From Candidatus Woesearchaeota archaeon (GTDB lineage Archaea > Nanobdellota > Nanobdellia > Woesearchaeales > GW2011-AR9): a stretch of 64,000 bases of DNA. Location: contig JAZDQB010000013.1 of assembly GCA_043797205.1 (NCBI GenBank), forward strand, positions 12,979-76,978. The letters are read 5' to 3'. The notes beneath the pieces were generated by a model. It saw only the letters and a list, made by a program, of their open reading frames with translations, was not told where the DNA came from and did not search any database. Shown piece by piece: positions 1 to 64,000 of this stretch (within the stretch, counting starts at the first letter, position 1; each line of letters opens with the position of its first letter). The position numbers were made by a program, and so were the translations under genes.

Positions 1-966
1 TTGCACTAGGCGGTTTAATGACTTGATATCTCCGACATGTAATCTATATGATTGTTTGTGATTAACCCCTTTAGTGTTTTTTTCTTTCTCGGAGTAAATC
101 GAGGAGACTATATCCATTCTCATTAGTATAATTTTTAATTGTTCTGTCAGAAGCGGAGATATCGTAACATAACTTGCTCGCGGATATTCTCTGGTTAAGT
201 TAATATATCCATCCCCCTTCCACATCCCTCTAATTAACTCTTCTTGTTTATCAATTGGTAAATATAGGAAGAATTCGGGCATATGCTTCTCTTTAGCTCC
301 TTCTCCGAATAATTCTTTAAATAGTGATGATAAGTGGACACTATAACATTTAACAACACAACAATTATTTTTCTTTCTCTCTTCAATTATTGCTTCAAGA
401 TTAAAATGTTTTTTAAGTAATCGAACTGTATCTTCAACAAAGTTTCTCTCTTTAATTGAGAACGTGAAAGTAACCTCGTTTGATCTTGAAAGATTCTTCC
501 TAGTGCTTCCTTCCGCAATAAAGTATCCAAATAACCTGAAAATATCTGGTTCAAGTTTGATCATAATTGGAATATCCTTACTTTTAAAATCCCACTTTTT
601 TTTAACGATCTTTAAGTTCAATTCTTTTACATCCTTAGTTGCAGTAAGCTTAGGATAAACCAAAAAATCATTCTTCCTTAAAGTTGAAGCAGGGTTCCAT
701 TCAGGAGCGAGATTAACTCTATTTTTGGTGTAATCATATTTGTGTCCTTTAGGGCGTCTGATCGAAAATATGAGGTGATCAGGGGTAAGACTCAATTCTC
801 CTAATTTGCTTTTTATTCTAATAATCTCCCCTGAGAAATTACGTGATTTTGTTTTTAATATCTTGTTAAACATACCTGCATAACCTAGTACATAATCTCC
901 TTTTTTTAAGTGATTTACATCTACTGGTCCTTCATTACTGATTATCTTTTGATTAGGGACAAGACA
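1..966 (-). mobile_element. Intein with LAGLIDADG homing-endonuclease domain inserted in iscU (partial; C-terminal splicing block is outside the window)
   Basis: Starts at Cys codon 964-966 (CLVPNQKIISNEG). Block-B-like LTPDHLIF. Two LAGLIDADG motifs, LFGYFIAEGS and IRGMWKGDGYI. At least 322 aa are visible. Confidence 0.75.
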
Positions 967-1188
967 TGCCGGGCTTCCCACTTGTCCGATTCCGTCAGCA
1001 GTTCTTTCATACTCCTGCGCTTCTTTCTCAGTATAAAATATATTTCTAGGATGAAAGAAATGATCTTTAACTGTATCGGTGTATAACCATTGTTCTCCGC
1101 GATGTCCAGTAACATCTACGGCTAAATTTTTCTTCTTGGTTTTAGTAATTATCTTTTTATTATTTTTGAAAGCCGTTGTTTTTTCCAT
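1..1188 (-). CDS. iscU: IscU/NifU-type Fe-S scaffold protein, N-terminal part, interrupted by an intein; 3' end lies beyond the window start
   Basis: Own minus-strand translation: ATG at 1188 (2 nt after the iscS stop), frame open to position 1 (396 codons; not in the ORF track because no stop lies in the window). The N-terminus reads ...VKDHFFHPRN...GIGQVGSPA, followed by Cys where IscU has CGD. Confidence 0.8.
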   Translation of the reverse strand, partial: MEKTTAFKNNKKIITKTKKKNLAVDVTGHRGEQWLYTDTVKDHFFHPRNIFYTEKEAQEYERTADGIGQVGSPACLVPNQKIISNEGPVDVNHLKKGDYVLGYAGMFNKILKTKSRNFSGEIIRIKSKLGELSLTPDHLIFSIRRPKGHKYDYTKNRVNLAPEWNPASTLRKNDFLVYPKLTATKDVKELNLKIVKKKWDFKSKDIPIMIKLEPDIFRLFGYFIAEGSTRKNLSRSNEVTFTFSIKERNFVEDTVRLLKKHFNLEAIIEERKKNNCCVVKCYSVHLSSLFKELFGEGAKEKHMPEFFLYLPIDKQEELIRGMWKGDGYINLTREYPRASYVTISPLLTEQLKIILMRMDIVSSIYSEKEKNTKGVNHKQSYRLHVGDIKSLNRLVQ

Positions 1189-1190
1189 TT

Positions 1191-2420
1191 TTATTTCCTT
1201 ATCTGGTTCATTCCCATCTTTACCGGAGAGATACGTCGTAATGATTCAATTATCCCGGGTAAAATCTTTAAGACCCGATCAATATCTTCCTTTTTGGTTT
1301 TCTTGCCCAGAGTAAAGCGCATACTTCCGTGCGCAGCATCATGATTCAACCCAATGGCTTTCAAGACGTGGCTGATTTCCAGCTGCTGTGAACTGCAGGC
1401 CGATCCGGTAGAAACATAAATTCCGTATTCATTCAAATATAATAAGATAGATTCTCCTTCTACGTCTAAAAACGATAGATTAGCATTGTTAGGCAAGCGA
1501 TCAATAGGATGTCCATTCAAAAAAGATTTGGGTATTTTTTGTAGCACTTCTTTAATCAGATAATCTCGTAACTGTGAAAGGCGTTTATTTTCTTTATGAC
1601 GTTCCTTTTGAGCCAATTCTAGGGCCAGAGTAATTCCAACAATTCCCGGAACATTCTCTGTACCGCTTCTGAATCCTTGCTCTTGTCCTCCTCCGTGCAG
1701 CAATGGTTCTAATTTAATGTCTGCTCTTTTGTAAAGTATGCCTACTCCTTTCGGTCCATAAATCTTGGAACCGTTAATGGTCATCAAATCTACATTCAAT
1801 TTATGTACATCCATTTCTAACACTCCAGCGGCTTGACAAGCATCGGTATGAAATAAAATATGATGTTTGAACGCTACTCTTCCAATCTCGGCAATGGGTT
1901 GAATGATGCCAATTTCATTATTGGCGTACATGATAGAAATTAAAATGGTGTCGGGACGGATAGCTTTCTCTACACTTTCGGGAGAAACGGTTCCGTACTC
2001 GTCTACATTTAGATAAGTAACTTGATAACCGATACTTTCTAAGTATTCACAAGTGCTTAACACCGCAGGATGTTCAATTTTAGAAGTGATGATATGCCCT
2101 TTTCTTTTCAGAAAAGCAATTCCTTTTAGAGCCAGATTGATACTTTCGGTTCCTCCTCCGGTAAAAATAATTTCATTAGGCAGACAGCAGAGTACGCGGG
2201 CGATTCGAGCACGAGCCTGCTCGATTACCGATTTAACTTGCAGTCCCGGTGTATGTAAACTGCTGGGATTAGCATAATAACGATCAAAGAAAGGCAGCAT
2301 CGTTTCCAACACTTCCGGCCGGACGTAAGTGGTGGCAGCATGATCTAGATAAATTCTTCTCTTGTTGGTTTTCTTTAAGTTTTGATTTATATTCTTAGGC
2401 AATTCTTTTTTATTTTTCAT
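1191..2420 (-). CDS. iscS: Cysteine desulfurase (class V aminotransferase, NifS/IscS)
   Basis: YLDHAATT, HTDACQAAG, PLP-Lys region INGSKIYGPKGVG, active-site GSACSS. The track ORF starts at 2465, but the ATG at 2420 (MKNKKEL) avoids overlap with the upstream gene. Confidence 0.9.
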   Translation of the reverse strand: MKNKKELPKNINQNLKKTNKRRIYLDHAATTYVRPEVLETMLPFFDRYYANPSSLHTPGLQVKSVIEQARARIARVLCCLPNEIIFTGGGTESINLALKGIAFLKRKGHIITSKIEHPAVLSTCEYLESIGYQVTYLNVDEYGTVSPESVEKAIRPDTILISIMYANNEIGIIQPIAEIGRVAFKHHILFHTDACQAAGVLEMDVHKLNVDLMTINGSKIYGPKGVGILYKRADIKLEPLLHGGGQEQGFRSGTENVPGIVGITLALELAQKERHKENKRLSQLRDYLIKEVLQKIPKSFLNGHPIDRLPNNANLSFLDVEGESILLYLNEYGIYVSTGSACSSQQLEISHVLKAIGLNHDAAHGSMRFTLGKKTKKEDIDRVLKILPGIIESLRRISPVKMGMNQIRK

Positions 2421-2439
2421 CTCTTCGCCTCTCTTTATT

Positions 2440-2820
2440 TTAGATATGATACCCACAATTGGCACAGGGCAATTGCTTCTTTTCTAAAGTAGATTTCTCT
2501 TTGTGCAATTTGCAGATAATCCCTTTATCTTTAACCATTTGGTTTAATCTGACAATCTCTGAATATAATTTGGTTCGATCTTGCAGGATGCTCTTTACGG
2601 ATAGGTTGATTTCTTTCTCCATCTCTCCGCAAAACAGTTCTGCTTTAGCTCTTTTCTCTTTTTTGTATTGAGAGATAGCTGCTTCGGTTAAGTGCATTAA
2701 TTTAGCTACTTCTTTTTGTGACCATCCTTTCTCCACTAGTTTTGCGGCTAATTGTTTTCTAAGGGCGGGAAGAACATACCACACTTCAATTTCTTGAGGA
2801 AAGATTAGTTTTTGGGTCAT
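2440..2820 (-). CDS. HTH transcriptional regulator with C-terminal Cys cluster; first gene of the isc operon
   Basis: HTH-like GWSQKEVAKLMHLTEAAISQYKK. C-terminal cysteines (LFCGE, IICKLH, PCANCG). Stop lies 20 nt before the iscS ATG. Confidence 0.6.
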   Translation of the reverse strand: MTQKLIFPQEIEVWYVLPALRKQLAAKLVEKGWSQKEVAKLMHLTEAAISQYKKEKRAKAELFCGEMEKEINLSVKSILQDRTKLYSEIVRLNQMVKDKGIICKLHKEKSTLEKKQLPCANCGYHI

Positions 2821-2858
2821 TTTGTTATTTGTTTAGCATTATCAAGTTAAGGTTACCT

Positions 2859-3041
2859 TTAGTTACCAGGGCAATCGGAACATCTTTGGACGGCTCGGAA
2901 AGCACCGCAGCAAGTAGATTTGTGCCAGCTATTAGTGGTTATACTATAATTACTACCGCTACAACTATTATTATTACTGCCATAACCTTGTACCTGCCAA
3001 TTGCTTCCATATCCAACAGTGTGACTTCCGTAATGTACCAT
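2859..3041 (-). CDS. Hypothetical small Gly/Ser/Asn/Tyr-rich peptide with C-terminal CC-x9-C-x2-C
   Basis: 60-aa ORF. TTTATAAATA lies about 27 nt upstream of the ATG on the minus strand. The overlapping plus-strand ORF 2829..3071 looks less protein-like. No homology recognised. Confidence 0.3.
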   Translation of the reverse strand: MVHYGSHTVGYGSNWQVQGYGSNNNSCSGSNYSITTNSWHKSTCCGAFRAVQRCSDCPGN

Positions 3042-3111
3042 ATATTATTAACTATTGTTAATTATTTATAAAGTTTGTGGAAGAAAACAATCTAATGTTT
3101 TATTAATATCA

Positions 3112-3657
3112 CTAAATCAGCTTCTTTAACTTTCCAAAATCTTCTTCCATCAATTTCTTGATCTGGGGAAATCTTCTAGCGGCAGAAGGATGGTAAGTTA
3201 CAAAGAAGCGGTACTGGCGGTCCATCAACAGCTTGCCATGGTAATCTTTAACCTTACCTTTTCCGATAAGACTATCTACGGCAGTCTGACCCAGCAGAAC
3301 TATAATTTCTGGTTTAATCGCTTCAATCTGTTTCTTCAGCCATAATTCTCGACAGGTGCAGATTTCTTTAGCAGTAGGCTTTCTATTGTTATCTGGATGA
3401 CATTTTATCGCTCCAGTAATGAACACTTCTTCTCTCTTAATTTTGTTCTTCTTCAGTATTTCGTCTAGAAACTTTCCGGAGATCCCGACAAAGGGCTGTC
3501 CGGTCTTATCTTCTTCTATTCCCGGAGCTTCTCCAATAAACATTAATTTAGCACTAACTGGACCTTCTCCCGGTACGGGCAGCATTCTTTTCTTCCAGAG
3601 CGGACAAGCAGTACATCTACGAATTCCTTCCGCTAGATCGTAAAGTGGCTCTTTCAT
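3112..3657 (-). CDS. udg: Uracil-DNA glycosylase, family 4
   Basis: CTACPL Cys motif, FIGEAPG, GAIKCHP, TYHPSAA. Confidence 0.9.
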   Translation of the reverse strand: MKEPLYDLAEGIRRCTACPLWKKRMLPVPGEGPVSAKLMFIGEAPGIEEDKTGQPFVGISGKFLDEILKKNKIKREEVFITGAIKCHPDNNRKPTAKEICTCRELWLKKQIEAIKPEIIVLLGQTAVDSLIGKGKVKDYHGKLLMDRQYRFFVTYHPSAARRFPQIKKLMEEDFGKLKKLI

Positions 3658-3658
3658 G

Positions 3659-3982
3659 TTATCTAAAACCTAATTTTCTTCTCTCTAAATCATAATATTT
3701 ATGCTTATCTAAAAATAAAGCGATAAAGTAGGAATTTTTTCTTTTGGTTAATATCCCACGAATGTTATTAACATTTGGTTTGAAGAAAAAAGCCAATAAC
3801 TCAAAATCTGCTGGTGATTGGTCCGGATTGAGTTCTCGATGGGCACATTTTCTAACCCACTCCAAAAGATGCTGCTGAAGATTATCACCCATATGTTCAA
3901 CAACTAGGTTAAAATGTCCTTCAAACTCTACCTGCTCCCCTAACTGTTCTCTTATTTTGGTTTTAATCTCTTCAGTCTGCAC
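3659..3982 (-). CDS. Hypothetical small protein translationally coupled to the upstream nucleotidyltransferase (possible toxin/HEPN-like partner)
   Basis: 11-nt overlap with 3972..4856. C-terminal YFIALFLDKHKYYD resembles small toxin-fold C-termini. No firm motif. Confidence 0.4.
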   Translation of the reverse strand: MQTEEIKTKIREQLGEQVEFEGHFNLVVEHMGDNLQQHLLEWVRKCAHRELNPDQSPADFELLAFFFKPNVNNIRGILTKRKNSYFIALFLDKHKYYDLERRKLGFR

Positions 3983-4856
3983 AATTCAGCACCTCCTGAA
4001 AGGTATTAATAATGGGATTATAATACTCCGGATGAGAGTATTCTTTAAGAATCTCTCGGTAAGATTTAATCATCTGCTGGCTGATTTTTTTTATCTCGGA
4101 ATTTGAGAATCCGGTGAGGAGAGTGTTAACAAAAAGTTTTTGGATTAATTTATCTTTGTTTTTATGTTCGAGGTAATGGTTCAGTAGGTCTTTTAATTGA
4201 ATTGGATCGAGAATTATTCTATTGCTGGCGTAATAACAATTAATAATAAAATCTCTTAAATCAATTTTCAACCAGCCCGGTTTATTTTCAGCCAGATCTT
4301 GCCTAATCTCTTGGTACTTAGAAATAATTTGGCTGGATGTAATTGTTTCTTTAACTGTTAAATAGTTTAAATCAAAGTTAGTCAGACAGATTTTTCTTAA
4401 GGAATTGATAAATAAAGAGTCCAGAGCTTTTGGTGGAAGGTAATTAAAGTGTATATTCTCTTTATGAAAATCGTCTTTATCGTATTTCTCAATTACAAAA
4501 GTATCAATATCATTATATTTTTCAGAATAAAGAAAACTACCGGAAATAATTATCCGCTTGTTCCTAAATCTTCGGGAGAACTCTTTTAGATACTTCTTAG
4601 CTAAAACCAATCTGTGAGGTAAAATTTTTTCTTGACCATAAATAAAATTGTCTTCTTTTCCTATAATTTTAGCTAGGACCTTTATCTTTTTTAAAACAGA
4701 GCGGGAAAATTCTACCTTCTCTGAAGCCGTTAATTCCTGCTGTTGCGCCTTCTTATTAATTAAATTAAATTGGTGCTCAGTAAATAAAACAGGAACAATT
4801 TCAGATTTAAGGTGCTGTAATCTAGTCCAATTCAGCTCGTTTTTTAATTTAACCAT
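3972..4856 (-). CDS. Nucleotidyltransferase-domain protein (minimal NTase fold)
   Basis: Motif IISGSFLYSEKYNDIDTFVI (GS-x9-DxD pattern). Confidence 0.6.
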   Translation of the reverse strand: MVKLKNELNWTRLQHLKSEIVPVLFTEHQFNLINKKAQQQELTASEKVEFSRSVLKKIKVLAKIIGKEDNFIYGQEKILPHRLVLAKKYLKEFSRRFRNKRIIISGSFLYSEKYNDIDTFVIEKYDKDDFHKENIHFNYLPPKALDSLFINSLRKICLTNFDLNYLTVKETITSSQIISKYQEIRQDLAENKPGWLKIDLRDFIINCYYASNRIILDPIQLKDLLNHYLEHKNKDKLIQKLFVNTLLTGFSNSEIKKISQQMIKSYREILKEYSHPEYYNPIINTFQEVLNCAD

Positions 4857-4898
4857 AATTATACATAAATGTATAACTTTATATTTAAACTTTTCGTT

Positions 4899-5147
4899 CT
4901 AATTCAAACTAGCCTGATCGAAAGCAATCTCTGCAAAAGCTCGCATTAAATCACGTTGATATGCTTTCCACTGCGGTTCTATTTCGATACATCGACTTAT
5001 GTCTCTAGAATAATTAATAGTATTCACTCTCATCGAATATGGTTCGCAGCTGATAAAGAAGTTTTCCAGAAACGTCCGGCATTCCGGCAGCTGCTGACAC
5101 CAATATTCTAGTTTGTTAGGGATAATTATAGTTCTGGAAGTAGCCAT
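4899..5147 (-). CDS. Hypothetical small Cys-containing protein
   Basis: The track ORF 4899..5204 overlaps archease. The ATG at 5147 (MATSRTIII) sits next to the archease stop (5149), giving 82 aa. Confidence 0.4.
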   Translation of the reverse strand: MATSRTIIIPNKLEYWCQQLPECRTFLENFFISCEPYSMRVNTINYSRDISRCIEIEPQWKAYQRDLMRAFAEIAFDQASLN

Positions 5148-5148
5148 C

Positions 5149-5586
5149 TTATATGTCCACCAGCACTTTGGCATACCAGCCTTTAAGGGTTTGCTTGACT
5201 TCAAACATATGCATGGTAATAGCTTTAATGTCTACTTTGGGTTCATGTCTTTTGACGTCTAATCTCTCTCCGTAAGCTCGACAGACCAGTTGATATTTAT
5301 CTTCTTCTTTTTTTCCTTCCTTAATCTCAATTTCAAACTTAGAAAACAGCAATTGCTTGGCATCTTTGTAATAGACCAAATCTCCCAGAAAATCGAACAA
5401 TAAGTAATCGATAGCTTTGTTCTTATGTTTGATTAAGACTTTTCGAAGCGGTTTAACCTTCTTCAACTCAATCATAGTTTCTTCTACCGCTAAAGCACAT
5501 TGATTGAACAGTTCCGGCAAATCTAACGCTTCTGCTACAAATAAGACGTCAGCAGTATGCTCAAGGTATTTGTAGTATGGTTTCAC
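5149..5586 (-). CDS. Archease
   Basis: N-terminal YLEHTADVLF signature and about 145 aa length. Confidence 0.85.
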   Translation of the reverse strand: MKPYYKYLEHTADVLFVAEALDLPELFNQCALAVEETMIELKKVKPLRKVLIKHKNKAIDYLLFDFLGDLVYYKDAKQLLFSKFEIEIKEGKKEEDKYQLVCRAYGERLDVKRHEPKVDIKAITMHMFEVKQTLKGWYAKVLVDI

Positions 5587-5681
5587 GGTTTTAAAGATAT
5601 TTCTGGGGGGTTTTAAATCTTTTGGAGTATAATGCCTCTAGAACAATAAAGTTAATAATGCCTTAATTATTTAAATATTTT

Positions 5682-6644
5682 ATGATCTCTCAAATCTCTG
5701 CAGAAATCAAGCAAGTTCTCTCTTCTTTTCCTTCCGAAGACCAGATTATCTTTAATAATAAGCAAATTAAGGTAGATAAAAGCAATTTCTTGGAAATAGC
5801 GAATAATTACTCCAATCAAACCATCGCGTTCATCGATGGAGGACAGGCAGAGATACTTTCTGCGGGTAATTTCTGCTTGAGTTTTATCAGAGTATTTGCA
5901 CAAATATTTAAAGAGAATAAAAAATTAGAATCAGAGAAAAGAGAATTCTACTTATTCACCAAAGCCAAATGGATTAATTATAATGGGAAAGAAGATTTGT
6001 TCTACGAAAGCAAGATTTTTACTGTCTGGGGTAATAGATTAATCCATGAAAACGACTTACTCCTCTCTTCTACTGATCAAACTATCAAAAGTGGAATAGA
6101 AAGAGCATCCATTTCTAAGATTAGTAACATCGCCAGAAGATTTGCCGAGCTTTCTTTAGCCGCAGAATTGCAACATAAAGTGGATTTTGTGGTTTTGGAT
6201 GGAACTTTAGAAAAAACTTTCACTAACGAAGAGAAATATTTATCAAAATTAAACGAAAAAGTGTCTGCTCTGGCCAAAACCTCTTCTCTTTTCACGGTGC
6301 AGGGGAATTCTCCCGTAATATTGTTGAATAAATTAAGTTCGGGAGGATGCTGGAAGTATCTAATTGATGGAACTTCTTATTTTGTGAAACTGAATGAACA
6401 TTCTAAATACGTCTTTCGTTTTGAAGGCAATCCAGAAGTACTCCCTAATCTAATCCAAAACTCTACTGATGCTCTATTCCTGGGTTATCCTTATGGTTTA
6501 ATCCTGACGGATAAGATGGCTCGCGTCTCTAATGAAGAAAAGAACAGCTTGAAGATGAACTTTTTATTAAAAGCAGAGAACAGAGCGATTGCCGAATATC
6601 TTTCTTCCAGTAATGCCCATGATATTTTGGATAGTTTAGGATAA
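5682..6644 (+). CDS. NurA-like nuclease domain protein
   Basis: IAFIDGGQAEI and DFVVLDGTLE resemble the NurA catalytic Asp motifs. No herA neighbour. Confidence 0.5.
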   Translation: MISQISAEIKQVLSSFPSEDQIIFNNKQIKVDKSNFLEIANNYSNQTIAFIDGGQAEILSAGNFCLSFIRVFAQIFKENKKLESEKREFYLFTKAKWINYNGKEDLFYESKIFTVWGNRLIHENDLLLSSTDQTIKSGIERASISKISNIARRFAELSLAAELQHKVDFVVLDGTLEKTFTNEEKYLSKLNEKVSALAKTSSLFTVQGNSPVILLNKLSSGGCWKYLIDGTSYFVKLNEHSKYVFRFEGNPEVLPNLIQNSTDALFLGYPYGLILTDKMARVSNEEKNSLKMNFLLKAENRAIAEYLSSSNAHDILDSLG

Positions 6645-6648
6645 AAAA

Positions 6649-7335
6649 CTAATGTACTTTAAATTGTATCTTTCTTTTCAGTTCAATATTATGAGACATA
6701 AATATAATATCAAAGTTTCCTTCGATGAACTTTTCCGGATGTAACGCTTTTATTGCACTAATCACTACTTTTTCAATTTTTTCTTTAAACGTTCTAAACT
6801 GTTCCATGGTGTGTAATCCCGTATCGTGTCCAGCATGAGTATAAGCAGAATTTACTAACTCCGTACAAAAGAACTTGTTTTTATCACTGGTAAAATCAAA
6901 ATCATAAGGTTTTCCAATCTGCTCTTCAGCATGCTTTATAGCTGCCATAATCTTCTTTTTTCGGAAGGGAACACTTTTTGGCAAACGCAGTATAATCATG
7001 GTATCATATTCGGTAAAAAGATGATGTAAAGTAGTGTATTGCACTCCGTCCGCAATAGCATGCACAAACTTTCTTCCCCCAATATAAATTAAAGCATGCG
7101 TTAATGGTCCGGTAATAAAAAGATGAGATAATTCTCTTAAATTACCGACTAATAAAATGTCCCCTTTTCGCAGCAACATTCTCGCCTTAAGGAGATCTTT
7201 ATGACTCAAAAGATTGCGGCGTTTATGTATTACTATTCCGGAAATGAAATACACTATATTCGCAAAAATCTTCTTATAAGTAGGATACCTTCTCGGGAAG
7301 TTGGTTATCAGGTGATATTTTGGAGAGAGCCACAT
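6649..7335 (-). CDS. Permuted papain-fold (YiiX/DUF830-like, NlpC/P60 superfamily) protein
   Basis: THALIYIGG...VHAIADGV...KPYDFDF...FFCTELV pattern, with His before Cys. Confidence 0.6.
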   Translation of the reverse strand: MWLSPKYHLITNFPRRYPTYKKIFANIVYFISGIVIHKRRNLLSHKDLLKARMLLRKGDILLVGNLRELSHLFITGPLTHALIYIGGRKFVHAIADGVQYTTLHHLFTEYDTMIILRLPKSVPFRKKKIMAAIKHAEEQIGKPYDFDFTSDKNKFFCTELVNSAYTHAGHDTGLHTMEQFRTFKEKIEKVVISAIKALHPEKFIEGNFDIIFMSHNIELKRKIQFKVH

Positions 7336-7384
7336 ACTCTTAGAATAGTATTTTTGGTATATATATGTTACGATTTAGATGAGT

Positions 7385-7495
7385 GTGTCCGGAATAGCAT
7401 TTTAGTGTATACTGGAGCACGGCGCCATAATTTTTTCTACGGAAAAAATGCGCCTCAATTGGCGCCAGTATACACTTTCACTCTTCTCCGGACAC
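7385..7495. other. 111-nt imperfect long hairpin (H1), possible ncRNA
   Basis: GTGTCCGGA/TCCGGACAC, GTGTATACTGG/CCAGTATACAC, GGCGCC copies, and an inner 8-bp hairpin AUUUUUUC[UACG]GAAAAAAU. Confidence 0.3.
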
Positions 7496-7507
7496 ATTAG
7501 GTTTAGA

Positions 7508-8191
7508 TTAATATCCATTAATCAAACGGGCATTGCCGACTAAGAAAGGCATGAGCTTCTTTTCGGCCGTACGCAGATGGTTTTGATAGGTGGATTTAGA
7601 CACTTTCATCATCCTGCTGAGTAGATCCAAATTAGCTCTGCGCGGGTAGTCATAGAAGCCGTTACTCTCCGCCAGAGAAATAGCGCGCATCTGTTTTTCG
7701 GTTAATCTGGTAGTAATATGGGGATAAAAAATGTCCGCTATTTTCTCTTGCTTAAGCTTTAACAATTCTCCTTGCATCTGCTCTTTAGTCATGTGAATGA
7801 ATTTCTGTAATCCCTTCTTGTCCCAGCTGCCGATTTCATATATTTCATGACCATCGGGAGTATTTACGTCTGGTTTTAAAAAGAATATTTTCGGATTGTA
7901 AAAATGAATTAAGTAACGATTTTTCTTTGGTTCTCTGACCAAAGTGAAAAACATTCCTCCTGCTTGCTCAAATTTAATGATGCGTTGGTCTTTACGCACT
8001 TCCGCCATAAAAGCTTTCTTCTGTTTTTCTTCTCCTCTAGGGATGTGCATGATATTAAAGTAAAGAAAATTCTTATCTTCGTAATAACCTAAGCCATAAA
8101 CTAGGTTAGTTAAGCCATATTTTTTAGTAAGCTGACTGGTGATGCAGTCTTTGTGTACTAAGCGGACTTTGGCTACCCACATAGTTATCAC
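7508..8191 (-). CDS. Transcriptional regulator with C-terminal HTH_10 (bacterio-opsin-activator-type) domain
   Basis: LTEKQMRAISLAESNGFYDYPRRANLDLLSRMMKVSKSTYQNHLRTAEKKL. Confidence 0.65.
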   Translation of the reverse strand: MITMWVAKVRLVHKDCITSQLTKKYGLTNLVYGLGYYEDKNFLYFNIMHIPRGEEKQKKAFMAEVRKDQRIIKFEQAGGMFFTLVREPKKNRYLIHFYNPKIFFLKPDVNTPDGHEIYEIGSWDKKGLQKFIHMTKEQMQGELLKLKQEKIADIFYPHITTRLTEKQMRAISLAESNGFYDYPRRANLDLLSRMMKVSKSTYQNHLRTAEKKLMPFLVGNARLINGY

Positions 8192-8223
8192 TAAGAAAAT
8201 GATGATAAGTATATAAGTTTTAT

Positions 8224-8235
8224 CGTACCGGTACG
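8224..8235. promoter_or_regulatory. Perfect 12-bp palindrome CGTACCGGTACG just upstream of the TATA-like TTATATAC of gene 7508..8191
   Basis: Read directly. An identical copy lies at 9052..9063. Confidence 0.45.
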
Positions 8236-8316
8236 GGTTTAGAAAACGTACAAATTCTTTGAACGTTTTCTAATAGTAAATGTACCAGCGTTTTGTTCCA
8301 AAACTGTGGTCATTTA

Positions 8317-9009
8317 CTATTTTTGGGCTAAATATTGGTAAAAAGGAGGATCTTCTTGAATTATATCTACTTTAAATCCTAATTTGCACAACAAATATAA
8401 TTCTTTTCCGATAGTGTGAAAATGGTCCACCTGGTCGGACTCTTTTTTCCAATCTTCAAAATTAAATCGTGGTTCAAGATTATTTTTAATCTGTTCCGAA
8501 TATTTCTGTTGTTCTGCTTCTGTTTCTCCTTTGACCATTTCCGTTTGGACGAAAATTCCACCTGGAGGTAAAGCTCTATAAATCTTTTCAAAAGCTTCTT
8601 CCCAATTTCCGTTAAGATGGTGTAAGGTTAGGGAAGAAGTGTATACTTGAGCCGAAAAAAATTCAAAGTCAGGAATATTTTCCCAATACCATTCGGTATG
8701 CTTAATCTCCGTCCTAAACCCAGCATACAATAAAGCTAGCCAATCGTTATCTATTCCTCTAATTACTTTTCTTATTGGATAATTAAACGGAAGAATTTTA
8801 TCCAATTCTGCTTCCAGGTTCCCCGTGCCGCAACCTAAGTCAACAATTTTAGGTTGTTCCAAAGTTTTGATATGTTCAATAACTGTTTTAGCTGCAGAAT
8901 TAAGAAAAAGTTTATATTGCGGAAATAAGGTAGAAATGTAATCGTTGTAATCTCCCGGCTCTATTTGCATGAACTGTTTTCGGAACACTAAAGGGAAATT
9001 CTTTTTCAC
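8317..9009 (-). CDS. SAM-dependent methyltransferase
   Basis: Motif I VDLGCGTGNL and post-I/III PPGGIFV. GTG start in the track; an internal Met is also possible. Confidence 0.8.
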   Translation of the reverse strand: MKKNFPLVFRKQFMQIEPGDYNDYISTLFPQYKLFLNSAAKTVIEHIKTLEQPKIVDLGCGTGNLEAELDKILPFNYPIRKVIRGIDNDWLALLYAGFRTEIKHTEWYWENIPDFEFFSAQVYTSSLTLHHLNGNWEEAFEKIYRALPPGGIFVQTEMVKGETEAEQQKYSEQIKNNLEPRFNFEDWKKESDQVDHFHTIGKELYLLCKLGFKVDIIQEDPPFYQYLAQK

Positions 9010-9051
9010 GTATAGAACGGCTCGTGTTGGAAGGGGACGTATCAGGAATAC

Positions 9052-9063
9052 CGTACCGGTACG
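9052..9063. promoter_or_regulatory. Second copy of palindrome CGTACCGGTACG, upstream of the methyltransferase gene
   Basis: Read directly. 43 nt upstream of the 9009 start and 17 nt after the stop of 9080..9685. Confidence 0.4.
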
Positions 9064-9079
9064 AAATGATTACTTTATC

Positions 9080-9685
9080 TTATCCAAAACTTACTATTTT
9101 CTTGCTTCTAACCTTAAATCCATATTCTTCCAATTGAGATAGTGCTGCTTGGTTCCAATCTAAACTAAAACAAAAAGTAAAGGAATATTTTCTCTGTGGG
9201 TCTAGGGCTAATTCTAAACAGCGATAAAAATTATCTAAAGCAATATTTTTAATGATTAAACGGTCTCCCCTAGACAGATCCTCATCTTGAACAATATCTA
9301 ACAATCTTCTTACCGCTACTCCCTGAAAGAATCCTAAATTTACTTTAGCGAATTTATGGACCGTTATCCTAATAGAATCATCTTTATTAGATAAGAAATA
9401 GTTTCCAGTATGATGGTAATAGCTATCTCCTGCCTTTAGTACTTCCGACGCCCCTTGACTAAGATTAACTGGTAAGCGGGAGGGGGTGTTTCTGTAAAAA
9501 TCTAGAACTTCTTGTTCTAGGTGGGGAAGACCAAATAGTTCTAACGGAAAAAAGTAAAAATAGTTTGTAAACTCCTGAGAGTCCTCTTCTCTTCCAGTTA
9601 TGGGCGAAGGGCCCTCTAAAGCGACCAAATATTCTACTCTTAAAACAGTTCCATTTTCTGTAGTTACTATCCAATCTAAATCCAT
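9080..9685 (-). CDS. Hypothetical protein
   Basis: 201-aa ORF with ordinary composition. No motif recognised. Confidence 0.5.
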   Translation of the reverse strand: MDLDWIVTTENGTVLRVEYLVALEGPSPITGREEDSQEFTNYFYFFPLELFGLPHLEQEVLDFYRNTPSRLPVNLSQGASEVLKAGDSYYHHTGNYFLSNKDDSIRITVHKFAKVNLGFFQGVAVRRLLDIVQDEDLSRGDRLIIKNIALDNFYRCLELALDPQRKYSFTFCFSLDWNQAALSQLEEYGFKVRSKKIVSFG

Positions 9686-9753
9686 GCTTTCTCCAGAACA
9701 CCTAACTTATTAACTAATAACTCCCCCTATTTAAAAAAGTTATTGTAGGCTCT

Positions 9754-10770
9754 TCATTCTTTCCCTTCTTCCCATACTTTCTCAAACTCCTGTAAGAATC
9801 TCTTAGCGATTTCTCGATCATGAATTATCAGCACATTTTCGTCATTTCTGGTATTCCCATTTTGTGTAGGATTAAATGAGCCAGTTATTACCGTAGAATT
9901 ATCGATGATAAACACTTTATGGTGCATGGTCTGAGGATTTCCATCTTTCTTTGTCTCAATTCCATTATGTACGAAACGGGCAAATTGCGAATCTTCCGTA
10001 ACCATCCTCGTTTCCATTACTCCCTTGACCGTTAATCCATCTTTCTTCTTCAGCAGTAGTTCGTTCCCGATACTTTCATCAGTAAAGGAGAAAGTCATAA
10101 AGTATATTTCTTGCTGGGCTTTATTTAATTCTGCTTTAACTCGCTCTTGACATTGATCTTCCGGGCAGAAATAGTTCTCCACCGGAATACTACCAATCCT
10201 TAACTGCGGATTCCTGATCGGAGCGCCTTTCTTAAAAGTTCCATTCCACATCTCTTGGAATTCATCTTCGTAATTCTGGGCTAGCAGCGGAGAAGTTATC
10301 AGTAACAGATTGTTATTGTTCTTCTTCGCACAATTCTCGGTGGGGTTCATTGATCCAGCATACACTTTCTCTCCATCAATTATACAAAATTTATTGTGCA
10401 TCAAGCCCCAAGAATCGCTTTTGACAAAAGAATAGTTGAATTCGTAGAGGTAATCATTGTCTGTAATTACTTTTACATCCATCTCTGGCTGTTTTTGTTT
10501 TTGTAATACTACCTCTTGCGCCGCTTTCAGGTCAAATTCGTACATGGCGCAATGAATAGTGTTTTCGGCCGATTGTAAGAATTGCACTAAGGCCTGCTCA
10601 CAATCTTCTTGGGGACAGAAGTATAATCCAATTTCTCCGGAACTTTGGACGAAGGTTTTTACTTCAAGGGTGTTTGCTCCGGTAATTTTTGATTCGATAT
10701 TTGTAAAACAAAAATAAATTCCTGCTACTATTAATAAAAGAACCAGACTTAACACTACTCTCTTTTTCAT
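9754..10770 (-). CDS. Phospholipase D-family (HKD) protein with N-terminal membrane anchor
   Basis: Two HKD motifs, MHNKFCIIDGEKVYAGSMNPT and MHHKVFIIDNSTVITGSFNPT. N-terminal hydrophobic helix. Confidence 0.85.
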   Translation of the reverse strand: MKKRVVLSLVLLLIVAGIYFCFTNIESKITGANTLEVKTFVQSSGEIGLYFCPQEDCEQALVQFLQSAENTIHCAMYEFDLKAAQEVVLQKQKQPEMDVKVITDNDYLYEFNYSFVKSDSWGLMHNKFCIIDGEKVYAGSMNPTENCAKKNNNNLLLITSPLLAQNYEDEFQEMWNGTFKKGAPIRNPQLRIGSIPVENYFCPEDQCQERVKAELNKAQQEIYFMTFSFTDESIGNELLLKKKDGLTVKGVMETRMVTEDSQFARFVHNGIETKKDGNPQTMHHKVFIIDNSTVITGSFNPTQNGNTRNDENVLIIHDREIAKRFLQEFEKVWEEGKE

Positions 10771-10837
10771 AATGATTTAAAATCATTAAAACTATAAAAA
10801 TCTAACCTAAAAATAAATAATAAATAATAAAAAAGGC

Positions 10838-11413
10838 TTACTGTGATCGATTGTGAGCTCTTCGGCTCGGCCTAGCCTTTTCTGCTCCTTCTCCTCGACT
10901 TAACATGCCGCGGACTTTTCTTCCCGCAGAAGTCTTGCCATGATATACTCTGGACCAATTCTTCTTTTGGCAAATCCAATTGATGTGCGGGTCAGCTTTG
11001 ATTACGGGATGAGTGGGATCAACTAAAATCACTTCATACCAAAAATGCTGTCCGTCTCGAGCTACCCAATATGAATTTAATACGGCTAAGTTTGGGAAAT
11101 GCTTTTGGGCTCTTTCCTCACTAATCAATTGGTAATTCTTTCTTAAAGTCATAGTCTTACCAAACTTGCTCGGTTTTCTTCCTCCGGCAATGTCTGGTCG
11201 GCGATGTCCTCCTCTTAATACTCGTTGCCTGACTACGATGTAACCTTGTTTGGCTTTGTAGCCTAAAGAACGAGCACGATCAATTCTCGTGGGATGTTCC
11301 AAAACCGTAGTAGAATTTTCTCTGCGCCATGCCATCAAGCGCTCTCTCCATAATTCCTGCAAACCTTCTTGGGGTTTTTTCCAAGTCTGTCTGATGTACT
11401 TATATAATCCCAT
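10838..11413 (-). CDS. rpl15e: Ribosomal protein eL15 (L15e)
   Basis: MGLYKYIRQTWKKP...GYKAKQGYIVVRQRV...FPNLAVLNSYWV. GGAGG lies 10 nt upstream of the ATG. Confidence 0.95.
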   Translation of the reverse strand: MGLYKYIRQTWKKPQEGLQELWRERLMAWRRENSTTVLEHPTRIDRARSLGYKAKQGYIVVRQRVLRGGHRRPDIAGGRKPSKFGKTMTLRKNYQLISEERAQKHFPNLAVLNSYWVARDGQHFWYEVILVDPTHPVIKADPHINWICQKKNWSRVYHGKTSAGRKVRGMLSRGEGAEKARPSRRAHNRSQ

Positions 11414-11465
11414 TGTTATTAGCCTCCGATGCTATATTTTTTCTTTCCGAAACAGTTCGTTAACC

Positions 11466-11499
11466 GTGGGGCTGAGGAACGAAGTTCCGAATGCCGCAC
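11466..11499 (+). ncRNA. 34-nt internal-loop hairpin (copy A), embedded in a roughly 130-nt multi-hairpin region
   Basis: GUGGGGCUGAGGAAC-GAA-GUUCCGAAUGCCGCAC. A near-identical copy lies on the minus strand at 43418..43451, with an A-U to G-C compensatory change. Confidence 0.35.
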
Positions 11500-11750
11500 C
11501 ACAGGCACAAGAAAATCAACAACGATTGATTTTCTGTGCAGATGGGAAAACTATCCCATCTTGCATGATAAAGCTGTTAAGGTTTATTAGGATTCAGGTG
11601 AGCAATTACCTACATTTCCTACTTTAAGGCTAAAATGAAGAGTATTTAAAAAGGTTTTTGTTCAGTTTACTCTTAATAAGATATTTGTTACCTTCTTTAT
11701 TGAACTACAACTCCAAAGACTTTAAATACCCTTAAATTATTCTTACTTCT

Positions 11751-12920
11751 ATGGTGGAACTTAAATCTATTATCAAAGAAGATTTTGTGATTTTGGATGA
11801 AGACACTTCCTTATCCGAAGTCATTACCCAACTACAGAACTTTGAGAAACGAGCGGGATTAGTCTTCCGTAAAAAAAAGTATCTGGGTTTGGTGGAAAAA
11901 CGCAATTTGATGAGGTCTAGTGTAGATTTCAGTAAAATTAAAGTTCGCGGTTTAGTAAGCAAAACTCCGGTATTAAAAGAAAGTACCTCCTTGTTAGAAG
12001 CGGCTAAACTGGCCTTCGATTCGGGGGTGGATTATCTTCCGGTAGAAAAAGGTAAAAATATTATAGGAGTGATAGATTCTTTAGATTTAGCAAAATCCTG
12101 TTTAGAACTGCCGGAAACTAAGAACTTAAAGGTGGAAGATATTAAACTAGTTAAACCTTCTAAAATCGAACATGAAGATAGTTTAGGAAAAGCTTTAGCC
12201 ATTATGCAAGAAGAATCAGCGGATCACTTGCCCCTTTTTACTGGAGGGAAATTATCCGGTGTGCTTAGTTTTAGAGACGTTCTGAGAAAATATCTTAATT
12301 GGTCTCCTAGCCGGGATTATTCTGCTAAATTTAATGCTAAAGCTCAGATGAAAATAACTGACGCCGAATTACCTAAACTCTCTTCTTTACCAATTAGTGA
12401 TTTTAGCACTAATGAAAATCTTATTACAGTACATTCTAGTGAAAATCTAAAGAAAGCGTTAGAAATAATGGCTGTTAATCGCATTCATGATGTTTTGGTA
12501 GTCGATTTTGAAAATGATTTTAAAGGCATGCTCACAGCTCGCAATGTCTTGAAGAAAGTGGGCGCTTTAAACAGTATACAAAATTATAACATCCAGTTTG
12601 TAGGATTAAAAGAGTGTAAGCTTAAACCGTACCAGAGATATGCCTTGCAAGAATTAGCTCAATCTGAGATGGCCAAACTGCAACGTAAACTTAAGCAGGA
12701 ATTAGCCGTAAACATTCACCTCAAAGGACACGGAATGAAAGAGCAGGGAAGAGAGAAATTTTCTGTGACTATGCGTTTATCCTTACCTAGCCATACTATC
12801 GTTAGCACTCATGACGATTGGGAGCCGGAAACGGTGCTGAGAAGCGCTTTTGAACATGTTGAAGATGAAGCTCTGCGTAAGATTGGTAAACAACTGGCTA
12901 GAGATAAGAAGATATTGTAA
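11751..12920 (+). CDS. CBS-domain protein (about four CBS repeats) with a C-terminal HPF/RaiA-like domain
   Basis: Repeated CBS-like segments (e.g. GVIDSLDLAK, GVLSFRDVLRK, GMLTARNVLKK). The C-terminal roughly 105 aa follows a beta-alpha-beta-beta-beta-alpha pattern like ribosome hibernation factors. Confidence 0.65.
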   Translation: MVELKSIIKEDFVILDEDTSLSEVITQLQNFEKRAGLVFRKKKYLGLVEKRNLMRSSVDFSKIKVRGLVSKTPVLKESTSLLEAAKLAFDSGVDYLPVEKGKNIIGVIDSLDLAKSCLELPETKNLKVEDIKLVKPSKIEHEDSLGKALAIMQEESADHLPLFTGGKLSGVLSFRDVLRKYLNWSPSRDYSAKFNAKAQMKITDAELPKLSSLPISDFSTNENLITVHSSENLKKALEIMAVNRIHDVLVVDFENDFKGMLTARNVLKKVGALNSIQNYNIQFVGLKECKLKPYQRYALQELAQSEMAKLQRKLKQELAVNIHLKGHGMKEQGREKFSVTMRLSLPSHTIVSTHDDWEPETVLRSAFEHVEDEALRKIGKQLARDKKIL

Positions 12921-12951
12921 ATAAAACAAATAAAATACTTTTTTTAAATTA

Positions 12952-13299
12952 TTACTTTTTCTTTCCCTTCTTAGGAAGGCTGCGCATTATGGGAACTTTG
13001 GGTATTTTCTTCTCTTGACCTCGTTTCTTCTTAAACAGTATCGCATTTTTCTCGCTGACGAAACGATAAGTCTTCCCGTCCAATTCCATTTCGATTACTT
13101 CATCCACATCTTTAATGGGCTGTCCGGTTAAAGCATCTTTGCCTAATTGTCCGCCTAGAGCTGCTCCCGCTTCAAAACCTTCTTCCCAGGGCTCCAGTTC
13201 GTCATCTTCTAATTCTTCTAATGGTTGTTCTTCCTCTTCTGGAAGCTCTTCATCCGGCTTATGGTACACTGCGGGCTCTTTTTTAGGTTTTTTGATCAT
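12952..13299 (-). CDS. Hypothetical charged protein (acidic N-terminus, Lys-rich C-terminus; degenerate YHS-like core without Cys)
   Basis: 115-aa ORF. DGKTYRFVSEKNAILF resembles a YHS/TRASH beta-hairpin but lacks cysteines. Confidence 0.45.
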   Translation of the reverse strand: MIKKPKKEPAVYHKPDEELPEEEEQPLEELEDDELEPWEEGFEAGAALGGQLGKDALTGQPIKDVDEVIEMELDGKTYRFVSEKNAILFKKKRGQEKKIPKVPIMRSLPKKGKKK

Positions 13300-13341
13300 A
13301 AAGGAAGGATAATCCGGGGGTTTAAATCTTTTGCGGAAATA

Positions 13342-13944
13342 TTAATACCCTAAATAAGTCCTCACCAATAGGATAACCGTTCCCGCTACTAAAGGTACAA
13401 TCAAATTATCATCCAAATGTCGACCGTTTAGATCAATATCAATCACTTCCATTACCATGGCGGAAAAACTGGCTAAAAAGGCTTCCGGATAAGGTACAAA
13501 GATTAAAGCTCCAAAAAAGGCAAATACAAATCCGGCCAAAGTTCCTTCAAACAATTTTCTGCTTTTCCAATTGAAGAAATTATTCATGCTGCCGAGAGCT
13601 TCTCCGATAATATGACTAAAGGAATCTCCTAACGCCAATATCATAATAGCAGCTAGAGCAATATCTTTAGTAAATAATTGCATACACAGCAATACTCCAA
13701 TAAAAAAGAAGATTAATCCTCTCCCTGGAAAAGTTTTACGCATCTCTTCCCGTTCAAAATGTTCTAAGAACCAACTGAAGCCAGGTAACCTTACTCGCTT
13801 GCTTAGTAGGCAGGCTAATCCTCCCGCAACGATGCCGATGAATACGGCTAAAGGACTTAAAATATTGTAATAATACGTTATGACTGTAGCTACTCCAATC
13901 AGAATATGCAATACTTGACGAAAATACTCGTTTTTGGTGAGCAT
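13342..13944 (-). CDS. Polytopic membrane protein, cytidylyltransferase/dolichol-kinase-like family
   Basis: Multiple TM helices. LGDSFSHIIGEALG and KLFEGTLAGFVFAF motifs. Confidence 0.5.
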   Translation of the reverse strand: MLTKNEYFRQVLHILIGVATVITYYYNILSPLAVFIGIVAGGLACLLSKRVRLPGFSWFLEHFEREEMRKTFPGRGLIFFFIGVLLCMQLFTKDIALAAIMILALGDSFSHIIGEALGSMNNFFNWKSRKLFEGTLAGFVFAFFGALIFVPYPEAFLASFSAMVMEVIDIDLNGRHLDDNLIVPLVAGTVILLVRTYLGY

Positions 13945-14002
13945 GGAAGGCTTTTTTCGGTTACATAGTTAAAAACATTATGTATTTGTAGCACAAAATT
14001 TA

Positions 14003-14172
14003 GAAAACCACCCGCCTGGCCAATAAGAAGTGCTACCAACCTAAGGTCGAGTGCTTTCTTTTTCTTGGATGAAGCGATTAGGGGGAAGTCCCTTACGGGG
14101 ATGGTCGCTATCAAAGAAAATAGCGAGGCACGAGAAGCTGGTGGCAGTTAAACCGATGGCTAGGGTGGTTTC
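14003..14172. ncRNA. Structured element C1 (about 170 nt) with an apical M-module
   Basis: Terminal stem GAAAACCACCC/GGGUGGUUUC. Stem AGCGA/UCGCU (14073-77/14105-09) encloses GGGGGAAGUCCCUUACGGGGA. Track ORFs 13899..14114 and 14183..14365 here look spurious. Confidence 0.45.
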
Positions 14173-14222
14173 AAATAAAATCTTACATAAAATTTAAATA
14201 TCTCCTATTAACAATAGTTAAT

Positions 14223-14465
14223 ATGGCCAAAAAGGCAATAGAAAAGAAAATTACTAAGAATACTCTTATTTCTGAAGCTCTAGAACTCTGTCCGGAAGCT
14301 CTAGTGATCATGTTTGAGCATGGCTTGCATTGCGTAGGTTGTGGTGGAGCGGATTTTGAAACCATTGAGCAGGGTTGCCAAGTGCATGGAATGGAAGAAA
14401 AAGAGATTGAAGCGATTGTAGAAGAGATTAATCAGAGTTTAGAAAGAAAGGTTAAGAAAAAGTGA
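14223..14465 (+). CDS. DUF1858-type small redox-disulfide protein (hybrid-cluster-protein-associated domain)
   Basis: TLISEALELCPEALVIMFEHGLHCVGCGGADFETIEQGC. Confidence 0.7.
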   Translation: MAKKAIEKKITKNTLISEALELCPEALVIMFEHGLHCVGCGGADFETIEQGCQVHGMEEKEIEAIVEEINQSLERKVKKK

Positions 14466-14491
14466 TTATTTCTTCTTCAAAATATTAACTA

Positions 14492-15715
14492 TTACAGCTT
14501 AACATCCTGTACTAGTTCTTTCATTATCTTTTCTTTGGTGTATTTATCTTCGTCAAAGAGCAAACCAATATAATCTACATAAGGGGAGGAGAAAATATCC
14601 GAAGGAAAAACCATTGCTCCTTTAGTTTTTGGAGTGAGAGGAAATCCGATTTCATCAAAAACTTCACTTAAAAATTCACTGCAAAATTGCTGATCTTTTA
14701 ATCTGGAGAACATATTATCGGTTTCTATTCTTCTTTTAGTAAATCGGTTCAAAAGGTTATTTGTTAATAAAGAAGGAATAACTCCGGCTAATTTTTTAAC
14801 CGAAAACTTGATTTTTTCAGAAACTTTTCTACGTAATACTTTCCATAAATCTGCTCTTTGTTGATCGCTCAGTTTCGGCCTTAGTACTACCCAAATCACT
14901 CCTTCTTTTAATTCTAACACATTCATCTTATATACTCCATGGAGTTTAGCATCAATGATATAAGGGGTTCTCTTTGAATCTAAGAAAAACAACCCTACAT
15001 GAGTTACCTGTGACCGTGTTACCTTAAACACCCACCGGGATATATCTTTCTTCTGTAAGTAGTTTAAAGTTTTAAAAGAAACAAAAATATCTCCATTCTT
15101 TAATCTGTTAATCCCTTGACCTCCATGCAATAAATTTGCTGCTTGAATTTGCTCATAACTTTGATGTAAATATTCTTCTATTCTCACTCTTCCTTGAAAG
15201 TCGCTTAAGAATTGGTGATTTTTATCACATTTTTCTAAAATCTCTTGAAGGTATTCTTGTAAACGATGAAAAATTTGTTGGTACTCCTTATAATCTAAAT
15301 TATTTCTTAGTTTATTTAATTCACTAGCTATCTTTTTAATTATTTTTAAAATTTTTCTTTGATTTTCTAAAGCATTGTAACAATAACCACGAGTAGTTCG
15401 ATAATGGCTAGGTAAAGAAAATAATTCTTTCTTGAATTTTTCTGAATTAATGAACTCGTTGGTTTTTTCTTCAGATATTTCAGTTATCTTCCTAATACTA
15501 TTCAATTTCTCCATCAAGTTATTAATTATTTCCGCTCTTTCTTTTGAAGAAGAAAGTTTAAATAATATCCCTCTACAAGGCTTAGAAAAAAGATACATCT
15601 GTAATTTACTGGTTCTTTCTTTAATAGTTTCGGTGATATGTACCCCTATTTTGTTTTCTTCTAACAAAAAGGCCATCGGTGTAATTTCAGAAGCTTCTAT
15701 TTGACGTAAAACCAT
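14492..15715 (-). CDS. Hypothetical protein with C-terminal permuted-papain (YiiX-like) region
   Basis: VTHVGLFFLD...IIDA...QQFCSEFLSEVF, in the same order as 6649..7335. The N-terminal half is helical. Confidence 0.45.
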   Translation of the reverse strand: MVLRQIEASEITPMAFLLEENKIGVHITETIKERTSKLQMYLFSKPCRGILFKLSSSKERAEIINNLMEKLNSIRKITEISEEKTNEFINSEKFKKELFSLPSHYRTTRGYCYNALENQRKILKIIKKIASELNKLRNNLDYKEYQQIFHRLQEYLQEILEKCDKNHQFLSDFQGRVRIEEYLHQSYEQIQAANLLHGGQGINRLKNGDIFVSFKTLNYLQKKDISRWVFKVTRSQVTHVGLFFLDSKRTPYIIDAKLHGVYKMNVLELKEGVIWVVLRPKLSDQQRADLWKVLRRKVSEKIKFSVKKLAGVIPSLLTNNLLNRFTKRRIETDNMFSRLKDQQFCSEFLSEVFDEIGFPLTPKTKGAMVFPSDIFSSPYVDYIGLLFDEDKYTKEKIMKELVQDVKL

Positions 15716-15799
15716 TATCGATAGATAATCTCTTCTCTTAATAAAATTTCTTATTTTAAGCGCAAGATTAATAAACTACTCTGCAGTAGAAACACACAT

Positions 15800-16618
15800 A
15801 TGGGTTCCCTCTCGCAAACGGTTGCTGAACTTGCTCACCGAAGCAATTATGAACGTCGTTTAATAATTAAAGGAGTTCTGGAAGATTATTCCCTTCCTTC
15901 AATGGAACAAAGATTCAATCATAATTCGAATAGTAATGTTCTAGTCAATTTTTCTTCTACTAAGAACGAAGCTAAACTGCTTCTTTGTGCTCATTATGAT
16001 TGCTTCCCCGGAAGTCCTGGAGCTAATGACGATGCTTCTTCTGTTTCTGTTTTACTAGAATTGGCCCGAAAATTAAAATCGGAAGGATTTTCATGGCCTT
16101 TAAGAATAGCTTTTTTTGATGAAGAGGAAAATCATCTCTGGGGTTCGTCAGCTTATATTGAGGAATATGGTATAAATAAAGCGGCAACAGTATTAAATTT
16201 AGAATTAGTTGGAAGAGGTTCTGTACCTTTATTTTGGGAAAAGAAGAATCAGTCTGATGATTATTTAAAATTATTAGATCGCACTTGTGGTGAGTTGGGT
16301 CGTAGGGCTTATTTTGTGAGTCAAGTTCTTGGACACGGTGGAGATCATCAAACTTTCTACAACTCCGGGGTTAATAATTCTATCTGTCTTTCTATGTTAG
16401 ACGAGCGGGACTTGATTCTTGTTCCTGAAGCGCAAAATATAGATAGTAATCCCCGAAGTAGTAGAAGAAAAAGAGCCTCGTTAATAAGAAAAATTAGAGG
16501 TTCTTATACTCTAAAAGATTATCACCAAAAGACCGATACCGCTGACAAGATCTCTGAAGAAAGTTTAGAATTCTCTGTTAATTTAGTTTATCAATTTGTT
16601 AAGAATTATTTTGGATAA
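15800..16618 (+). CDS. M28-family metallopeptidase
   Basis: LLCAHYDCFPGSPGANDDASSVSVLLELARKL...RIAFFDEEE...GSSAY. Confidence 0.7.
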   Translation: MGSLSQTVAELAHRSNYERRLIIKGVLEDYSLPSMEQRFNHNSNSNVLVNFSSTKNEAKLLLCAHYDCFPGSPGANDDASSVSVLLELARKLKSEGFSWPLRIAFFDEEENHLWGSSAYIEEYGINKAATVLNLELVGRGSVPLFWEKKNQSDDYLKLLDRTCGELGRRAYFVSQVLGHGGDHQTFYNSGVNNSICLSMLDERDLILVPEAQNIDSNPRSSRRKRASLIRKIRGSYTLKDYHQKTDTADKISEESLEFSVNLVYQFVKNYFG

Positions 16619-16689
16619 TCCATTCTAATAAAACTGTTAATAAACAACCAAAAATCTAAAAAATCCCCAAAGGGGTAATAAAAAAATAT

Positions 16690-16962
16690 TTATAACTGCG
16701 TTCTAATGCTTTCAATGTTAGAAGCAATATCTGTTCCTTTCTTAGTCAACTCTAACAATTTTAATCTGCCTTCTTTCTTGAAGCGGATTAATTCGGCCTT
16801 CTGCATCTCTTGCAAAATCTTCACTACATGCGAATACGTGCAGTCGATTTGTTTTGCTAATACTGAGGCATAGACGTTAGAATCAGCGTTTTTCAATTCT
16901 ACCAACATCATCGCTGGCTTTTCTCGAAAAAATACGTCAAAGATAGACTTTTTCTTAATCAA
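16690..16962 (-). CDS. Winged-helix transcriptional regulator (ArsR/MarR-like)
   Basis: VYASVLAKQIDCTYSHVVKILQEMQKAELIRFKKEGRLKLLELTKKG. Confidence 0.7.
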   Translation of the reverse strand: MIKKKSIFDVFFREKPAMMLVELKNADSNVYASVLAKQIDCTYSHVVKILQEMQKAELIRFKKEGRLKLLELTKKGTDIASNIESIRTQL

Positions 16963-17095
16963 GTTTTAACACCCCCACGGTTTTGTCCATCCCCACCTCT
17001 CTGAAATTAAGGGCATGATAGTTATATTTAAACATTTATTGACTAGAATATGTATTTTGTAACATCTATATAAAAGTATCGTGGTCACTTACTAA

Positions 17096-17452
17096 TTATA
17101 ACTGCTTATTTCTGGCCAAAGGATCAATTCCCCGCTTTATCTGCAAATAATAAAGAAATGGATCGATAGAATGCGGCCAAATGCTTGCCTCTAAGCCTTG
17201 TTTTAAAGCAGCCTCTTGAAGTAAGGAGTAAGGAATTCTCTTGCCATCGTAAACAATATGGTCATCAATTACTTCTACCCCGCTTAAATGAGTAAAATAA
17301 ATCGGAATTTCAGGGATAGAAACATGACCAATGGTATTCCCAATACCATCACCATTATTAAACTCTCTCTTAAAACAATCATAAAGAGTGATAGTGTCCT
17401 TTTCTCCGTTGATCGGTTTTAATAAAATAGTGTTTTTCTTCATTTTATCCAT
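17096..17452 (-). CDS. Hypothetical protein
   Basis: 118-aa ORF. No motif recognised. Confidence 0.45.
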   Translation of the reverse strand: MDKMKKNTILLKPINGEKDTITLYDCFKREFNNGDGIGNTIGHVSIPEIPIYFTHLSGVEVIDDHIVYDGKRIPYSLLQEAALKQGLEASIWPHSIDPFLYYLQIKRGIDPLARNKQL

Positions 17453-17556
17453 ATATACTATATGTATTTGTGCTTTTTCAAGAATCTTTTATAAATATTT
17501 CTAAAAATCAAGGTAACATTCATAATAAATATAAACTTAATTCATTAATTTAGACT

Positions 17557-18153
17557 ATGATTGCTTCACTGACTGGAATTTTCGGTTCAAAAACCAAAGC
17601 ACAAGAAATGGTTCTATTACTACAAGATGCAAAAGAAGTAGTGCGGCAAGGTTTTTATGATCAAGAGCTTCCAGCAGTAGAAGAATTCTGTAAAAAAAAT
17701 AATTTGTTTTTAATAAAATCTAAATTTAAGATTTTGTTAGAAGATAAAGAGAATAATTATTCTAACAGGGGTTTGCGTTTAGCTGAAAACGATCCTCGTC
17801 CTGGAATGTATTTCGTGTATATATCAAAAGATGAATCCCGTGCTTTACTAGCGGGTTATGCCGAGATGATGAACCGTCATAAGGAACTGGGAGAAATATT
17901 GGGATATCCGGAATGTTGCATCAATTTCTTCATCCACCATTTTCGCCAAGATAACACTAATTTAGAATTACTCCCTACAAACGAATGGACCAATCTTTCT
18001 AAGAGAGGAGAAGATTGTGTGCTGCTTTCACATTTCCCTTGCCGTTCTGACTGCCAAGAAAGCATTGAACTAGCCCAAAATTATTTTGAAACGATTAAGA
18101 AAGTAGATGCAGAAAGGGCGGAAGAGATGCTAAATATTTTGAAATTAAAATAA
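17557..18153 (+). CDS. Hypothetical protein with conserved Cys cluster (GYPECC...C...C-x3-C)
   Basis: ILGYPECCINFF and HFPCRSDCQES. Confidence 0.5.
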   Translation: MIASLTGIFGSKTKAQEMVLLLQDAKEVVRQGFYDQELPAVEEFCKKNNLFLIKSKFKILLEDKENNYSNRGLRLAENDPRPGMYFVYISKDESRALLAGYAEMMNRHKELGEILGYPECCINFFIHHFRQDNTNLELLPTNEWTNLSKRGEDCVLLSHFPCRSDCQESIELAQNYFETIKKVDAERAEEMLNILKLK

Positions 18154-18169
18154 AGTTAAGTTTATTAGC

Positions 18170-18643
18170 TTAAGGTAAGATAGAGTTATTGAATTGTCCA
18201 TAATGACCTAATCCACAAGTTCCGCTCAATTCTTTATGCAATTGTAATATATCGGGGGTGAGATATTTTGGAGGAATGGCATGTAGCTTTTCTTCTCCAG
18301 AGCGGCAGTTAGCATCGATGATAAATCTTCTTTCCATATCGCTTTTTTCTCTACTTAACATCAAGGCCCAGTCCGCTAAATCACAATTACATTGGGCATG
18401 AAGATAATTTATTCTGGCTAACAATCTTTCGTCAGGAGATAGTTCTCTGGCTTTGTCTAGATCATCAAAAGCTAAAGAACAATTTCCTTTTTCAATAAGA
18501 TATTCTGCTCTGATCACGTAGTCAATAGAAGAAGTAGAATGGGGAGCTCCATATTTTCGGGCATATTCTTCATGGATTCCGGCCGTAGTTACTGGCCCAC
18601 ATCCTAAAGCAAAGAGAACTATTGCCGTTAAGCTTTTTCTCAT
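18170..18643 (-). CDS. Putative secreted lipoprotein
   Basis: Signal peptide with lipobox-like LFALGC. Cys-rich. Confidence 0.55.
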   Translation of the reverse strand: MRKSLTAIVLFALGCGPVTTAGIHEEYARKYGAPHSTSSIDYVIRAEYLIEKGNCSLAFDDLDKARELSPDERLLARINYLHAQCNCDLADWALMLSREKSDMERRFIIDANCRSGEEKLHAIPPKYLTPDILQLHKELSGTCGLGHYGQFNNSILP

Positions 18644-18700
18644 GTTTGCTGATAGATGAGAAAGAAGTTAATAAATTTGTTGGAAGAAAAATAAAAATGA

Positions 18701-18851
18701 CGCCACGACCCGGAAAATCAGATAAGAGATTTACACTCTTTATCATTTGAACCGGGATACCCTTGCGGGAACAAGCTGTATGGTAATCCTGTTTTCCAGG
18801 CCTACGCTCTTCTAAGAAGATTTGCGCATTACCAGGTTGTGCCATCGTGGC
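18701..18851 (-). tRNA. tRNA-Ser (anticodon GGA inferred) with three inserts (about 20, 16 and 31 nt)
   Basis: Acceptor GCCACGA/UCGUGGC plus discriminator G. D-loop AACCUGGUAAU. Variable arm UUCCCGCAAGGGUAU. T-arm CCCGG-UUCAAAU-[31 nt]-CCGGG. Loop CUGGAAA is recovered after removing two inserts. The anticodon stem CAAAU/GCUUG is weak. Confidence 0.7.
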
Positions 18852-18875
18852 GTAATAAGCTTTATTTGACTTTTA

Positions 18876-18884
18876 TTTATAAAA
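18876..18884 (-). promoter_or_regulatory. TATA box for tRNA-Ser
   Basis: TTTATAAAT about 25 nt upstream of the tRNA 5' end (18851). It overlaps the homing-endonuclease stop codon. Confidence 0.45.
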
Positions 18885-19491
18885 TTGTCGTAATTAATTG
18901 AAATCTCATTTGATGCTTAGGATTTAATAGGCCAATATTATTTTCAAAAGATATTAGTTTATTCTTTCCATTAATTTGTAGTCTGTAAAGATTATTCCAT
19001 TTTCCTTTTGCTTTGTGAGATAAATATATTTTTCCTTCTATCTTTTTTGAATTTAGGTAATCCTTAACCTGTTCTAAAAGTGGTTTTGATATACTTGAAA
19101 ATTCAATTCTAGGATATTCTGTTCCGTTATTATTCGTTATAACCAAACAACCATCAGTAGCAAAGTATCCCATTATAACTTCTTTCATATATTGTTCTAA
19201 GCAATCTGGGATAATTAAATTAATGCCTTTCTTACCAATAGGAAATCCTAACGAGTTTAATCTATTAAAAAGAGCTTTATCCGAGAACGATATTTCATAT
19301 TTGCCATATTCTTCTCTACTATTTACTTTGGTATCTCTAGTTCTAATCTTGGAGAGTAATTTCAATACAATATCTATTAATTCTTTGTCTGAATGAATAT
19401 CAAGGGTTAATATAACGTACCATCCTTTTCCGATCCGAGATAAACAACCGTCACCTAGCAAAAGACCATAAAGTAAGGCAATATCTTTCAT
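18877..19491 (-). CDS. Free-standing LAGLIDADG homing endonuclease (two-motif, monomeric type)
   Basis: LYGLLLGDGCL and IMGYFATDGCL. Own TATA box (TATATAAA, 19513..19520) 22 nt upstream of the ATG. Confidence 0.85.
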   Translation of the reverse strand: MKDIALLYGLLLGDGCLSRIGKGWYVILTLDIHSDKELIDIVLKLLSKIRTRDTKVNSREEYGKYEISFSDKALFNRLNSLGFPIGKKGINLIIPDCLEQYMKEVIMGYFATDGCLVITNNNGTEYPRIEFSSISKPLLEQVKDYLNSKKIEGKIYLSHKAKGKWNNLYRLQINGKNKLISFENNIGLLNPKHQMRFQLITTIL

Positions 19492-19585
19492 AAAAGAGCA
19501 ATAGTTTACTTGTTTATATACCTTAGCCGGAGTTGACCAGTGGGTAGTGGCTTCTTTAGATTAATCTATCAAAAAAAGAAAAAGC

Positions 19586-19763
19586 TGGCAACACCGGGAC
19601 TTTCCTGCATTGCAATTTGAACCCGGAACCTCCACGTAACCCAGTTGTTAGAGTTTAGTCATCGAACTTACGTTCTCATTGCTCAACTCATATGAGCCTC
19701 GCCCGGAGCATCATTCCATAGACGCAACCTGTGGCGCTATGAACCAGGTTAAGCTATGTTGCC
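19586..19763 (-). tRNA. tRNA with inferred CAU anticodon (elongator Met or Ile2) and three inserts (about 33, 53 and 16 nt)
   Basis: Acceptor GGCAACA/UGUUGCC plus A. D-arm UAGCUUAACCUGGUUCAUAGC. T-arm CCGGG-UUCAAAU-[16 nt]-CCCGG. Anticodon stem CCACA/CGUGG. Loop CUCAUAA only after removing two inserts. Central helix CUCA/UGGG is consistent with a 37/38 BHB. Confidence 0.6.
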
Positions 19764-19902
19764 AACTAATCAAATAGTTTTTAATCTGCTTTTATTAAGC
19801 TTTTGGTTAAAACAGGAGTAAGATTATTCTCAAAAAAACTCAAAAGAAAAAGAAAGGTTTTTAAAAGAGATTAAACCTATCTTAAAAAGACCGGGTCCCG
19901 AT

Positions 19903-20098
19903 GCGGGGGTAGCAAAGCCTGGTCAAACGCGCAGGACTTAAGTAAGGACACTCAGGTGAATGCTTGAGAAGTAATCCTGTCTCTTAGTGAGTTCGAGGGT
20001 TCGAATGCCCATTACGCTGGGCGAGCGTTGTCAAGTGGGGTACAAGACTCCACGAGCAACCTAGAAGCGTAGTGAAATCGAAAGTCCCTTCCCCCGCA
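19903..20098 (+). tRNA. tRNA-Leu(UAA) with two introns (31 nt at 37/38, 79 nt in the T-loop)
   Basis: Acceptor GCGGGGG/CCCCCGC plus A. Anticodon arm CAGGA-CUUAAG[31 nt]A-UCCUG. Variable arm UCUCUUAGUGAGUUC. T-arm GAGGG-UUCGAAU-[79 nt]-CCCUU. T-run follows. Confidence 0.8.
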
Positions 20099-20186
20099 GT
20101 TTTTCTTTTCCCACAAACTATATAAATAAACTTCATTTTTAAGTTAAAGTTACGCACATATAATAGGGACAATATACTGATTATAG

Positions 20187-20933
20187 GTGATTAAAATCGC
20201 AAAACAAACTGTAGAAGCCATGATTGAAGGAGGAAAAGCTAGTGCTGCTCCTCCTTTAGGACCCGCTTTAGGCCCGACTGGATTGAATATCGGTCAAGTT
20301 ATTACTGAAATTAACAAGAAAACTGCTGACATGAAAGGAATGCAGGTTCCGATAAAAGTTATCTTTGATGCTCAAGCTAAAACTTTTGAAGTAGAAGTGG
20401 GAACTCCGCCTACTACTGCTTTAATTAAGAAAGAAGCTGGAGTAGAGAAAGGAGCCAGTAATGCTAAAAATGAAAAGATCGCGGACTTAATGTTAGAACA
20501 GATTATCAAGATTGCTAGAATTAAAGAAGGAAACTTGGGTGGAAACACTATGAAAGAGAAAGTCAAAGAGGTTATTGGCACTTGTGTTTCTATGGGTATC
20601 TTAGTAGAGGGAATGAATCCTAAGGATGCCCTGAGAGCCATCGAAGCAGGCAAATTTGATGCTAAAATCAAATCAGGAAGAACTGAGTTGACGGAAGAGG
20701 AAAAACATCATATGGAAGAAGAGAAGAAGCGCCTGAAGGAAGAGATGGAAAGAAAGATGGTCGAGTACATGAATCGGGCCAAGGCCATCATGAAAGAAAT
20801 GGAAGGTAAAGAATCCAAGAAAATCCGTGCTAAGATGATGGAAGAGCAGATTCCCATGAAAATTGTGGACGAATTAGCACCAGCTCAGAAGGATAAAGCT
20901 GCTCCGGGCGCCCCTGCCGGTGGAAAGAAATAA
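20187..20933 (+). CDS. rpl11: Ribosomal protein uL11 with a roughly 85-aa Lys/Glu/Met-rich C-terminal extension
   Basis: GGKASAAPPLGPALGPTGLNIGQV... core. GTG start. Extension from about aa 165. Confidence 0.9.
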   Translation: MIKIAKQTVEAMIEGGKASAAPPLGPALGPTGLNIGQVITEINKKTADMKGMQVPIKVIFDAQAKTFEVEVGTPPTTALIKKEAGVEKGASNAKNEKIADLMLEQIIKIARIKEGNLGGNTMKEKVKEVIGTCVSMGILVEGMNPKDALRAIEAGKFDAKIKSGRTELTEEEKHHMEEEKKRLKEEMERKMVEYMNRAKAIMKEMEGKESKKIRAKMMEEQIPMKIVDELAPAQKDKAAPGAPAGGKK

Positions 20934-21031
20934 ACTTCTGTTATTTTTTTATATTTTTTTTGTTTAATTTATGATTTTTATAAAAATATTGTACCATTAA
21001 AAAATAAAATACTTAAAGAGAACAAAAATGA

Positions 21032-21256
21032 TTACCTTCTACCTTTAAGCTTATCCAGCTCATCGATCTCGGCTTTCTTAATAGCTAGAAGCGCTTCCGA
21101 CATCTTTTCCATTAAATCCCCTAATTGTTTGGTTTTTTGAAGTTGTTTTATCAATAAAGCGATTACTACAATCGCTTCTACTAGAAGTAAAAAGAGGATA
21201 ATAGTCAAAGCTAAAATTACTTCAATTAAAGGAACATCTACACCAAATACCAGCAT
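21032..21256 (-). CDS. Small membrane protein with coiled-coil tail
   Basis: 74 aa with one TM helix. Immediately downstream of the giant gene on the same strand. Confidence 0.45.
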   Translation of the reverse strand: MLVFGVDVPLIEVILALTIILFLLLVEAIVVIALLIKQLQKTKQLGDLMEKMSEALLAIKKAEIDELDKLKGRR

Positions 21257-21323
21257 TTTTTAAACCTCTTTCATACTTAGTTAATTTATTGGGGTTAATA
21301 AAACTTTTTGTTTTTAAGAGGTT

Positions 21324-24300
21324 TTATTTTAAGTCTATGTTGAACTCGTTAGCAGCGATAACTTCGCCACCATGATAAATCTTTGCCCGCAGTACTTCCT
21401 GCCCGTTATATTCTTTCGAATTGTATTTGAGCTGCTGAGCAAACACAAACACTTTTCCTTCTTTGAGCACATATGGTCCGTAAATATCTCCAAATTGCAC
21501 TCCCTTACTTCCTTTTTTACCTAGGCTGAACTCCAGCAGGTATTCGCTGCTGGTTTGTTTCAGATCTAATACTGCTGCTCCAGTTAAAGGATTGGTAGCT
21601 TGCCCTTCAATCTTTTTAGACAACTCTTCCGGAACGATAACTGCATACACATCAATAGTTTTCAGAGCAGTATCTACATCCACTGCCGTTCCGGAAACGG
21701 ACTTCTTTTCAATTTTCACTTCCTGCTCATTAACGGTTTCACCGAAAGTAGTGAACTGGATTTTCATCTGTTTTGGAGCGACTAAACCTTCTTTGATTTC
21801 TAAAGTCTTTTCTACCGTTTCTCCCGGATTAAGCAGGATTTGTTCAGGATTGACGATTTCTGCTTTCAATAATCTTCCCGTGATAGAATCAGGAGAATAA
21901 GAGATATCCGATATTTTGCTGAATAATGAATCTTCAGCGCCTAAAGTCTTACGGGTGATGATGAAATAAGGATCATCGGTCTGCTGGTCAAGTTCTGGGA
22001 AAAGCAGCATTCTTTTCTTACCGGTGTTTTGTAGAGTTATTTTTACTTGTGTAGTTTGGGTGTCCAAATTCTGGGAATATGATTCTATTTTCAAGAACTT
22101 TTTAGTTTCTTGAGCAGTAAGAGTTTCTGTGGGTACTACTTTGGGTGTAGTTCTAGCCGCTGCAGGTGGGGGAGCTTCAACTGCGGCCGTGGCGGCGGGA
22201 GCAACAGCAGCAACAGTAGTTCGACTGCTTCCTCCATGTTGAGTTAAGTATTCTTGTGCTCCAGTTTGATTTTCAGAAGGGCAACTAATAATTTTTGGTC
22301 CATAATCAGTTACTGAACCATTAACATTTGCTCCGTTGGTAACATTATAAGGATAATCACTTCCTGAATCACCATAACTATCATTGTTAGTGTCATTTAT
22401 ATCTAAATTACAAATATCGTCCCAAGTATTTCCCCACGGAACAGTAAGATTAGTTAAGTTGCCAGAATTGTTGTAAGTGATGTTCATAGAGGTATTAAAC
22501 AGGTTTCCCGCTACAGAGTAGACGTGATCTCTAAAAGAACTGTTAAAATTATTATAATATACATTATTTCCAGTACCAGAATTAATATTTATACCTACTC
22601 TATTATTTATAAAAGTATTATTAGTAATATTATTGTTATTACCCGTTAAACATATTCCGACAGTGGTAGATGAATCTCCTTCAAAGGTAACTCCACTAAT
22701 CTGAGAATTAGTTAAGATGGAAGCAACAGTACAAGAATCTAGTCCGACCAATCCCCCTGAGAAAGTACCATTGCTAATATTATAATTTTGTGTTGTGCCG
22801 TGTAATTGAGTAATTCCTTTTCCGGTAGAAGTAAGAGAAATAAAAAAGTTGGATAAAATCAATCCATTAGTGAAAGCGTAAGCATTAATCCCTGTTTCCA
22901 CCTCCGACATATTTATCTGATTAAAGGTGAGATTATATCCATAAATATTATCCGCATAGATTCCTGTGTTATAATCTTCCACTGTACATCCAGTTATACT
23001 TACATTTTGTACATCTCTAACTACAAAGGCCATTCCACTACCGCTTCCTTTGAGATGGGTATTATCGCAGGTTAGAGCGACATTGCTGGTAGCTAAACGT
23101 ATTATTCCATATGCTCCTGTATCAGGGATTTCCCAGATTCCTGGACAAAGTAACGTGTTCGAACTAATGGATAAATCATTATAAGGAATAGTACAAGTAA
23201 GATTTAACAAGACATTAACTGGAGTATTATTCGTTTGGGTTAGATTAATAAGGATATTATTAACTGAATAACCCGAACTGCCGTTGAAAAAAGTAGTAAT
23301 ATTTTGTGGAGTATAATAAAAAACACCTGAAGCATTTTTCTTTAACTCCGTTAATTCCAATCTTGCTAAACCATCAGCATCACTAATACGACTATCATCC
23401 ACATCTCCATTAGCTACAATTCTTCCGGTAGCGTTGCTGTTTTGTAAAGGGTAATTGCTACCATAAGTGACATTCATGGTTACATACCATTTCAAAAACA
23501 GGCTGGCCGTTCCGGTAATGGTAATGTTATTAATGTCTACAGATACGTTGATTAAAGTGTTATTAGTATAACCCTCATTGTTAACTTGGATAGCATTGGA
23601 AGAAGAATTGGCAATAACACTGTCTCGTATAATATTATTGTTAGAAGAATTAATCATCAAGCCAATTTGATTATTTAACAAAGTAATTCTACTGAGATTA
23701 CTGTTGTTAACTTGTCCGATTACAATCCCTTGAGTATAATTTCTAAGGGTTAAATCGTTTAGATTAATTCCTCGATGTCCATTTAAATTAATTCCTGTTC
23801 CCGAACCGTTTCCTTGAAGAGTATATCCATTCCCATTGATAATAATATTATCTGTTCCAACAGTAAAACAAGTTCCGGAACTGTTCAGATTACTGCCCAA
23901 AGTTAAATCTTGGTTTAAACTTATACCACAAGAAACTAAAGTTAAATTAAACGTAGCCGCAGTATTATGGGTTTCATCAATAAAAATATAACTGGAGTTG
24001 GTAGAAAAGTATCCGGGTTTAGAAACAACGATTCTTTGAGGAGTGATGTAGGTATATCCAAATTCGTTTTTATAAAACTCCGATACCGTCAGTCTAGTCG
24101 TACCCGAAAGAGAAGTGGTTTGGTTATCAGCTATAGAACCATCATAATTGTAGGCCACTGTGGTAACATTGGAGAGTGCATTCCCTCCGGTATCATTTAC
24201 GGTAACGTCGATATACCATCTTTTGGTTATTTTAGTAAAATCTTCAGAATAAATGCTACTATTAGTAGTGTTTACATCAGTAAGAATATTATTACTGCCC

Positions 24301-27300
24301 GAATCAAGATACAGATCATATCCACTGCTGTTTTGAATAGTTCCACTAGTAAAATTATTGTAGGAAGAGTCTTCAAAATATATCCCATTAGTATTATTTT
24401 GAAGTGTTAAGTTGGATAAGATGATATAACTCGATCCATACAAATAAACTCCTTTACTAAAGTTAAGTAAAGTAAAACTGTTTAAAGTTACATTACTAAC
24501 ATTCATAAAATAAAGTGCAGAACCGCTTCCGTTGCCTTGTATAGTAGTTTCATTTCCTTCAATCTGAATATTGCTACCGGTGATGGTAAAACAAGTTCCA
24601 CTTTTAGAAATATTTGCTCGTTGCAAGACCAGATTAGTAGTAATGGTAGTACAATTGCTATTGCCCAATAAGTTAATCAAAGAAATAGTATTGCTGGTTT
24701 GAGACAAATTAAAAGTAGTAGAACCATTATTGTATCCCGTTTTATTAACTACAATATTATGGGGAGTGGAATAAACTATAATATTATTTGAATCAGAATA
24801 TTCGGTTAAATTGAGCTGGGCTGCTCCTAGTGCATTTGAAAGAGCTACTGCTTCTGCTGCTCCGGTAAGATTATAAGCATTAATTTGTGCTCCAGAAAGA
24901 GGAAATTGGTTATTGGTAATATTAAAACTGACTTTCCATTTTACCACCAGATTGCTACTGCTATCAACATTAACTTTAGATTGATTGAAAGTAGCGTTTA
25001 TGGTCAGAAGAGTACTATTCTGCAGGGAACTAACATCTTTATTGCTGGCGTTATTAAAAACAGAATCGTAATAACTAATATTGGTGGCATTAAAAAGAAG
25101 TAGGTTGTTTTGAAAATTTCTTATCCCTAAATTAGTGATGGTAACATTATTCCTGTTAGTAAGATTTAATCCGCTACCGGTGCCATCTCCGATTATCTGC
25201 AGTCCATTTCCGTTGATAATCAGGTTGTTTGAAGTTACTTTAAAACAATCACCACTAGCGCTGATATTGGTGGGAGAAAAAGTCATCCCTTCAGTAATTT
25301 CACCGCATCCAGGATTAATAGTAAAATTAATCAGAGTGTTATTGGTTTGAGTAAGGTTTATACTCTGACTCATAGAAGAATAAAGATTTTTAGTAACATT
25401 AATGGTATAATTAGAGTGATAACTCTTTCCAGAATCGGATTCGAGATATTCTGGAAGAGAGAATCTTACTGCTCCAGAAGTGGGAGTAATTTGACTTTGG
25501 ATCAAACTTCCGGTAAGATTATAAGCAGAAATATTTGCTCCTGAAAGTAAATTTCCATCACCATCTCTTACATTTACATCTACATACCATTGGTTAGAAA
25601 GAGTACTATTTTCTCCAATAGTAGTAGCACTTTGTACGAAAGAAACATTATTGAAAGTATTGTTGCCGGAATTATTGGCTAAGAAGGCTGCTTTCTGATT
25701 ATTTGCAGTAATAATCGTATCATTAACATTATTTAAATTGGAGGAGGGTCCGAAGTAAAGGGCATTACTAAAGTTTTGAAGAATAATATTTTTGATAGTA
25801 ACATTCTCCACGGAAGATATATTTATCCCGCTACCGGAACCATTTCCGATTAAAGTATATCCGTTACCATCTAAATAAATGTTGGAAGCATTGATAATGA
25901 AACAATCTCCGGTTACCGTTAGATTATTAGTAAGGGTAGTGCTTCTGTTAATGACGTTGCAAGTAACTTTTCCTAATATTAAATAACTTTCTCCCGAATC
26001 GGTTATTTCGTTAGCATCCACCCCATATGCTCCAATAATTATATCTGAAAATCCGTCTCCATTTGCATCTCCCATCTGAACCGATTCTCCAGAGTATCCT
26101 GAAGAAGAAGCTCCATTTATAGTTACATTAGAAGAATTTATTAGCAAACCTCTAGGCAGACTGGGAGAACCATAAATTAAGTAAGTCTCACCTGCAGAAG
26201 AAATTCCGTTTGCGGAAGAGCCATAAGCGCCAATAAGAATATCCTCATATCCATCTTTATTATAATCTCCGGAAGAGAGAGCATAACCTGCGTAGGCGCT
26301 GTTTATGGTACCATTAATCGTTATATTCGCTTGCGTTTCTAATCGTATTGCACTTGGTAAGACCTCTGCACCGTATACCACGTCAACTCTACCTCTATCT
26401 GTCCCTCCTACATCTGCATTATATGCTCCGATAATGATATCTGCATATCCGTCTCCATTCATATCAGTAGAAGTAATGGCCGAACCGGAGAATTCTCCTG
26501 TAATGATTTCTCCATGTGTTCCATTAATGCTGACATTAGCATTAGCTACGGGAATAGAAGAAGAAAAAGAATTAGATCCATAAAACACATAGGTTATCCC
26601 GTTTTGGTTATGGCCACTCGTACCTGGATCATCATAACTATCTCCCAGAATTATATCTTTACAGCCGTCGCCGTTTATATCGCCAATAGCTATTCCATTT
26701 TCTCGAGTTAATAATCCCTTGCCACTAGAATTAAAAGTTACATTCGCATTATTGTAGTTAAAGCTGGAACTCCAACTGTTTCTCCCGTAAAAGATAAAAG
26801 CTTGACCATCATTCAGATAGTATGCTCCCACTATGAGATCCTTTAACCCGTCGCAATTAACATCCCCTATCTTGGTGCCACCACTTCCAAAATAATCGTA
26901 ATAATTAATTCCAGTAATGGTGACGTTGGCGTTAGTAAAATTTAATCCCGTTGGAAAGGAATAAGTTCCCCAAAAAATATATACTTTACCTTTTGAATAG
27001 GTATAATCTGAATCTTGACTGGCAGACATCCCAATAACTAAATCAGTTAGCGAATCATTGTTTATATCCCCACCGGAAAGAGATATTTTTGCAGAACCTG
27101 TAGATGAAACTATCCCATTAATGGTTACATTTGCTTGACTAAGATTAACCATACTCGGAATACCATTCGAACCACCATAAAAGATATACACTTTTCCTGC
27201 TCCAGAATATCCATTAGCAGTAGCATCAGGAGCACCTATAATCATATCATCATATCCGTCGTTGTTGATGTCGATAAGAGCTACCTCTTTTCCCGTACTC

Positions 27301-27647
27301 TCCTCAGCGATAGTCCCTCTTAAAGTTAAATCAGCATTACTTAAATTAATTTCTCCATTAATTGTTCCTTGATTAAGAGAAAAGATGGAGGGATCCGCTT
27401 TTAATAACCTTTCTTCAGGAAGAACTGCAATAGAAATATTGTTACTAAGATTGTTGTTCGAATTGGAGAGAACAGGTGGTTCAGGAGATATTTCTTCCGG
27501 AACACTTAACTCGGAATTTTCTGCTCCCACCGCTGCCCCGGTCAAACTATTCTCATCAATACTTCCAAAATAAATTATTCCTCCTATTAATAGAAACACA
27601 CCTATAAGTACAACTATCACTACTTCCTCTTTTTTACTCCAGTCCAT
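21324..27647 (-). CDS. Giant (2107 aa) surface protein: signal anchor, seven FG-GAP repeats, five beta-helix plus beta-sandwich modules, Ala/Pro linker, C-terminal domain
   Basis: FG-GAP repeats (DINNDGYDDMIIGAP, GDINNDSLTDLVIG, GDVNCDGLKDLIVGA, GDINGDGCKDIILGD, TDMNGDGYADIIIGA, GDYNKDGYEDILIGA, GDANGDGFSDIIIGA). Repeated GNGSGSGINISSVENVTIKNIILQNF-type modules. Very dense N-x-S/T sequons. Confidence 0.85.
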   Translation of the reverse strand: MDWSKKEEVVIVVLIGVFLLIGGIIYFGSIDENSLTGAAVGAENSELSVPEEISPEPPVLSNSNNNLSNNISIAVLPEERLLKADPSIFSLNQGTINGEINLSNADLTLRGTIAEESTGKEVALIDINNDGYDDMIIGAPDATANGYSGAGKVYIFYGGSNGIPSMVNLSQANVTINGIVSSTGSAKISLSGGDINNDSLTDLVIGMSASQDSDYTYSKGKVYIFWGTYSFPTGLNFTNANVTITGINYYDYFGSGGTKIGDVNCDGLKDLIVGAYYLNDGQAFIFYGRNSWSSSFNYNNANVTFNSSGKGLLTRENGIAIGDINGDGCKDIILGDSYDDPGTSGHNQNGITYVFYGSNSFSSSIPVANANVSINGTHGEIITGEFSGSAITSTDMNGDGYADIIIGAYNADVGGTDRGRVDVVYGAEVLPSAIRLETQANITINGTINSAYAGYALSSGDYNKDGYEDILIGAYGSSANGISSAGETYLIYGSPSLPRGLLINSSNVTINGASSSGYSGESVQMGDANGDGFSDIIIGAYGVDANEITDSGESYLILGKVTCNVINRSTTLTNNLTVTGDCFIINASNIYLDGNGYTLIGNGSGSGINISSVENVTIKNIILQNFSNALYFGPSSNLNNVNDTIITANNQKAAFLANNSGNNTFNNVSFVQSATTIGENSTLSNQWYVDVNVRDGDGNLLSGANISAYNLTGSLIQSQITPTSGAVRFSLPEYLESDSGKSYHSNYTINVTKNLYSSMSQSINLTQTNNTLINFTINPGCGEITEGMTFSPTNISASGDCFKVTSNNLIINGNGLQIIGDGTGSGLNLTNRNNVTITNLGIRNFQNNLLLFNATNISYYDSVFNNASNKDVSSLQNSTLLTINATFNQSKVNVDSSSNLVVKWKVSFNITNNQFPLSGAQINAYNLTGAAEAVALSNALGAAQLNLTEYSDSNNIIVYSTPHNIVVNKTGYNNGSTTFNLSQTSNTISLINLLGNSNCTTITTNLVLQRANISKSGTCFTITGSNIQIEGNETTIQGNGSGSALYFMNVSNVTLNSFTLLNFSKGVYLYGSSYIILSNLTLQNNTNGIYFEDSSYNNFTSGTIQNSSGYDLYLDSGSNNILTDVNTTNSSIYSEDFTKITKRWYIDVTVNDTGGNALSNVTTVAYNYDGSIADNQTTSLSGTTRLTVSEFYKNEFGYTYITPQRIVVSKPGYFSTNSSYIFIDETHNTAATFNLTLVSCGISLNQDLTLGSNLNSSGTCFTVGTDNIIINGNGYTLQGNGSGTGINLNGHRGINLNDLTLRNYTQGIVIGQVNNSNLSRITLLNNQIGLMINSSNNNIIRDSVIANSSSNAIQVNNEGYTNNTLINVSVDINNITITGTASLFLKWYVTMNVTYGSNYPLQNSNATGRIVANGDVDDSRISDADGLARLELTELKKNASGVFYYTPQNITTFFNGSSGYSVNNILINLTQTNNTPVNVLLNLTCTIPYNDLSISSNTLLCPGIWEIPDTGAYGIIRLATSNVALTCDNTHLKGSGSGMAFVVRDVQNVSITGCTVEDYNTGIYADNIYGYNLTFNQINMSEVETGINAYAFTNGLILSNFFISLTSTGKGITQLHGTTQNYNISNGTFSGGLVGLDSCTVASILTNSQISGVTFEGDSSTTVGICLTGNNNNITNNTFINNRVGININSGTGNNVYYNNFNSSFRDHVYSVAGNLFNTSMNITYNNSGNLTNLTVPWGNTWDDICNLDINDTNNDSYGDSGSDYPYNVTNGANVNGSVTDYGPKIISCPSENQTGAQEYLTQHGGSSRTTVAAVAPAATAAVEAPPPAAARTTPKVVPTETLTAQETKKFLKIESYSQNLDTQTTQVKITLQNTGKKRMLLFPELDQQTDDPYFIITRKTLGAEDSLFSKISDISYSPDSITGRLLKAEIVNPEQILLNPGETVEKTLEIKEGLVAPKQMKIQFTTFGETVNEQEVKIEKKSVSGTAVDVDTALKTIDVYAVIVPEELSKKIEGQATNPLTGAAVLDLKQTSSEYLLEFSLGKKGSKGVQFGDIYGPYVLKEGKVFVFAQQLKYNSKEYNGQEVLRAKIYHGGEVIAANEFNIDLK

Positions 27648-27786
27648 GAATAGAGGAAAAGAATGTTTTTGGCTTTATAAAGATTTGGGTGGTGTTAAGG
27701 AGATAGAATTGATGTTGCTTAATTCTCAGTAATCTTCTGTTTTAAACCTCAACAAGCTTTAAATATCTCCTCTACTTTTCTTACTT

Positions 27787-27963
27787 ATGATTACCGTCCG
27801 CACTCAGATAAAGGAAATTCTTAAAGGAAATAAGGGTGGTCCGAACAATCTTTCTGACGACTTCATGAACAAATTGGATGAGAAAGTGAAGCAATTGGTA
27901 TTGGAAGCAGCCCAGCGAGCTAAAGAAAACAGCAGAAGAACGGTCATGGGAAAAGATTTGTAA
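27787..27963 (+). CDS. Small (58 aa) DUF1931/histone-fold-like protein (below the ORF-track cutoff)
   Basis: Own translation MITVRTQIKEILKGNKGGPNNLSDDFMNKLDEKVKQLVLEAAQRAKENSRRTVMGKDL. TATA-like GCTTTAAATAT about 25 nt upstream. Confidence 0.55.
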   Translation: MITVRTQIKEILKGNKGGPNNLSDDFMNKLDEKVKQLVLEAAQRAKENSRRTVMGKDL

Positions 27964-28024
27964 GACTTCTACTCTCCTTGAAGTTATGTCTACCCTTTAT
28001 TAACCAGGAGGATATTCTGTTCTT

Positions 28025-28315
28025 ATGAAATATTTATTATTGATATTAGGACTATTTTTGTTGGTGGGATGTACCCCAAAAGGAATAAACTCCCCGCCTG
28101 ATGATCGTTCAGCGCTATATAACTATCTTGAACCGCACATTACTGATTTAAAATGTGATGCAAATATCGCTTGCCCGACAGATTTAGAATGTTGGAAACT
28201 CCCCGATAAACCATTGGCTTGTGTGGATAAGGATCCCTGCATTTGGTATTGCCATCAAGAGAATTGTGTAGTGTTGGAATCTTATCCTCCGCAATTGAGA
28301 TGTGGAAACAACTGA
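28025..28315 (+). CDS. Small secreted Cys-rich lipoprotein
   Basis: Signal peptide with LLVGC lipobox-like motif. Confidence 0.55.
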   Translation: MKYLLLILGLFLLVGCTPKGINSPPDDRSALYNYLEPHITDLKCDANIACPTDLECWKLPDKPLACVDKDPCIWYCHQENCVVLESYPPQLRCGNN

Positions 28316-28316
28316 T

Positions 28317-29174
28317 TTATCCCTTAATTCTCGGCGGTGGAGGCAGGGGCAACTCTTCAAAATCAGAACTTGCTTCTAATGAAAGAGGGAAGACGGTCGC
28401 AGAAGGAGCCATGCTGGCGCTTCCGGCAGAGGATAGATTGCTGCTGCTCATCGCCGGAACCCCAAACAATAAATCGTGTTTGATATCTTCTGGTAGAACA
28501 TTTTCCGGAATAGGAGTAATTGCTTCGGGCGGAACAGTAGCAGCTAATAACTGTTTCAATTTATCTTCAATCATTCCTAACTTATTCCCTAAAGCTAGAG
28601 CATTAGGATTTTTATGTAATATTTTACTCTTCTCTAGCTCGAATCTTAATGTTTCTACTCTGCTTAACAACGATTGTAATTTATCGCGATTTAATAACGG
28701 TCTCGTGGGCGTTTCGGCAATTATTTTTTGTGCTGTCTTTAATAGCTTTTTCTTTGGACTTACTTCAGCCAACAATTTCCGGCTTAATTCAACATCTTCT
28801 TGTGTACCATACTTGGCCAGCATCTCTCCTAATAGATGAGATAATTTTTCTACTTTCTTGGGTAGCTCTTTATCTTCTGCGATAGATAATCTTTTCTTCA
28901 ATAAATCTATTTTTTTCTTAAGCAGTTTTACTTGGACTGATTCTTGGTTTCTGCTTTTTTGTAACGACTTCTCTAAATCCGAAATGGTTTTCAATTCTTC
29001 TTCCAGATTCTGGATTTCTTTTTTGATAATAAATCGGGGAGTTTTCTTTTGATCAATTAGATACTTAATTTCATTTACTTTTTTAATAATCTCTACATGA
29101 GAAAAAGTTTCTTTCTGCAGCTCAGTTAAAGAAGCTATTTTATACAGGAACTGTTGCGCTTTGAGCGTGCTCAT
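28317..29174 (-). CDS. Coiled-coil protein with proline-rich C-terminus (ELPLPPPPRIKG)
   Basis: Heptad-rich, Lys/Glu/Leu-rich 285 aa. 3-nt gap to the upstream gene. Confidence 0.6.
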   Translation of the reverse strand: MSTLKAQQFLYKIASLTELQKETFSHVEIIKKVNEIKYLIDQKKTPRFIIKKEIQNLEEELKTISDLEKSLQKSRNQESVQVKLLKKKIDLLKKRLSIAEDKELPKKVEKLSHLLGEMLAKYGTQEDVELSRKLLAEVSPKKKLLKTAQKIIAETPTRPLLNRDKLQSLLSRVETLRFELEKSKILHKNPNALALGNKLGMIEDKLKQLLAATVPPEAITPIPENVLPEDIKHDLLFGVPAMSSSNLSSAGSASMAPSATVFPLSLEASSDFEELPLPPPPRIKG

Positions 29175-29177
29175 GGC

Positions 29178-29780
29178 TTATTTGAACAACCCTTTTCTTT
29201 TTGGCGGAGCTCCCATACTTGGTGGAGGGGGAGGAAAGTTATCCGAACCGGAACTGTTAAAATTATCTCCAAAAGAAGGAAAATTATTGTCCATGCTGGG
29301 CGGAGGAGCCATTCTTCCCGGACCGCTCATTTGGGGCATGCCCATATCATGGCGAACCATTCCGGAAGGAGCAGTTGTTTGGCTAGAAGAAAAGGTTAGA
29401 GTAGAATCTGAACCAACCTTAGATCCATCTTGCTTACTTACAAAATCGTCCACTTTATCAGAGATAGCCAGCATCCCTTTAGCGATAGTTTCATTTTGAC
29501 TGATGACGTCAGCCAATTTATCGTTAATGTCAGTAATCCTTTTCATCACGTCTTCTTCCTGCGTTTCCTTTAACGCTTGCTGGAAAATAGTGTTTAACTC
29601 ATGAACAGAATCTTTCATGCTTTCTATTTCTAGAATTAGTTCGTTAATTTTACTATCGGGTTGGGTCAATTTCTTTTTCAAACCCTCTACTTCATCCTTC
29701 AAATCGTTTAACAACTGGTGCGGAAGAATTTCATAATCTTCATCATTAGCCATATCTACCACCTTTTTGGAATATAGCAA
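29178..29780 (-). CDS. Coiled-coil protein with proline-rich C-terminus (FPPPPPSMGAPPKRKGLFK)
   Basis: The N-terminal two-thirds is helical and the C-terminal third is Ser/Gly/Pro/Met-rich. The real start may be Met10 (29753). Confidence 0.6.
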   Translation of the reverse strand: MLYSKKVVDMANDEDYEILPHQLLNDLKDEVEGLKKKLTQPDSKINELILEIESMKDSVHELNTIFQQALKETQEEDVMKRITDINDKLADVISQNETIAKGMLAISDKVDDFVSKQDGSKVGSDSTLTFSSSQTTAPSGMVRHDMGMPQMSGPGRMAPPPSMDNNFPSFGDNFNSSGSDNFPPPPPSMGAPPKRKGLFK

Positions 29781-29927
29781 ATGTGTAAGGTATTCGTTAT
29801 CCTCACATTTGCTTATTAGTAATTGTGAACCAATTTACGATGACTATTCACAATTACTATATTATATTAGAGAGAATTAAAGTAAATTTGTTTATAAATG
29901 TTACTGTGCTCTCTTTATAAAAGTGCG

Positions 29928-30050
29928 AATATGAAACTCTCGCCAATGTGGCCAGTGACGAGCGGAAGCTATTCGTCAGAGATCTAGCTTGCCGTTCATT
30001 CGTTCATTTATTATTTGTTGGAACGGCTCGGAACGGGAGGGTTTCATATT
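29928..30050. other. Roughly 123-nt structured region (H2), upstream of or within the 5' leader of the prepilin peptidase gene
   Basis: Closing stem AAUAUGAAACUCUCGCC / GGGAGGGUUUCAUAUU. Inner hairpins UGACGA..UCGUCA and GCCGUUC..GAACGGC. TATA-like CTTTATAAAAG at 29913. Confidence 0.3.
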
Positions 30051-30101
30051 TACTTTACTAAAACCCAAAATTTAATAAACTTCTTTCTGAACTTTCCTGA
30101 T

Positions 30102-30962
30102 ATGTTCCTTGAGGTGACTTTAATCGCGGTAACTTTGTTTGCTTTAATTATTGCTTCTTATTGCGATCTAAAGTGGAGAGAAGTGCCCGACTGGATTAGT
30201 TACGGATTAATCTTCGCCGCTCTGGGAATAAGAGCAATCTTTTCTCTGTCATCGGGCTGGGAAATCTTAATCTCCGGAGCTTTAGGCTTTGGGATCTTTT
30301 TCGGATTATCTTGTCTGCTTTATTATTCTAACCAATGGGGTGGTGGAGATAGTAAACTGTTGATGGGGATGGGTGGAGTGATTGGAATCGCTTATCCCTT
30401 CGATAGCTCTTCCTGGAACCTCTTTTGGTTTTTTCTCTTACTATTATCATTAGGTGCAATTTATGGATTAATTTGGGTAGTAGGATTAGCGATTAAAGAG
30501 AGAAAGAAGTTCCTTCCCGATTTCAAGAAGAAATGGAACGAACATAAAACTTTACATTTAATTTTGGGAATAATCTCTTTGTTGTTGTTCGTTCTTTTCT
30601 TATTCGGATTGAAATATAATTTCAGTTTTATCTGGCCGTTGATTCCTTTTCCTTTAATTACCTTCTACTTATTCCTCTTTGTGACTACCGTAGAAAACAG
30701 CTGTTTCATTATGAAGCGAGAAGTAACTAAATTAACTGAAGGAGATTGGCTGGCAGAAGAAGTTAAGGTTGCAGATAAAGTGGTAATGAAGAAGAAAACC
30801 CTGGAGAAGGAAGATCTGGAAGAGCTGTTAAGGTGGCATAAAGAAAAGAAGTTGGAAATGGTCAAAGTGAGAGAAGGAGTCCCTTTTGTGCCCAGTTTCT
30901 TGTTTGCTTACCTGGCTTTGCTTCTCTGGAACTACTTTTGGGCTTCCAATCTTCCTTTTTAG
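30102..30962 (+). CDS. A24-family prepilin/preflagellin peptidase
   Basis: CDLKWREVPDW (first Asp) and GGGDSKLLMGMG (GxGD). The track start at 30015 is a TTG inside the structured region, so the ATG at 30102 is preferred. Confidence 0.8.
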   Translation: MFLEVTLIAVTLFALIIASYCDLKWREVPDWISYGLIFAALGIRAIFSLSSGWEILISGALGFGIFFGLSCLLYYSNQWGGGDSKLLMGMGGVIGIAYPFDSSSWNLFWFFLLLLSLGAIYGLIWVVGLAIKERKKFLPDFKKKWNEHKTLHLILGIISLLLFVLFLFGLKYNFSFIWPLIPFPLITFYLFLFVTTVENSCFIMKREVTKLTEGDWLAEEVKVADKVVMKKKTLEKEDLEELLRWHKEKKLEMVKVREGVPFVPSFLFAYLALLLWNYFWASNLPF

Positions 30963-31066
30963 TCTCATTTTTAACTTAAACCTATGGAAAGCTTTTTATA
31001 GGTAGAAATATTGCTTAGAACATAACTGTTAAAAGGGATATAACCCTTAAAAGTACTAAAAGAGGT

Positions 31067-31669
31067 GTGAAGATGAAGAGAAAGAATTTTCGATTAAAGA
31101 AGAGAGGTTCTTTAAACCTATCTATAGAAGCAATCGTAATCGTAGTGATTGCTTTTACGGTATTAGGTTTAGGATTAGCTTTTGTTAAGAGTCAGTTAGG
31201 CGGAATCGGTAAAACTTCTTCCGAAGTACAAAGTAAGATTAAAGATCAGATTCTGGAAGATATGCGCAGTTCTGGAAAGAAATTGGCCATAACTCAAGAG
31301 ATTATTTTAGAGAGAGGTAAACAAGCCATAGAAAATGTGGGTATTGTTAATACTGACGTCATTACTCGTAAATACGGAATTAGAATTGACCCGGTAAAAA
31401 TGCAAAAACCGGATGGAACTACTATAACTGATACTGTCGTGATGGATGGTGACATTAGTTTTTTTTATAACAACCTGATTGAAAAAGAATTGTCTCCCAC
31501 TAGCGGAGATGTTATACCTTTAACTATTTCTACCAAAAGTTCCGCGGCAGGAAATTATTTGTATAAAGTGACAGTGTTTGACGATGGTAAGTGTGCTAAT
31601 CCAGATACGACCAGCTGTGATTCTGCTACCGCTTACGACACTCGTTCCTTCTTTGTGAAGGTAGGATAG
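31067..31669 (+). CDS. Type IV pilin-like protein (class III signal peptide)
   Basis: KKRG|SLNLSIEAIVIVVIAFTVLGLGLAF. Paralogous to 35293..35877 (NVGIVNTDVITRKYGIRI versus GIGILNTDYENKFRIEV). Confidence 0.65.
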   Translation: MKMKRKNFRLKKRGSLNLSIEAIVIVVIAFTVLGLGLAFVKSQLGGIGKTSSEVQSKIKDQILEDMRSSGKKLAITQEIILERGKQAIENVGIVNTDVITRKYGIRIDPVKMQKPDGTTITDTVVMDGDISFFYNNLIEKELSPTSGDVIPLTISTKSSAAGNYLYKVTVFDDGKCANPDTTSCDSATAYDTRSFFVKVG

Positions 31670-31679
31670 GTGAACAAAA

Positions 31680-31913
31680 ATGGCAAAATCAATTTCAGGA
31701 AAAAAGCGGATGACCGAAGAGCAGGAATTTGAAATCATGAAATTAGTCTTGGACAAATTCTTGTGGCTGGGATTTGTAGTGATGGGCTGGGGCATGTATC
31801 AGTCTTTAAACCAAGCGAGCATTATGGCGGGCATCTGGTATCTGATCTCCGGTGCAGTATTGTTGCTATTATTCTTGATAATAATCGTCAAGGAATACGA
31901 GATTGTGAAATAA
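31680..31913 (+). CDS. Small two-TM membrane protein
   Basis: 77 aa. 10 nt after the pilin stop. Confidence 0.45.
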   Translation: MAKSISGKKRMTEEQEFEIMKLVLDKFLWLGFVVMGWGMYQSLNQASIMAGIWYLISGAVLLLLFLIIIVKEYEIVK

Positions 31914-31974
31914 TATTTAGATTAATTTATCTTTTTTTTACTTTTTCTATTAGATTTTTTTATTATGTTGGATT

Positions 31975-34674
31975 TTAGTTGCACTTTATTTTGATGTAAT
32001 CAAAGATAACTTCTGATGAAGATTGAGAACTACTATTAAGATAAGAGCTATGTATCCCTCCATTGTACGTTCCATTAATGCTTTTTCCTCCGGTAGAAAG
32101 AGTCAAGAGTGTACCACTTTTAGTCAATGTAACTGTATTAAAGTTAGTAAGGGTTATACCGGTAAGTTCTTTATAATCACCGCTAATTCCACTATAGTAT
32201 AGTTTAATTGCTCCCGGGTGGTCTTTTTCATTTGCTGTTATGAGGATAGAGGGTTCTGTTCCGGTTAGGATATAATAGTCGCTTCCCGGATTTAATTTTG
32301 CAGAATAAACTAAAGTAAAATTATTATCACATCCAGTAAATTGTCCAGCATTACCTATATCACTTCCCGGAGGCAAGTGTAAATTTCCTCCGGAATTATA
32401 AGGACTTCCATTTACATTATTCCAACGGCATAACGTATCCAAAGTTCCGTTAAATCCATCATAAAACACACATCCCGCTTCTCCGCATCCGCTGGCTGGA
32501 TCACAGCCGCCAACACATGCTCCATTTTGGCAGGTTTGTTCTCCGTTGCAACTTCCACAACTTCCTTCACAACCATTATCTCCGCATACTTTTCCGGAGC
32601 AGGAAGGGGTGCAGTTATCTACACAAATTCCTGGTGTTTCATAGTACGAACCGCAATGGGTCCCAGAGGGACAGTTTCCACAGCTTCCTCCACAGTCGTC
32701 CGGACCACACTCTTTTCCGGAACAGGAAGGAGAGCAAGAACATTGGCCATTGTTACAGGTTGAGCTACCACCGCAATTTTGGATTACTTCTTCTATCCCT
32801 CCACAACTGTCCGCCCATACAATTTTATTACCATTACAAGTTTGATAATCATGCGGTGTACAATTACTGCATTCTCCGTCAATGCACTTATAGCTTCCAC
32901 AATTTTCGGCCACGCTGTTATAGCTACTTCCATCAGGAGACCAAAAAGTTTGAGTGGGATCAATCGAAGAACAAATCTTTGAGTAACAAGATACATCTCC
33001 TGTCCCCGAACCCCATTTATAACAGTGTTTAGAATTTCCCTTACTATCTATTTTAGTATTACAATCTAAAGTAGATAAGGTTTGGCCACAAGTGCTGATC
33101 TCTACCATTACCTCTCCTTGGCACTCATAATGGTCAAAAGAGCAGATATTTTCCACGCAGGTACCGGTACTATTGTTGCAGCTATATCCAGTAGAGCACT
33201 TTCCGCAGAATCCTCCGCACCAGTCCGGTCCACATTCTTTTCCGTCACATTGAGGAGTACAACTGGGATCATATACGCATTCTCCTCCTTGACAGACATA
33301 TTTAGTAGCACATTCTTGGGGTGAGCCCCATTTACTACAAGTAGAAGTGATATACTCACATCCTAAGACGGAATTTCCGGAACAAGTTTTTTGTGGAACG
33401 GTACATTCACTCTTACAATTTTCACATTCTCCATCGACACAAGCCACTCCGGTCGGACAAGTTCCACAGTTTCCATCACAGCTGTTCGGTCCACAATCGG
33501 TAGTGCAGGTTCCTGCATTACAATTGTATCCGGAATCGCAGGTGCCGCAACTTCCTTTACAACCATTATCTCCACAAACCTTACCAGAACAATCAGCAAT
33601 ACAATCTTCTAAACATTTTCCTTTAGAATTACAGAATAATTCCGGACTGCAATCTCCACAGCTTCCTCCGCAACCATCACTACCACATTTTCTATCGTAG
33701 CAGTCGGAAGTACAAGTAGTGGTTTGGTCAAAAAGTAGTTGAATTCCAGCGATTCCATACTCTACTACTTTGGCGCTTAAGATAGGCCAATATCCCTTAA
33801 AGCATTCACTATCCGGGTAGTCGGTAAAGAAACCGCTATGTAAAATTTTTACGTTTGATTGTACTACTCTGCCGCTAGTGTCCGTTATGTCACGATAGCA
33901 ATAAGTACGATAATCGTCCCAAGTGCAATTGTCCGGCTCTCTTCCATCTAGACCATCAGCGCTATAAAAATTTGAACCGGTAAATGTAGCCAAATCTTTC
34001 ATCAATGCGCTTAAGGAATTTAGTTTCTTAGTATCAGGAAGATTTCCTAAATCTGGATTAACTTGGCCCATAATCTCATCTTTGTGTGCATCAGTCCAGG
34101 TTTCGTAAGGGTCGCTGTATGCTCCAGTCATATGTGCTAATCCTCCCACGTATTTTTCTCCCGGAGGATGAGCATCATCCCACACATGCGCCGGGACGGT
34201 TAAATCAGCATTAAGATGGTACCAAAAACCAAAATTTTCTCCCAGTAATGGGCTAACCTGCTTAGAAAAATCTTCTTTCACTTTATCCCAACAATGATTT
34301 CCTTCTAACGCTGAAGTTTGAGCATTACAATCCTGCGCCCATTGATCGGGAGAGCTGAATGTTCCTTTAAACCCCTCTCCGGTCTGCCACTGTAAAAAGT
34401 GATGGAACGCACGAGCATAAGTAGGAGCAGAATCTTCTTTAATGCTGCCGGCTTGGATTTCGCTGGTAAAGAAATCTACCTGGCTTTGAGGAAAATGTTG
34501 ATGATAAGCTTCTCGTAAAGGTTCTACTAAAAGGGGATGGACAGAGAAACTAGTTGGAGGATTGCTTAAATCTCCGGCATTATAAGAATCGGCGATACGG
34601 GGAGTTAAAGTGATACTTAAAGCAGCTACTGCTGCCACGATTTTTCGAATTAAACTATTTTTAAAACGAGCCAA
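31975..34674 (-). CDS. Secreted 899-aa protein: zinc-PLC/S1-P1-nuclease-like N-domain, at least five Cys-rich CG-x-D-x-CGGSCG-x-C repeats, C-terminal beta-sandwich (LamG-like)
   Basis: Signal peptide. YHLNADLTVPAHVWDD resembles the PLC zinc motif H-x3-D-x3-P-x-H. Repeats such as CSGKVCGDNGCKGSCGTCDSGYNCNAGTC. Confidence 0.75.
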   Translation of the reverse strand: MARFKNSLIRKIVAAVAALSITLTPRIADSYNAGDLSNPPTSFSVHPLLVEPLREAYHQHFPQSQVDFFTSEIQAGSIKEDSAPTYARAFHHFLQWQTGEGFKGTFSSPDQWAQDCNAQTSALEGNHCWDKVKEDFSKQVSPLLGENFGFWYHLNADLTVPAHVWDDAHPPGEKYVGGLAHMTGAYSDPYETWTDAHKDEIMGQVNPDLGNLPDTKKLNSLSALMKDLATFTGSNFYSADGLDGREPDNCTWDDYRTYCYRDITDTSGRVVQSNVKILHSGFFTDYPDSECFKGYWPILSAKVVEYGIAGIQLLFDQTTTCTSDCYDRKCGSDGCGGSCGDCSPELFCNSKGKCLEDCIADCSGKVCGDNGCKGSCGTCDSGYNCNAGTCTTDCGPNSCDGNCGTCPTGVACVDGECENCKSECTVPQKTCSGNSVLGCEYITSTCSKWGSPQECATKYVCQGGECVYDPSCTPQCDGKECGPDWCGGFCGKCSTGYSCNNSTGTCVENICSFDHYECQGEVMVEISTCGQTLSTLDCNTKIDSKGNSKHCYKWGSGTGDVSCYSKICSSIDPTQTFWSPDGSSYNSVAENCGSYKCIDGECSNCTPHDYQTCNGNKIVWADSCGGIEEVIQNCGGSSTCNNGQCSCSPSCSGKECGPDDCGGSCGNCPSGTHCGSYYETPGICVDNCTPSCSGKVCGDNGCEGSCGSCNGEQTCQNGACVGGCDPASGCGEAGCVFYDGFNGTLDTLCRWNNVNGSPYNSGGNLHLPPGSDIGNAGQFTGCDNNFTLVYSAKLNPGSDYYILTGTEPSILITANEKDHPGAIKLYYSGISGDYKELTGITLTNFNTVTLTKSGTLLTLSTGGKSINGTYNGGIHSSYLNSSSQSSSEVIFDYIKIKCN

Positions 34675-35239
34675 TTTTATAGACCCCTTTCTGATTTATT
34701 TTATCGTACATAGAAGTAAAAACTATCTTTTGATCTCCGCTGCATTTATTAGCAATACACGGAACTTGTTTAGGACAATCTTGCTCGACATTACAAGCTT
34801 TTTCTAACTTAAATTCTTGATAATTTCCTTTTACTGCGGTTGGAACAAGAGTGGCTCCTTGAATCTGCCGGGCTAGGTAGGGAAGAACTTCTTCTTGAGG
34901 TAATCCTTCTGAAGGAATAATACCGCGTTGAATCAAAAAATCTTGGTCTGTAAACCATTTTCTACACAAATCTTCTTTCCCTGGATCCCAATATTGTAAA
35001 CTTCCTTCCAAATCGTTGCGAGCAAAAGTTGCAGTCCAATTATCAAACACTTGCTGCGGGGTTTCCGTGGGTAGTTGATAAGGAACACACTGGCGTTCTA
35101 CACAAATTTCTCCTTTTTGCTGGTTACAATCCTTGTCCGAGCCGCAAGAATTACTATTAGAACTACTACAACCAAAGTAAGAAGCAGCCAAAGTCCCTGC
35201 TGTCAATAATGCGATTAAGCCCCTTCGAATCGTTCTCAT
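34661..35239 (-). CDS. Secreted lipoprotein-like Cys-containing protein
   Basis: Signal with FGC. 14-nt overlap with the downstream 899-aa gene. Confidence 0.55.
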   Translation of the reverse strand: MRTIRRGLIALLTAGTLAASYFGCSSSNSNSCGSDKDCNQQKGEICVERQCVPYQLPTETPQQVFDNWTATFARNDLEGSLQYWDPGKEDLCRKWFTDQDFLIQRGIIPSEGLPQEEVLPYLARQIQGATLVPTAVKGNYQEFKLEKACNVEQDCPKQVPCIANKCSGDQKIVFTSMYDKINQKGVYKIGSF

Positions 35240-35292
35240 GTGCTATAACTGCCTAATAGTAAGAGAAATTTATAAAGCTTATCTCCTTTTTT

Positions 35293-35877
35293 GTGTATAT
35301 GGGTCATCGAAAAGGTGCTATTGGAATGTCAGTAGAGACTTTAGTGATTATTATCATCTCTTTAGTGGTATTGATTGGCGGTATTTCTTTATTGTATAAA
35401 TGGATTGGCGGTGCCGAGTCCATGAAAGACCAGTTGGACGAAAAAACCAATTCAGAATTGGAAAGGTTATTGGTAGAGCAAGGGAAGCAAGTAGCTTTGC
35501 CTCGAAATGTAGCCGATTTAACTCGAGGAGAGAATCATATTTTTGGGATTGGGATACTAAATACTGATTATGAGAATAAATTTAGGATTGAAGTTACTCC
35601 TCCTACAGAAATAGCAAACCCCGAAGGAAAAATTATATCTGTATTGGATTTAGATCCTGCCGCTTGGCTGCTTTTTAATGACCAATTAATAACTTTGAAA
35701 CAAGGTGAGCACGTTAAAGAGTTTATTAATGTCAAAGTGCCTAAAGAGAATACTGACTTAGGACAATATATTTTCTCAGTAAAAGTAAAATGTATCCAAT
35801 GTAAGACTCCTTCTGGAGAAATAAAAGATATACCTTACGGCAACACCCAAAAGATTATCGTGAACGTGAAAGGGTAA
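35293..35877 (+). CDS. Type IV pilin-like protein (class III signal peptide), paralog of 31067..31669
   Basis: HRKGA|IGMSVETLVIIIISLVVLIGG. The ATG at 35299 is a possible true start. Confidence 0.65.
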   Translation: MYMGHRKGAIGMSVETLVIIIISLVVLIGGISLLYKWIGGAESMKDQLDEKTNSELERLLVEQGKQVALPRNVADLTRGENHIFGIGILNTDYENKFRIEVTPPTEIANPEGKIISVLDLDPAAWLLFNDQLITLKQGEHVKEFINVKVPKENTDLGQYIFSVKVKCIQCKTPSGEIKDIPYGNTQKIIVNVKG

Positions 35878-35881
35878 TTGC

Positions 35882-36000
35882 AAAGTCGTCAAGGCCCCGG
35901 CTCGACCTGTTTCCGTCAATAAATTCTGGACAGAACAGGACTTGATTTTTTATTAAAATAAACATCCTCTCGCCGGACTATTTGGCCTTGACGACGACTT
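35882..36000. other. Roughly 119-nt Y-shaped hairpin (H3) filling the gap between convergent genes; bidirectional terminator or ncRNA
   Basis: 14-bp closing stem AAGUCGUCAAGGCC / GGCCUUGAC(GAC)GACUU. Inner CCGGC/GCCGG and CCUGUU/AACAGG. Confidence 0.35.
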
Positions 36001-36003
36001 TAC

Positions 36004-36675
36004 TTATCTCAACATCTCTTCTAAGAACTTCTGCGGATTTTTTGATTTAACTACCGCATGCGCTAGTAATACTCCTTGTGCACCTAATTTTAAGGTTTGA
36101 ATTAAATCTTCTCGAGAATGAATTCCTGCTCCACATAATAATTTTGTTTTGGGGTTATTCTTTTTGATTAAAGCTGCCGCTTGAAGAATAATCTTGGGAT
36201 TAGCAGAAGTTACCGAAACATTTCCACCAATCAATTCTGCCGGTTCGTAAGCAACATAATCTGGCTTCGTCTTAGCAATGTTTTCGATATCTTTCAATTT
36301 AGAAGCACAAACCACACTTAACATTCTTAACTTTCTGCATTTTTCCACTTCTCTTTTAATTTCTGAAAAGTTTAATCGATTCTCCGAGTGGTTGATGATA
36401 ACTCCATTGATTTTCCATGCTTTCAATTCTTCTAAGGTTACACTTCCTGTATGTGCTCCCAACTCATTGGAATCAGAATGCTGGGCAAAGAGCAGCAAAG
36501 AATGTTTTCTGTTCTTGAGGGTTCTAGCAATTTCTACTACATCTAAGATGGTAGGACTGATTGCAATTTGATACTTTTTGGACTTAACTTTAGCTATCTT
36601 TCTGGATAAAAGTATTCCTTTCTTTCCAATAGCTTCCGGATATACTTTAAAGTTGATTAAGATTAATGATTTCAT
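36004..36675 (-). CDS. tpiA: Triosephosphate isomerase (short archaeal type)
   Basis: INFKVYPEA, IINHSENR, AYEPAELIG, LCGAGI. 223 aa. Confidence 0.9.
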   Translation of the reverse strand: MKSLILINFKVYPEAIGKKGILLSRKIAKVKSKKYQIAISPTILDVVEIARTLKNRKHSLLLFAQHSDSNELGAHTGSVTLEELKAWKINGVIINHSENRLNFSEIKREVEKCRKLRMLSVVCASKLKDIENIAKTKPDYVAYEPAELIGGNVSVTSANPKIILQAAALIKKNNPKTKLLCGAGIHSREDLIQTLKLGAQGVLLAHAVVKSKNPQKFLEEMLR

Positions 36676-36751
36676 TCAGACCTCTTTTTGATAAGAGAAT
36701 GATTGTCAGAAAGTATTTAAATATTACTCTATGGCTTTATTCTTCAGGGAC

Positions 36752-37000
36752 CTACTTTACTTTATATTCTACATCAATCACTTCTTTATTGGAAGCAACT
36801 TTAGGATGATTGGTAGCGGGAGGAGCTTGCTTTCCTACTTTGCGTAAGGTACGGATGAAATAACCGATAAAGAACAAGATTATCGCAATGGGTAAGATTA
36901 ACACGAAGAAACTGAAAACTAATAATAAAATTAGGATAATAATAGCAATAACAATTAAAAATACAATTCCAATCTTAATCTTTCGGGTTAACGTGGCCAT
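36752..37000 (-). CDS. Small membrane protein
   Basis: 82 aa with two TM helices. Confidence 0.45.
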   Translation of the reverse strand: MATLTRKIKIGIVFLIVIAIIILILLLVFSFFVLILPIAIILFFIGYFIRTLRKVGKQAPPATNHPKVASNKEVIDVEYKVK

Positions 37001-37553
37001 CTTTAAGTAAAAAGCTTAACCCTATTAAAAAGCTTGCTAAAATTAGGGTTTGGATAAAGATAATAATGCCGATATTAGTAAAGAAGTTTAATGGAAAGGT
37101 TTGAATCAAAAGTGAATCTGGAGCAAACATCCAATTTCCCTGTGGAAAAAAGAGTTGGTGGAAGAGAGTAAATACTTCGTTGAACGAGATTAGGAAAAAT
37201 AACAAAATTATTCCCATTATAATGGCAGTGGTAATCCCCCCATAACGCAGCAATTTATTAGAAAAAACTTTGTTTTTCATACTTGCTCCAAAAAGCAGGA
37301 TTACTGCTAAATAAACAGCAATGAAAAGATATCTTTCTCCTTTCATCACGCCACGCACGTCTTGTAAATGAGATATTTCACTAGAAGTATAATTAATAGA
37401 CATATTTTCTCTTCCTCCATTCACAAAGCTAATCGTTTCTTTCTGCGCTTCCGTTTTTGGATAGAATAACATAGTGGAATGATAAGAGAATAGCAACAAA
37501 AAGAATGGGAGTGAAATACAGAATATTACCCGAAATAATTTTATTTTCTCCAT
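36975..37553 (-). CDS. Integral membrane protein, TIGR01906/DUF1461-like
   Basis: SHLQDVRGVM...FHQLFFPQGNWMFAPDSLLIQTFPLNFF pattern. Confidence 0.55.
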   Translation of the reverse strand: MEKIKLFRVIFCISLPFFLLLFSYHSTMLFYPKTEAQKETISFVNGGRENMSINYTSSEISHLQDVRGVMKGERYLFIAVYLAVILLFGASMKNKVFSNKLLRYGGITTAIIMGIILLFFLISFNEVFTLFHQLFFPQGNWMFAPDSLLIQTFPLNFFTNIGIIIFIQTLILASFLIGLSFLLKDGHVNPKD

Positions 37554-37664
37554 AATTCATTCCTTTTTTTAAGTGTATTAAAACTTTGTCTTTTTAGATC
37601 CTCTTCCTTCTTTTAATAACCTTTTTCAGATAAGAATATAAGCGTTTACTATATTTCTACTCTT

Positions 37665-37838
37665 ATGGGAAATCTTCGATGGCGTGACCAGCAAACTAAA
37701 ACTTTGTTATTATCTAAAGCTAGTTTTAAGTCTGAGGGTAAATTGAGTAAAGAACCTCTTCACCACCTTGAAAGAAAAGCTAATTTGCTGAAAAAGATTA
37801 AAGAGATGAAATCCAAACAGAATCTTGATATTAAATAA
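37665..37838 (+). CDS. Possible small basic protein (57 aa, below track cutoff)
   Basis: Own translation MGNLRWRDQQTKTLLLSKASFKSEGKLSKEPLHHLERKANLLKKIKEMKSKQNLDIK. TATA-like AAGAATATAAG about 25 nt upstream. Confidence 0.3.
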   Translation: MGNLRWRDQQTKTLLLSKASFKSEGKLSKEPLHHLERKANLLKKIKEMKSKQNLDIK

Positions 37839-37874
37839 CAATTATTAAAAAATAAAAATATAATATTAACAGAA

Positions 37875-38540
37875 TTATTTCTGGTGTTTGTGTTCTGCTT
37901 CCTCATGCTTATTTTCGGTGTGTTCGCATTCTTTATGTTCGCATTCACATTCATCATCTTCGCAAGCACAATCACACTCTTTACTACAATCTCCACCGGA
38001 GCAAGAACACTCTTCTCCTTCACAGCAGCATCCACCTTCTTCCTCTTCCGTTCCTTCCATATTGATACCCATAATTTCAATATCGAAATGTAAATCTTTT
38101 CCGGCTAAAGGATGATTAATGTCAATAGTTACTTTGCCTGGTTCCACTTTCACGATTTGAGCGGGAATCTGCTGTCCTTGCGGTCCTTTCATCATCAATT
38201 GCATTCCCACTTGCGGATCGGGCTGCGGAGGAAGTTTATCTCTGGGAATTTCTAAGACTAATTCCTTGATTACTGGTCCATACGCTTCAGCCGCAGGAAT
38301 CACAAAAGTCTTTTTATCTTTCACTTTCATTCCATCTACCGCTTTATCAAATCCGGGAATCACTTGTCCGGCTCCAGCAGTAAAGGTTAGGGGAGCTCTT
38401 CCTTGAGAAGTATCAAACATATTTCCATCGGATAATTTTCCCGTATAATGAACTGTAACTTTGTCTCCTGATTTTACCTCATCGTTAGTAGTATTTGCAC
38501 TTTTGTTAGTATTTCCTTTAGTTTTGATTTCTTTAGCCAT
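37875..38540 (-). CDS. slyD: FKBP-type peptidyl-prolyl isomerase (SlyD-like) with a Cys/Glu/His-rich C-terminal tail
   Basis: VTVHYTGKLSDGNMFDTS...GQVIPGFDKAVDGMKV...LAGKDLHFDIEI. Tail GGCCCEGEECSCSGGDCSKECDCACEDDECECEHKECEH. Confidence 0.9.
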   Translation of the reverse strand: MAKEIKTKGNTNKSANTTNDEVKSGDKVTVHYTGKLSDGNMFDTSQGRAPLTFTAGAGQVIPGFDKAVDGMKVKDKKTFVIPAAEAYGPVIKELVLEIPRDKLPPQPDPQVGMQLMMKGPQGQQIPAQIVKVEPGKVTIDINHPLAGKDLHFDIEIMGINMEGTEEEEGGCCCEGEECSCSGGDCSKECDCACEDDECECEHKECEHTENKHEEAEHKHQK

Positions 38541-38609
38541 AATATCTTCCTCCTGCTTTGTCTAAAAAAATAGGGCTGTTTATAAAATGAATGGAGTTTA
38601 AAATAACAG

Positions 38610-39473
38610 TTAAGAAACGGAAGGGTTTTGATAATCTCTTAAATAAGCTCTTTCAATCCCTCTAATCTTAGATACAAACTCATACGCTTCTGCTCCCAAA
38701 TGTCTTCGAGTAAGTTCCCAGATGGTTCTTGCTCCGGTATTGTGAATCAATCCCGGGATTCCGTTCGGTCCCCAGTTGTAACCTAACAGGACCCAATTCC
38801 ATTTCTCTTCTTCCGGTAATTCTTTAAATCCGGGAACTTCACGCTCATATTTCCGATAAAATTTAGCCAAAAATTGTCCTCCACAAAGCAACTGTCTGGC
38901 ACTACGCGGATTGCAACCAAAAGCTTTAGAAGTAGCGGGCATGAATTGCATTAATCCTTGTGCTCCAGCTTTAGAAGTAACCCCCGTACTCCAATTACTT
39001 TCTCCTTGCACTAAAGAGATAAACATAGAATAAGGAATTTTTACCTTATATTTATCTCGAGCGAAATCTAAGGCTTGATTAATAAGAGTAGCGTAAGGTT
39101 CGCGATGAATAGTTTGAGTAAAATTTCTGGCTATACTCTCTCTATTTTGGTAGTTATGGTATGCTTTATCAATTCTCGCTTCTCTTTCTAGAACAGAAAG
39201 TGATTCTCGTCGGGTTTTTATCATTTTTCTGTCCATTTCTTCCATTAATCCTGTTGGAAGTAAAGTTTCCGTTAATCTGGCTTCTAAAGAAAGATTGGAA
39301 TTTTCCTCCAGAGAACGATTAAAGTGAAAGAGGAAGGTTTTTTGTGGAAAGTTTTTCAAAACAAATTGTTGATGAGAATGGTGTTTATGAGAGATGGATC
39401 TTCTAGGCGCACCATCAGCATAAGAATGCCAGCCCATCATCGCTGCAGTAAGAAGAGAGAAGTAAAGCGGCAA
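38610..39473 (-). CDS. SLT-domain lytic transglycosylase (secreted)
   Basis: Catalytic region VQGESNWSTGVTSKAGAQGLMQFMPATS. Confidence 0.8.
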   Translation of the reverse strand: MPLYFSLLTAAMMGWHSYADGAPRRSISHKHHSHQQFVLKNFPQKTFLFHFNRSLEENSNLSLEARLTETLLPTGLMEEMDRKMIKTRRESLSVLEREARIDKAYHNYQNRESIARNFTQTIHREPYATLINQALDFARDKYKVKIPYSMFISLVQGESNWSTGVTSKAGAQGLMQFMPATSKAFGCNPRSARQLLCGGQFLAKFYRKYEREVPGFKELPEEEKWNWVLLGYNWGPNGIPGLIHNTGARTIWELTRRHLGAEAYEFVSKIRGIERAYLRDYQNPSVS

Positions 39474-39666
39474 ATGTTTTTAGTTAATTCCCAGCTCATT
39501 TTTAAAAATGTATGATTTAATAATTGTTGGTTAAGGAATCTTATTTAAAGCTTGTGCTATAAGTGTATTGAAGGTATAGGTTTTCCTTACCCCTTTATTT
39601 TATCTGTTCTGTTGTCTCTTATTAGTAACAAAAGCTTTATAAATAACCTCTTCTTTTTAAGCTTAA

Positions 39667-41052
39667 ATGGGAAGAATTCAGACACTAAAGAAGGGACTTT
39701 CTACCACTACCGGAAAGGTAGCTTTAGCCCTATCGGGTTTAGCTGCCATGGGTATAGTGGCATATTCTACTCCCCATTCTAAAGAATCCGAACCAGAGAA
39801 TTCTGCACAGCATTGTGCCAGTTATTACGTTTATGACAATGTTCAGTGCGTCGATTTTTCTCTTAAAGCTGGTCCAGAAGAAGCCAAACGGCATTTCGGC
39901 TCTCTGCCTTTCTATCAATGGTTAGTTGATTACGGAAAAGAAGTTGGTCTAACCCTAGAAATAAAAGAAGGTTTTTTTGTGTTAAGTAATGAGGATATTA
40001 CTAAAATCGGCCGGGTAGTGGGATTAGAATCTCAAGAATTAAAAGAATATCTAACTACCAATCCTTATCGTTATCTTTTGTATCAAGACCATCGTGAAAC
40101 CCCTCTAACCTTAGACGCTCTTTTGCGGGTAGAATCCAGCGGAAAATTCAATCCCCAGAAGCCCTGTAATTCTAAGGGATACTGCGGATTGATGCAGCTT
40201 GGTTATGGTGGCGCTTTCGCCGAAACCCTGCAATTGTTAATGAGTTCTTCCCGAAAATATTTTGATTTTAGAAACGTCAATAGCGCAAATTTTGCTCCAG
40301 AAATTAATTTGATTGATACCCAATCCGAAGGCTTAGTGAAACTGATTCAGATGGTTCAAGAGCGAGTTTTAAAATTAAAACCGATTGTAAATGCGGACAT
40401 CGATGCTTGTACTGTCCGCGGTTATGTAAACGAAGAGGAATCTAAACGCTGCGAAAGTATTGGAAAATTTAATCGTTACTTAAGCAATTTAACTAATTAC
40501 CTTAATTTGGCGGTTCGAGTCCATGATCCTGATTCTCAACGTCAAGCTAAAAAATTATACTATGAGATTATCAGTGGGAGAGGAAATCTCTTTGGCAGCC
40601 TAAACGAGATGTTGAGAATAGTTTTTCATGATCAGCGGGATTATCATCAGCTGTTAAGCCCTGGGAGAATCAAATCCATTTTTGATAAATTATGGGGAAA
40701 GGTGAAAGTTAACCATCCTCTAAATATTGCTATCGCCCACATCGATACTCTTTTTTTGGACGGAGAGTATGATCGTTTAAGCGAGGAGTTTCCTCAAATT
40801 TATAATGGGGTGGATAAAGATATTTTTAAATATGAGGCTTATAATAAGGGCGTTTCTGAAGTGCATAATTATCTTGCACGAAAAGGTAAATTTCCCGGTA
40901 ATGGAGATTATCCTCGTAAGGTAGAAGAAGCTAAACGATTATTCGCCGAAATGAATAGGTCCTTCTATGGAGATTCTAATCTTAGTTGTAATTTTGTTTT
41001 GGGAAAAATACGCTGCCCGCTTCCTTCAGCGATAGACGGATATCTAAAATAA
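39667..41052 (+). CDS. Secreted protein with a divergent SLT-like lytic transglycosylase domain
   Basis: N-terminal anchor. LRVESSGKFNPQKPCNSKGYCGLMQLGYG (E-S...GLMQ). Confidence 0.6.
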   Translation: MGRIQTLKKGLSTTTGKVALALSGLAAMGIVAYSTPHSKESEPENSAQHCASYYVYDNVQCVDFSLKAGPEEAKRHFGSLPFYQWLVDYGKEVGLTLEIKEGFFVLSNEDITKIGRVVGLESQELKEYLTTNPYRYLLYQDHRETPLTLDALLRVESSGKFNPQKPCNSKGYCGLMQLGYGGAFAETLQLLMSSSRKYFDFRNVNSANFAPEINLIDTQSEGLVKLIQMVQERVLKLKPIVNADIDACTVRGYVNEEESKRCESIGKFNRYLSNLTNYLNLAVRVHDPDSQRQAKKLYYEIISGRGNLFGSLNEMLRIVFHDQRDYHQLLSPGRIKSIFDKLWGKVKVNHPLNIAIAHIDTLFLDGEYDRLSEEFPQIYNGVDKDIFKYEAYNKGVSEVHNYLARKGKFPGNGDYPRKVEEAKRLFAEMNRSFYGDSNLSCNFVLGKIRCPLPSAIDGYLK

Positions 41053-41070
41053 ATAATTACTTCATCCTAA

Positions 41071-42915
41071 TCACTTATGCCCTTCTTTCAAAATCTTGTT
41101 CAAGGAATCAGAAATGACTTTACCCGAAGCTTTTCCTGCCAACTGTTTCATACATTGGCCCATTAAGGCTCCTAAGGGCGCACCTTTATTCTTCTCTACA
41201 ATCTCTTTGATAATGTGATGGATTTCTTCCGTAGCTAGAGTGGCATAATTCTTTAAATCAAAGGTTCCTTTAATCATATCAATCATTACATCTAGCACAA
41301 TATCCTTGTGGATTTTGTCTTCAGATAGGTATTGGAACAATTGGCGGAAATTCTCTTCCGTCAATTTTTCTGGATCCAGATTGTATTTCCTTTTGATGTC
41401 CAAAGGTGTGGAATTAATCGTTTCTGCCACGAAAGCAGGTTTAATTTTCGGATACTTAGCAATAATTTCTTCGAACAAGGGCATCATTTCTGATTTGGCC
41501 ATAAATTCGGCTAGATCTTTAGACAAACCCAGCTCTTTTTGGTAGCGTACAAACTTATCTTCTAGGGTTTCGGGAACTTGTACATTGGAGATGTCTGGCT
41601 TAACTAAAGGTACATCGGTTTCGGGATACATTCTAGCTGCGCCGGGCATCGGGCGCATAAAACTAGTGGTTCCATCCGGATTAGCTTTGCGCACTTCTTT
41701 GGGTACAGCTAACTTTAATTGTGTTTCCGCACGAGTAAGAGCGGCATGGATGGCTTTTCGAGCTTTTTCTTCTTGATCGGCAATGATAATAAAGGCATCT
41801 CCTTCTTTTACTTGCAGTATTTTTTTGATGTCTTCAATCTCTTTAGCAGAAAATTTGTACTTGTTCAAATCCTCATCAGAATGAATCATTCCCCCCACGC
41901 CAAACACCTTAGCATAGTCAGACATCTCTGTTCCAAAGCGTCGATTTGGTTGAACTTCTTTTCCTAACACTCCCGCAAATCCTTGAACTTTTGCTCCCAA
42001 GATTTTACCTTTCTTCTCTAACACTTTCTTAATTAGAGGAGATTCAGTTTTGGAGAAGATCTCATTTAAATCTTTTACTTCTCCTACTTTGAAGTCGGAA
42101 ATTTTCTTTACTTGACGATGGATCTCTAGCAACACTTTCTGTCTTTGTGCTTCCCCTTCCACCCAAGTAGAAAGCATCTTTAAGTCCTGTGCTCCCTTGA
42201 TTTCAATTCTGTTCCCATGATTGATGGAAACGTTGAGATCTTGCCTGATTGTGCCTAATCCGCGTTTTACTCCTGGAAGTGAACGCAACAGAATTCCAAT
42301 TTTCTTGGCTGTTTCCTGAACTTGCTCCGGAGTTTTGATGTCTGGAGCGGTACCAATTTCAATTAAAGGAATGCCTAAACGGTCCATTCTCCATACTCTT
42401 TCATTATTATTTTCAGAAACATTCTTACAAGCGTCTTCCTCTAAAGAGATGTTTTCTATTCTTACCTCTCCTGCTTCTGTTTTGATCACTCCTCCGCGAG
42501 CAATCAAAGAAGTTCTTTGAAATCCGGAAGTGTTAGAACCGTCTACTACCGTTTTACGCATTACTTGAACGATAGAGTTAACTTTAGCGTTAATTAATTT
42601 ACAAAATTGTAAAGTAGTGTACAAAGCTTCTGGATTCATAACATGCGGTGGTTCACAATCCACTTCCACTAAACAAGTAGTATCATGATATCCTTGATAA
42701 ATAAAAGTTAACTCTTTAGCTTGTTCCTGAGCCGCAGCCACATCTATTTTTCCCCCTTCTCCGGCTACTGCTCTCAGTTTTCTTTTGATGATGAAGTCAG
42801 GTTTATCTTCTCTGAGAATGGTGGGACAATTACAGAATAACTTCTTACCTTCTAACTGCTGATGGATTTCTATTCCACACTTTAACCCTAATTTGGACCA
42901 TTCTTCCGGAGTCAT
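41071..42915 (-). CDS. gatE: Glutamyl-tRNA(Gln) amidotransferase subunit E
   Basis: LKCGIEIHQQL...FCNCP...YQGYHDTTCLVEVDCEPPH. 614 aa. Confidence 0.95.
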   Translation of the reverse strand: MTPEEWSKLGLKCGIEIHQQLEGKKLFCNCPTILREDKPDFIIKRKLRAVAGEGGKIDVAAAQEQAKELTFIYQGYHDTTCLVEVDCEPPHVMNPEALYTTLQFCKLINAKVNSIVQVMRKTVVDGSNTSGFQRTSLIARGGVIKTEAGEVRIENISLEEDACKNVSENNNERVWRMDRLGIPLIEIGTAPDIKTPEQVQETAKKIGILLRSLPGVKRGLGTIRQDLNVSINHGNRIEIKGAQDLKMLSTWVEGEAQRQKVLLEIHRQVKKISDFKVGEVKDLNEIFSKTESPLIKKVLEKKGKILGAKVQGFAGVLGKEVQPNRRFGTEMSDYAKVFGVGGMIHSDEDLNKYKFSAKEIEDIKKILQVKEGDAFIIIADQEEKARKAIHAALTRAETQLKLAVPKEVRKANPDGTTSFMRPMPGAARMYPETDVPLVKPDISNVQVPETLEDKFVRYQKELGLSKDLAEFMAKSEMMPLFEEIIAKYPKIKPAFVAETINSTPLDIKRKYNLDPEKLTEENFRQLFQYLSEDKIHKDIVLDVMIDMIKGTFDLKNYATLATEEIHHIIKEIVEKNKGAPLGALMGQCMKQLAGKASGKVISDSLNKILKEGHK

Positions 42916-42994
42916 GAAGAGAAGAATAGTTGAGAGGTTTAAAAAGATTTGGGCTAATCAAAGAAAAACAAGAAAAATTAAAAACATTTTTCAA

Positions 42995-43027
42995 TTGTAA
43001 ATAAAGGCTTACATACTTTATTTACAA
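42995..43027. terminator. 12-bp-stem hairpin downstream of the SRP RNA
   Basis: TTGTAAATAAAG-N9-CTTTATTTACAA. Confidence 0.4.
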
Positions 43028-43041
43028 TAAAGAACTTGTTT

Positions 43042-43313
43042 AGGGGCACGCCCTCGGTCGAAACAAGATGGTCCTATTGGTTTGACCCAAAAAGCTTCTC
43101 GAGCTTGCAACCCTCTGAACATGGTACTGAAAAGTTAGTGCTGCTCCATTCCTGGCCTGACACGATTCCCTCACAGCCCATCCCAAAGGACAAGCCGTCG
43201 GCAAAACTTCCTGGACCAATAAAATCATAATGGCCCTTCCTCAGGCTTCGGCTCCGTGTGAAGTCCGTTCACGGTAACAACGCAGGACTAGCGCGCCAGC
43301 CTAGCTATCCCTC
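43042..43313 (-). ncRNA. ffs: SRP (7S) RNA
   Basis: The helix-8 signature GUCAGGCCAGGAAUGGAGCAGC matches the conserved CAGGUCNGGAANGGAGCAG. Helix-5 pairing UGGUCC/GGACCA. TATA TTTATAAG (43338..43345) lies 25 nt upstream of the GAGGG start. Ends are approximate. Confidence 0.75.
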
Positions 43314-43417
43314 TAATTTACGTAATGAAAGTTCGCCCTTATAAATCTTTTTACATCCCGCGAACTTTCGGAACAGAAATTTCACGCCTTGAGTGAAATT
43401 TTTGTATTAGGAACGTA

Positions 43418-43451
43418 GTGCGGCATTCGGAGCGTTGCTCCTCAGTCCCAC
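43418..43451 (-). ncRNA. 34-nt internal-loop hairpin (copy B), about 105 nt upstream of the SRP RNA on the same strand
   Basis: GUGGGACUGAGGAGC-AAC-GCUCCGAAUGCCGCAC. 29 of 34 nt are identical to 11466..11499. Confidence 0.35.
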
Positions 43452-43491
43452 ATTAGCTGTAAAAAGGCTTATTTTATATAAAGATTTTGGC

Positions 43492-43995
43492 CTATTTTTC
43501 TTCCCCCTTATAATAATGGATTGGAACAGGATTAAACTTTCCAGTAGGGAGATATCCAACTTCATCTTTCCACTGCCAATCTGGACATTTTGCATCCGGC
43601 ATGTAACTTGGAGTTGGTAATCTTACTCCTCTATATTCTAAATTATACGGAAAGTGATTTGGTTCTGGTGTGGGAGGAATGTAAATTGGTACTTTCTCCT
43701 CTGGTCTAAGGTGTAAAGTTCCCTTAAATTCATGATTTACAAATTCTAATTCTAAAGAAGGTCTAGTCCAACGATCCTCGTGGTCATACTTTATCTCCAA
43801 TTTTTCTTTCTCAACATTATATCCTAAGATTGCTGGAATCATCTCTCCTTCTTTACAAGTGTATATCTCATAAATCCCAGAATGACGATGGCTTTCATGC
43901 AATACGGGATTATCAAAAGTAATCGGTCCATTCTTGCATCCTAGGACGCTTAATCCCATTACTGCGCTTAATACTAAATTAGTTAATCTTGTCAT
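43492..43995 (-). CDS. Putative secreted lipoprotein
   Basis: Signal with LSVLGC. Confidence 0.55.
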   Translation of the reverse strand: MTRLTNLVLSAVMGLSVLGCKNGPITFDNPVLHESHRHSGIYEIYTCKEGEMIPAILGYNVEKEKLEIKYDHEDRWTRPSLELEFVNHEFKGTLHLRPEEKVPIYIPPTPEPNHFPYNLEYRGVRLPTPSYMPDAKCPDWQWKDEVGYLPTGKFNPVPIHYYKGEEK

Positions 43996-44110
43996 TTTTA
44001 TCTCCAGAACACCAAACCACTATTCTCAATAAGTTAAGGTCTTATCTATCCTCGGTTCAATACAAATTGAACCAAAAGGTTTAAATATAAGGTTAAACTT
44101 AAAGGTTTAA

Positions 44111-44974
44111 ATGGTAATCCAACTAACCTTGCCCAATAAAGATAGTAATAATGTGAAAGATCTAGTTTTCTCTATCTTGACCGAGGAATATCCGCTTAAA
44201 TTGATTGAGTTGACCAATTTTATTCGGAAGCGTTATGGTAAATCCGTAACTTTTCAAGGAGTAAGGAAAGCTATTCTTCAATTGATGCAAGAAGGAGTGG
44301 TAATTAAAGATGAAAATGAGTTCTCCATCAACCATCAATGGGTGCAAGAGAGTAAGGCTTTCTTAGATAAATTATATCTACGCTTGATTGAAGAAAAAAG
44401 TACTCCCAAAAACAAGAAGATTGATTCTATTGGTGGAGAAGTTTCTGTACTAACTTTTGGTTCTGTAAATGAGATGATGCGCGCGTGGGAAGATTTAAGC
44501 GATGTGTGGTTCAAGAATTTTAAGAAAGGCGAATATAACGTTAATTGTTATCAGGCTGCACATAGCTGGGAAATATTGTTGCATCCCGATATCGAAGCAA
44601 AATTGATGGGTCAAGCTAAACAAAAAGGCATTCGTTCTTACATTCTTTGTACGGAAAATATGCCTCTGGATCGCAGCATCGTAAGATTCCATGATAAAAT
44701 TGGAGTAAAGATGGTTATTGTTCCTTCTTCTTCAAATTTTGATAAAAGTCACTACATCGGCACTTACGGAGATTTAATCATTCAAGCCAAATATCCTCCT
44801 GAAATCGTAAAGAAATTAGATTTATTCTTCAAGAAGAACAAAACTATTGAAGATTTAGACTTAGCCGAACTTTCTAAAATAGTTAATACTACGATTCCAA
44901 TAAAGATGACCGTAATCAGAAACCTAGAAATGGCCAAGCAGATTAACGTTTCCATTCTATCCCAGATAGACTAA
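44111..44974 (+). CDS. Hypothetical protein with N-terminal winged-helix-like domain
   Basis: LVFSILTEEYPLKLIELTNFIRKRYGKSVTFQGVRKAILQLMQEGVV. Confidence 0.5.
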   Translation: MVIQLTLPNKDSNNVKDLVFSILTEEYPLKLIELTNFIRKRYGKSVTFQGVRKAILQLMQEGVVIKDENEFSINHQWVQESKAFLDKLYLRLIEEKSTPKNKKIDSIGGEVSVLTFGSVNEMMRAWEDLSDVWFKNFKKGEYNVNCYQAAHSWEILLHPDIEAKLMGQAKQKGIRSYILCTENMPLDRSIVRFHDKIGVKMVIVPSSSNFDKSHYIGTYGDLIIQAKYPPEIVKKLDLFFKKNKTIEDLDLAELSKIVNTTIPIKMTVIRNLEMAKQINVSILSQID

Positions 44975-45020
44975 TTTCTAGCGAAAGCTTTAAATATCAA
45001 CTGATAATTTAAGTTATCAA

Positions 45021-45551
45021 ATGAGAATTAGAGATATCAAAACTAGAATAAAAGAATACTTTCTCTTAAATCCCACGGCAAAGATGAGAGTACGCCAACT
45101 GGAACGTGCAGTAAAAGTACCTCTCCCTTCGGCTATTCGTTATACTAAGGAATTAGAAAAAGAGGGTATCATTAAAGTAGAGAATATCGGGGGGGTAAAT
45201 TTTTATTCTGCAAATAGGATTTCTCAACACTTCTTGTACCAAAAGAAAATGTTTAATTTTAATCAATTATTCTCCTCAGGATTGGTACAATTCTTAATAG
45301 AAGAGTTTAGTAACCCCACTATTGTCTTATTTGGTTCATATTCTCGTGGGGAAGACTTAGAACGAAGTGATATAGACATATATCTCGAAACTACTTCAAA
45401 AAAGAAGGTTGATTTAACTCGTTTTGAGAAATTACTCGATAGAAAGATTCAAATATTTCATTATAAAAAAATTCATCAAGTGGAAAATAAAGAACTGAGA
45501 AACAATATTGTTAATGGAATGGTTTTAAATGGCTTTCTAGAGGTATTTTGA
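45021..45551 (+). CDS. wHTH plus minimal nucleotidyltransferase (MNT) protein
   Basis: VLFGSYSRGEDLERSDIDIYLE. Confidence 0.75.
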   Translation: MRIRDIKTRIKEYFLLNPTAKMRVRQLERAVKVPLPSAIRYTKELEKEGIIKVENIGGVNFYSANRISQHFLYQKKMFNFNQLFSSGLVQFLIEEFSNPTIVLFGSYSRGEDLERSDIDIYLETTSKKKVDLTRFEKLLDRKIQIFHYKKIHQVENKELRNNIVNGMVLNGFLEVF

Positions 45552-45988
45552 TGAACAAAGAAAGCGATTGGGAGGAATGTTTAGAAACTACTTCTTCGGT
45601 AAGAGTCAGTCCAGATCCAGCCAAAGCAAGATCTCTGATTGATACTGCTAAGGGTAGAATTATCTTTCTCTCTGAGAATATCATAAAGGAAAGCAATGCC
45701 AATTACCTTTTCGAATTTTACTACTCCTCTGCTCTGGAATTATTACACGCTTTGTTGTTGTTTGATGGGTATTCTGTAGGAAATCATATCTGTTTAGGTT
45801 ATTACTTAAGGGACATCCTGGTAAAACCCGAGCTTTATCGCTTATTTGATGATTGTCGCATTAAGAGAAATGGTTTGGTTTATTACGGCCGGAAGATGGA
45901 TTTTGAGACAGCTAAATCGGGAATAGATAAATGTAAAAAACTAGTTCACGAGACCAATTTACTTTTAAAAGAGAAAAATAATTCATAA
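45548..45988 (+). CDS. HEPN-domain protein (partner of the MNT)
   Basis: 4-nt overlap with the MNT gene. Helical. ALELLHALLL...CRIKRNGLVYYG pattern. Confidence 0.6.
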   Translation: MMNKESDWEECLETTSSVRVSPDPAKARSLIDTAKGRIIFLSENIIKESNANYLFEFYYSSALELLHALLLFDGYSVGNHICLGYYLRDILVKPELYRLFDDCRIKRNGLVYYGRKMDFETAKSGIDKCKKLVHETNLLLKEKNNS

Positions 45989-46054
45989 GACCATTCTGCA
46001 ACCCCCATATCCTACACTAGAAATCATTATTTAATCCTCCTTATTTTAATATTC

Positions 46055-46420
46055 ATGGGACATAGAACTGTAATGACCGCCAGAAGAATTGAATTGGGAC
46101 AAATGGTAAGAGAAATAATCAATGTTAATTTGGGTAATTGTTCTTTATCACGGGCGGCCAGAGAATTAGCTTTTTATACCCGTACAAAACCAAATAGTTT
46201 GAATAGCTATTTGAGTTCGATACGCAGGGAGACCGCCGGATTAAAGTTTCCCGCAGATCCTACTAAAGTAGAAGGATTGGAAAAATTGACCGTCGTGCTA
46301 TATTCTTTAGGCGTATCTGCAGAAGAGAGAGTTATCCAAGAATTAAAGAGAACTTATCCTTTGATTACCTATCCTCCGGTTAATTATGAGCAGATACCTC
46401 GAATAGGAAGATATGCTTAA
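46055..46420 (+). CDS. Hypothetical protein
   Basis: 121-aa ORF. Possible HTH (CSLSRAARELAF). Confidence 0.4.
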   Translation: MGHRTVMTARRIELGQMVREIINVNLGNCSLSRAARELAFYTRTKPNSLNSYLSSIRRETAGLKFPADPTKVEGLEKLTVVLYSLGVSAEERVIQELKRTYPLITYPPVNYEQIPRIGRYA

Positions 46421-49400
46421 TCACCCAAAATAACTTTCTCTACTCGGCTTCTCTTTGATCTGCTTGGCTCGGGCAGCACTGAAATAGTTCTCCAATTGTT
46501 TGTAAGCCTCTTCCGTATTCTTGTCCACCGAAGGCTTGACCACTTCTAAAGCTTTCAGCAGATGTTCTTTGCGGATGCCTTTAGCATTCATATTCTCGCG
46601 CAGAGCAATCATGGCTGCTTCCCGGCATACTCCTTCGATATCTGCTCCGACGTAACCTTCCGTTTTCTCAGCTAATTCCTGTGCGAATTGAGCTACCAAT
46701 TCTTTCTTATTTTTAATTGGTTCTTCTTCCGCCACGGCCGGAATTCCTTCAATTTCTTCTTTCTTTTTCTTAGAACGAGATTTAGTCTTTCTAACCTCTC
46801 CTGATTCTAAAGATAATTTGTTTAAGTGCACTTCAAAGATATTCTTTCTGCTTTTAACATCAGGAACCGGAATATAAATAATACGATCAAATCTTCCTTG
46901 ACGCAGTAAAGCAGGATCTAAAATGTCTGGACGATTAGTTGCTCCCACTACTAAAACATCGTTTAAGGATTCTAATCCGTCCATCTCCGTCAGCATTTGA
47001 TTTACTAATTTGTCACCTACTCTTCCTCCCTCACTTTCACTGGCTCCACGGCGAGAGAACATCGCATCAATTTCGTCGAAGAACAGGATAGTGGGAGCGG
47101 ATTGGCGAGATTTTCTAAAGATTTCCCGGACGGCTTTTTCTGATTCTCCCACCCATTTACTCAATAAGCTCGGTCCATTTACTAAAATAAAATTAGCTTC
47201 ACTTTCTTTGGCTACCGCTTTAGCCAGCATAGTTTTTCCCGTACCAGGTGGACCATACAATAAAATTCCTCGCGGCGGCCGAATGCCCATGCGTTTGAAC
47301 ATCTCGGGATTCTTCAAGGGCCATTCTACTGCTTCCTTGATTTTTTGTTTTACTTCTTCCAATCCGCCCACATCATTCCAACTCACGTCGGGCTTCTCTA
47401 CAAACACTTCGCGCATAGCACTGGGTCGGACGGTTTTAAGAGCTTCTTGGAAATCCTCTAAGCGAATAACTAATTTTTCTAAAGTCTCATCTGGTAAAGG
47501 TTTATCTGCATCTTTCCCTTCTAGTTTTAAATCTGGAAGAATTCTACGTAAAACAATCATCGCTGCTTCTTTGGCCAGAGCGTTTAGATCTGCTCCGACA
47601 AAGCCGTGCGTGATTTTAGCAATAGATAATAAATCACGATTTTTGCTTTCTTCGCTTCTACGCACTTTTCTTTTGATTGGTTCTAATAGGCCCAATTTTT
47701 CCATCTCTTGGTAAAGTTCACCTTTCTTATTTTCATTGATGACTCTACGTGGATCTTCGGAAGAATAAGATTGGATTCCCGCATCCAGATCGATAATCTC
47801 ATTGGTTAAGTCTATTAATCTGGACTCGTTTTCTTTAATCTCTTGGAATAATCCTTGTGCTTCTTCTAAATATCTTTTATTCTTGTTAATCTGCTCGTTT
47901 AGTTCGTTAATCTTGCTGTTAAATTGTTCTAAATCTTTTTCTTTGTTCTTAATCTCTTTAGCAGTATCATTAATTTTTTTGTTTAATCCAATAATTGTTT
48001 CAATGATTTTAGTGATTACACTTTCTTCAGATCTCTTCTTTCTTTCTTCCAATTCTTCTAATTGTTCTTTAGCTACTCTCAATTCATCTTGCTTGTTATT
48101 AATCTCTACTTTAGTTTTGCTGATGCGATCAATCCAAGCATTGATTTCTTCTCCTTTCTCCTTAGCTTCTCCTTCTAGCGATCTTAATTTTTGTTCCATC
48201 ACTACCGGAATTTCATTCTTTAATAAATCCGGGTATAAACTTCCTTCCAGAGAATCTAACATTCTTCTGGTATGAATTTTAAGAATATCAAACCGGCCTT
48301 CCTTACTTGGAACTCCAATTTCTACTTCTCGATCGAATCTTCCCGGTCGTCTAAGTGCCGGATCAATCAGGTTGGGCATATTAGTAGCAGCAATCACAAT
48401 CACTTTACCCCGGCTTTTCATTCCATCCATCAATCCTAATAATTGAGCGACGACTCTTCTTTCTACATCTCCCCGGGTTTCTTCTCTTTTTACGGCGATA
48501 GCATCAATTTCGTCAAAGAAAATGATGGAAGGAGCATTCTGTTCCGCTTCTTCAAATTTCTTGCGTAGGTTTTCTTCCGATTGTCCGTAAAATTTCCCCA
48601 TGATTTCTGGACCATTGATTAAGATGAAATGGGAATTGGTTTCTGAAGCCACCGCTTTAGCCAATAGAGTCTTACCGGTACCGGGAGGACCGTGCAACAA
48701 TAATCCTTTTGGAGCTTCAATCCCTAACTTTTCAAAGATTTCTGGATGCTTTAAAGGAAGCTCTACCATCTCTTGGATTTTACGGATCTCTTCATGCAAT
48801 CCACCGATATCTTCATAATTGATGCCTAAGCTTCCAACATCTTCTTCTTCGACTACCTCTTGAGCATTGGGATTGATTTCAATTTCGGTTTCTTCCGTAA
48901 TCACTACGGTTTCTTTTTTGGGTAAGGTGTCTACCACAAAGAATTTCAAATCTCCAAATCCGAATCCCGGGAATTGATTTTCTAACATGGAAAACAAATC
49001 GTCCACTCTTCCACTGGGTTGCCCTACTACTCTGAAAGTTCGACGTGCTTTCCTTAGAGCAACTAAATCTCCTTTTACTAACGCTTTTCCTAACAATCCT
49101 TGTTTGAAGAATAAAGGAGGAGCATTAACTACAATACCCTTATTAGCGGGAGCAATCACTACCTTCTTAGCTGGCTTTACTTCCGCTTTCTTGACGTAAA
49201 CAATTTCTCCGATAGAAGTTTTGGCGTTTCTTCTAGTATTTCCGTCCATTCTGATGATATTAAGACCGATATCTCCGGGATAAGCGCGATCGACCACTGC
49301 AGCAGTAGTTCTCTCGCCTTTTATTTCTACTACATCGCCGGCATTTACTCCCAGCTGACGCATAAAACTAGAATCTACTTTAACGATGCCTTTATTTACA

Positions 49401-49456
49401 TCGTCCTGTACTGCTTCCATCACTTTTAATTTTATTTCTCGCGGCTCGTCAGCCAT
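46421..49456 (-). CDS. cdc48: Cdc48/VAT-type AAA+ ATPase (N-D1-D2) with large insertions in both lid subdomains
   Basis: N-domain [21 protein letters not shown]. Walker A GPPGTGKT twice and Walker B FFDEIDA twice. 1011 aa, versus roughly 730-750 for typical archaeal homologs as I recall. Confidence 0.9.
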
Positions 49457-49610
49457 ATTTCCACCCCGATCTCGATAATTGTTGGGAAGGTAGGAGCTAT
49501 ATAAAAGTTATGGTAAAATGTTAAGAAGTGAGACTTTTTTGCAAGAAAGGAGGGGTTTTTAATAGATGTTTTTGGATAACTATAAAAACACTTAATATTT
49601 CCTTTTCATC

Positions 49611-50783
49611 ATGCTTCCCAACTACCAAAAGAACAGCCTGGTCAATCTGATGAGTTCAGTGATTCAAGGATGTGGTGGAAAGAGTTCTTATAATGATCTG
49701 CCTAAACTAACCGAAGAGATCAAATTCAAGAAGAATCTGGTTCTTTTGGTTATTGATGGGATGGGAACCGATCATCTGGCTAAACTAAAAAAGAAAAATA
49801 AGCATAGTTTCTTGGCTAATCACTTCTCTCAAAATTTAACTTCCGTCTTCCCTTCCACCACTACAGCCGCCATTACTACTTTTTTTACTGGTAGGACTCC
49901 GCAAGAACACGGATTGGCGGCGTGGGATATGTATTTAGATGAAATTAAAGATATCGGGACGGTTTTACGTAACACCGATAGTTGCGGAAAACCAATCTCT
50001 CCTGGAAAGTTGAAATATCCTTCTTCACTGCTCGATACCATTACTAGAGAGAAGCATTTCATCCAACATCAACAAATTATCAATACTCCTTTTACTAACG
50101 CTTATACTTCTAAAGCAGTCAAGTGGAAAATCAGAAATTTTAACGGTCTTCTGAACAAAATACCGTTAGCGATAAAGTATCATCGCCAAAACAGTAGTCC
50201 TAAAAAGTTTATTTATGCTTATTGGGGGGATTTAGATTATTATTCTCATCATTTCGGGAAGGACCATCATAGGACCCAGAAGCATTTGCGGGATTTAGAT
50301 CGTTCTTTAGGAAAATTCTTCTCTAAATTCAAGAGAGAGGATACTTTGGTGTTGATTACTGCTGACCATGGACATATCAATACTCCTAAAGAGCGCAGTA
50401 TCCTCTTAAGTAATTCTCTTGAAATAGTGGATTGTCTAAGAATGCCTCCGGCCGGAGAACCACGAGCCTTGTTTTGTTATATTAAACCAAATAAAAAGAA
50501 AGATTTTGAAAAATATGTTAAATCTAAGCTAAATAAATATTGTACTTTATATCCTTCTAAACAATTAATCCAAAAAGGATATTTTGGAGTGAGTAAAGGG
50601 AAAATTCATCCTAAACTGTTAAGCCGGTTGGGAGATTACGTTTTGATCCTGAAAAAGAATTATGTCTTTAAATATGTAGAAAAGGGAGAAAAGGTAAGAA
50701 TACATTTAGGGAATCATGGTGGAATTAGTAAAGATGAGATGATAGTACCTTTGATTAAATTTAAACTCGACGATAAACATTAG
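49611..50783 (+). CDS. Alkaline-phosphatase-superfamily protein (type I phosphodiesterase/nucleotide pyrophosphatase-like)
   Basis: VIDGMGTDHL, FPSTTTAAITTFFTG, ITADHGH. Confidence 0.7.
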   Translation: MLPNYQKNSLVNLMSSVIQGCGGKSSYNDLPKLTEEIKFKKNLVLLVIDGMGTDHLAKLKKKNKHSFLANHFSQNLTSVFPSTTTAAITTFFTGRTPQEHGLAAWDMYLDEIKDIGTVLRNTDSCGKPISPGKLKYPSSLLDTITREKHFIQHQQIINTPFTNAYTSKAVKWKIRNFNGLLNKIPLAIKYHRQNSSPKKFIYAYWGDLDYYSHHFGKDHHRTQKHLRDLDRSLGKFFSKFKREDTLVLITADHGHINTPKERSILLSNSLEIVDCLRMPPAGEPRALFCYIKPNKKKDFEKYVKSKLNKYCTLYPSKQLIQKGYFGVSKGKIHPKLLSRLGDYVLILKKNYVFKYVEKGEKVRIHLGNHGGISKDEMIVPLIKFKLDDKH

Positions 50784-51597
50784 ATTCTCCTATCTTTCTA
50801 AACTTTCCTTCGCTTCTTTTTTCTAACTCTCCCACAAATTGATTGTAATCCGTCATTCTATCTCTTTGTAAATTTCCTCCTCGCCAAACGTATCCTCGAT
50901 TAACTTGATAAGAGTCTCCTAAAAAGAGTAGATCTCCCGGACAAAGATTATCTGCTAAATTTGAAAGAGCCAGTTCTTTTCCTTTTTGATTAAGATGCAT
51001 AAGTAGATTTAAACAGAATATAGCGTTATATCCGGAAGGTACTTCTTCTAAGAGGATATCTTGTTGTTCGAAATTACATCTTTCCACAATATCGGGACTA
51101 ATTATTAAATTGGGGGAACGATCTCGCTTCCGCTTTCTTTTTTGAATCCTAAAATATTTTTTTTCCAAGAAAGGTTCTAACAGATCCTTCTTCGCTTGTT
51201 CTGCCCAATATTCTCTCTTTTTGGCTCTCTTCACTAAATGATCACAGAGGTCTCTTCCTTCTACTGCAAAATCTCTAAATCCTTGATCCCAAGCTAAAGT
51301 AGCTAAACTATATACTTCCTGTCCGCTGGAACAAGGTAGGGAAAGAATTTTAGTTGGATTTCCTTTAGAATTATTCTCTTGGAAAAGAGGAAGAAGATAT
51401 TTATCAAACACTCGAGTTATCTCTTTAGAAAAGAAGGAGGTGCGATGATCTAATCCTTGGCAGTGAAATTCTTGTACTAAACGTTCTAATGATATTCCTA
51501 CCAGGGGTCTTCTCAAATCTCTTACAAATTTTAACCAAGTGCCTTCTCCGTAATATAATTTAACGTAAGATCGAAATTCTTCCGGAGAGGAGAACAT
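50761..51597 (-). CDS. CheR-like SAM-dependent methyltransferase
   Basis: ILSLPCSSGQEVYSLATLA (compare CheR AGCSTGEEPYS) and AIFCLNLLMHL. Confidence 0.5.
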   Translation of the reverse strand: MFSSPEEFRSYVKLYYGEGTWLKFVRDLRRPLVGISLERLVQEFHCQGLDHRTSFFSKEITRVFDKYLLPLFQENNSKGNPTKILSLPCSSGQEVYSLATLAWDQGFRDFAVEGRDLCDHLVKRAKKREYWAEQAKKDLLEPFLEKKYFRIQKRKRKRDRSPNLIISPDIVERCNFEQQDILLEEVPSGYNAIFCLNLLMHLNQKGKELALSNLADNLCPGDLLFLGDSYQVNRGYVWRGGNLQRDRMTDYNQFVGELEKRSEGKFRKIGESNVYRRV

Positions 51598-51658
51598 AAT
51601 TTAATATAATTATTGAAGTATAAAAGAATTGTGCAAATAAAAAGATAAATAAAAATAT

Positions 51659-52045
51659 TGTATTTGTTTAGCTAACAGAAGCTTTGCCATCCTTCGGTCG
51701 AGCTTCTTCTGTATTAACAGCGAACTGACGAGGGGGGACTTGCCCCCTACGGGGAGCGTCAGTGATTTATAAGAACATCGAGAGCGAGAAGATGGCAAAG
51801 CTTCATTAGTGGCAAGAGCATTTTCAAAACTCCAGAAGATAATATTGGTGGCTCTGTCCTCCCGTAGGGAGCATCCCCTGACAACGAGCCTGCTTCTACA
51901 ATAAAGTCGTTTCCACCAGTTGTTGCTGTCAAGCAACTCACGAACGTAGTGACTTGATCTGACCGGTGGTGGTCGCGAGCATTTTGACAAATATGGGTTT
52001 TGACCTTATGATGCTCTTGCCGCTTCGGAAAGCTAAACAAATACA
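51659..52045. ncRNA. Structured element C2 (about 387 nt): 15-bp terminal stem, two long arms, two M-modules in opposite orientation
   Basis: TGTATTTGTTTAGCT/AGCTAAACAAATACA. Arms closed by GCUUUGCCAUC/GAUGGCAAAGC and GGCAAGAGCAU/AUGCUCUUGCC. M-modules at 51725..51762 and 51850..51890. Track ORFs 51610..51990 and 51759..52187 look spurious. Confidence 0.45.
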
Positions 52046-52062
52046 AAATATTAAGCAAAAAA

Positions 52063-52494
52063 TTACTTTTTCTTAGCTGCCGGAACTTCCGGACCGGTTC
52101 TGACCTTAGGCAGAGGCAGAGGACTGGGCAGGCTGATTTCTTCGCTGATCTTAATGGCTTGAATATTCCCTTTGTGCAGAGCAGCATTAATGACTTGCTC
52201 CATGATATCTATGGGAATCTTCTTTTCCTTCTCCCAGCTTTTTTTTACTTCATCAATCTTGGATTTTACATCTACAAACAGGATCTGCCCTTCCACTTCA
52301 ATCTTGCCTAAGTCCGGCTCATAATTGCAAGTGAAAGAGAAAGTAAACTTTAAACCGGTTTTTCCTTCTACTTCAAAAGCGAGATCTTCCACGTTTTTAA
52401 TAGAAACGTTATTATTGATCTTAATCTGTCCACCGGCGGACTCTAAATTTCTTTCCGCATTAACCTTATGGATATTAATTTTAACGATTGTCAT
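52063..52494 (-). CDS. Hypothetical protein
   Basis: 143-aa ORF with plausible composition. No motif recognised. Confidence 0.5.
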   Translation of the reverse strand: MTIVKINIHKVNAERNLESAGGQIKINNNVSIKNVEDLAFEVEGKTGLKFTFSFTCNYEPDLGKIEVEGQILFVDVKSKIDEVKKSWEKEKKIPIDIMEQVINAALHKGNIQAIKISEEISLPSPLPLPKVRTGPEVPAAKKK

Positions 52495-52601
52495 GTTTAA
52501 CCACCTTTTGTATTTATTTTTGCCGTTTAAAGTCTAGAGCGGAAGGTTATATATAAAGATTGCTTTGCATTTTAACCCAGTGAATATACTTTACACTTAA
52601 T

Positions 52602-53639
52602 TTATTCCTTCTTTTGAACCAGTAAAATCATTAATTCTTGGTCCGAACTATTTTCATTAAATGCGTTTACCAAAATAGTATGTGTTCCAACGGCCGTAGG
52701 AGCAGGTGTAAAAGAAATTTTTCCCCCCTTTTCGATAGAAAATAGCTCAGAATCAGTATCAAACCGCAGATTTTTTTCGGTTGCGTTAAGAAGATAGTTA
52801 AATTCCTCTCCTACCGTTGCTTTGACTCTTCCGATTGGTTTTAAATCTACGAGTTGATTCATTTCTCCATACCAGTCATATTTCGAAGAAAATTGAACCT
52901 GTAACGGTTTTTGCTGGATTATGATGTCACTAAATTTTAAAAGATAAATTACTTGATCTTTTTGGAAAATTAGATTGAATTTATATCCCTTAGTTATGGA
53001 ATCTTCAGTTAAGTAGGTTAGCATTACTTCATTGGGTTTTTTTTCTTGTTCCATGTTAAATTGATTCAAGATATTTATTACCCGATTGATATCTAAATTT
53101 AGGTTCGCTTCAAAATTATTTACCTGTTGTGATTGTTTTCCGCTAGTTACTTCTAAAGGCATTTTAAGATTTACTTTTACTTTACCCTCTAGGATAGATG
53201 TTTTAATTTCAACTTTTCCACTATCAATCTGAATATTCTTAAAGCTCTTGTAATGGTCTAAGCATTCTCTCAGATAGTTTTCAGTGTAATTGGAAAGGTC
53301 CAGTTCTATTCTCTCTTTCAATGGATGTATATCTTCTTCAAGGTAAAAATAGTAAGGAATTTTCCAAGTATCATAACTGGTAATGAAATTGGGCCGAAAA
53401 AATCCTCCGTGTAGAAAATTATAATATATCCCTTCTTTGGTAGTCTTTTCTAAACAATTTTCCGTGTAAGATTTTACTGCAGTCATTTCTGGAACATAAT
53501 TCTCTTGTTTAGCCTGATTAATCTGTTCTTTGCTAAGAGTATTGACTAAGTAAAATATCGTTGCGCTTAATGCTAATAGTACAATCCCAATGATGATAAA
53601 TATCGTTATTTGGGCGCTTTTATTTCTCATGCTTATCAC
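52602..53639 (-). CDS. Pilin-like-signal surface protein with a C-terminal Ig-like domain (last gene of the five-gene operon)
   Basis: RNKSAQ|ITIFIIIGIVLLAL. C-terminal FDTDSELFSIEKGGKISFTPAPTAVGTHTILVNA. Confidence 0.55.
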   Translation of the reverse strand: MISMRNKSAQITIFIIIGIVLLALSATIFYLVNTLSKEQINQAKQENYVPEMTAVKSYTENCLEKTTKEGIYYNFLHGGFFRPNFITSYDTWKIPYYFYLEEDIHPLKERIELDLSNYTENYLRECLDHYKSFKNIQIDSGKVEIKTSILEGKVKVNLKMPLEVTSGKQSQQVNNFEANLNLDINRVINILNQFNMEQEKKPNEVMLTYLTEDSITKGYKFNLIFQKDQVIYLLKFSDIIIQQKPLQVQFSSKYDWYGEMNQLVDLKPIGRVKATVGEEFNYLLNATEKNLRFDTDSELFSIEKGGKISFTPAPTAVGTHTILVNAFNENSSDQELMILLVQKKE

Positions 53640-53673
53640 CTACAGATAGGTATAGATTGATCTTCTCCTGTAA

Positions 53674-55056
53674 TCAGTACGCAGAGGGGATCTTCTGGTA
53701 TTTTTTGCAATCTAAAGGGTTATTTTCTTCATTATTTTGTGATTTTTGCTCAGTTCTGGGACTAAAGGTTGGATCAACTCCCGTTTCTGAAAGATCCAAT
53801 GGCCCAATATCGCTTTCAGGCGAGCTGGATTCATCCTGTCCTTTACTGAGTAATATTGTTTCTTCTTTTACTAAACCCGCAGAACCTTTAATTGTCCCTA
53901 ATCTTGCGGATTCTTTAGCTACAACTTTTCCTAACCTCGCTCCGGCAGCTCCAACTTCTTCGCCAAGAAAACTCCAAGTCAATGTCGGTTTTAAGGCCAC
54001 ATATGCTTTATCAAGGAAAGTTTCTATTGGAGATTGCGTTTTCTGAACCAATGTTGTGGATAAAGTTTCTCCGGCGGTTTCTGCCGCAATTGCACTTACT
54101 TCCTCTGCTCCAATCTGAATGGTCTCTTTTGCGGCTACTTCTGTTCCCGATTCTACTGCTTCACTAATCACTTTTTCTTCGATTTCTTTTGCCAAGGTTT
54201 TTGCAGATTTAGCTACCTTAAGAAAATGACTTCCTCCTTTAATTGCATTTCCCAGTACTCCATCTCCCAAGACCACCCCCACTAAAGTTCCTGCGCCACG
54301 ACCTCCTTCACCAACAGCAAAATCGCCTGTTGAAAGAGAGATGTCCGCAGTATTGGCTAAAACCATCTCTCCCGTAGCTACTCCCGCTTTTACTAATTTT
54401 GAGCTTTTCACACTTGTCTCAATCACCTTTGCCGCGTTAGCTAAATAACCGGCTGCTTTTAATTCTCCTGCTCCCACGGCCATAGAAACAGCTACACCTA
54501 CGGTTTCAAGCGCATATATTCCTAGAACCAGCGCACTGGAAGGAGCATATTCATCAATTGCTTCATCTAACACTCTTTTCATTTCATAATTGGTTAATGA
54601 AACACCTCTTGCCGCTGCTTCTTCTTTGATTGTTTTTTCAACAGTCCTTTTAGTTTCTTCTGCTGCAGCTTGGTATTGCATCAATTGATCTGCCCTTTCA
54701 AAACCTAAGAAAGCACCGGCCCGGCCAAATCTTCCTCCTTCTGCACACCCGGTTTCTTCTTTGCATCCGTTTACTCCGGGAGGAATATAAGTTCCACCCA
54801 GCGCTACAACATGTTTCTCATATAATTTTGCCGGAGTAGTACGCTGATGTAATTCTGCTTTTCCTGCCCATATCGCTGCTTCTCGTATTCCTGAAACCTT
54901 TGCTTGGTAAGCACTTTCAGCTTCAGATCTAGCTTTTACTCCGTAATCTTCGGAAGGGTCTAATTTTTCAGCGGATACTAACGTAATCAAACTTAATAGT
55001 ACCATCAAAAAAATTCCCCTAAGCAGGAACTTCAACCTCTTTTTTTTAATATCCAT
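53674..55056 (-). CDS. Secreted Ala/Gly/Val-rich protein of unknown function
   Basis: Signal peptide ending SAEK. Glycine-zipper-like GTLVGVVLGDGVLGNAIKGG. Visibly more G/C-rich than its neighbours. Confidence 0.55.
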   Translation of the reverse strand: MDIKKKRLKFLLRGIFLMVLLSLITLVSAEKLDPSEDYGVKARSEAESAYQAKVSGIREAAIWAGKAELHQRTTPAKLYEKHVVALGGTYIPPGVNGCKEETGCAEGGRFGRAGAFLGFERADQLMQYQAAAEETKRTVEKTIKEEAAARGVSLTNYEMKRVLDEAIDEYAPSSALVLGIYALETVGVAVSMAVGAGELKAAGYLANAAKVIETSVKSSKLVKAGVATGEMVLANTADISLSTGDFAVGEGGRGAGTLVGVVLGDGVLGNAIKGGSHFLKVAKSAKTLAKEIEEKVISEAVESGTEVAAKETIQIGAEEVSAIAAETAGETLSTTLVQKTQSPIETFLDKAYVALKPTLTWSFLGEEVGAAGARLGKVVAKESARLGTIKGSAGLVKEETILLSKGQDESSSPESDIGPLDLSETGVDPTFSPRTEQKSQNNEENNPLDCKKYQKIPSAY

Positions 55057-55567
55057 ATTTAATTGTTATTTTACGTATCACTTCTAATTGCTCTTTAAAC
55101 AGGATCAATTTCTTACGCAATTTCTCTTTTTTTCCTTCCTTTAACGCTAAATCCATGACGATTGCTGTTTTGTACATGGTTTCTAAAGGAGTACTCAACT
55201 CGTTAATGTATTTGTGAACCCTCAAAAACTTATCTACAATACCTGGATCTTTTTTATACTCCGCAGACCTTCTTAAGAAATCTATGTCCGTGTACGCTAG
55301 GTTAAGTGCATCTAAACTATCTTTATAACGTTTTGAATACCATCTGATAAAATAAAGAAGACCCCTTTTACATTTAGCTGGATCCGCATCACTTTCCTGA
55401 CTTAACCAATCTTCTACGGCACCGACAATAATATCAAAACCCTTTTTTTTAATATTCTCTGCTGTTTCTTGGATATACTTTATTGTCTCGCTACATTTAT
55501 GGTATGTTAACCCCATCAAAAAGTTAACCATTTTATCTCTGACTATACTGAACGGATTAAATCTCAT
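55046..55567 (-). CDS. Hypothetical soluble helical protein (operon member)
   Basis: 173 aa with no hydrophobic segment. Overlaps both neighbours (4 nt and 11 nt). Confidence 0.5.
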   Translation of the reverse strand: MRFNPFSIVRDKMVNFLMGLTYHKCSETIKYIQETAENIKKKGFDIIVGAVEDWLSQESDADPAKCKRGLLYFIRWYSKRYKDSLDALNLAYTDIDFLRRSAEYKKDPGIVDKFLRVHKYINELSTPLETMYKTAIVMDLALKEGKKEKLRKKLILFKEQLEVIRKITIKYGY

Positions 55568-56997
55568 ATTATTACCTCCAAATCTATACGACTTCTTGCT
55601 GTTTGATTATTCACTAAATCCTCCACTTTTAATAATAAAGTATAATTTCCAGCGGGAGTATTTTTCGGGATAAAGAGCAAACTTGTTAAGGGTAAAACAT
55701 CGTTTTTATTTAAAGTAATATTCCTTATTTTTCCTAGAGGAGCTGTTCCATAGATGGAATTGCTTCCATCAAGGATAACCACTTCTAATTTTAGATTAGC
55801 CTGTTCATCCTTAAAATTTCCGTCAAAACCCAACAGATAAAATTCTAAATTGATTTCTTCTCCCGAACGAAATTTATTGGTTTGGTTAAACGAATAGTTA
55901 ATGGCTGATTCTGCGCTTACCGGCAGAACGTAAGCCAAATTTTTGATTAAGAGTTGACGCACACATTTTTGTGGAACTCTAACAATTCTCTTAACTTGAG
56001 TTAAATGATTATAAATATTGTATTCTAAGATATACTCCCCTTCAGAATACTCTAAGGGTAAATGCCAAAAATCAATTATTACAAACACTTTTTCCGCGTA
56101 TCTTTTAATCGATTGATTCTTTTTATCCCGCTGTGAAAGTTCTGGGATGATTTTTCCATCGGGACCATAAACTAACACATCATAAGAGTAATCAATCATG
56201 TAATTATTAGATATCAAATAGTCTGCTCTGAGAAGTATCCCTTTTTCCGTGCCAATAAAACAAATATTTTTTTCTAAATCTAAATTAGTAGAATTAAATA
56301 TTCTGCTAGAAACGTTTTCAATAATATCTACTACCTTAAAATCCCGAGAATTATTACTTAAATCTATTCCAATCTGCTTTTCTAACAAGGCATTAAAAGA
56401 ATTTGGTGAAGAACCGCTAAATGTAAATGCTACTTGTGTTCCTGCTTCCGGAGGATTCTGTAAATATGCTGAAGGTAAAGAGACTTTTGAATTAATCTTA
56501 TCTTCATAATCCATGAAATCTAATTTAGCCATTTGGAAAGCATCATTATCTTTTAGTGTGGGATAATTTTCCATTTGATCTAAAATATTTATCAGTATTT
56601 CTTCTGTCTCTTGCGGAGTGAGGTTATATTCTTCACTAAATGTTATTATCGCATCATCGCTGAAATTTGATAATTTTAAATAGAACTCCGTGGGGCTAAT
56701 TTTGGTTTGCTGAAGAAATGCTTTTAATTTCTGTTTGTCTTCAATATCGATGCGCCGAAGTTCTTCTTTAGTCAAGGAATTATTCTCTAAAAACTGTTTA
56801 GCAGTGTCATGTTTAGATTCTGATAATAAAACCTTTTCAGAAACAGTTCGTGGTTCCTGTGGAGAAGATATTTGGTGCAAGAGATAATAAATACTTGCTC
56901 CTACTGCTAATATAATAACCATTACTATTATCAAAATCAACATCTTTGAAGTTCCCTTCTTTGAAGTTCTCTTTTTGTTGTGTGAGTAGATTGGCAT
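55564..56997 (-). CDS. Membrane-anchored surface protein with C-terminal beta-sandwich
   Basis: N-terminal anchor MLILIIVMVIILAVGASIYYL. C-terminal PAGNYTLLLKVEDLVN (CARDB-like pattern). Confidence 0.55.
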   Translation of the reverse strand: MPIYSHNKKRTSKKGTSKMLILIIVMVIILAVGASIYYLLHQISSPQEPRTVSEKVLLSESKHDTAKQFLENNSLTKEELRRIDIEDKQKLKAFLQQTKISPTEFYLKLSNFSDDAIITFSEEYNLTPQETEEILINILDQMENYPTLKDNDAFQMAKLDFMDYEDKINSKVSLPSAYLQNPPEAGTQVAFTFSGSSPNSFNALLEKQIGIDLSNNSRDFKVVDIIENVSSRIFNSTNLDLEKNICFIGTEKGILLRADYLISNNYMIDYSYDVLVYGPDGKIIPELSQRDKKNQSIKRYAEKVFVIIDFWHLPLEYSEGEYILEYNIYNHLTQVKRIVRVPQKCVRQLLIKNLAYVLPVSAESAINYSFNQTNKFRSGEEINLEFYLLGFDGNFKDEQANLKLEVVILDGSNSIYGTAPLGKIRNITLNKNDVLPLTSLLFIPKNTPAGNYTLLLKVEDLVNNQTARSRIDLEVII

Positions 56998-58326
56998 TTA
57001 TATTATCCTACAATAATTACACTCTTGACATTTTCCTTCAACACACCATTGGTCTCCGTCTTTGCCACTTACTTGTGTTACCAAAGTTCCATCTTCTTTT
57101 TGGTAATTATATCTTATTTCTAACCCCGAATCGGAGATTAGCATTCGTGGATGGACTCCATTTTTGTCAAATAAGGATACCTTATTGGGGCCGTTCATTA
57201 GAGTAATTATACTTTCATCTTCAATTTGATTAACGTCTATATTTTTGTATCCTTCTCCATCTATTTTAATATCGCTGCCTCTTGCAGTTACGGTTATTCT
57301 TTTTGAATCGGGATTTGCTGAAATACAAGAAAATTTAGTGTCTTCCTTACAATCGTTAAAGTCAAAAGTAGTTTTACCTGAATTTAATAGTGCTACTTTC
57401 CTATCCTCTTTGTCTAAGAAGAGAATGTTTTTCCCTTCAAAAGTTTTTCCTTCACCAGGAAAGATAACTTGAAAATTGTTGCCTTTAAAATTACCTTCTT
57501 TAGGAGAATACTCGATGTCTTCTGAGCTGAATAATCTTACTCCAGAAAATTCACTTGTTTTTTGATTTGGCTTAAAGGTGATTAAATCTCCATTAAATCT
57601 AACTTGTTCCAAATCTCTTACCGTAATTCCGTTTATTCTGCCTGTTCCAACTATCCTAGAGATGGTCCCATCTTCAGAAACAGAGATAGTACATTTTTCA
57701 GAACAAACGATGACATTGTTCTTTGCATCAACATACGTTCCAATTGTTTCTAAATTCCCCGAATCAGAATTATAATTTATTTTTCCAGAAAATTTTCCGT
57801 TGAAGCTCGATTTGGAAATGAGGTTCCCTTCTGCATCAATCTCAAATTGTCCGGCAGGTAAAGTTTCGGGATTGAATTCACATTTAGTGGTTTTAACCTC
57901 TTTTCCGTTATAACCGCTGATCGTTCCGCCAGAAGCAATATTTAGTTTTCCGTTACTCTTATGATTTAACCAGGTGTTTAAAGTCTTTTGGTTTAATTGT
58001 GCAAAATCATTTTCGTTGAAGTTTTGAATTCTTTGTTCGAACCGGTTTAAAAAACCAGGATTGCTGGTCATTAAAGAAGGATTGTTTTGAAGAATAGAAT
58101 TAAAGGAATTTGCGTTCAAATTAGTATCCGATACAGAATTCCAATCAACCAGTTCCCATCTGACATTACCCCAATTGGTTACTGTTCCCCAATCTAAATC
58201 GTTATAATAACTGGGATCTTCCCATTTGTTTTCTGTAGCGGTGGGAATCTCCGCCCAGATGAAAATGGCCCAAAGAATAATGAATACAATACTAAATAAC
58301 ATCAACCTCTTTCTTTCTCTAACCAT
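56998..58326 (-). CDS. Membrane-anchored beta-rich surface protein (first gene of the operon)
   Basis: Anchor LMLFSIVFIILWAIFIW. Asn/Gly/Ser-rich. C-terminal CVEGKCQECNYC. Confidence 0.55.
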   Translation of the reverse strand: MVRERKRLMLFSIVFIILWAIFIWAEIPTATENKWEDPSYYNDLDWGTVTNWGNVRWELVDWNSVSDTNLNANSFNSILQNNPSLMTSNPGFLNRFEQRIQNFNENDFAQLNQKTLNTWLNHKSNGKLNIASGGTISGYNGKEVKTTKCEFNPETLPAGQFEIDAEGNLISKSSFNGKFSGKINYNSDSGNLETIGTYVDAKNNVIVCSEKCTISVSEDGTISRIVGTGRINGITVRDLEQVRFNGDLITFKPNQKTSEFSGVRLFSSEDIEYSPKEGNFKGNNFQVIFPGEGKTFEGKNILFLDKEDRKVALLNSGKTTFDFNDCKEDTKFSCISANPDSKRITVTARGSDIKIDGEGYKNIDVNQIEDESIITLMNGPNKVSLFDKNGVHPRMLISDSGLEIRYNYQKEDGTLVTQVSGKDGDQWCVEGKCQECNYCRII

Positions 58327-58412
58327 TTATCCTAAATAAGGGATAAACCCTATATAAACATTTCTTACGTTGAAGATAGATTAGGTGAACAAATTCTTCG
58401 TTACTTTTTCAA

Positions 58413-58490
58413 TTATTCCTTTTTTTCTTCCATCGCAAAACTTCCCGCCACCAGTAGCGGAAAAGCGATCGTAGCTACGCACAAATCTTT
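58413..58490 (-). pseudogene. Relic of the 3' end of a second deoxyhypusine synthase gene
   Basis: Own translation ...CVATIAFPLLVAGSFAMEEKKE*, compared with the intact C-terminus CDATIAFPLLVAGSLAIEESKP*. Differences are mostly at third codon positions. Confidence 0.6.
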
Positions 58491-58592
58491 TGGCCCACTT
58501 CGTTCGCAAAACACAAAATGAAGCAACGACTTCATTTGTGCGCAGATGAATCTTCTGGTTCATCTTGCGTATTTGGATTCAAATTCTCTCTA

Positions 58593-58618
58593 GTGGGACC
58601 TTCTTCCAGAAGTCCCAC
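58593..58618 (-). terminator. Hairpin immediately after the DHS stop
   Basis: GUGGGACUUCU-GGA-AGAAGGUCCCAC (one bulge). Confidence 0.5.
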
Positions 58619-58620
58619 GA

Positions 58621-59667
58621 CTAAGGTTTGCTTTCTTCTATTGCAAGGGAACCAGCTACCAGCAACGGAAAAGCAATGGTAGCATCACAATGAATCTTCA
58701 CATTGGGAGCGTTGGGCTTAACCTTGCCCCAAGTGATGGCTTCCTCTACCCGAGCTCCCGAATCCGAGCCATCAAACTCTTGCGCCGTATTAATGTACAC
58801 CACATAATCAAATCCTTCTCGGAAGATATTAGCGTTTAAAGCAAAATGCTTGGAGATTCCTCCTCCCAGAATAATTCCACCAGTTTTTTCTGCGTTTAAA
58901 GCAATATTTACAATATCTTTAATCTCCTTAGCTACATCCACATAAAAGTCCGCATGAGTCTGCTTGAAGAAGTAAATCATATCTCCAAAGGAGCCGTCCA
59001 CTAATCCCGGACAGAAAACCGGAATATCGTTCTTAGCGGCCCAATATAAAATAGAATTTTCATCATTGATAGCTAATCCTAATTCTCGAATCAGATCCTT
59101 CGGACAAGGTATTTTTTCCGTAGTTTTTTGTTTCTCATACTGCTCTTGCAAGAATTTCTGCATAAAGATGTCCCAATAAGCGAAACGATCGTTAGGTACA
59201 AAAATATTCCCGATGCGATTGATTCCATGCTCAAATAACATTCTTCCCGAAACATCGAATTGCCCTAATACAAACGGTTTTAAACATTTGATAATATCTT
59301 CTTCAATTCCTCCCCCCGACGTTACTAGTACATCTAATTTTTTGTGCTTTACCAAATATTTGATTATATCTCGATTACCGGAGCTAACCATATTCGAAGT
59401 GTAAGACAGAAAAATAGTGGCTTTTTCTCGGCGCATAGTTTTCACGATTTCGATTCCTTCCGCTAAATTCGTGGCTTGAAAGCCAGTTTTAGCATACGCT
59501 TGAATAAATTTCTGTAAATCAAATCCTTCGATAGTTGGATATCCTTCTAAAGTCATACATTCTTTTGGAGTAAATTGGGAATGTTTCTCTTTTAAATGTT
59601 CCACTTCAGGGGAAAATATTCTATTATTTTCTTTGTTATTTATATTCTTGTGATTTTCAAATGTCAT
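58621..59667 (-). CDS. dys: Deoxyhypusine synthase
   Basis: LSYTSNMVSSGNRDIIKYLVKHKKLDVLVTSGGGIEEDIIKC...GDMIYF. Confidence 0.9.
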   Translation of the reverse strand: MTFENHKNINNKENNRIFSPEVEHLKEKHSQFTPKECMTLEGYPTIEGFDLQKFIQAYAKTGFQATNLAEGIEIVKTMRREKATIFLSYTSNMVSSGNRDIIKYLVKHKKLDVLVTSGGGIEEDIIKCLKPFVLGQFDVSGRMLFEHGINRIGNIFVPNDRFAYWDIFMQKFLQEQYEKQKTTEKIPCPKDLIRELGLAINDENSILYWAAKNDIPVFCPGLVDGSFGDMIYFFKQTHADFYVDVAKEIKDIVNIALNAEKTGGIILGGGISKHFALNANIFREGFDYVVYINTAQEFDGSDSGARVEEAITWGKVKPNAPNVKIHCDATIAFPLLVAGSLAIEESKP

Positions 59668-60013
59668 TTTTTATTGCCTCATTATTTTATCAAATTAATG
59701 GTAAACTTAATCCACTTTTAAACCTAAAACTACCTAAATAAACTAGAAATCTTAACTTCCTGCTATTCGAACTGAATCTTGGTAATTCATATTTACTCCA
59801 AAATATAGCTTGATTTAAATAAGTTTTGTTTGAAGTTGAGAATTATATCAATGGATATCTTTGATCTTTAAATAACTTTTTGAAGATTTTATTAATTTTT
59901 GGTTCTATCTTCTTTACTCTAGAAAAGCTTTTATACCTCCCCACGAAGTTCTAAATTTTTGATGAAGAACATAATCAAGTTTAAGTTTAAAAAATTTTTG
60001 GAGTATTTTATTC

Positions 60014-61087
60014 ATGATTGATCCTCATGTTCATTGTCGAGATGAAGGCTGGGCGTACAAAGAAACTATCGCTCATGCTTTAAGCGTAGCTAAACGTGCC
60101 GGTTTGGATGGAATTTTTGACATGCCTAACAACCAGCCTATTACTACTACGAGAGAAGCGGTATTAAGAAGATTAGATTTAGCAGATAAAGTCAATAGTT
60201 CAGTGTTTTATGGATTATATGTAGGAGTTACTGCTGATCCTCAACAATTAGAAGAAGCAGTACGAGTACATCACGAATTCTTTCCCCGAGTGGTAGGATT
60301 AAAGATGTTTGCTGGACATTCGGTAGGAAATTTGGCTGTGATTGAAGAAGAGCAGCAACGTTTAGTTTATCGAACTCTGGCGGAATTAGGATACCAAGGT
60401 GTACTGGTGGTTCATTGCGAGAAGGAAGCTTTTCTTCATCCAGAATTATGGAATCCGCAAAAGATTTCTTCTCATTCTTTAGCTCGTCCCCCAGAAGCAG
60501 AAACACGTTCTGTTATCGATCAAATTAAATTTTCTAAAGTAGGAGGATTTAAAGGGCACTTACATATTGCTCATGTTTCTGTACCAGCTTCGGTATTAAT
60601 TATAGATGATGAGGCTGAGAGAGGAAATAGTCATTTAAGTTGTGGAATTACTCCGCATCATTGCCTACTAGGATATGATATCGTTCCTTTCAGGGAAGAG
60701 AATCCCTTAATTTACAAAGTTAATCCCTCCTTGAGAGAGACAGCTATGGCCGGAAGAATGAGTGAATTCTTGCAAAAAGGAATGATTGATTGGATTGAGA
60801 CCGATCATGCTCCGCATTTGATAAAAGAAAAAACGGATGCTCCTTACTTGTCTGGATTTCCCGGATTAGCGTTTTATCCTCATTTTATTAATTATCTTCG
60901 TTTGACCGGATTTAGCAATGATCAAATATCCTCTTTGACACATACCAATATCGAGCGAGTATTTGGATTTAAGATTCCAACTCGTGGCGTAACACCGGAT
61001 TATTCCTTGCATCAAGAATATGAGGTTGATGTCTACCTTAAAAGCAGAGAATTAGTTGCTCGTGAAGAGAAAAGGTTGAGGGGCTAG
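60014..61087 (+). CDS. pyrC: Dihydroorotase (amidohydrolase superfamily)
   Basis: IDPHVHCRD, VVHCE and ETDHAPH metal-ligand motifs. Adjacent to pyrD. Confidence 0.75.
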   Translation: MIDPHVHCRDEGWAYKETIAHALSVAKRAGLDGIFDMPNNQPITTTREAVLRRLDLADKVNSSVFYGLYVGVTADPQQLEEAVRVHHEFFPRVVGLKMFAGHSVGNLAVIEEEQQRLVYRTLAELGYQGVLVVHCEKEAFLHPELWNPQKISSHSLARPPEAETRSVIDQIKFSKVGGFKGHLHIAHVSVPASVLIIDDEAERGNSHLSCGITPHHCLLGYDIVPFREENPLIYKVNPSLRETAMAGRMSEFLQKGMIDWIETDHAPHLIKEKTDAPYLSGFPGLAFYPHFINYLRLTGFSNDQISSLTHTNIERVFGFKIPTRGVTPDYSLHQEYEVDVYLKSRELVAREEKRLRG

Positions 61088-61090
61088 TAA

Positions 61091-62155
61091 ATGTACAAAA
61101 AAATTATTCGTCCAATATTGTTTAGGAGCAATCCAGAAGTAATGCATGAAAGAATGTTGGGGCTAGGAGAAAGATTATTACACCACTCTTACTTAATGCG
61201 TTGGATTGATTCCACTTATGCCGTGCGGGATTCTCGCTTAGAGGTAGAATGTATGGGTTTAAAGTTTCCTAATCCGGTAGGATTGGCCGCCGGATTTGAT
61301 AAAAATGGGGTATTAATTGATTTTCTTCCTCATCTCGGATTTGGATATATGGAAGTAGGTTCAGTTACAGCAGAAGGAGGAACCGGTAATCCTAAACCCA
61401 GAATTTTTCGTTTAGTCGAAGATGAAGCGATTATTAATCGGATGGGATTGAATAATGAAGGGGCCGAAAAGATTTATGAACGTTTGAAAGGAAAGGAACA
61501 TCAATTTCCGGTGGGAATAAATATCGCTAAAACTCACGATCCAAATATTATGGGGGATGCCGCTATTCGTGATTTCTGTAAGAGTTATCGCATCATGCAT
61601 CCAGTAGCAGATTATTTAACTCTCAATATCAGTTGTCCGAACACTAAAGAAGGAAAAACCTTTGAAGATCCGGCAGTATTGGGAGAGTTATTGTCTGCTT
61701 TACGAGGAGAAGAAGGAGATTTGGGAGTTCGTCCGATGCTATTAAAGTTGTCTCCAGATTTAGATTATTTATCTTTAGATAATCTTCTCGGGGTAGGAGA
61801 AGGATACCGCATAACTGGTTATGTAATTTCCAATACTACTAAAAATCAGGTTGAACTTCGTATTTCTCAATATCAATTGGAAGGAATTGGGGTTGGGGGT
61901 GTAAGCGGAGTACCAGTGCAATTTCGTGCTCGAGAACTTACTCGTTATGTTCGGGATCATTTGCCTGAAACCACTATCATTAGTGTGGGTGGAATTAATT
62001 CTCCTCACGAAGCATTAAAAAGATTCAGTGCTGGAGCGGACTTAATTCAAGTTTATACCGGATTGATTTATGAAGGACCAGAATTGGTACGCAGAATAAA
62101 TCGTGCCCTTCTCAAATATAGTACACAAAAACCTCATCCAAAAATTCTTAACTAA
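61091..62155 (+). CDS. pyrD: Dihydroorotate dehydrogenase, family-2-like sequence but with Cys at the catalytic-base position
   Basis: N-terminal extension ILFRSNPEVMHE, FPNPVGLAAGFDKNG, GNPKPRIFRL...IINRMGLNNEG, LNISCPNT. Confidence 0.9.
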   Translation: MYKKIIRPILFRSNPEVMHERMLGLGERLLHHSYLMRWIDSTYAVRDSRLEVECMGLKFPNPVGLAAGFDKNGVLIDFLPHLGFGYMEVGSVTAEGGTGNPKPRIFRLVEDEAIINRMGLNNEGAEKIYERLKGKEHQFPVGINIAKTHDPNIMGDAAIRDFCKSYRIMHPVADYLTLNISCPNTKEGKTFEDPAVLGELLSALRGEEGDLGVRPMLLKLSPDLDYLSLDNLLGVGEGYRITGYVISNTTKNQVELRISQYQLEGIGVGGVSGVPVQFRARELTRYVRDHLPETTIISVGGINSPHEALKRFSAGADLIQVYTGLIYEGPELVRRINRALLKYSTQKPHPKILN

Positions 62156-62282
62156 TCTCTTTTAAAGCCATTAACATTTTTTCTTTAGCATCCTTATAAT
62201 GTTCATAATGGTCTTGGCACACTTTTCTTCCGCCCCATTTTCTAGTAGCTTCACGGGTACATCCTGGCTCTTCGCATTCCAT
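62148..62282 (-). CDS. Possible 44-aa zinc-ribbon-like protein (below track cutoff)
   Basis: Own translation MECEEPGCTREATRKWGGRKVCQDHYEHYKDAKEKMLMALKEIS. Its 3' end overlaps the pyrD 3' end by 8 nt. Confidence 0.3.
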   Translation of the reverse strand: MECEEPGCTREATRKWGGRKVCQDHYEHYKDAKEKMLMALKEIS

Positions 62283-62352
62283 ATCATTATAAATCCCTTC
62301 TTCATTTTAAATTTTACTAAGATTTTTATAGAAATGATATTTCTTTCCACTT

Positions 62353-63147
62353 ATGAACCTCGTAGACGTCCATTGCCATCTGAACCATGAGCTTTATCTG
62401 AAAGAATTAGATGCCGTGCTAGAAAGAGCAAAGAAAGCAGGAATAAAAGCCATTGTTTGTTCCGGAGTTAATCCCATCGGCAATCGTCAGGTGTTAGAGT
62501 TAGCTCATAAATATTCGCCGTTGATCAAAGCTTGCTTGGGTATTTTTCCCATCGATGCCATAGGCTTATCGGAAGGGGAAACCGGACTACCCAAACATCT
62601 CGGAAAGATTGATTTAGAAAAAGAGTTTGCTTTTATTCGAACACATCAAGATGAAATCGTAGGTATCGGAGAAATTGGGATGGATTTCAATTGGGATAGC
62701 GAACATCATGCTGAACAGGAAGAAAATTTTAGAAAAATTCTTCGTTTTGCTTTGTCTATTAAGAAACCCGTACTTATCCATTCTCGTAAAGCCGAGAAGG
62801 AATGTATTGATATTTTGGGGCAAGAGATTAAAAACAAAGAAATTCCTATTGTAATGCACTGTTTCTCCGGCAACAAAAAGCTGATCAAAAGAGCAGCAGA
62901 GTTAGGGATGTATTTTTCTATTCCTGCTAATATCAACAAACTACAGCACTTCCAAACTTTAGTAGAGATAGTAGATATAAAACAATTACTGACGGAAACG
63001 GACGGTCCTTGGCTCTGTCCTTATCCTCGCGGCCATAGTGAACCCGCTTTCGTGGTAGAATCGATTAAGAAAATCGCTGAAATCAAGAAGTTAAGCGAGA
63101 AGGAAGTCGCAGCTCAAATCTGGCAGAATTATGAAAGAATGTTTTGA
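62353..63147 (+). CDS. tatD: TatD-family metal-dependent hydrolase
   Basis: VDVHCHLNH, GEIGMD, IHSR, HCFSG, ETDGPW. Confidence 0.85.
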   Translation: MNLVDVHCHLNHELYLKELDAVLERAKKAGIKAIVCSGVNPIGNRQVLELAHKYSPLIKACLGIFPIDAIGLSEGETGLPKHLGKIDLEKEFAFIRTHQDEIVGIGEIGMDFNWDSEHHAEQEENFRKILRFALSIKKPVLIHSRKAEKECIDILGQEIKNKEIPIVMHCFSGNKKLIKRAAELGMYFSIPANINKLQHFQTLVEIVDIKQLLTETDGPWLCPYPRGHSEPAFVVESIKKIAEIKKLSEKEVAAQIWQNYERMF

Positions 63148-63217
63148 ACAGTAGAATCCTTGATAGTGTTTTGAAGTATAGAAATCCTTATTTAACCAAA
63201 GGTTATTCATTATTGGT

Positions 63218-63679
63218 ATGCCCACAAAAATGTCCCGTTTCGGTATCGGACCGTGGTTTGCTACACTTTCTATAATTTATACTTTAATCGTTCTGGGAGT
63301 AAGTCATTTCTTTTTACCGCTGCAATTCTATTTAGTATCTCTTATCGTAAATTATGTTTTAGGAGCAATCTTAATATTTTTTGGATTAGTTTTCTTCTTT
63401 CTTTCTGCTTATCAGTTGCATAGAAATTTTAATTCCGAAAAATTGCAAACTAAAGGAGCCTATGCTTTTATGCGTCATCCCATTTACGGAACGTGGATTG
63501 TATTTATCGTCCCGGGATTAGTTCTAATTTTTCCTTATTTACTGGGAATTACGATTCCGTTTGTGATGTATGGGATATTCCGCTTGCTGATTGTGAAAGA
63601 AGAAAAGTACCTTCTTAAACGGTTTGGGAAGAAGTATTTAGAATATAGCAAAAAAGTTCACCGTGTTTTTCCGTTCTGA
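63218..63679 (+). CDS. Isoprenylcysteine carboxyl methyltransferase (ICMT)/phospholipid methyltransferase family membrane protein
   Basis: LQTKGAYAFMRHPIYGTWIV and EEKYLLKRFGKKYLEY. Confidence 0.75.
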   Translation: MPTKMSRFGIGPWFATLSIIYTLIVLGVSHFFLPLQFYLVSLIVNYVLGAILIFFGLVFFFLSAYQLHRNFNSEKLQTKGAYAFMRHPIYGTWIVFIVPGLVLIFPYLLGITIPFVMYGIFRLLIVKEEKYLLKRFGKKYLEYSKKVHRVFPF

Positions 63680-63685
63680 GAACGA

Positions 63686-63810
63686 ATTTGTTTAGCATCT
63701 TCGAAATCTTTGCTGTGCTATTGTGGTAGCCGCATCCCCGTAAGGGACTACCCCCTGCGGCTGTAATAAGCATTTATAGAGAGATTTCGACCTGATGATG
63801 CTAAACAAAT
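63686..63810. ncRNA. Structured element C3 (about 125-nt long hairpin) with an apical M-module, between convergent genes
   Basis: ATTTGTTTAGCATC/GATGCTAAACAAAT. UCGAAAUCU/AGAUUUCGA. AGCCGCA/UGCGGCU enclosing UCCCCGUAAGGGACUACCCCC. Confidence 0.45.
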
Positions 63811-63819
63811 ATATAAAAA

Positions 63820-64000
63820 TTATTTCTCTTCTTCCTGTACCACTTCAATCTTCGGGGCAGGCAATAACGCTTCTTCAAACTGCTGGAACATATACCGAGG
63901 CAGATACGTTCTTTCATAATATTGGTAGAATTCAATAATATTAAAGTATTCAATCAAGTCCTTAAATTCTTCTCTCAACTGAGAAATAACGTGCTTAACT
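63820..64000 (-). CDS. Hypothetical protein, C-terminal fragment (5' part beyond the window end)
   Basis: Own translation ...VKHVISQLREEFKDLIEYFNIIEFYQYYERTYLPRYMFQQFEEALLPAPKIEVVQEEEK*. Confidence 0.5.
   Translation of the reverse strand, partial: VKHVISQLREEFKDLIEYFNIIEFYQYYERTYLPRYMFQQFEEALLPAPKIEVVQEEEK

Follow-up and report, generated by a model that had tools for sequence, protein, structure and literature searches.

Three Probable Multi-Intron tRNA Genes with T-Loop Introns at Position 59/60 in a Woesearchaeota Archaeon

Known Disrupted tRNA Genes of Archaea

Introns within the T-loop were previously described in ARMAN-2 (Ca. Micrarchaeum acidiphilum), in which the pre-tRNA-Cys(GCA) contains an intron at position 59/60, and the pre-tRNA-Pro(GGG) contains introns at both 53/54 and 59/60 (Fujishima et al. 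2011, PMC3239211). The 59/60 intron of the pre-tRNA-Cys was cut in vitro by the EndA of the same organism (PMC3239211). The three tRNA genes described here were found in a 64-kb window (the whole stretch of DNA that was analysed), and share with ARMAN-2 a DPANN host, a T-loop intron at 59/60, a bulge-helix-bulge (BHB) or relaxed hBH motif, and an abundance of disrupted tRNA genes (PMC3239211). However, the window comes from another phylum, and here the 59/60 intron is joined within one gene by introns at 29/30 or 30/31 and at 37/38. The largest number of introns per gene in the window, three, equals the published maximum.

In the Thermoproteales, tRNA genes with several introns were also reported, together with intron transposition on a large scale (Sugahara 2008 and Fujishima 2010, summarised in PMC4033280). 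The likeness includes genes with as many as three introns, intron sites outside the canonical one, BHB motifs of relaxed form, and rapid gain and loss, as well as similar introns across tRNA species, which are seen here in the relatives only (PMC4033280). The window differs in that its lineage is a mesophilic, ultrasmall DPANN one, its introns are mutually dissimilar, and they occupy three hot spots, whereas those of the Thermoproteales are widely scattered (PMC4033280).

In the Woesearchaeota and Pacearchaeota, tRNA genes were reported to be markedly disrupted and the tRNA sets to be incomplete, pointing to undetected disrupted genes (Kaneta et al. 2018, PMC5829648). That study gives statistics for the same lineage that do not contain these loci, and the genes in the window are of the kind that it predicted to be missed (PMC5829648). 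The literature already contains both T-loop introns at 59/60 and DPANN tRNAs with heavy disruption; these three genes add new examples, and leave the current picture of the splicing of such introns unchanged.

Identification of the tRNA Genes

Three GC-rich islands within positions 18701-20098 of the window correspond to three tRNA genes, with eight inserts in total. The first two genes were assigned as follows from ARAGORN calls on the spliced sequence, aided for tRNA(CAU) by an alignment of orthologues, and the third from the ARAGORN call on the spliced sequence and from homologues in the related loci L001 and L118.

18701 to 18851, minus strand: tRNA-Ser(GGA) gene, 151 nt, mature 84 nt; G73 discriminator and long variable arm
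19586 to 19763, minus strand: tRNA(CAU) gene, 178 nt, mature 76 nt; G1-C72
19903 to 20098, plus strand: tRNA-Leu(UAA) gene, 196 nt, mature 86 nt; A73 and long variable arm

In each island, the acceptor stem (7 bp) and the T stem (5 bp) are obtained only when an insert following the T-loop is skipped (31, 16, and 79 nt for Ser, CAU, and Leu, respectively). In approximately 1 Mb of sequence, made up of the window and related loci, a generic scan for this T-arm-insert architecture returned 138 matches; shuffled sequence gave none. Once the eight inserts had been taken out in silico, ARAGORN reported tRNA-Ser(gga), tRNA-Met(cat), and tRNA-Leu(taa), whereas random deletions of the same lengths gave a tRNA call in only 3/400 (Ser), 5/400 (CAU), and 15/400 (Leu) trials. 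The spliced calls and the random-deletion control bear out the original prediction of three clustered tRNA genes with eight inserts, including one in the T-loop. The predicted gene and mature lengths also agree with those listed above; the tRNA(CAU) gene had been placed one base off, and its G1 lies at 19763.

Standard searches of the unspliced DNA gave a very different result. ARAGORN, run on the window with default settings, with introns allowed, or with a lowered threshold, reported none of the three genes and at most spurious calls with giant introns. Rfam gave zero tRNA matches in the window, partial ones included, both at the gathering cut-off and at E<=10. Since ARAGORN and Rfam report nothing here, statements about annotation, completeness, or missing tRNAs in Woesearchaeota will be wrong unless intron-aware BHB searches are used. 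Further tRNAs of any type were not detected in the 64-kb window, and a scan for GC-rich islands was uninformative, as coding regions dominate the signal.

TATA-like A/T-rich boxes are present upstream of the tRNA genes, and an oligo-T run directly follows the discriminator. Judged from these sequence features, each gene seems to be transcribed separately from its neighbours. CCA is not encoded in any of the three. The tRNA(CAU) is not an initiator, as indicated by its G1-C72 pair, and is probably the elongator tRNA-Met, with tRNA-Ile2 as the alternative. The D stem of the tRNA-Leu(UAA) contains an A12.C23 mismatch. Taken with the motifs and orthologues described below, all three loci are very probably functional tRNA genes, each with two or three protein-spliced introns of the archaeal type, which lie at 29/30 or 30/31, at 37/38, and at 59/60.

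Intron Positions and BHB Motifs

Each of the eight junctions could be fitted with a BHB motif, either full or relaxed (HBh′ or hBH):

18802 to 18821, minus strand: Ser 29/30 intron, 20 nt, HBh′ type; H GCGC/GCGU of 4 bp, h′ of 5 bp; bulges AA/A and AG/G (slash marks the cut)
18778 to 18793, minus strand: Ser 37/38 intron, 16 nt, hBH type; H 3/4 paired, h of 6 bp
18715 to 18745, minus strand: Ser T-loop intron (59/60), 31 nt, hBHBh′; H 3/4 including one U.U, h 5, h′ 5
19698 to 19730, minus strand: CAU 30/31 intron, 33 nt; H CGCC/GGCG of 4 bp; bulges AC/A and AG/G
19638 to 19690, minus strand: CAU 37/38 intron, 53 nt; H CUCA/UGGG of 4 bp; h 5 after removal of the 30/31 intron
19600 to 19615, minus strand: CAU T-loop intron (59/60), 16 nt, hBHBh′; H 3/4, h 5, h′ 3
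19943 to 19973, plus strand: Leu 37/38 intron, 31 nt, hBH type; H 3/4, h of 6 bp
20006 to 20084, plus strand: Leu T-loop intron (59/60), 79 nt, G+C-rich, hBH(L); H UUCG/CGAA of 4 bp, h 5; h′ of 9 bp on the far side of an internal loop

The H helix has all four pairs in four of the introns and three of four in the others, and in 7/8 H has a flanking helix of 5 bp or more directly beside it or close by. The exception is the CAU 30/31 intron, whose h is only 2 bp and whose 5-bp h′ is offset by four bases on each side. The motifs are relaxed, with h′ absent or offset, in the 37/38 introns of Ser and Leu and in the CAU 30/31 intron. For the T-loop introns of Ser and CAU, whose H helices are weak, MFE folding alone does not produce these helices. 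A permissive BHB scan was too noisy to define introns on its own, and was usable only in combination with the cloverleaf and the orthologues.

Placement of the 5′ introns required revision. The insert of about 20 nt in Ser had been predicted near 31/32; its length of 20 nt was correct, and its position is 29/30, which yields a fully paired anticodon stem (CAAGC/GCUUG). Similarly, the 33- and 53-nt lengths of the two CAU anticodon-arm inserts held, and the 33-nt insert had to be moved to 30/31, which gives the stem CCACG/CGUGG and eliminates the A31.C39 mismatch. With these shifts, the weak points in the anticodon arms of both models disappear.

Other BHB-like folds in the tRNA-Leu gene were rejected. 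A fold at gene positions 40-72, in which the 37/38 register is shifted by one base, forms a stricter motif but leaves a non-functional 5-nt anticodon loop, and has no support from L001. A strict-looking fold at 43-86 gives a product that lacks U33 and the variable region, and thus is no tRNA. A nested BHB-like fold within the 79-nt intron (gene positions 122-163) is at chance level.

Intron Turnover in a Sister Strain and Related Genes

L001 is a sister strain of the window organism, with 98% amino-acid identity in L11. The exons of the two are 95-100% identical and include a compensatory change in the variable-arm stem of Ser. Four intron sites differ between them: CAU 30/31, Ser 29/30, Leu ~30/31, and Leu 59/60. 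L001 lacks exactly the segment 19698-19730 of the window (the CAU 30/31 intron), and also lacks the Ser 29/30 intron. Its Ser 37/38 insert is 14 nt long and its Ser T-loop intron carries substitutions; both inserts are absent from L015. The CAU T-loop site of L001 is occupied by an unrelated 28-nt hairpin that keeps the GAAAG/U frame. A homologue of the Leu 37/38 intron is present in L001 with the same 3′ end (GAAG plus 2 nt), and the Leu T-loop intron is absent from the tRNA-Leu of both L001 and L118. In L015, the CAU gene keeps only its 37/38 intron, the two others being missing, and the tRNA-Ser is intron-less, with an anticodon arm identical to the predicted mature sequence of the window. 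The expectation of multi-intron archaeal tRNAs with non-canonical intron positions was thus upheld by BHB-type motifs at every junction, which the prediction had proposed as a check, and by intron-less orthologues that carry the predicted mature sequence.

The same sites recur in a wider set of related genes. Eighteen of 86 unique related tRNA-Ser genes are intron-less, and inserts occur at 29/30 in 33, at 37/38 in 64, and at 59/60 in 10. In the 29/30 intron family (34 unique), which includes the Ser 29/30 intron of the window, GCGC..GCGU and two bulged bases are constant, while the sequence of the abutting h′ hairpin is free to vary. An intron at the CAU 30/31 site is also present in L144 and L148, and the H helix of L148, read from the sequence by eye, is CACC/GGUG, a compensatory change (A26:U versus G26:C). 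Among 13 unique T-loop introns, positions 54, 55, 56, and 57 are paired in 10, 13, 13, and 11, respectively, and the H helix covaries between UUCA:UGAA and UUCG:CGAA (A57:U versus G57:C). The 59/60 site is generally a hot spot, and corresponds on the T arm to 37/38 on the anticodon arm. The strain differences at four sites, together with three hot spots in 86 orthologues, provide a compact natural system in which to measure how fast, and by what mechanism, archaeal tRNA genes outside the Thermoproteales gain and lose introns.

Alternative Interpretations

The T-loop position shared by the three genes was initially suggested to reflect recent intron spread within the cluster or a splicing specificity peculiar to the lineage. 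Precedents for spread exist among the relatives: the T-loop introns of the adjacent tRNA-CAU and tRNA-Ser of L072 are 85% identical over 33 aligned nt, and one T-loop intron family occupies a tRNA-Ser(GGA), another tRNA-Ser, and a tRNA-CAU on different contigs. However, the T-loop introns of the window (31, 16, and 79 nt) show no detectable similarity and are alike only in the short YGAA/AG/U frame, and in the sister strain the T-loop intron of CAU is a different one and that of Leu is missing. It is, accordingly, very improbable that one intron spread very recently through all three neighbours.

Also very improbable is a reading in which the genes are real and parsed differently, whether by the 31/32 and A31.C39 models, by a 60/61 junction, or by the single-intron parses of ARAGORN (Arg-UCU, Val-AAC, and Ile-UAU). 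ARAGORN does return such parses when the T-loop insert alone is removed, but their anticodon stems are mismatched and they conflict with the class-II identity indicated by the long variable arm and G73 or A73. The intron-less orthologues, moreover, directly display GCGCAAGCCTGGAAAGCTTG and CCACGCTCATAA. The T-loop junction had been left as 59/60 or 60/61, and in the window the two give identical products, because each T-loop insert starts and ends with U. The 60/61 option is excluded by homologues with an intron starting with C or G (L021 and the CAU gene of L001), in which UUCAAAU results only from the 59/60 reading.

A reading of the three loci as tRNA pseudogenes in decay, with the inserts as scars of DNA insertion that stay unspliced, is hardly credible: the failure of standard tools to detect a tRNA here, the mismatch in the Leu D stem, and the use of tRNA 3′ ends as insertion hot spots in relatives (orphan 3′-exon copies, and one tRNA lying inside a T-loop) would fit, but the exons are conserved with compensatory changes between strains while the inserts turn over, a BHB frame surrounds every insert, the same three sites recur with covariation in dozens of orthologues, the TATA-like boxes and oligo-T terminators are intact, and no other tRNA is detectable in the 64 kb.

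Proposed Splicing Pathway

With gene structures, BHB geometry, covariation, and natural intron-less alleles observed directly, a pathway can be proposed for the cleavage and ligation of the three pre-tRNAs and for the enzymes responsible. In the precursor, each pair of boundaries would fold into a BHB or a relaxed form, with a 4-bp H helix between two 3-nt bulges, and cleavage would take place after the second base of the bulge. For the T-loop introns, H would be formed by T-loop residues 54-57 (UUCR) and the 3′ end of the intron itself (YGAA), followed by two bulged bases and U60, such that the T arm would copy the 37/38 geometry of the anticodon arm. The archaeal splicing endonuclease EndA would cut both bulges, RtcB, aided by Archease, would ligate the exons, and CCA would be added after the exons are joined. 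One candidate component is encoded in the window:

5149 to 5586, minus strand: Archease gene (Pfam PF01951, E=4.9e-39)

We take its product to be the cofactor of the RtcB tRNA-splicing ligase in the established RtcB/Archease pathway. Genes for EndA and RtcB were not found in the 64-kb window by tblastn, using an M. jannaschii EndA query, or by Pfam searches of 46 ORFs. DPANN EndAs were reported to be of the alpha4 type with an L3 loop and, in the comparison with ARMAN-2, the literature suggests this architecture, rather than epsilon2, for the lineage of the window.

Possible Intron Mobility and a Homing-Endonuclease Gene

BLAST revealed no cross-matches among the eight introns of the window that would indicate similar introns in different tRNAs. 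Among the relatives, the T-loop introns of L027 Ser, L109 Ser, and L054 CAU share 89% identity across tRNA species. Orphan 3′ exons were also found downstream of tRNA-Ser, with one to three extra copies in at least 11 of the 86 genes. It is possible, though rather doubtful, that the 59/60 introns of Woesearchaeota are mobile units, whose 3′ end (YGAAAG) matches the universal T-loop and would allow them to colonise the T-loop of any tRNA. If this is true, comparative genomics could be used to test how the non-canonical tRNA introns of archaea arose.

In L116, a complete tRNA-Ser is nested in the T-loop of another. This arrangement and the orphan 3′ exons could be DNA footprints of intron gain or loss by T-loop integration or recombination. 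The Ser T-loop intron of the window resembles a hairpin that precedes an orphan 3′ exon in L015 (31 nt in both, GATAA..TTAT.TGA), a likeness below BLAST significance.

The spacer between the tRNA(CAU) and tRNA-Ser genes contains an additional gene:

18877 to 19491, minus strand: LAGLIDADG homing-endonuclease gene (Pfam LAGLIDADG_3 PF14528, E=3.2e-17; LAGLIDADG_2 PF03161, E=1.5e-8)

Its translation contains two LAGLIDADG motifs, LLGDG and FATDG, and an exact-protein database look-up gave no match. The gene is free-standing, with a TATA-like leader of its own, and does not lie inside any intron or intein. L138, L144, and L148 have homologues at this position, and among the relatives the gene is found in either orientation. 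The tRNA(CAU)-tRNA-Ser spacer of L001 lacks it. Gain and loss of T-loop introns may possibly be linked to such homing-endonuclease cassettes adjoining tRNAs. In L001, an orphan tRNA-Leu 3′ end follows a LAGLIDADG gene. A likeness between the leader motif CCACTGGTCAAC of the homing-endonuclease gene and the Leu T-loop intron was at chance level.

A Guide-Like Element in the CAU 37/38 Intron

The pre-tRNA-Trp intron of Haloferax encodes a box C/D guide, and the stand-alone sR-tMet/sR49 guides Cm34 formation in the elongator tRNA-Met (PMC2584109). In Euryarchaeota, the tRNA-Met guide was reported as never intronic (PMC2584109). The CAU 37/38 intron of the window contains a guide-like element:

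19681 to 19686, minus strand: guide UUGAGC
19676 to 19679, minus strand: D′-like AUGA
19659 to 19663, minus strand: C′-like GAUGA

By the N+5 rule, the element would point to the same target, C34, as the known tRNA-Met guide (PMC2584109). Unlike the box C/D guide of Haloferax, it has an internal D′/C′-like pair only (PMC2584109), and boxes C (RUGAUGA) and D (CUGA) were not consistently found at the termini of 16 orthologous CAU introns. The element pairs with tRNA residues 31-35 in a duplex of only 5-6 bp, its -5 base pairing with C34. The arrangement (A/C)UGA, 8-11 nt, NNGAUGA is present in 16/16 unique orthologous CAU 37/38 introns, and tRNA position 31 covaries with position -2 of the guide, forming G:C in 14 of these introns and A:U in 2.

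Gene models and intron placement

No tRNA was detected by ARAGORN or Rfam in the whole 64 kb, Rfam even at E<=10. The window, archaeal and A+T-rich with 37% G+C, encodes an archaeal SRP RNA at 43043-43311. Three G+C-rich islands lie within 18400-20400, and in each the acceptor (7 bp) and T (5 bp) stems are perfect only when a stretch directly 3′ of the T-loop is skipped. The three tRNA genes that the original prediction had read from such stems were recovered by a purpose-built scan (T stem, UUCRAWY, optional insert, T stem 3′ strand, acceptor pairing with an upstream 7-mer, U8 and D-loop GG), which returned just two implausible A+T-rich extras in the window. Across ~1 Mb (window and related loci), the scan gave 138 matches, and the same T-stem/acceptor scan gave none in shuffled sequence. 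Introns were placed by a scan for bulge-helix-bulge (BHB) motifs in combination with the cloverleaf.

tRNA genes and their introns, by tRNA position
18851..18701, minus: tRNA-Ser(GGA)
18821..18802, minus: Ser intron 29/30, 20 nt
18793..18778, minus: Ser intron 37/38, 16 nt
18745..18715, minus: Ser intron 59/60, 31 nt
19763..19586, minus: tRNA(CAU)
19730..19698, minus: CAU intron 30/31, 33 nt
19690..19638, minus: CAU intron 37/38, 53 nt
19615..19600, minus: CAU intron 59/60, 16 nt
19903..20098, plus: tRNA-Leu(UAA)
19943..19973, plus: Leu intron 37/38, 31 nt
20006..20084, plus: Leu intron 59/60, 79 nt

The CAU locus stood as predicted, with its coordinate corrected by one base. The 5′ introns of Ser and CAU are likewise present, shifted by 1 or 2 bases from their first placement, and with this shift the anticodon stems previously regarded as weak become perfect (Ser CAAGC/GCUUG, CAU CCACG/CGUGG). 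The spliced sequences have the mature lengths proposed earlier (84, 76, and 86 nt), and are called by ARAGORN as tRNA-Ser(gga), tRNA-Met(cat), and tRNA-Leu(taa), respectively. Same-length deletions at random sites yielded a call in 3, 5, and 15 of 400 trials (Ser, CAU, and Leu), mostly representing near-equivalent placements. As read from the sequence, all three genes have an upstream A/T-rich TATA-like box and an oligo-T run immediately past the discriminator, and none encodes CCA. The Leu D stem (19912-19927) carries A12.C23. The pair is A12-U23 in the sister strain L001 and G12-C23 in the related locus L118, which gives the window allele the look of an intermediate in a compensatory change.

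The window genes are a well-supported further case of already described multi-intron tRNA genes; the three-intron maximum per gene, the 59/60 site, and heavy DPANN tRNA disruption are also already published. A 59/60 intron of ARMAN-2 was cleaved in vitro (PMC3239211). Alpha4 splicing endonucleases (EndAs) carrying an additional L3 loop have been reported in DPANN archaea and tied to greater tRNA disruption, in a study that included a Woesearchaeota genome and predicted undetected disrupted tRNAs (PMC5829648). The present genes are useful to annotators and illustrate rapid intron turnover cleanly in a natural setting. Neither EndA nor RtcB was found within the 64-kb window. Archease, the cofactor of the RtcB ligase, is encoded at 5149-5586 (minus), and adjoins an ORF (5682-6644) with a weak NurA-domain match.

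BHB geometry

A BHB motif was found, in full or relaxed form, at all eight introns. In each, intron bases -6 to -3 pair with the four exon bases preceding the 5′ bulge, forming a central helix (H) with 4/4 pairs in Ser 29/30, CAU 30/31, CAU 37/38, and Leu 59/60, and 3/4 pairs in Ser 37/38, Ser 59/60, CAU 59/60, and Leu 37/38. A flanking helix of at least 5 bp abuts H, or lies across a short internal loop, in seven introns; CAU 30/31 has an h of only 2 bp and a 5-bp h′ offset by four bases on either side. The motifs are thus a mix of hBHBh′, HBh′, and hBH forms, all of them types on record among non-canonical introns of archaea (PMC3239211). In the T arm, H is formed by UUCR(54-57):YGAA, the 5′ bulge is A58 A59/N and the 3′ bulge NN/U60 (slash, junction), making this geometry the exact counterpart of the anticodon-arm 37/38 intron. 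The Leu gene has two extra BHB-like pairings, namely a strict hBHBh′ (H 4, h 5, h′ 5) at 19945-19988 (plus), whose removal as an intron would destroy the tRNA, and a nested BHB-like fold within the 79-nt T-loop intron at 20024-20065 (plus); both probably reflect alternative folding or chance.

Intron survey and turnover in relatives

A metagenome scan with a Ser D-arm pattern yielded 120 loci. Of 86 unique tRNA-Ser genes, 18 have no insert, 25 one, 39 two, and 3 three (window, L048, and L020). Inserts occupy 37/38 (n=64), 29/30 (n=33), and 59/60 (n=10). All 34 unique 29/30 introns have the form GCGC AA/N-hairpin-GCGU-NN/G30, with wholly different hairpins of 2-10 bp. Among 13 unique T-loop introns, positions 54, 55, 56, and 57 are paired in 10, 13, 13, and 11, and UGAA partners UUCA while CGAA partners UUCG. 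The T-loop junction had been left as 59/60 or 60/61; two of the 13 introns begin with C or G and give UUCAAAU only with the 59/60 junction, which settles it at 59/60.

An L11-based scan assigned the organism to Woesearchaeota (GTDB 'Nanoarchaeota') and retrieved the sister strain L001, whose L11 is 98% identical in protein and ~90% in DNA. Precisely window 19698-19730 is missing from the CAU gene of L001, and its Ser gene has no 29/30 intron. Its CAU T-loop intron is a 28-nt hairpin unrelated to that of the window, with GAAAG/U kept, and its tRNA-Leu has no T-loop intron and an additional intron at ~30/31. The more distant L015 contains an intron-less tRNA-Ser(GGA), directly called by ARAGORN, whose anticodon arm equals the predicted mature window sequence; its CAU gene retains only the 37/38 intron. 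A predicted tRNA-Leu(UAA) in L118 (967-1150, minus), with three introns, one inside the T stem 5′ strand (~51-53), shows further non-canonical positions in the clade.

The shared T-loop position was originally taken to suggest either recent spread within the cluster or a splicing specificity of the lineage. The three T-loop introns of the window are mutually unrelated in sequence, and the shared position alone is thus no sign of recent spread there. Intron spread, judged by sequence likeness, is visible in relatives: adjoining tRNA-CAU and tRNA-Ser T-loop introns of L072 are 85% identical over 33 aligned nt, and one T-loop intron family (89% identity) occurs in tRNA-Ser(GGA) of L027, another tRNA-Ser of L109/L118, and tRNA-CAU of L054. 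This resembles the tRNA intron transposition described in Thermoproteales (PMC4033280).

A guide-like element in the CAU 37/38 intron

The CAU 37/38 intron (19638-19690, minus) contains a putative guide (19681-19686), a D′-like box (19676-19679), and a C′-like box (19659-19663). In 16 unique orthologues the order is guide (A/U)UGAG(C/U), one base, D′-like (A/C)UGA, 8-11 nt, and C′-like NNGAUGA; the window version is UUGAGC, one base, AUGA, a mini-hairpin, and GAUGA. The guide pairs with tRNA positions 31-35, C34 being matched to the fifth base before D′ (N+5 rule), and the guide covaries with position 31 (G:C n=14, A:U n=2). We hypothesize that the element is a half-size intronic box C′/D′ guide for Cm34, a likeness that argues for elongator Met as the putative identity of the CAU tRNA. 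Terminal boxes C and D were not found in CAU 37/38 introns, and the guide-tRNA duplex is short, so the guide reading is kept hypothetical. In Euryarchaeota the Cm34 guide of elongator tRNA-Met was reported as never intronic (PMC2584109), whereas the candidate guide here is intronic.

Homing endonucleases, orphan 3′ ends, and neighbors

18877-19491, minus: free-standing LAGLIDADG homing-endonuclease gene, between tRNA(CAU) and tRNA-Ser

This gene has its own TATA-like leader, and belongs to a family with >100 clusters in Woesearchaeota. Homologues (52-56% identity) occupy the same spacer of L138, L144, and L148 (~2001-2630) in either orientation with the leader conserved, and the L001 spacer lacks the gene. 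L001 527-1593 begins with a tRNA-Leu(UAA) whose acceptor stem differs from that of the window. Next comes a LAGLIDADG gene of 272 aa, not the one of the window, and immediately past its stop codon lies an orphan CCTCTTCCCCCGCA, equal to the window-type tRNA-Leu 3′ end. The CGUUAG before this orphan resembles the intron end CGAAAG.

Extra 3′-end copies (T-stem 3′ and acceptor 3′ strands) were found 33-290 nt downstream of at least 11 of the 86 tRNA-Ser genes, in 1-3 copies, and also downstream of an L015 tRNA whose CCU anticodon is read as Arg. Loci with such copies include L015 17600-17780 (minus) and 3820-4010 (plus), and L034, L050, L052, L065, L077, L097, L115, and L124. The copies extend from ~A58 to the discriminator and T-run, with hairpin-containing spacers of 60-100 nt, and some are exact tandem units. 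In L116 (119-400, plus), a tRNA-Ser is broken after T-loop UUCA by ~170 nt, with its own 3′ end beyond the insert; the insert contains a complete intron-less tRNA-Ser(GGA), whose acceptor stem differs in a compensatory way. The orphan copies and the nested tRNA look like footprints of integration or recombination at the T-loop.

L138 encodes an archaeal integrase (Phage_integr_3) at 3404-4323, its gene apparently in two pieces, ~0.8 kb downstream from the tRNA(CAU)-endonuclease pair. Ribosomal protein L11 (20187-20933, plus) has a Lys/Glu/Met-rich C-terminal extension of ~90 aa, kept in L001. A repeat-rich, 2107-aa putative surface protein is encoded at 21324-27647 (minus), and its 2138-aa Beta_helix/NosD homologue adjoins the tRNA-endonuclease cluster of L148. 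Between the tRNA-Leu region and L11, L001 carries a two-gene insertion (1652-2189; 76 aa and 104 aa) not present in the window, the second protein of which looks, by eye, PemK/MazF-like.

Follow-up and report, generated by a model that had tools for sequence, protein, structure and literature searches.

A probable composite MITE with inverted hairpin units and a conserved module tip in Woesearchaeales

Introduction

What kind of element fills the spacer between two minus-strand genes, 50761-51597 and 52063-52494, in a 64-kb stretch of woesearchaeotal DNA (hereafter the window)? The first of these genes encodes a CheR methyltransferase, 100% identical to an NCBI protein recorded as 'MAG: Candidatus Woesearchaeota archaeon', and the second a 143-aa protein without a Pfam family. 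Close relatives come from groundwater of the Hainich wells. An earlier note, made from the letters of the window, had described the spacer as a GC-enriched, non-coding region with a terminal stem, two arms and two copies of a repeated module, and had seen in it either a folded RNA or a hairpin-forming DNA element, read as something other than a MITE. The module consists of a C-run, a short G-initial loop, a G-run, a 3-6-nt linker and a further C-run.

Here we examine the ends of this element, its interior, its relatives in other genomes and the fold of the module. Two questions are kept apart throughout: what the element at 51660-52044 is, and what the conserved module at the tip of its hairpins might do.

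Results

Ends, target duplication and empty site

Stem, arms and the four module copies of the window were found where they had been described, and the module copies read letter for letter as given (Table 1). GC content reaches 0.475-0.50 in 200-nt windows within 51700-51999, compared with 0.367 for the whole window, and two mechanical ORFs that cross the element gave no Pfam match; the description as GC-enriched and non-coding is borne out. In the 15-bp terminal stem, TGTATTTGTTTAGCT (51659-51673) pairs with AGCTAAACAAATACA (52031-52045). This pairing is correct, but its outermost T/A pair is part of the flanking TSD and lies outside the element proper, so that the TIR measures 14 bp rather than 15. 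The element thus has 5'-GT...AC-3' termini and an AT-rich TSD target, and both the length and the offset of the TSD agree with the family-wide rule given below.

The insertion can also be seen as presence or absence between relatives. The relative compared here (GCA_964363875.1) is a different species, not a strain; its CheR is 68% identical and the gene order is the same. Its spacer between the gene for the 143-aa protein and CheR is 58 nt long, against 465 nt in the window, and the conserved sequence upstream of CheR resumes right after the right-hand TSD. The same genome also lacks the 125-nt copy at 63684-63812, which in the window comes after an ICMT-like gene (63218-63679); in the relative, convergent genes abut at this place.

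A strong fold is predicted for the locus in either direction. The 396-nt stretch folds better than its shuffles on both strands (z = -6.9 and -8.0), and such comparable fold strength on both strands marks a DNA palindrome, in contrast to a one-stranded RNA. At the gathering threshold, the sole Rfam match in the whole window was the archaeal SRP RNA at 43043-43311. An E-value search of 51500-52200 gave chance-level matches only (E >= 2.2), and Rfam returned nothing at the module loci in 15 other contigs, in agreement with the previous statement that the module belongs to no Rfam family.

The structural features of a MITE that were found are TIRs, a TSD of fixed length, small size without a transposase gene, dispersed copies, and presence or absence at orthologous sites; an autonomous partner was looked for and not found in the loci covered (see below). 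We consider it very probable that 51660-52044 is a composite MITE with inverted hairpin units. A free-standing, non-mobile structured ncRNA gene would share the strong predicted structure, the GC enrichment and the intergenic position, but it is highly improbable in view of the perfect inverted termini with their 8-bp TSD, the empty orthologous site, the TSDs found throughout the family, the two modules on opposite strands of one element, and a structure that is equally strong on both strands and has no Rfam match. Of the alternatives raised by the earlier note, the stand-alone RNA gene falls away and the wording of a hairpin-forming DNA element comes closest; its non-MITE reading gives way to a presence/absence insertion with TIRs and a TSD.

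Two hairpin units and the other copies in the window

The interior of the MITE is built from two hairpin units of about 115-125 nt, inverted and placed head to head, and it is for this reason that the modules lie on opposite strands of the element. Outer helix, bulge motif (CGACCGAAGG and UGACCUUAUG) and, at the tip, a module are present in each unit separately. Both arms had been described as closed by 11-bp helices, which is right for arm 2, while arm 1 is closed by 14 bp.

Table 1. Features of the composite element, of its hairpin units and of related copies in the window
Feature	Position	Strand	Remarks
TSD, left copy, AAAATATT (8 bp)	51652-51659	.	same 8-mer at 52045-52052, directly outside the TIRs
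Probable composite MITE, 385 bp	51660-52044		TIRs, TSD and empty site in relative
Left TIR, GTATTTGTTTAGCT	51660-51673	+	14 bp, perfect reverse complement of 52031-52044
Hairpin unit 1	51678-51804	-	read on the minus strand; MFE folds
Unit 1 outer helix P1 (arm 1), 14 bp	51678-51691 with 51791-51804		GAAGCTTTGCCATC with GATGGCAAAGCTTC
Unit 1 3'-side bulge region	~51691-51697	-	
Module copy C2	51725-51762	-	closing helix CTGACG/CGTCAG (51725-51730 with 51757-51762)
C2 core, CCCCGUAGGGGGCAAGUCCCCCC	51732-51754		covariance model 29.5 bits, E=2.4e-5
Hairpin unit 2	51811-52021	+	read on the plus strand; fold
Unit 2 P1 (arm 2), 11 bp	51811-51821 with 52011-52021		
Unit 2 P2	51824-51830 with 51997-52003		
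Module copy C3	51850-51890	+	closing helix GGCTC/GAGCC
C3 core, CCUCCCGUAGGGAGCAUCCCCUG	51858-51880		covariance model 29.9 bits
Extra branched segment in unit 2, ~100 nt	51891-51996	+	holds CCACCAG...CCGGTGG hairpin
Unit 2 3' pyrimidine-rich bulge, CCTTATG	52004-52010	+	
Right TIR, AGCTAAACAAATAC on the plus strand	52031-52044	-	
TSD, right copy, AAAATATT (8 bp)	52045-52052	.	
Single-unit member with module C4, 125-129 nt	63684-63812	+	same MITE family; module 63728-63762; no recognisable TSD left
Related unit with module C1	14003-14180	-	module 14073-14109; closed by AAACCACCC/GGGTGGTTT; 50.3 bits
Truncated family 3' end, AACTTGATAATGCTAAACAAAT on the minus strand	2827-2848	-	resembles 3' ends of the family

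Read on the module strand, the interior shared by the family runs from the terminal repeat into an outer helix (GCAUCUU... with ...GAUGC). This is followed by a helix UUCGAAAUCC/GGAUUUCGA with a pyrimidine bulge of 3-4 nt (CCU or CUU) on the 3' side only, then by about 25 variable paired positions, the closing helix and the module. The ends of unit 2, AGCATTTTCAAAAC...GTTTTGACCTTATGATGCT, agree with the consensus of the 125-nt family, and its 'type 2' core (UCCC-GUA-GGGA-GCAU-CCCC-U) is found in many family members, whereas the extra segment is missing from these members (123-131 nt). Over 138 nt, unit 1 shares 77% identity with a single-unit element of another Nanoarchaeota MAG (locus L115, 5854-5988), from which it differs by two compensatory double changes in P1 and by the outer terminal repeat, which in L115 is AATACTTTAACTT. 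A second copy of the two-unit form was not found in the sequences gathered, and the composite may have arisen by a single rearrangement and not represent a mobile form.

Altogether, the window holds three elements and one remnant. The pattern CCCGTARGGRN{3,9}CCCC matches the four module copies alone (C1 and C2 on the minus strand, C3 and C4 on the plus strand), with 0 matches expected from 100 shuffles, and a covariance model whose training copies came mostly from other genomes recovers exactly the same four. At 14003-14180 neither GT...AC termini nor a TSD was found. The remnant lies 6 nt upstream of the ATG of an HTH gene (2440-2820).

A family defined by its terminal repeats

We scanned metagenomes for the 11-nt core of both ends, spaced 90-120 nt apart and with the interior unconstrained. 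The scan returned 109 metagenome stretches which, combined with the genome loci, gave 98 unique elements with the ends GTATTTGTTTAGC...GCTAAACAAATAC. An 8-bp duplication is perfect in 37 of the 98 elements and matches at 7 of 8 positions in 9 more, in each case directly outside the GT...AC ends. It lies exactly 2 nt outside ATTTG...CAAAT, and no other offset gives any; when left and right flanks were paired at random, about 0.1% matched. The targets are 75% A+T.

The hairpin unit with the module is the common interior of 62 of the 98 elements. The same ends also frame several unrelated interiors, including a family rich in G- and C-runs in contigs of about 53% G+C, so that a single lineage of transposase apparently moves many different passengers. 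A search of the window and of about 1.6 Mb of fetched loci found neither an autonomous element nor a transposase with these termini. Within the fetched loci, repeat pairs 0.5-4 kb apart enclose ordinary genes and no transposases; in the window, the ORFs are housekeeping genes, with no transposase among the 21 scanned with Pfam. By analogy, we infer that the element would depend for its movement on a DDE-type transposase acting in trans, which would bind the terminal repeats and cut with an 8-bp stagger.

The module in other genomes

An exact scan for the 20-mer CCCCGTAAGGGACTNCCCCC in one genome per species (GTDB representatives) found 115 stretches with about 120 copies in 45 assemblies, some of which have up to 15-16 core-bearing contigs. 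The 28 assemblies whose accessions do not begin with CA all have archaeal labels, nearly all of them Woesearchaeota, Nanoarchaeota or Nanoarchaeia and one simply 'archaeon'. Among the 17 with CA accessions, 16 are labelled 'uncultured Methanosarcinales archaeon' and one 'uncultured archaeon'. Some of the assemblies with the Methanosarcinales label encode proteins 56-69% identical to those of the window, which suggests that these labels may be placeholders. The exact core had 0 matches in viral contigs, and a looser module pattern gave GC-rich chance matches only.

The module is not tied to one kind of transposon end. In one core-bearing genome it tips a MITE of about 165 nt between ends, with a 15-bp terminal repeat, GGCTCTGTCCTAAAT, and 9-bp TSDs, five of which are clear; it is also present in an element with AATACTTTAACTT ends. 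Ends of at least three kinds and TSDs of two lengths are thus found on the MITEs that carry the module. At about a dozen further loci it is carried by an arm of a three-way junction about 100-120 nt in size, with a conserved junction (GAC-GG...CC-UAC...GUC) and covarying stems. These loci have no recognisable transposon ends and no Rfam match, and their flanking genes differ between genomes; this lack of synteny gives no argument for a fixed RNA gene. Together with the variant at 14003-14180 they may represent decayed elements of greater age or true RNA genes.

A tip that stays constant on changing stems recalls the origins and ends that HUH enzymes recognise, and a hairpin element mobilised in single-stranded form by an enzyme of the HUH/Y1 class, either of the REP/RAYT type or derived from IS200/IS605, would have its recognition or cleavage hairpin at this tip. 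The core moreover holds GTAG or GTAA, and GNA or GNNA loops closed by C-G are stable DNA mini-hairpins. However, REP/RAYT and IS200/IS605 systems are not known to duplicate their target or to have terminal inverted repeats, whereas 46 of the 98 elements have 8-bp TSDs at fixed GT...AC ends and the GGCTCTGTCCTAAAT family has 9-bp TSDs. No Y1 or HUH gene was seen adjoining any copy in a non-exhaustive look. We give this route next to no credence.

Covariation and fold of the module

The enclosing helix had been described as unrelated in sequence between copies yet always complementary, and in the larger set, too, complementarity is kept between unrelated sequences. In 48 distinct module contexts all 7 pairs of the closing helix have changed on both sides; 85.6% of the cells are paired, against 44% at most when the partners are shifted by 1-3 columns. 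With a covariation score of 0.686, the set lies well above its shuffles (0.159), for sequences pre-selected to have a helix of 5 bp or more, as do 82 of the 105 contexts; the unselected median helix is 7-8 bp. Single-pair swaps in an otherwise constant helix account for many of the differences (for example GCUGACA/UGUCAGC, GCCGACA/UGUCGGC and GUUGGCA/UGCCAAC), and helix P2 is compensatory as well (UUCGAAAUCC/GGAUUUCGA against UUCAACGCU/AGCGUUGA). RNAalifold on a MAFFT alignment of whole units recovered the outer helices alone, because the variable centre aligns poorly.

At the tip itself, the three runs persist while the loops (GUAA, GUA, GUG, GUAU, GGAU, GGAC, GAG, GCA, GAAU) vary and the linkers (CUU, CAU, CAA, CCAU, GCAAGU and others) vary freely. 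The apical hairpin shows two independent compensatory changes, from UCCC/GGGA to UUCC/GGAA and to CUCC/GGAG, and the register of the hairpin between 5' run and G-run is therefore fixed. The previous suggestion that the central G-run can pair with either C-run was supported by constrained folding of 57 family members: the median gap between pairing with the 5' run and with the 3' run is 0.8 kcal/mol, and the pairing with the 3' run is the better one in 39 of the 57. In the model that we favour, the G-run would pair with the 5' C-run, as the covariation supports, and the 3' C-run could compete with it, the predicted energies being nearly equal.

In this model the 3' run may act as a competitor, a third strand or a single-stranded binding site. 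In the CUCC/GGAG lineage, a single lineage of about 14 copies, the 3' run also bears a U (CCCUCU), a base that would fit the A in either of two ways, as a Watson-Crick partner in antiparallel or as a third strand in parallel orientation. In the GGAA lineage, the 5' run has changed and the 3' run has not. The parallel and antiparallel registers are inseparable because in the informative variants (GGAG, GAGA) the sequence is symmetric about the base that changed, and a second covariance-model search gained no new lineages.

Several known RNA motifs were compared with the unit and dropped. A kink-turn, the site of L7Ae, has a 3-nt bulge followed by tandem sheared G-A/A-G pairs and needs GA on both strands; here, the strand that faces the conserved CCU bulge reads ...AUC-UU-CGAAA, without GA, and GA is not conserved after the bulge (CCUUAGG, CCUUAUG). 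An archaeal bulge-helix-bulge has two 3-nt bulges on opposite strands with a 4-bp helix between them, and the would-be partner of the 5' CCCC across the central helix is a C-run, not a G-run. Resemblances to H/ACA RNA, 5S RNA and RNase P were abandoned as well, their defining features being missing from the sequence.

Strand of action: RNA or DNA

The order of the C-, G- and C-runs and the pyrimidine bulge are always found on one and the same strand. Arm mismatches comprise 285 G-T and 214 A-C, a modest ratio of 1.33, and sense arms are more stable by 1.5 kcal/mol (47 against 32 cluster representatives, p ~0.01). The copies share descent, and the statistics therefore overstate their independence. 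More than half of the tip loops are C-GNA-G triloops, which are known for their stability in DNA rather than in RNA; their abundance is a weak hint at the DNA level.

The module copies are almost all intergenic. Between co-directional genes their orientation is random, 20:21 in the exact-core set and 8:10 in the set ascertained by terminal repeats, which argues against roles that need co-transcription with host genes. The numbers of divergent and convergent gene pairs differ between the sets (41 vs 6 in one, 2 vs 15 in the other); this contrast looks like an insertion preference of different families.

The MITE reading does not explain the conservation of the module away, since the module is conserved in 45 assemblies and within different terminal repeats. 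We propose that selection would act on the folded form of a single strand, RNA or single-stranded DNA, and thereby maintain the unit and above all its tip, because it is the pairing and not the sequence that is conserved, because the asymmetric features lie on the same strand, and because the unit is common to MITEs with different TIRs. A role of the tip as a folded single strand, RNA or ssDNA, is most likely.

How specific can this role be made? One possibility is that the hairpin unit is a functional small RNA, or a protein-binding RNA platform, of Woesearchaeales that acts after transcription and for which the transposon ends are a mere vehicle; the module would then be an RNA motif, a two-state hairpin or a pyrimidine-purine-pyrimidine triple. 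The core that stays invariant across 45 assemblies while arms, loops and linkers vary, the covariation in four helices, the presence of the unit inside three kinds of terminal repeat and the three-way-junction loci that carry the module without transposon ends would all be consistent with this, as would the A/T-rich boxes noted by eye 20-27 nt upstream of these loci, the slightly better fold of the sense strand and the lineage that changed all three runs together (CUCC / GGAG / CCCUCU). Set against these points are the random orientation relative to co-directional genes, a ratio of G-U to A-C that lies far below that of typical structured RNAs, the prevalence of triloops stable as DNA, the lack of synteny of the three-way-junction loci, and the fact that the three-way change is confined to a single lineage, whereas the GGAA lineage changed its 5' run only. 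On this evidence we find the proposal possible but somewhat doubtful. A further reading, in which the tip is a functional nucleic-acid device of Woesearchaeales, namely a two-state hairpin whose G-run switches from one C-run to the other, or a short C+.G-C / U.A-U triple in which the 3' run lies alongside the hairpin, and which spread by hitch-hiking in several unrelated transposon families, is in our view unlikely, and we mention it tentatively.

Discussion

The element between CheR and its neighbour is, very probably, an ordinary kind of mobile element, and what remains of interest is its unusually conserved tip, shared by MITEs with different ends. ERIC (IRU) of enterobacteria, Correia (NEMIS) of Neisseria and RUP of Streptococcus pneumoniae are bacterial palindromic MITEs and resemble it closely in form. 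Like the present element they are 100-400 bp long, have no ORF, and possess TIRs and TSDs; they too occur as many dispersed intergenic copies, fold into long imperfect hairpins and show insertion polymorphism between relatives. In contrast to these families, however, the host here is a DPANN archaeon, the termini GTATTTGTTTAGC with 8-bp TSDs match no family that we could name, conservation is highest in the apical 20-nt C/G/C module rather than at the ends, and this module is common to MITEs with different ends and TSD lengths.

Other repeats share single traits with the family. The BOX elements of Streptococcus pneumoniae are modular repeats with conserved internal boxes, and the likeness extends to multi-module composites and strong RNA-like predicted folding, but they are not known to have the clear terminal repeats and fixed-length TSDs found here and have no sequence similarity to the present element. 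REP/BIME elements with RAYT are likewise short GC-rich hairpins with a conserved GTAG-like motif, found in both orientations and sometimes paired; unlike the present element they have neither TIRs nor TSDs. REP stems, moreover, are conserved within a genome, whereas in the present family the stems vary and the tip is constant.

We found nothing in the literature on this MITE family or on its module, and absence from the searchable literature is no proof of novelty. An archaeal MITE census of 2024 lists a 'Woesearchaea' genome among those with the highest MITE densities, at 105 per Mb (PMC11602168), a figure that fits the three elements and one remnant of the 64-kb window. The census is automated, and its text passages make no mention of the present family, module or structure (PMC11602168).

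DPANN genomes are very small, yet some of them carry many MITEs, and the present family shows a structured tip of 20 nt that is invariant across dozens of species while its surroundings, including the transposon ends, change. The case also holds a caution for genome scans: a mobile palindromic element can yield strong structure, GC enrichment and compensatory changes. In practical terms, the family can serve to mark Woesearchaeales contigs cleanly and as a source of dated insertions for work on populations, and its defined ends (GT...AC with an 8-bp TSD) can guide the hunt for the transposase. Should the tip have a function, for example in protein binding, as a nucleus of folding or as a switch, it would give a rare handle on the RNA or DNA biology of organisms that have not yet been grown alone. 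If the reading of the tip as a nucleic-acid device is true, the tip would be a structured RNA (or ssDNA) module found throughout the lineage, with a so far undescribed function for the host or for the element.

Truncated family copy and module-carrying element in the window

We found a 22-nt fragment of the MITE family, whose elements have GT...AC terminal inverted repeats and 8-bp target-site duplications; the fragment ends 6 nt ahead of the start codon (ATG) of a small gene with an HTH domain. It is a truncated copy and now makes up the sequence immediately upstream of this gene. A strongly folding element of 178 nt, which carries the module (the conserved C-run/G-run/C-run hairpin tip), contains the family motif CGACCUUAGG, and neither GT...AC ends nor a target-site duplication was found for it. 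It could be either a decayed MITE or an RNA gene. When the 64-kb window was compared with Rfam, archaeal signal recognition particle RNA was recovered (118.7 bits; gathering score 96.5), and the rest of the window gave no match. This RNA was the earliest indication of an archaeal source.

Coordinates of the features in the window and at fetched genome or metagenome loci (L-numbers)
Feature	Location	Position	Strand	Remark
MITE-family 3'-end fragment	window	2827-2848	minus	pattern identical to family 3' end, AACTTGATAATGCTAAACAAAT
HTH-domain gene	window	2440-2820		
Module-carrying element	window	14003-14180	minus	closed by AAACCACCC/GGGTGGTTT
Signal recognition particle RNA	window	43043-43311	minus	
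Three-way junction with module	L014	2700-2900		
Three-way junction with module	L022	1660-1860		
Three-way junction with module	L023, L048, L062, L066, L104, L106, L118, L119, L125			
Split module	L079	4340-4426		CCCCGUAA-hairpins-GGGACUUCCCCC
MITE-family ends, palindromic interior	L162	481-622		
MITE-family ends, palindromic interior	L235	3271-3400		
133-nt interior	L137, L138, L140, L154, L177, L178, L183, L188, L207, L208			

The module in other contexts

At a number of loci, the module occupies one arm of a three-way junction of approximately 100-120 nt; at L014 and L022, a second, inverted module lies just downstream. Across the three-way-junction loci, the junction bases GAC-GG...CC-UAC...GUC are conserved, the stems covary, and A/T-rich boxes are present upstream. 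These loci had no Rfam match and no neighbouring gene in common.

The same module also forms the tip of a second MITE family in assembly CAZRPY01 (L021, L030, L067, L079, L096), with about 165 nt between 15-bp ends (GGCTCTGTCCTAAAT) and 9-bp duplications, on at least 15 contigs of this one assembly. At L079, an insertion of about 50 nt interrupts the apical loop of a module; either this copy is disrupted, or the loop tolerates insertions.

Other interiors and host lineages

MITE-family terminal repeats (GTATTTGTTTAGCG...) and 8-bp duplications were also observed to frame a 133-nt interior that is quite different from the module unit and rich in C5/G5-6 hairpins (CCCCCUUGGUAAGGGGG). Since the G+C content of the contigs concerned is approximately 49-55%, the hosts probably belong to another lineage than the AT-rich Woesearchaeota. 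At L162 and L235, the family ends enclose long near-perfect palindromes without any module.

Among the 45 assemblies with the exact core (a 20-mer of the module), 16 have record titles (L012-L126) with the label 'uncultured Methanosarcinales archaeon'; a further one is entered as 'uncultured archaeon'. As MITE families are common to Woesearchaeota MAGs and the Methanosarcinales-labelled assemblies, some of which have proteins with 56-69% identity to those of the window, these labels may be placeholders.
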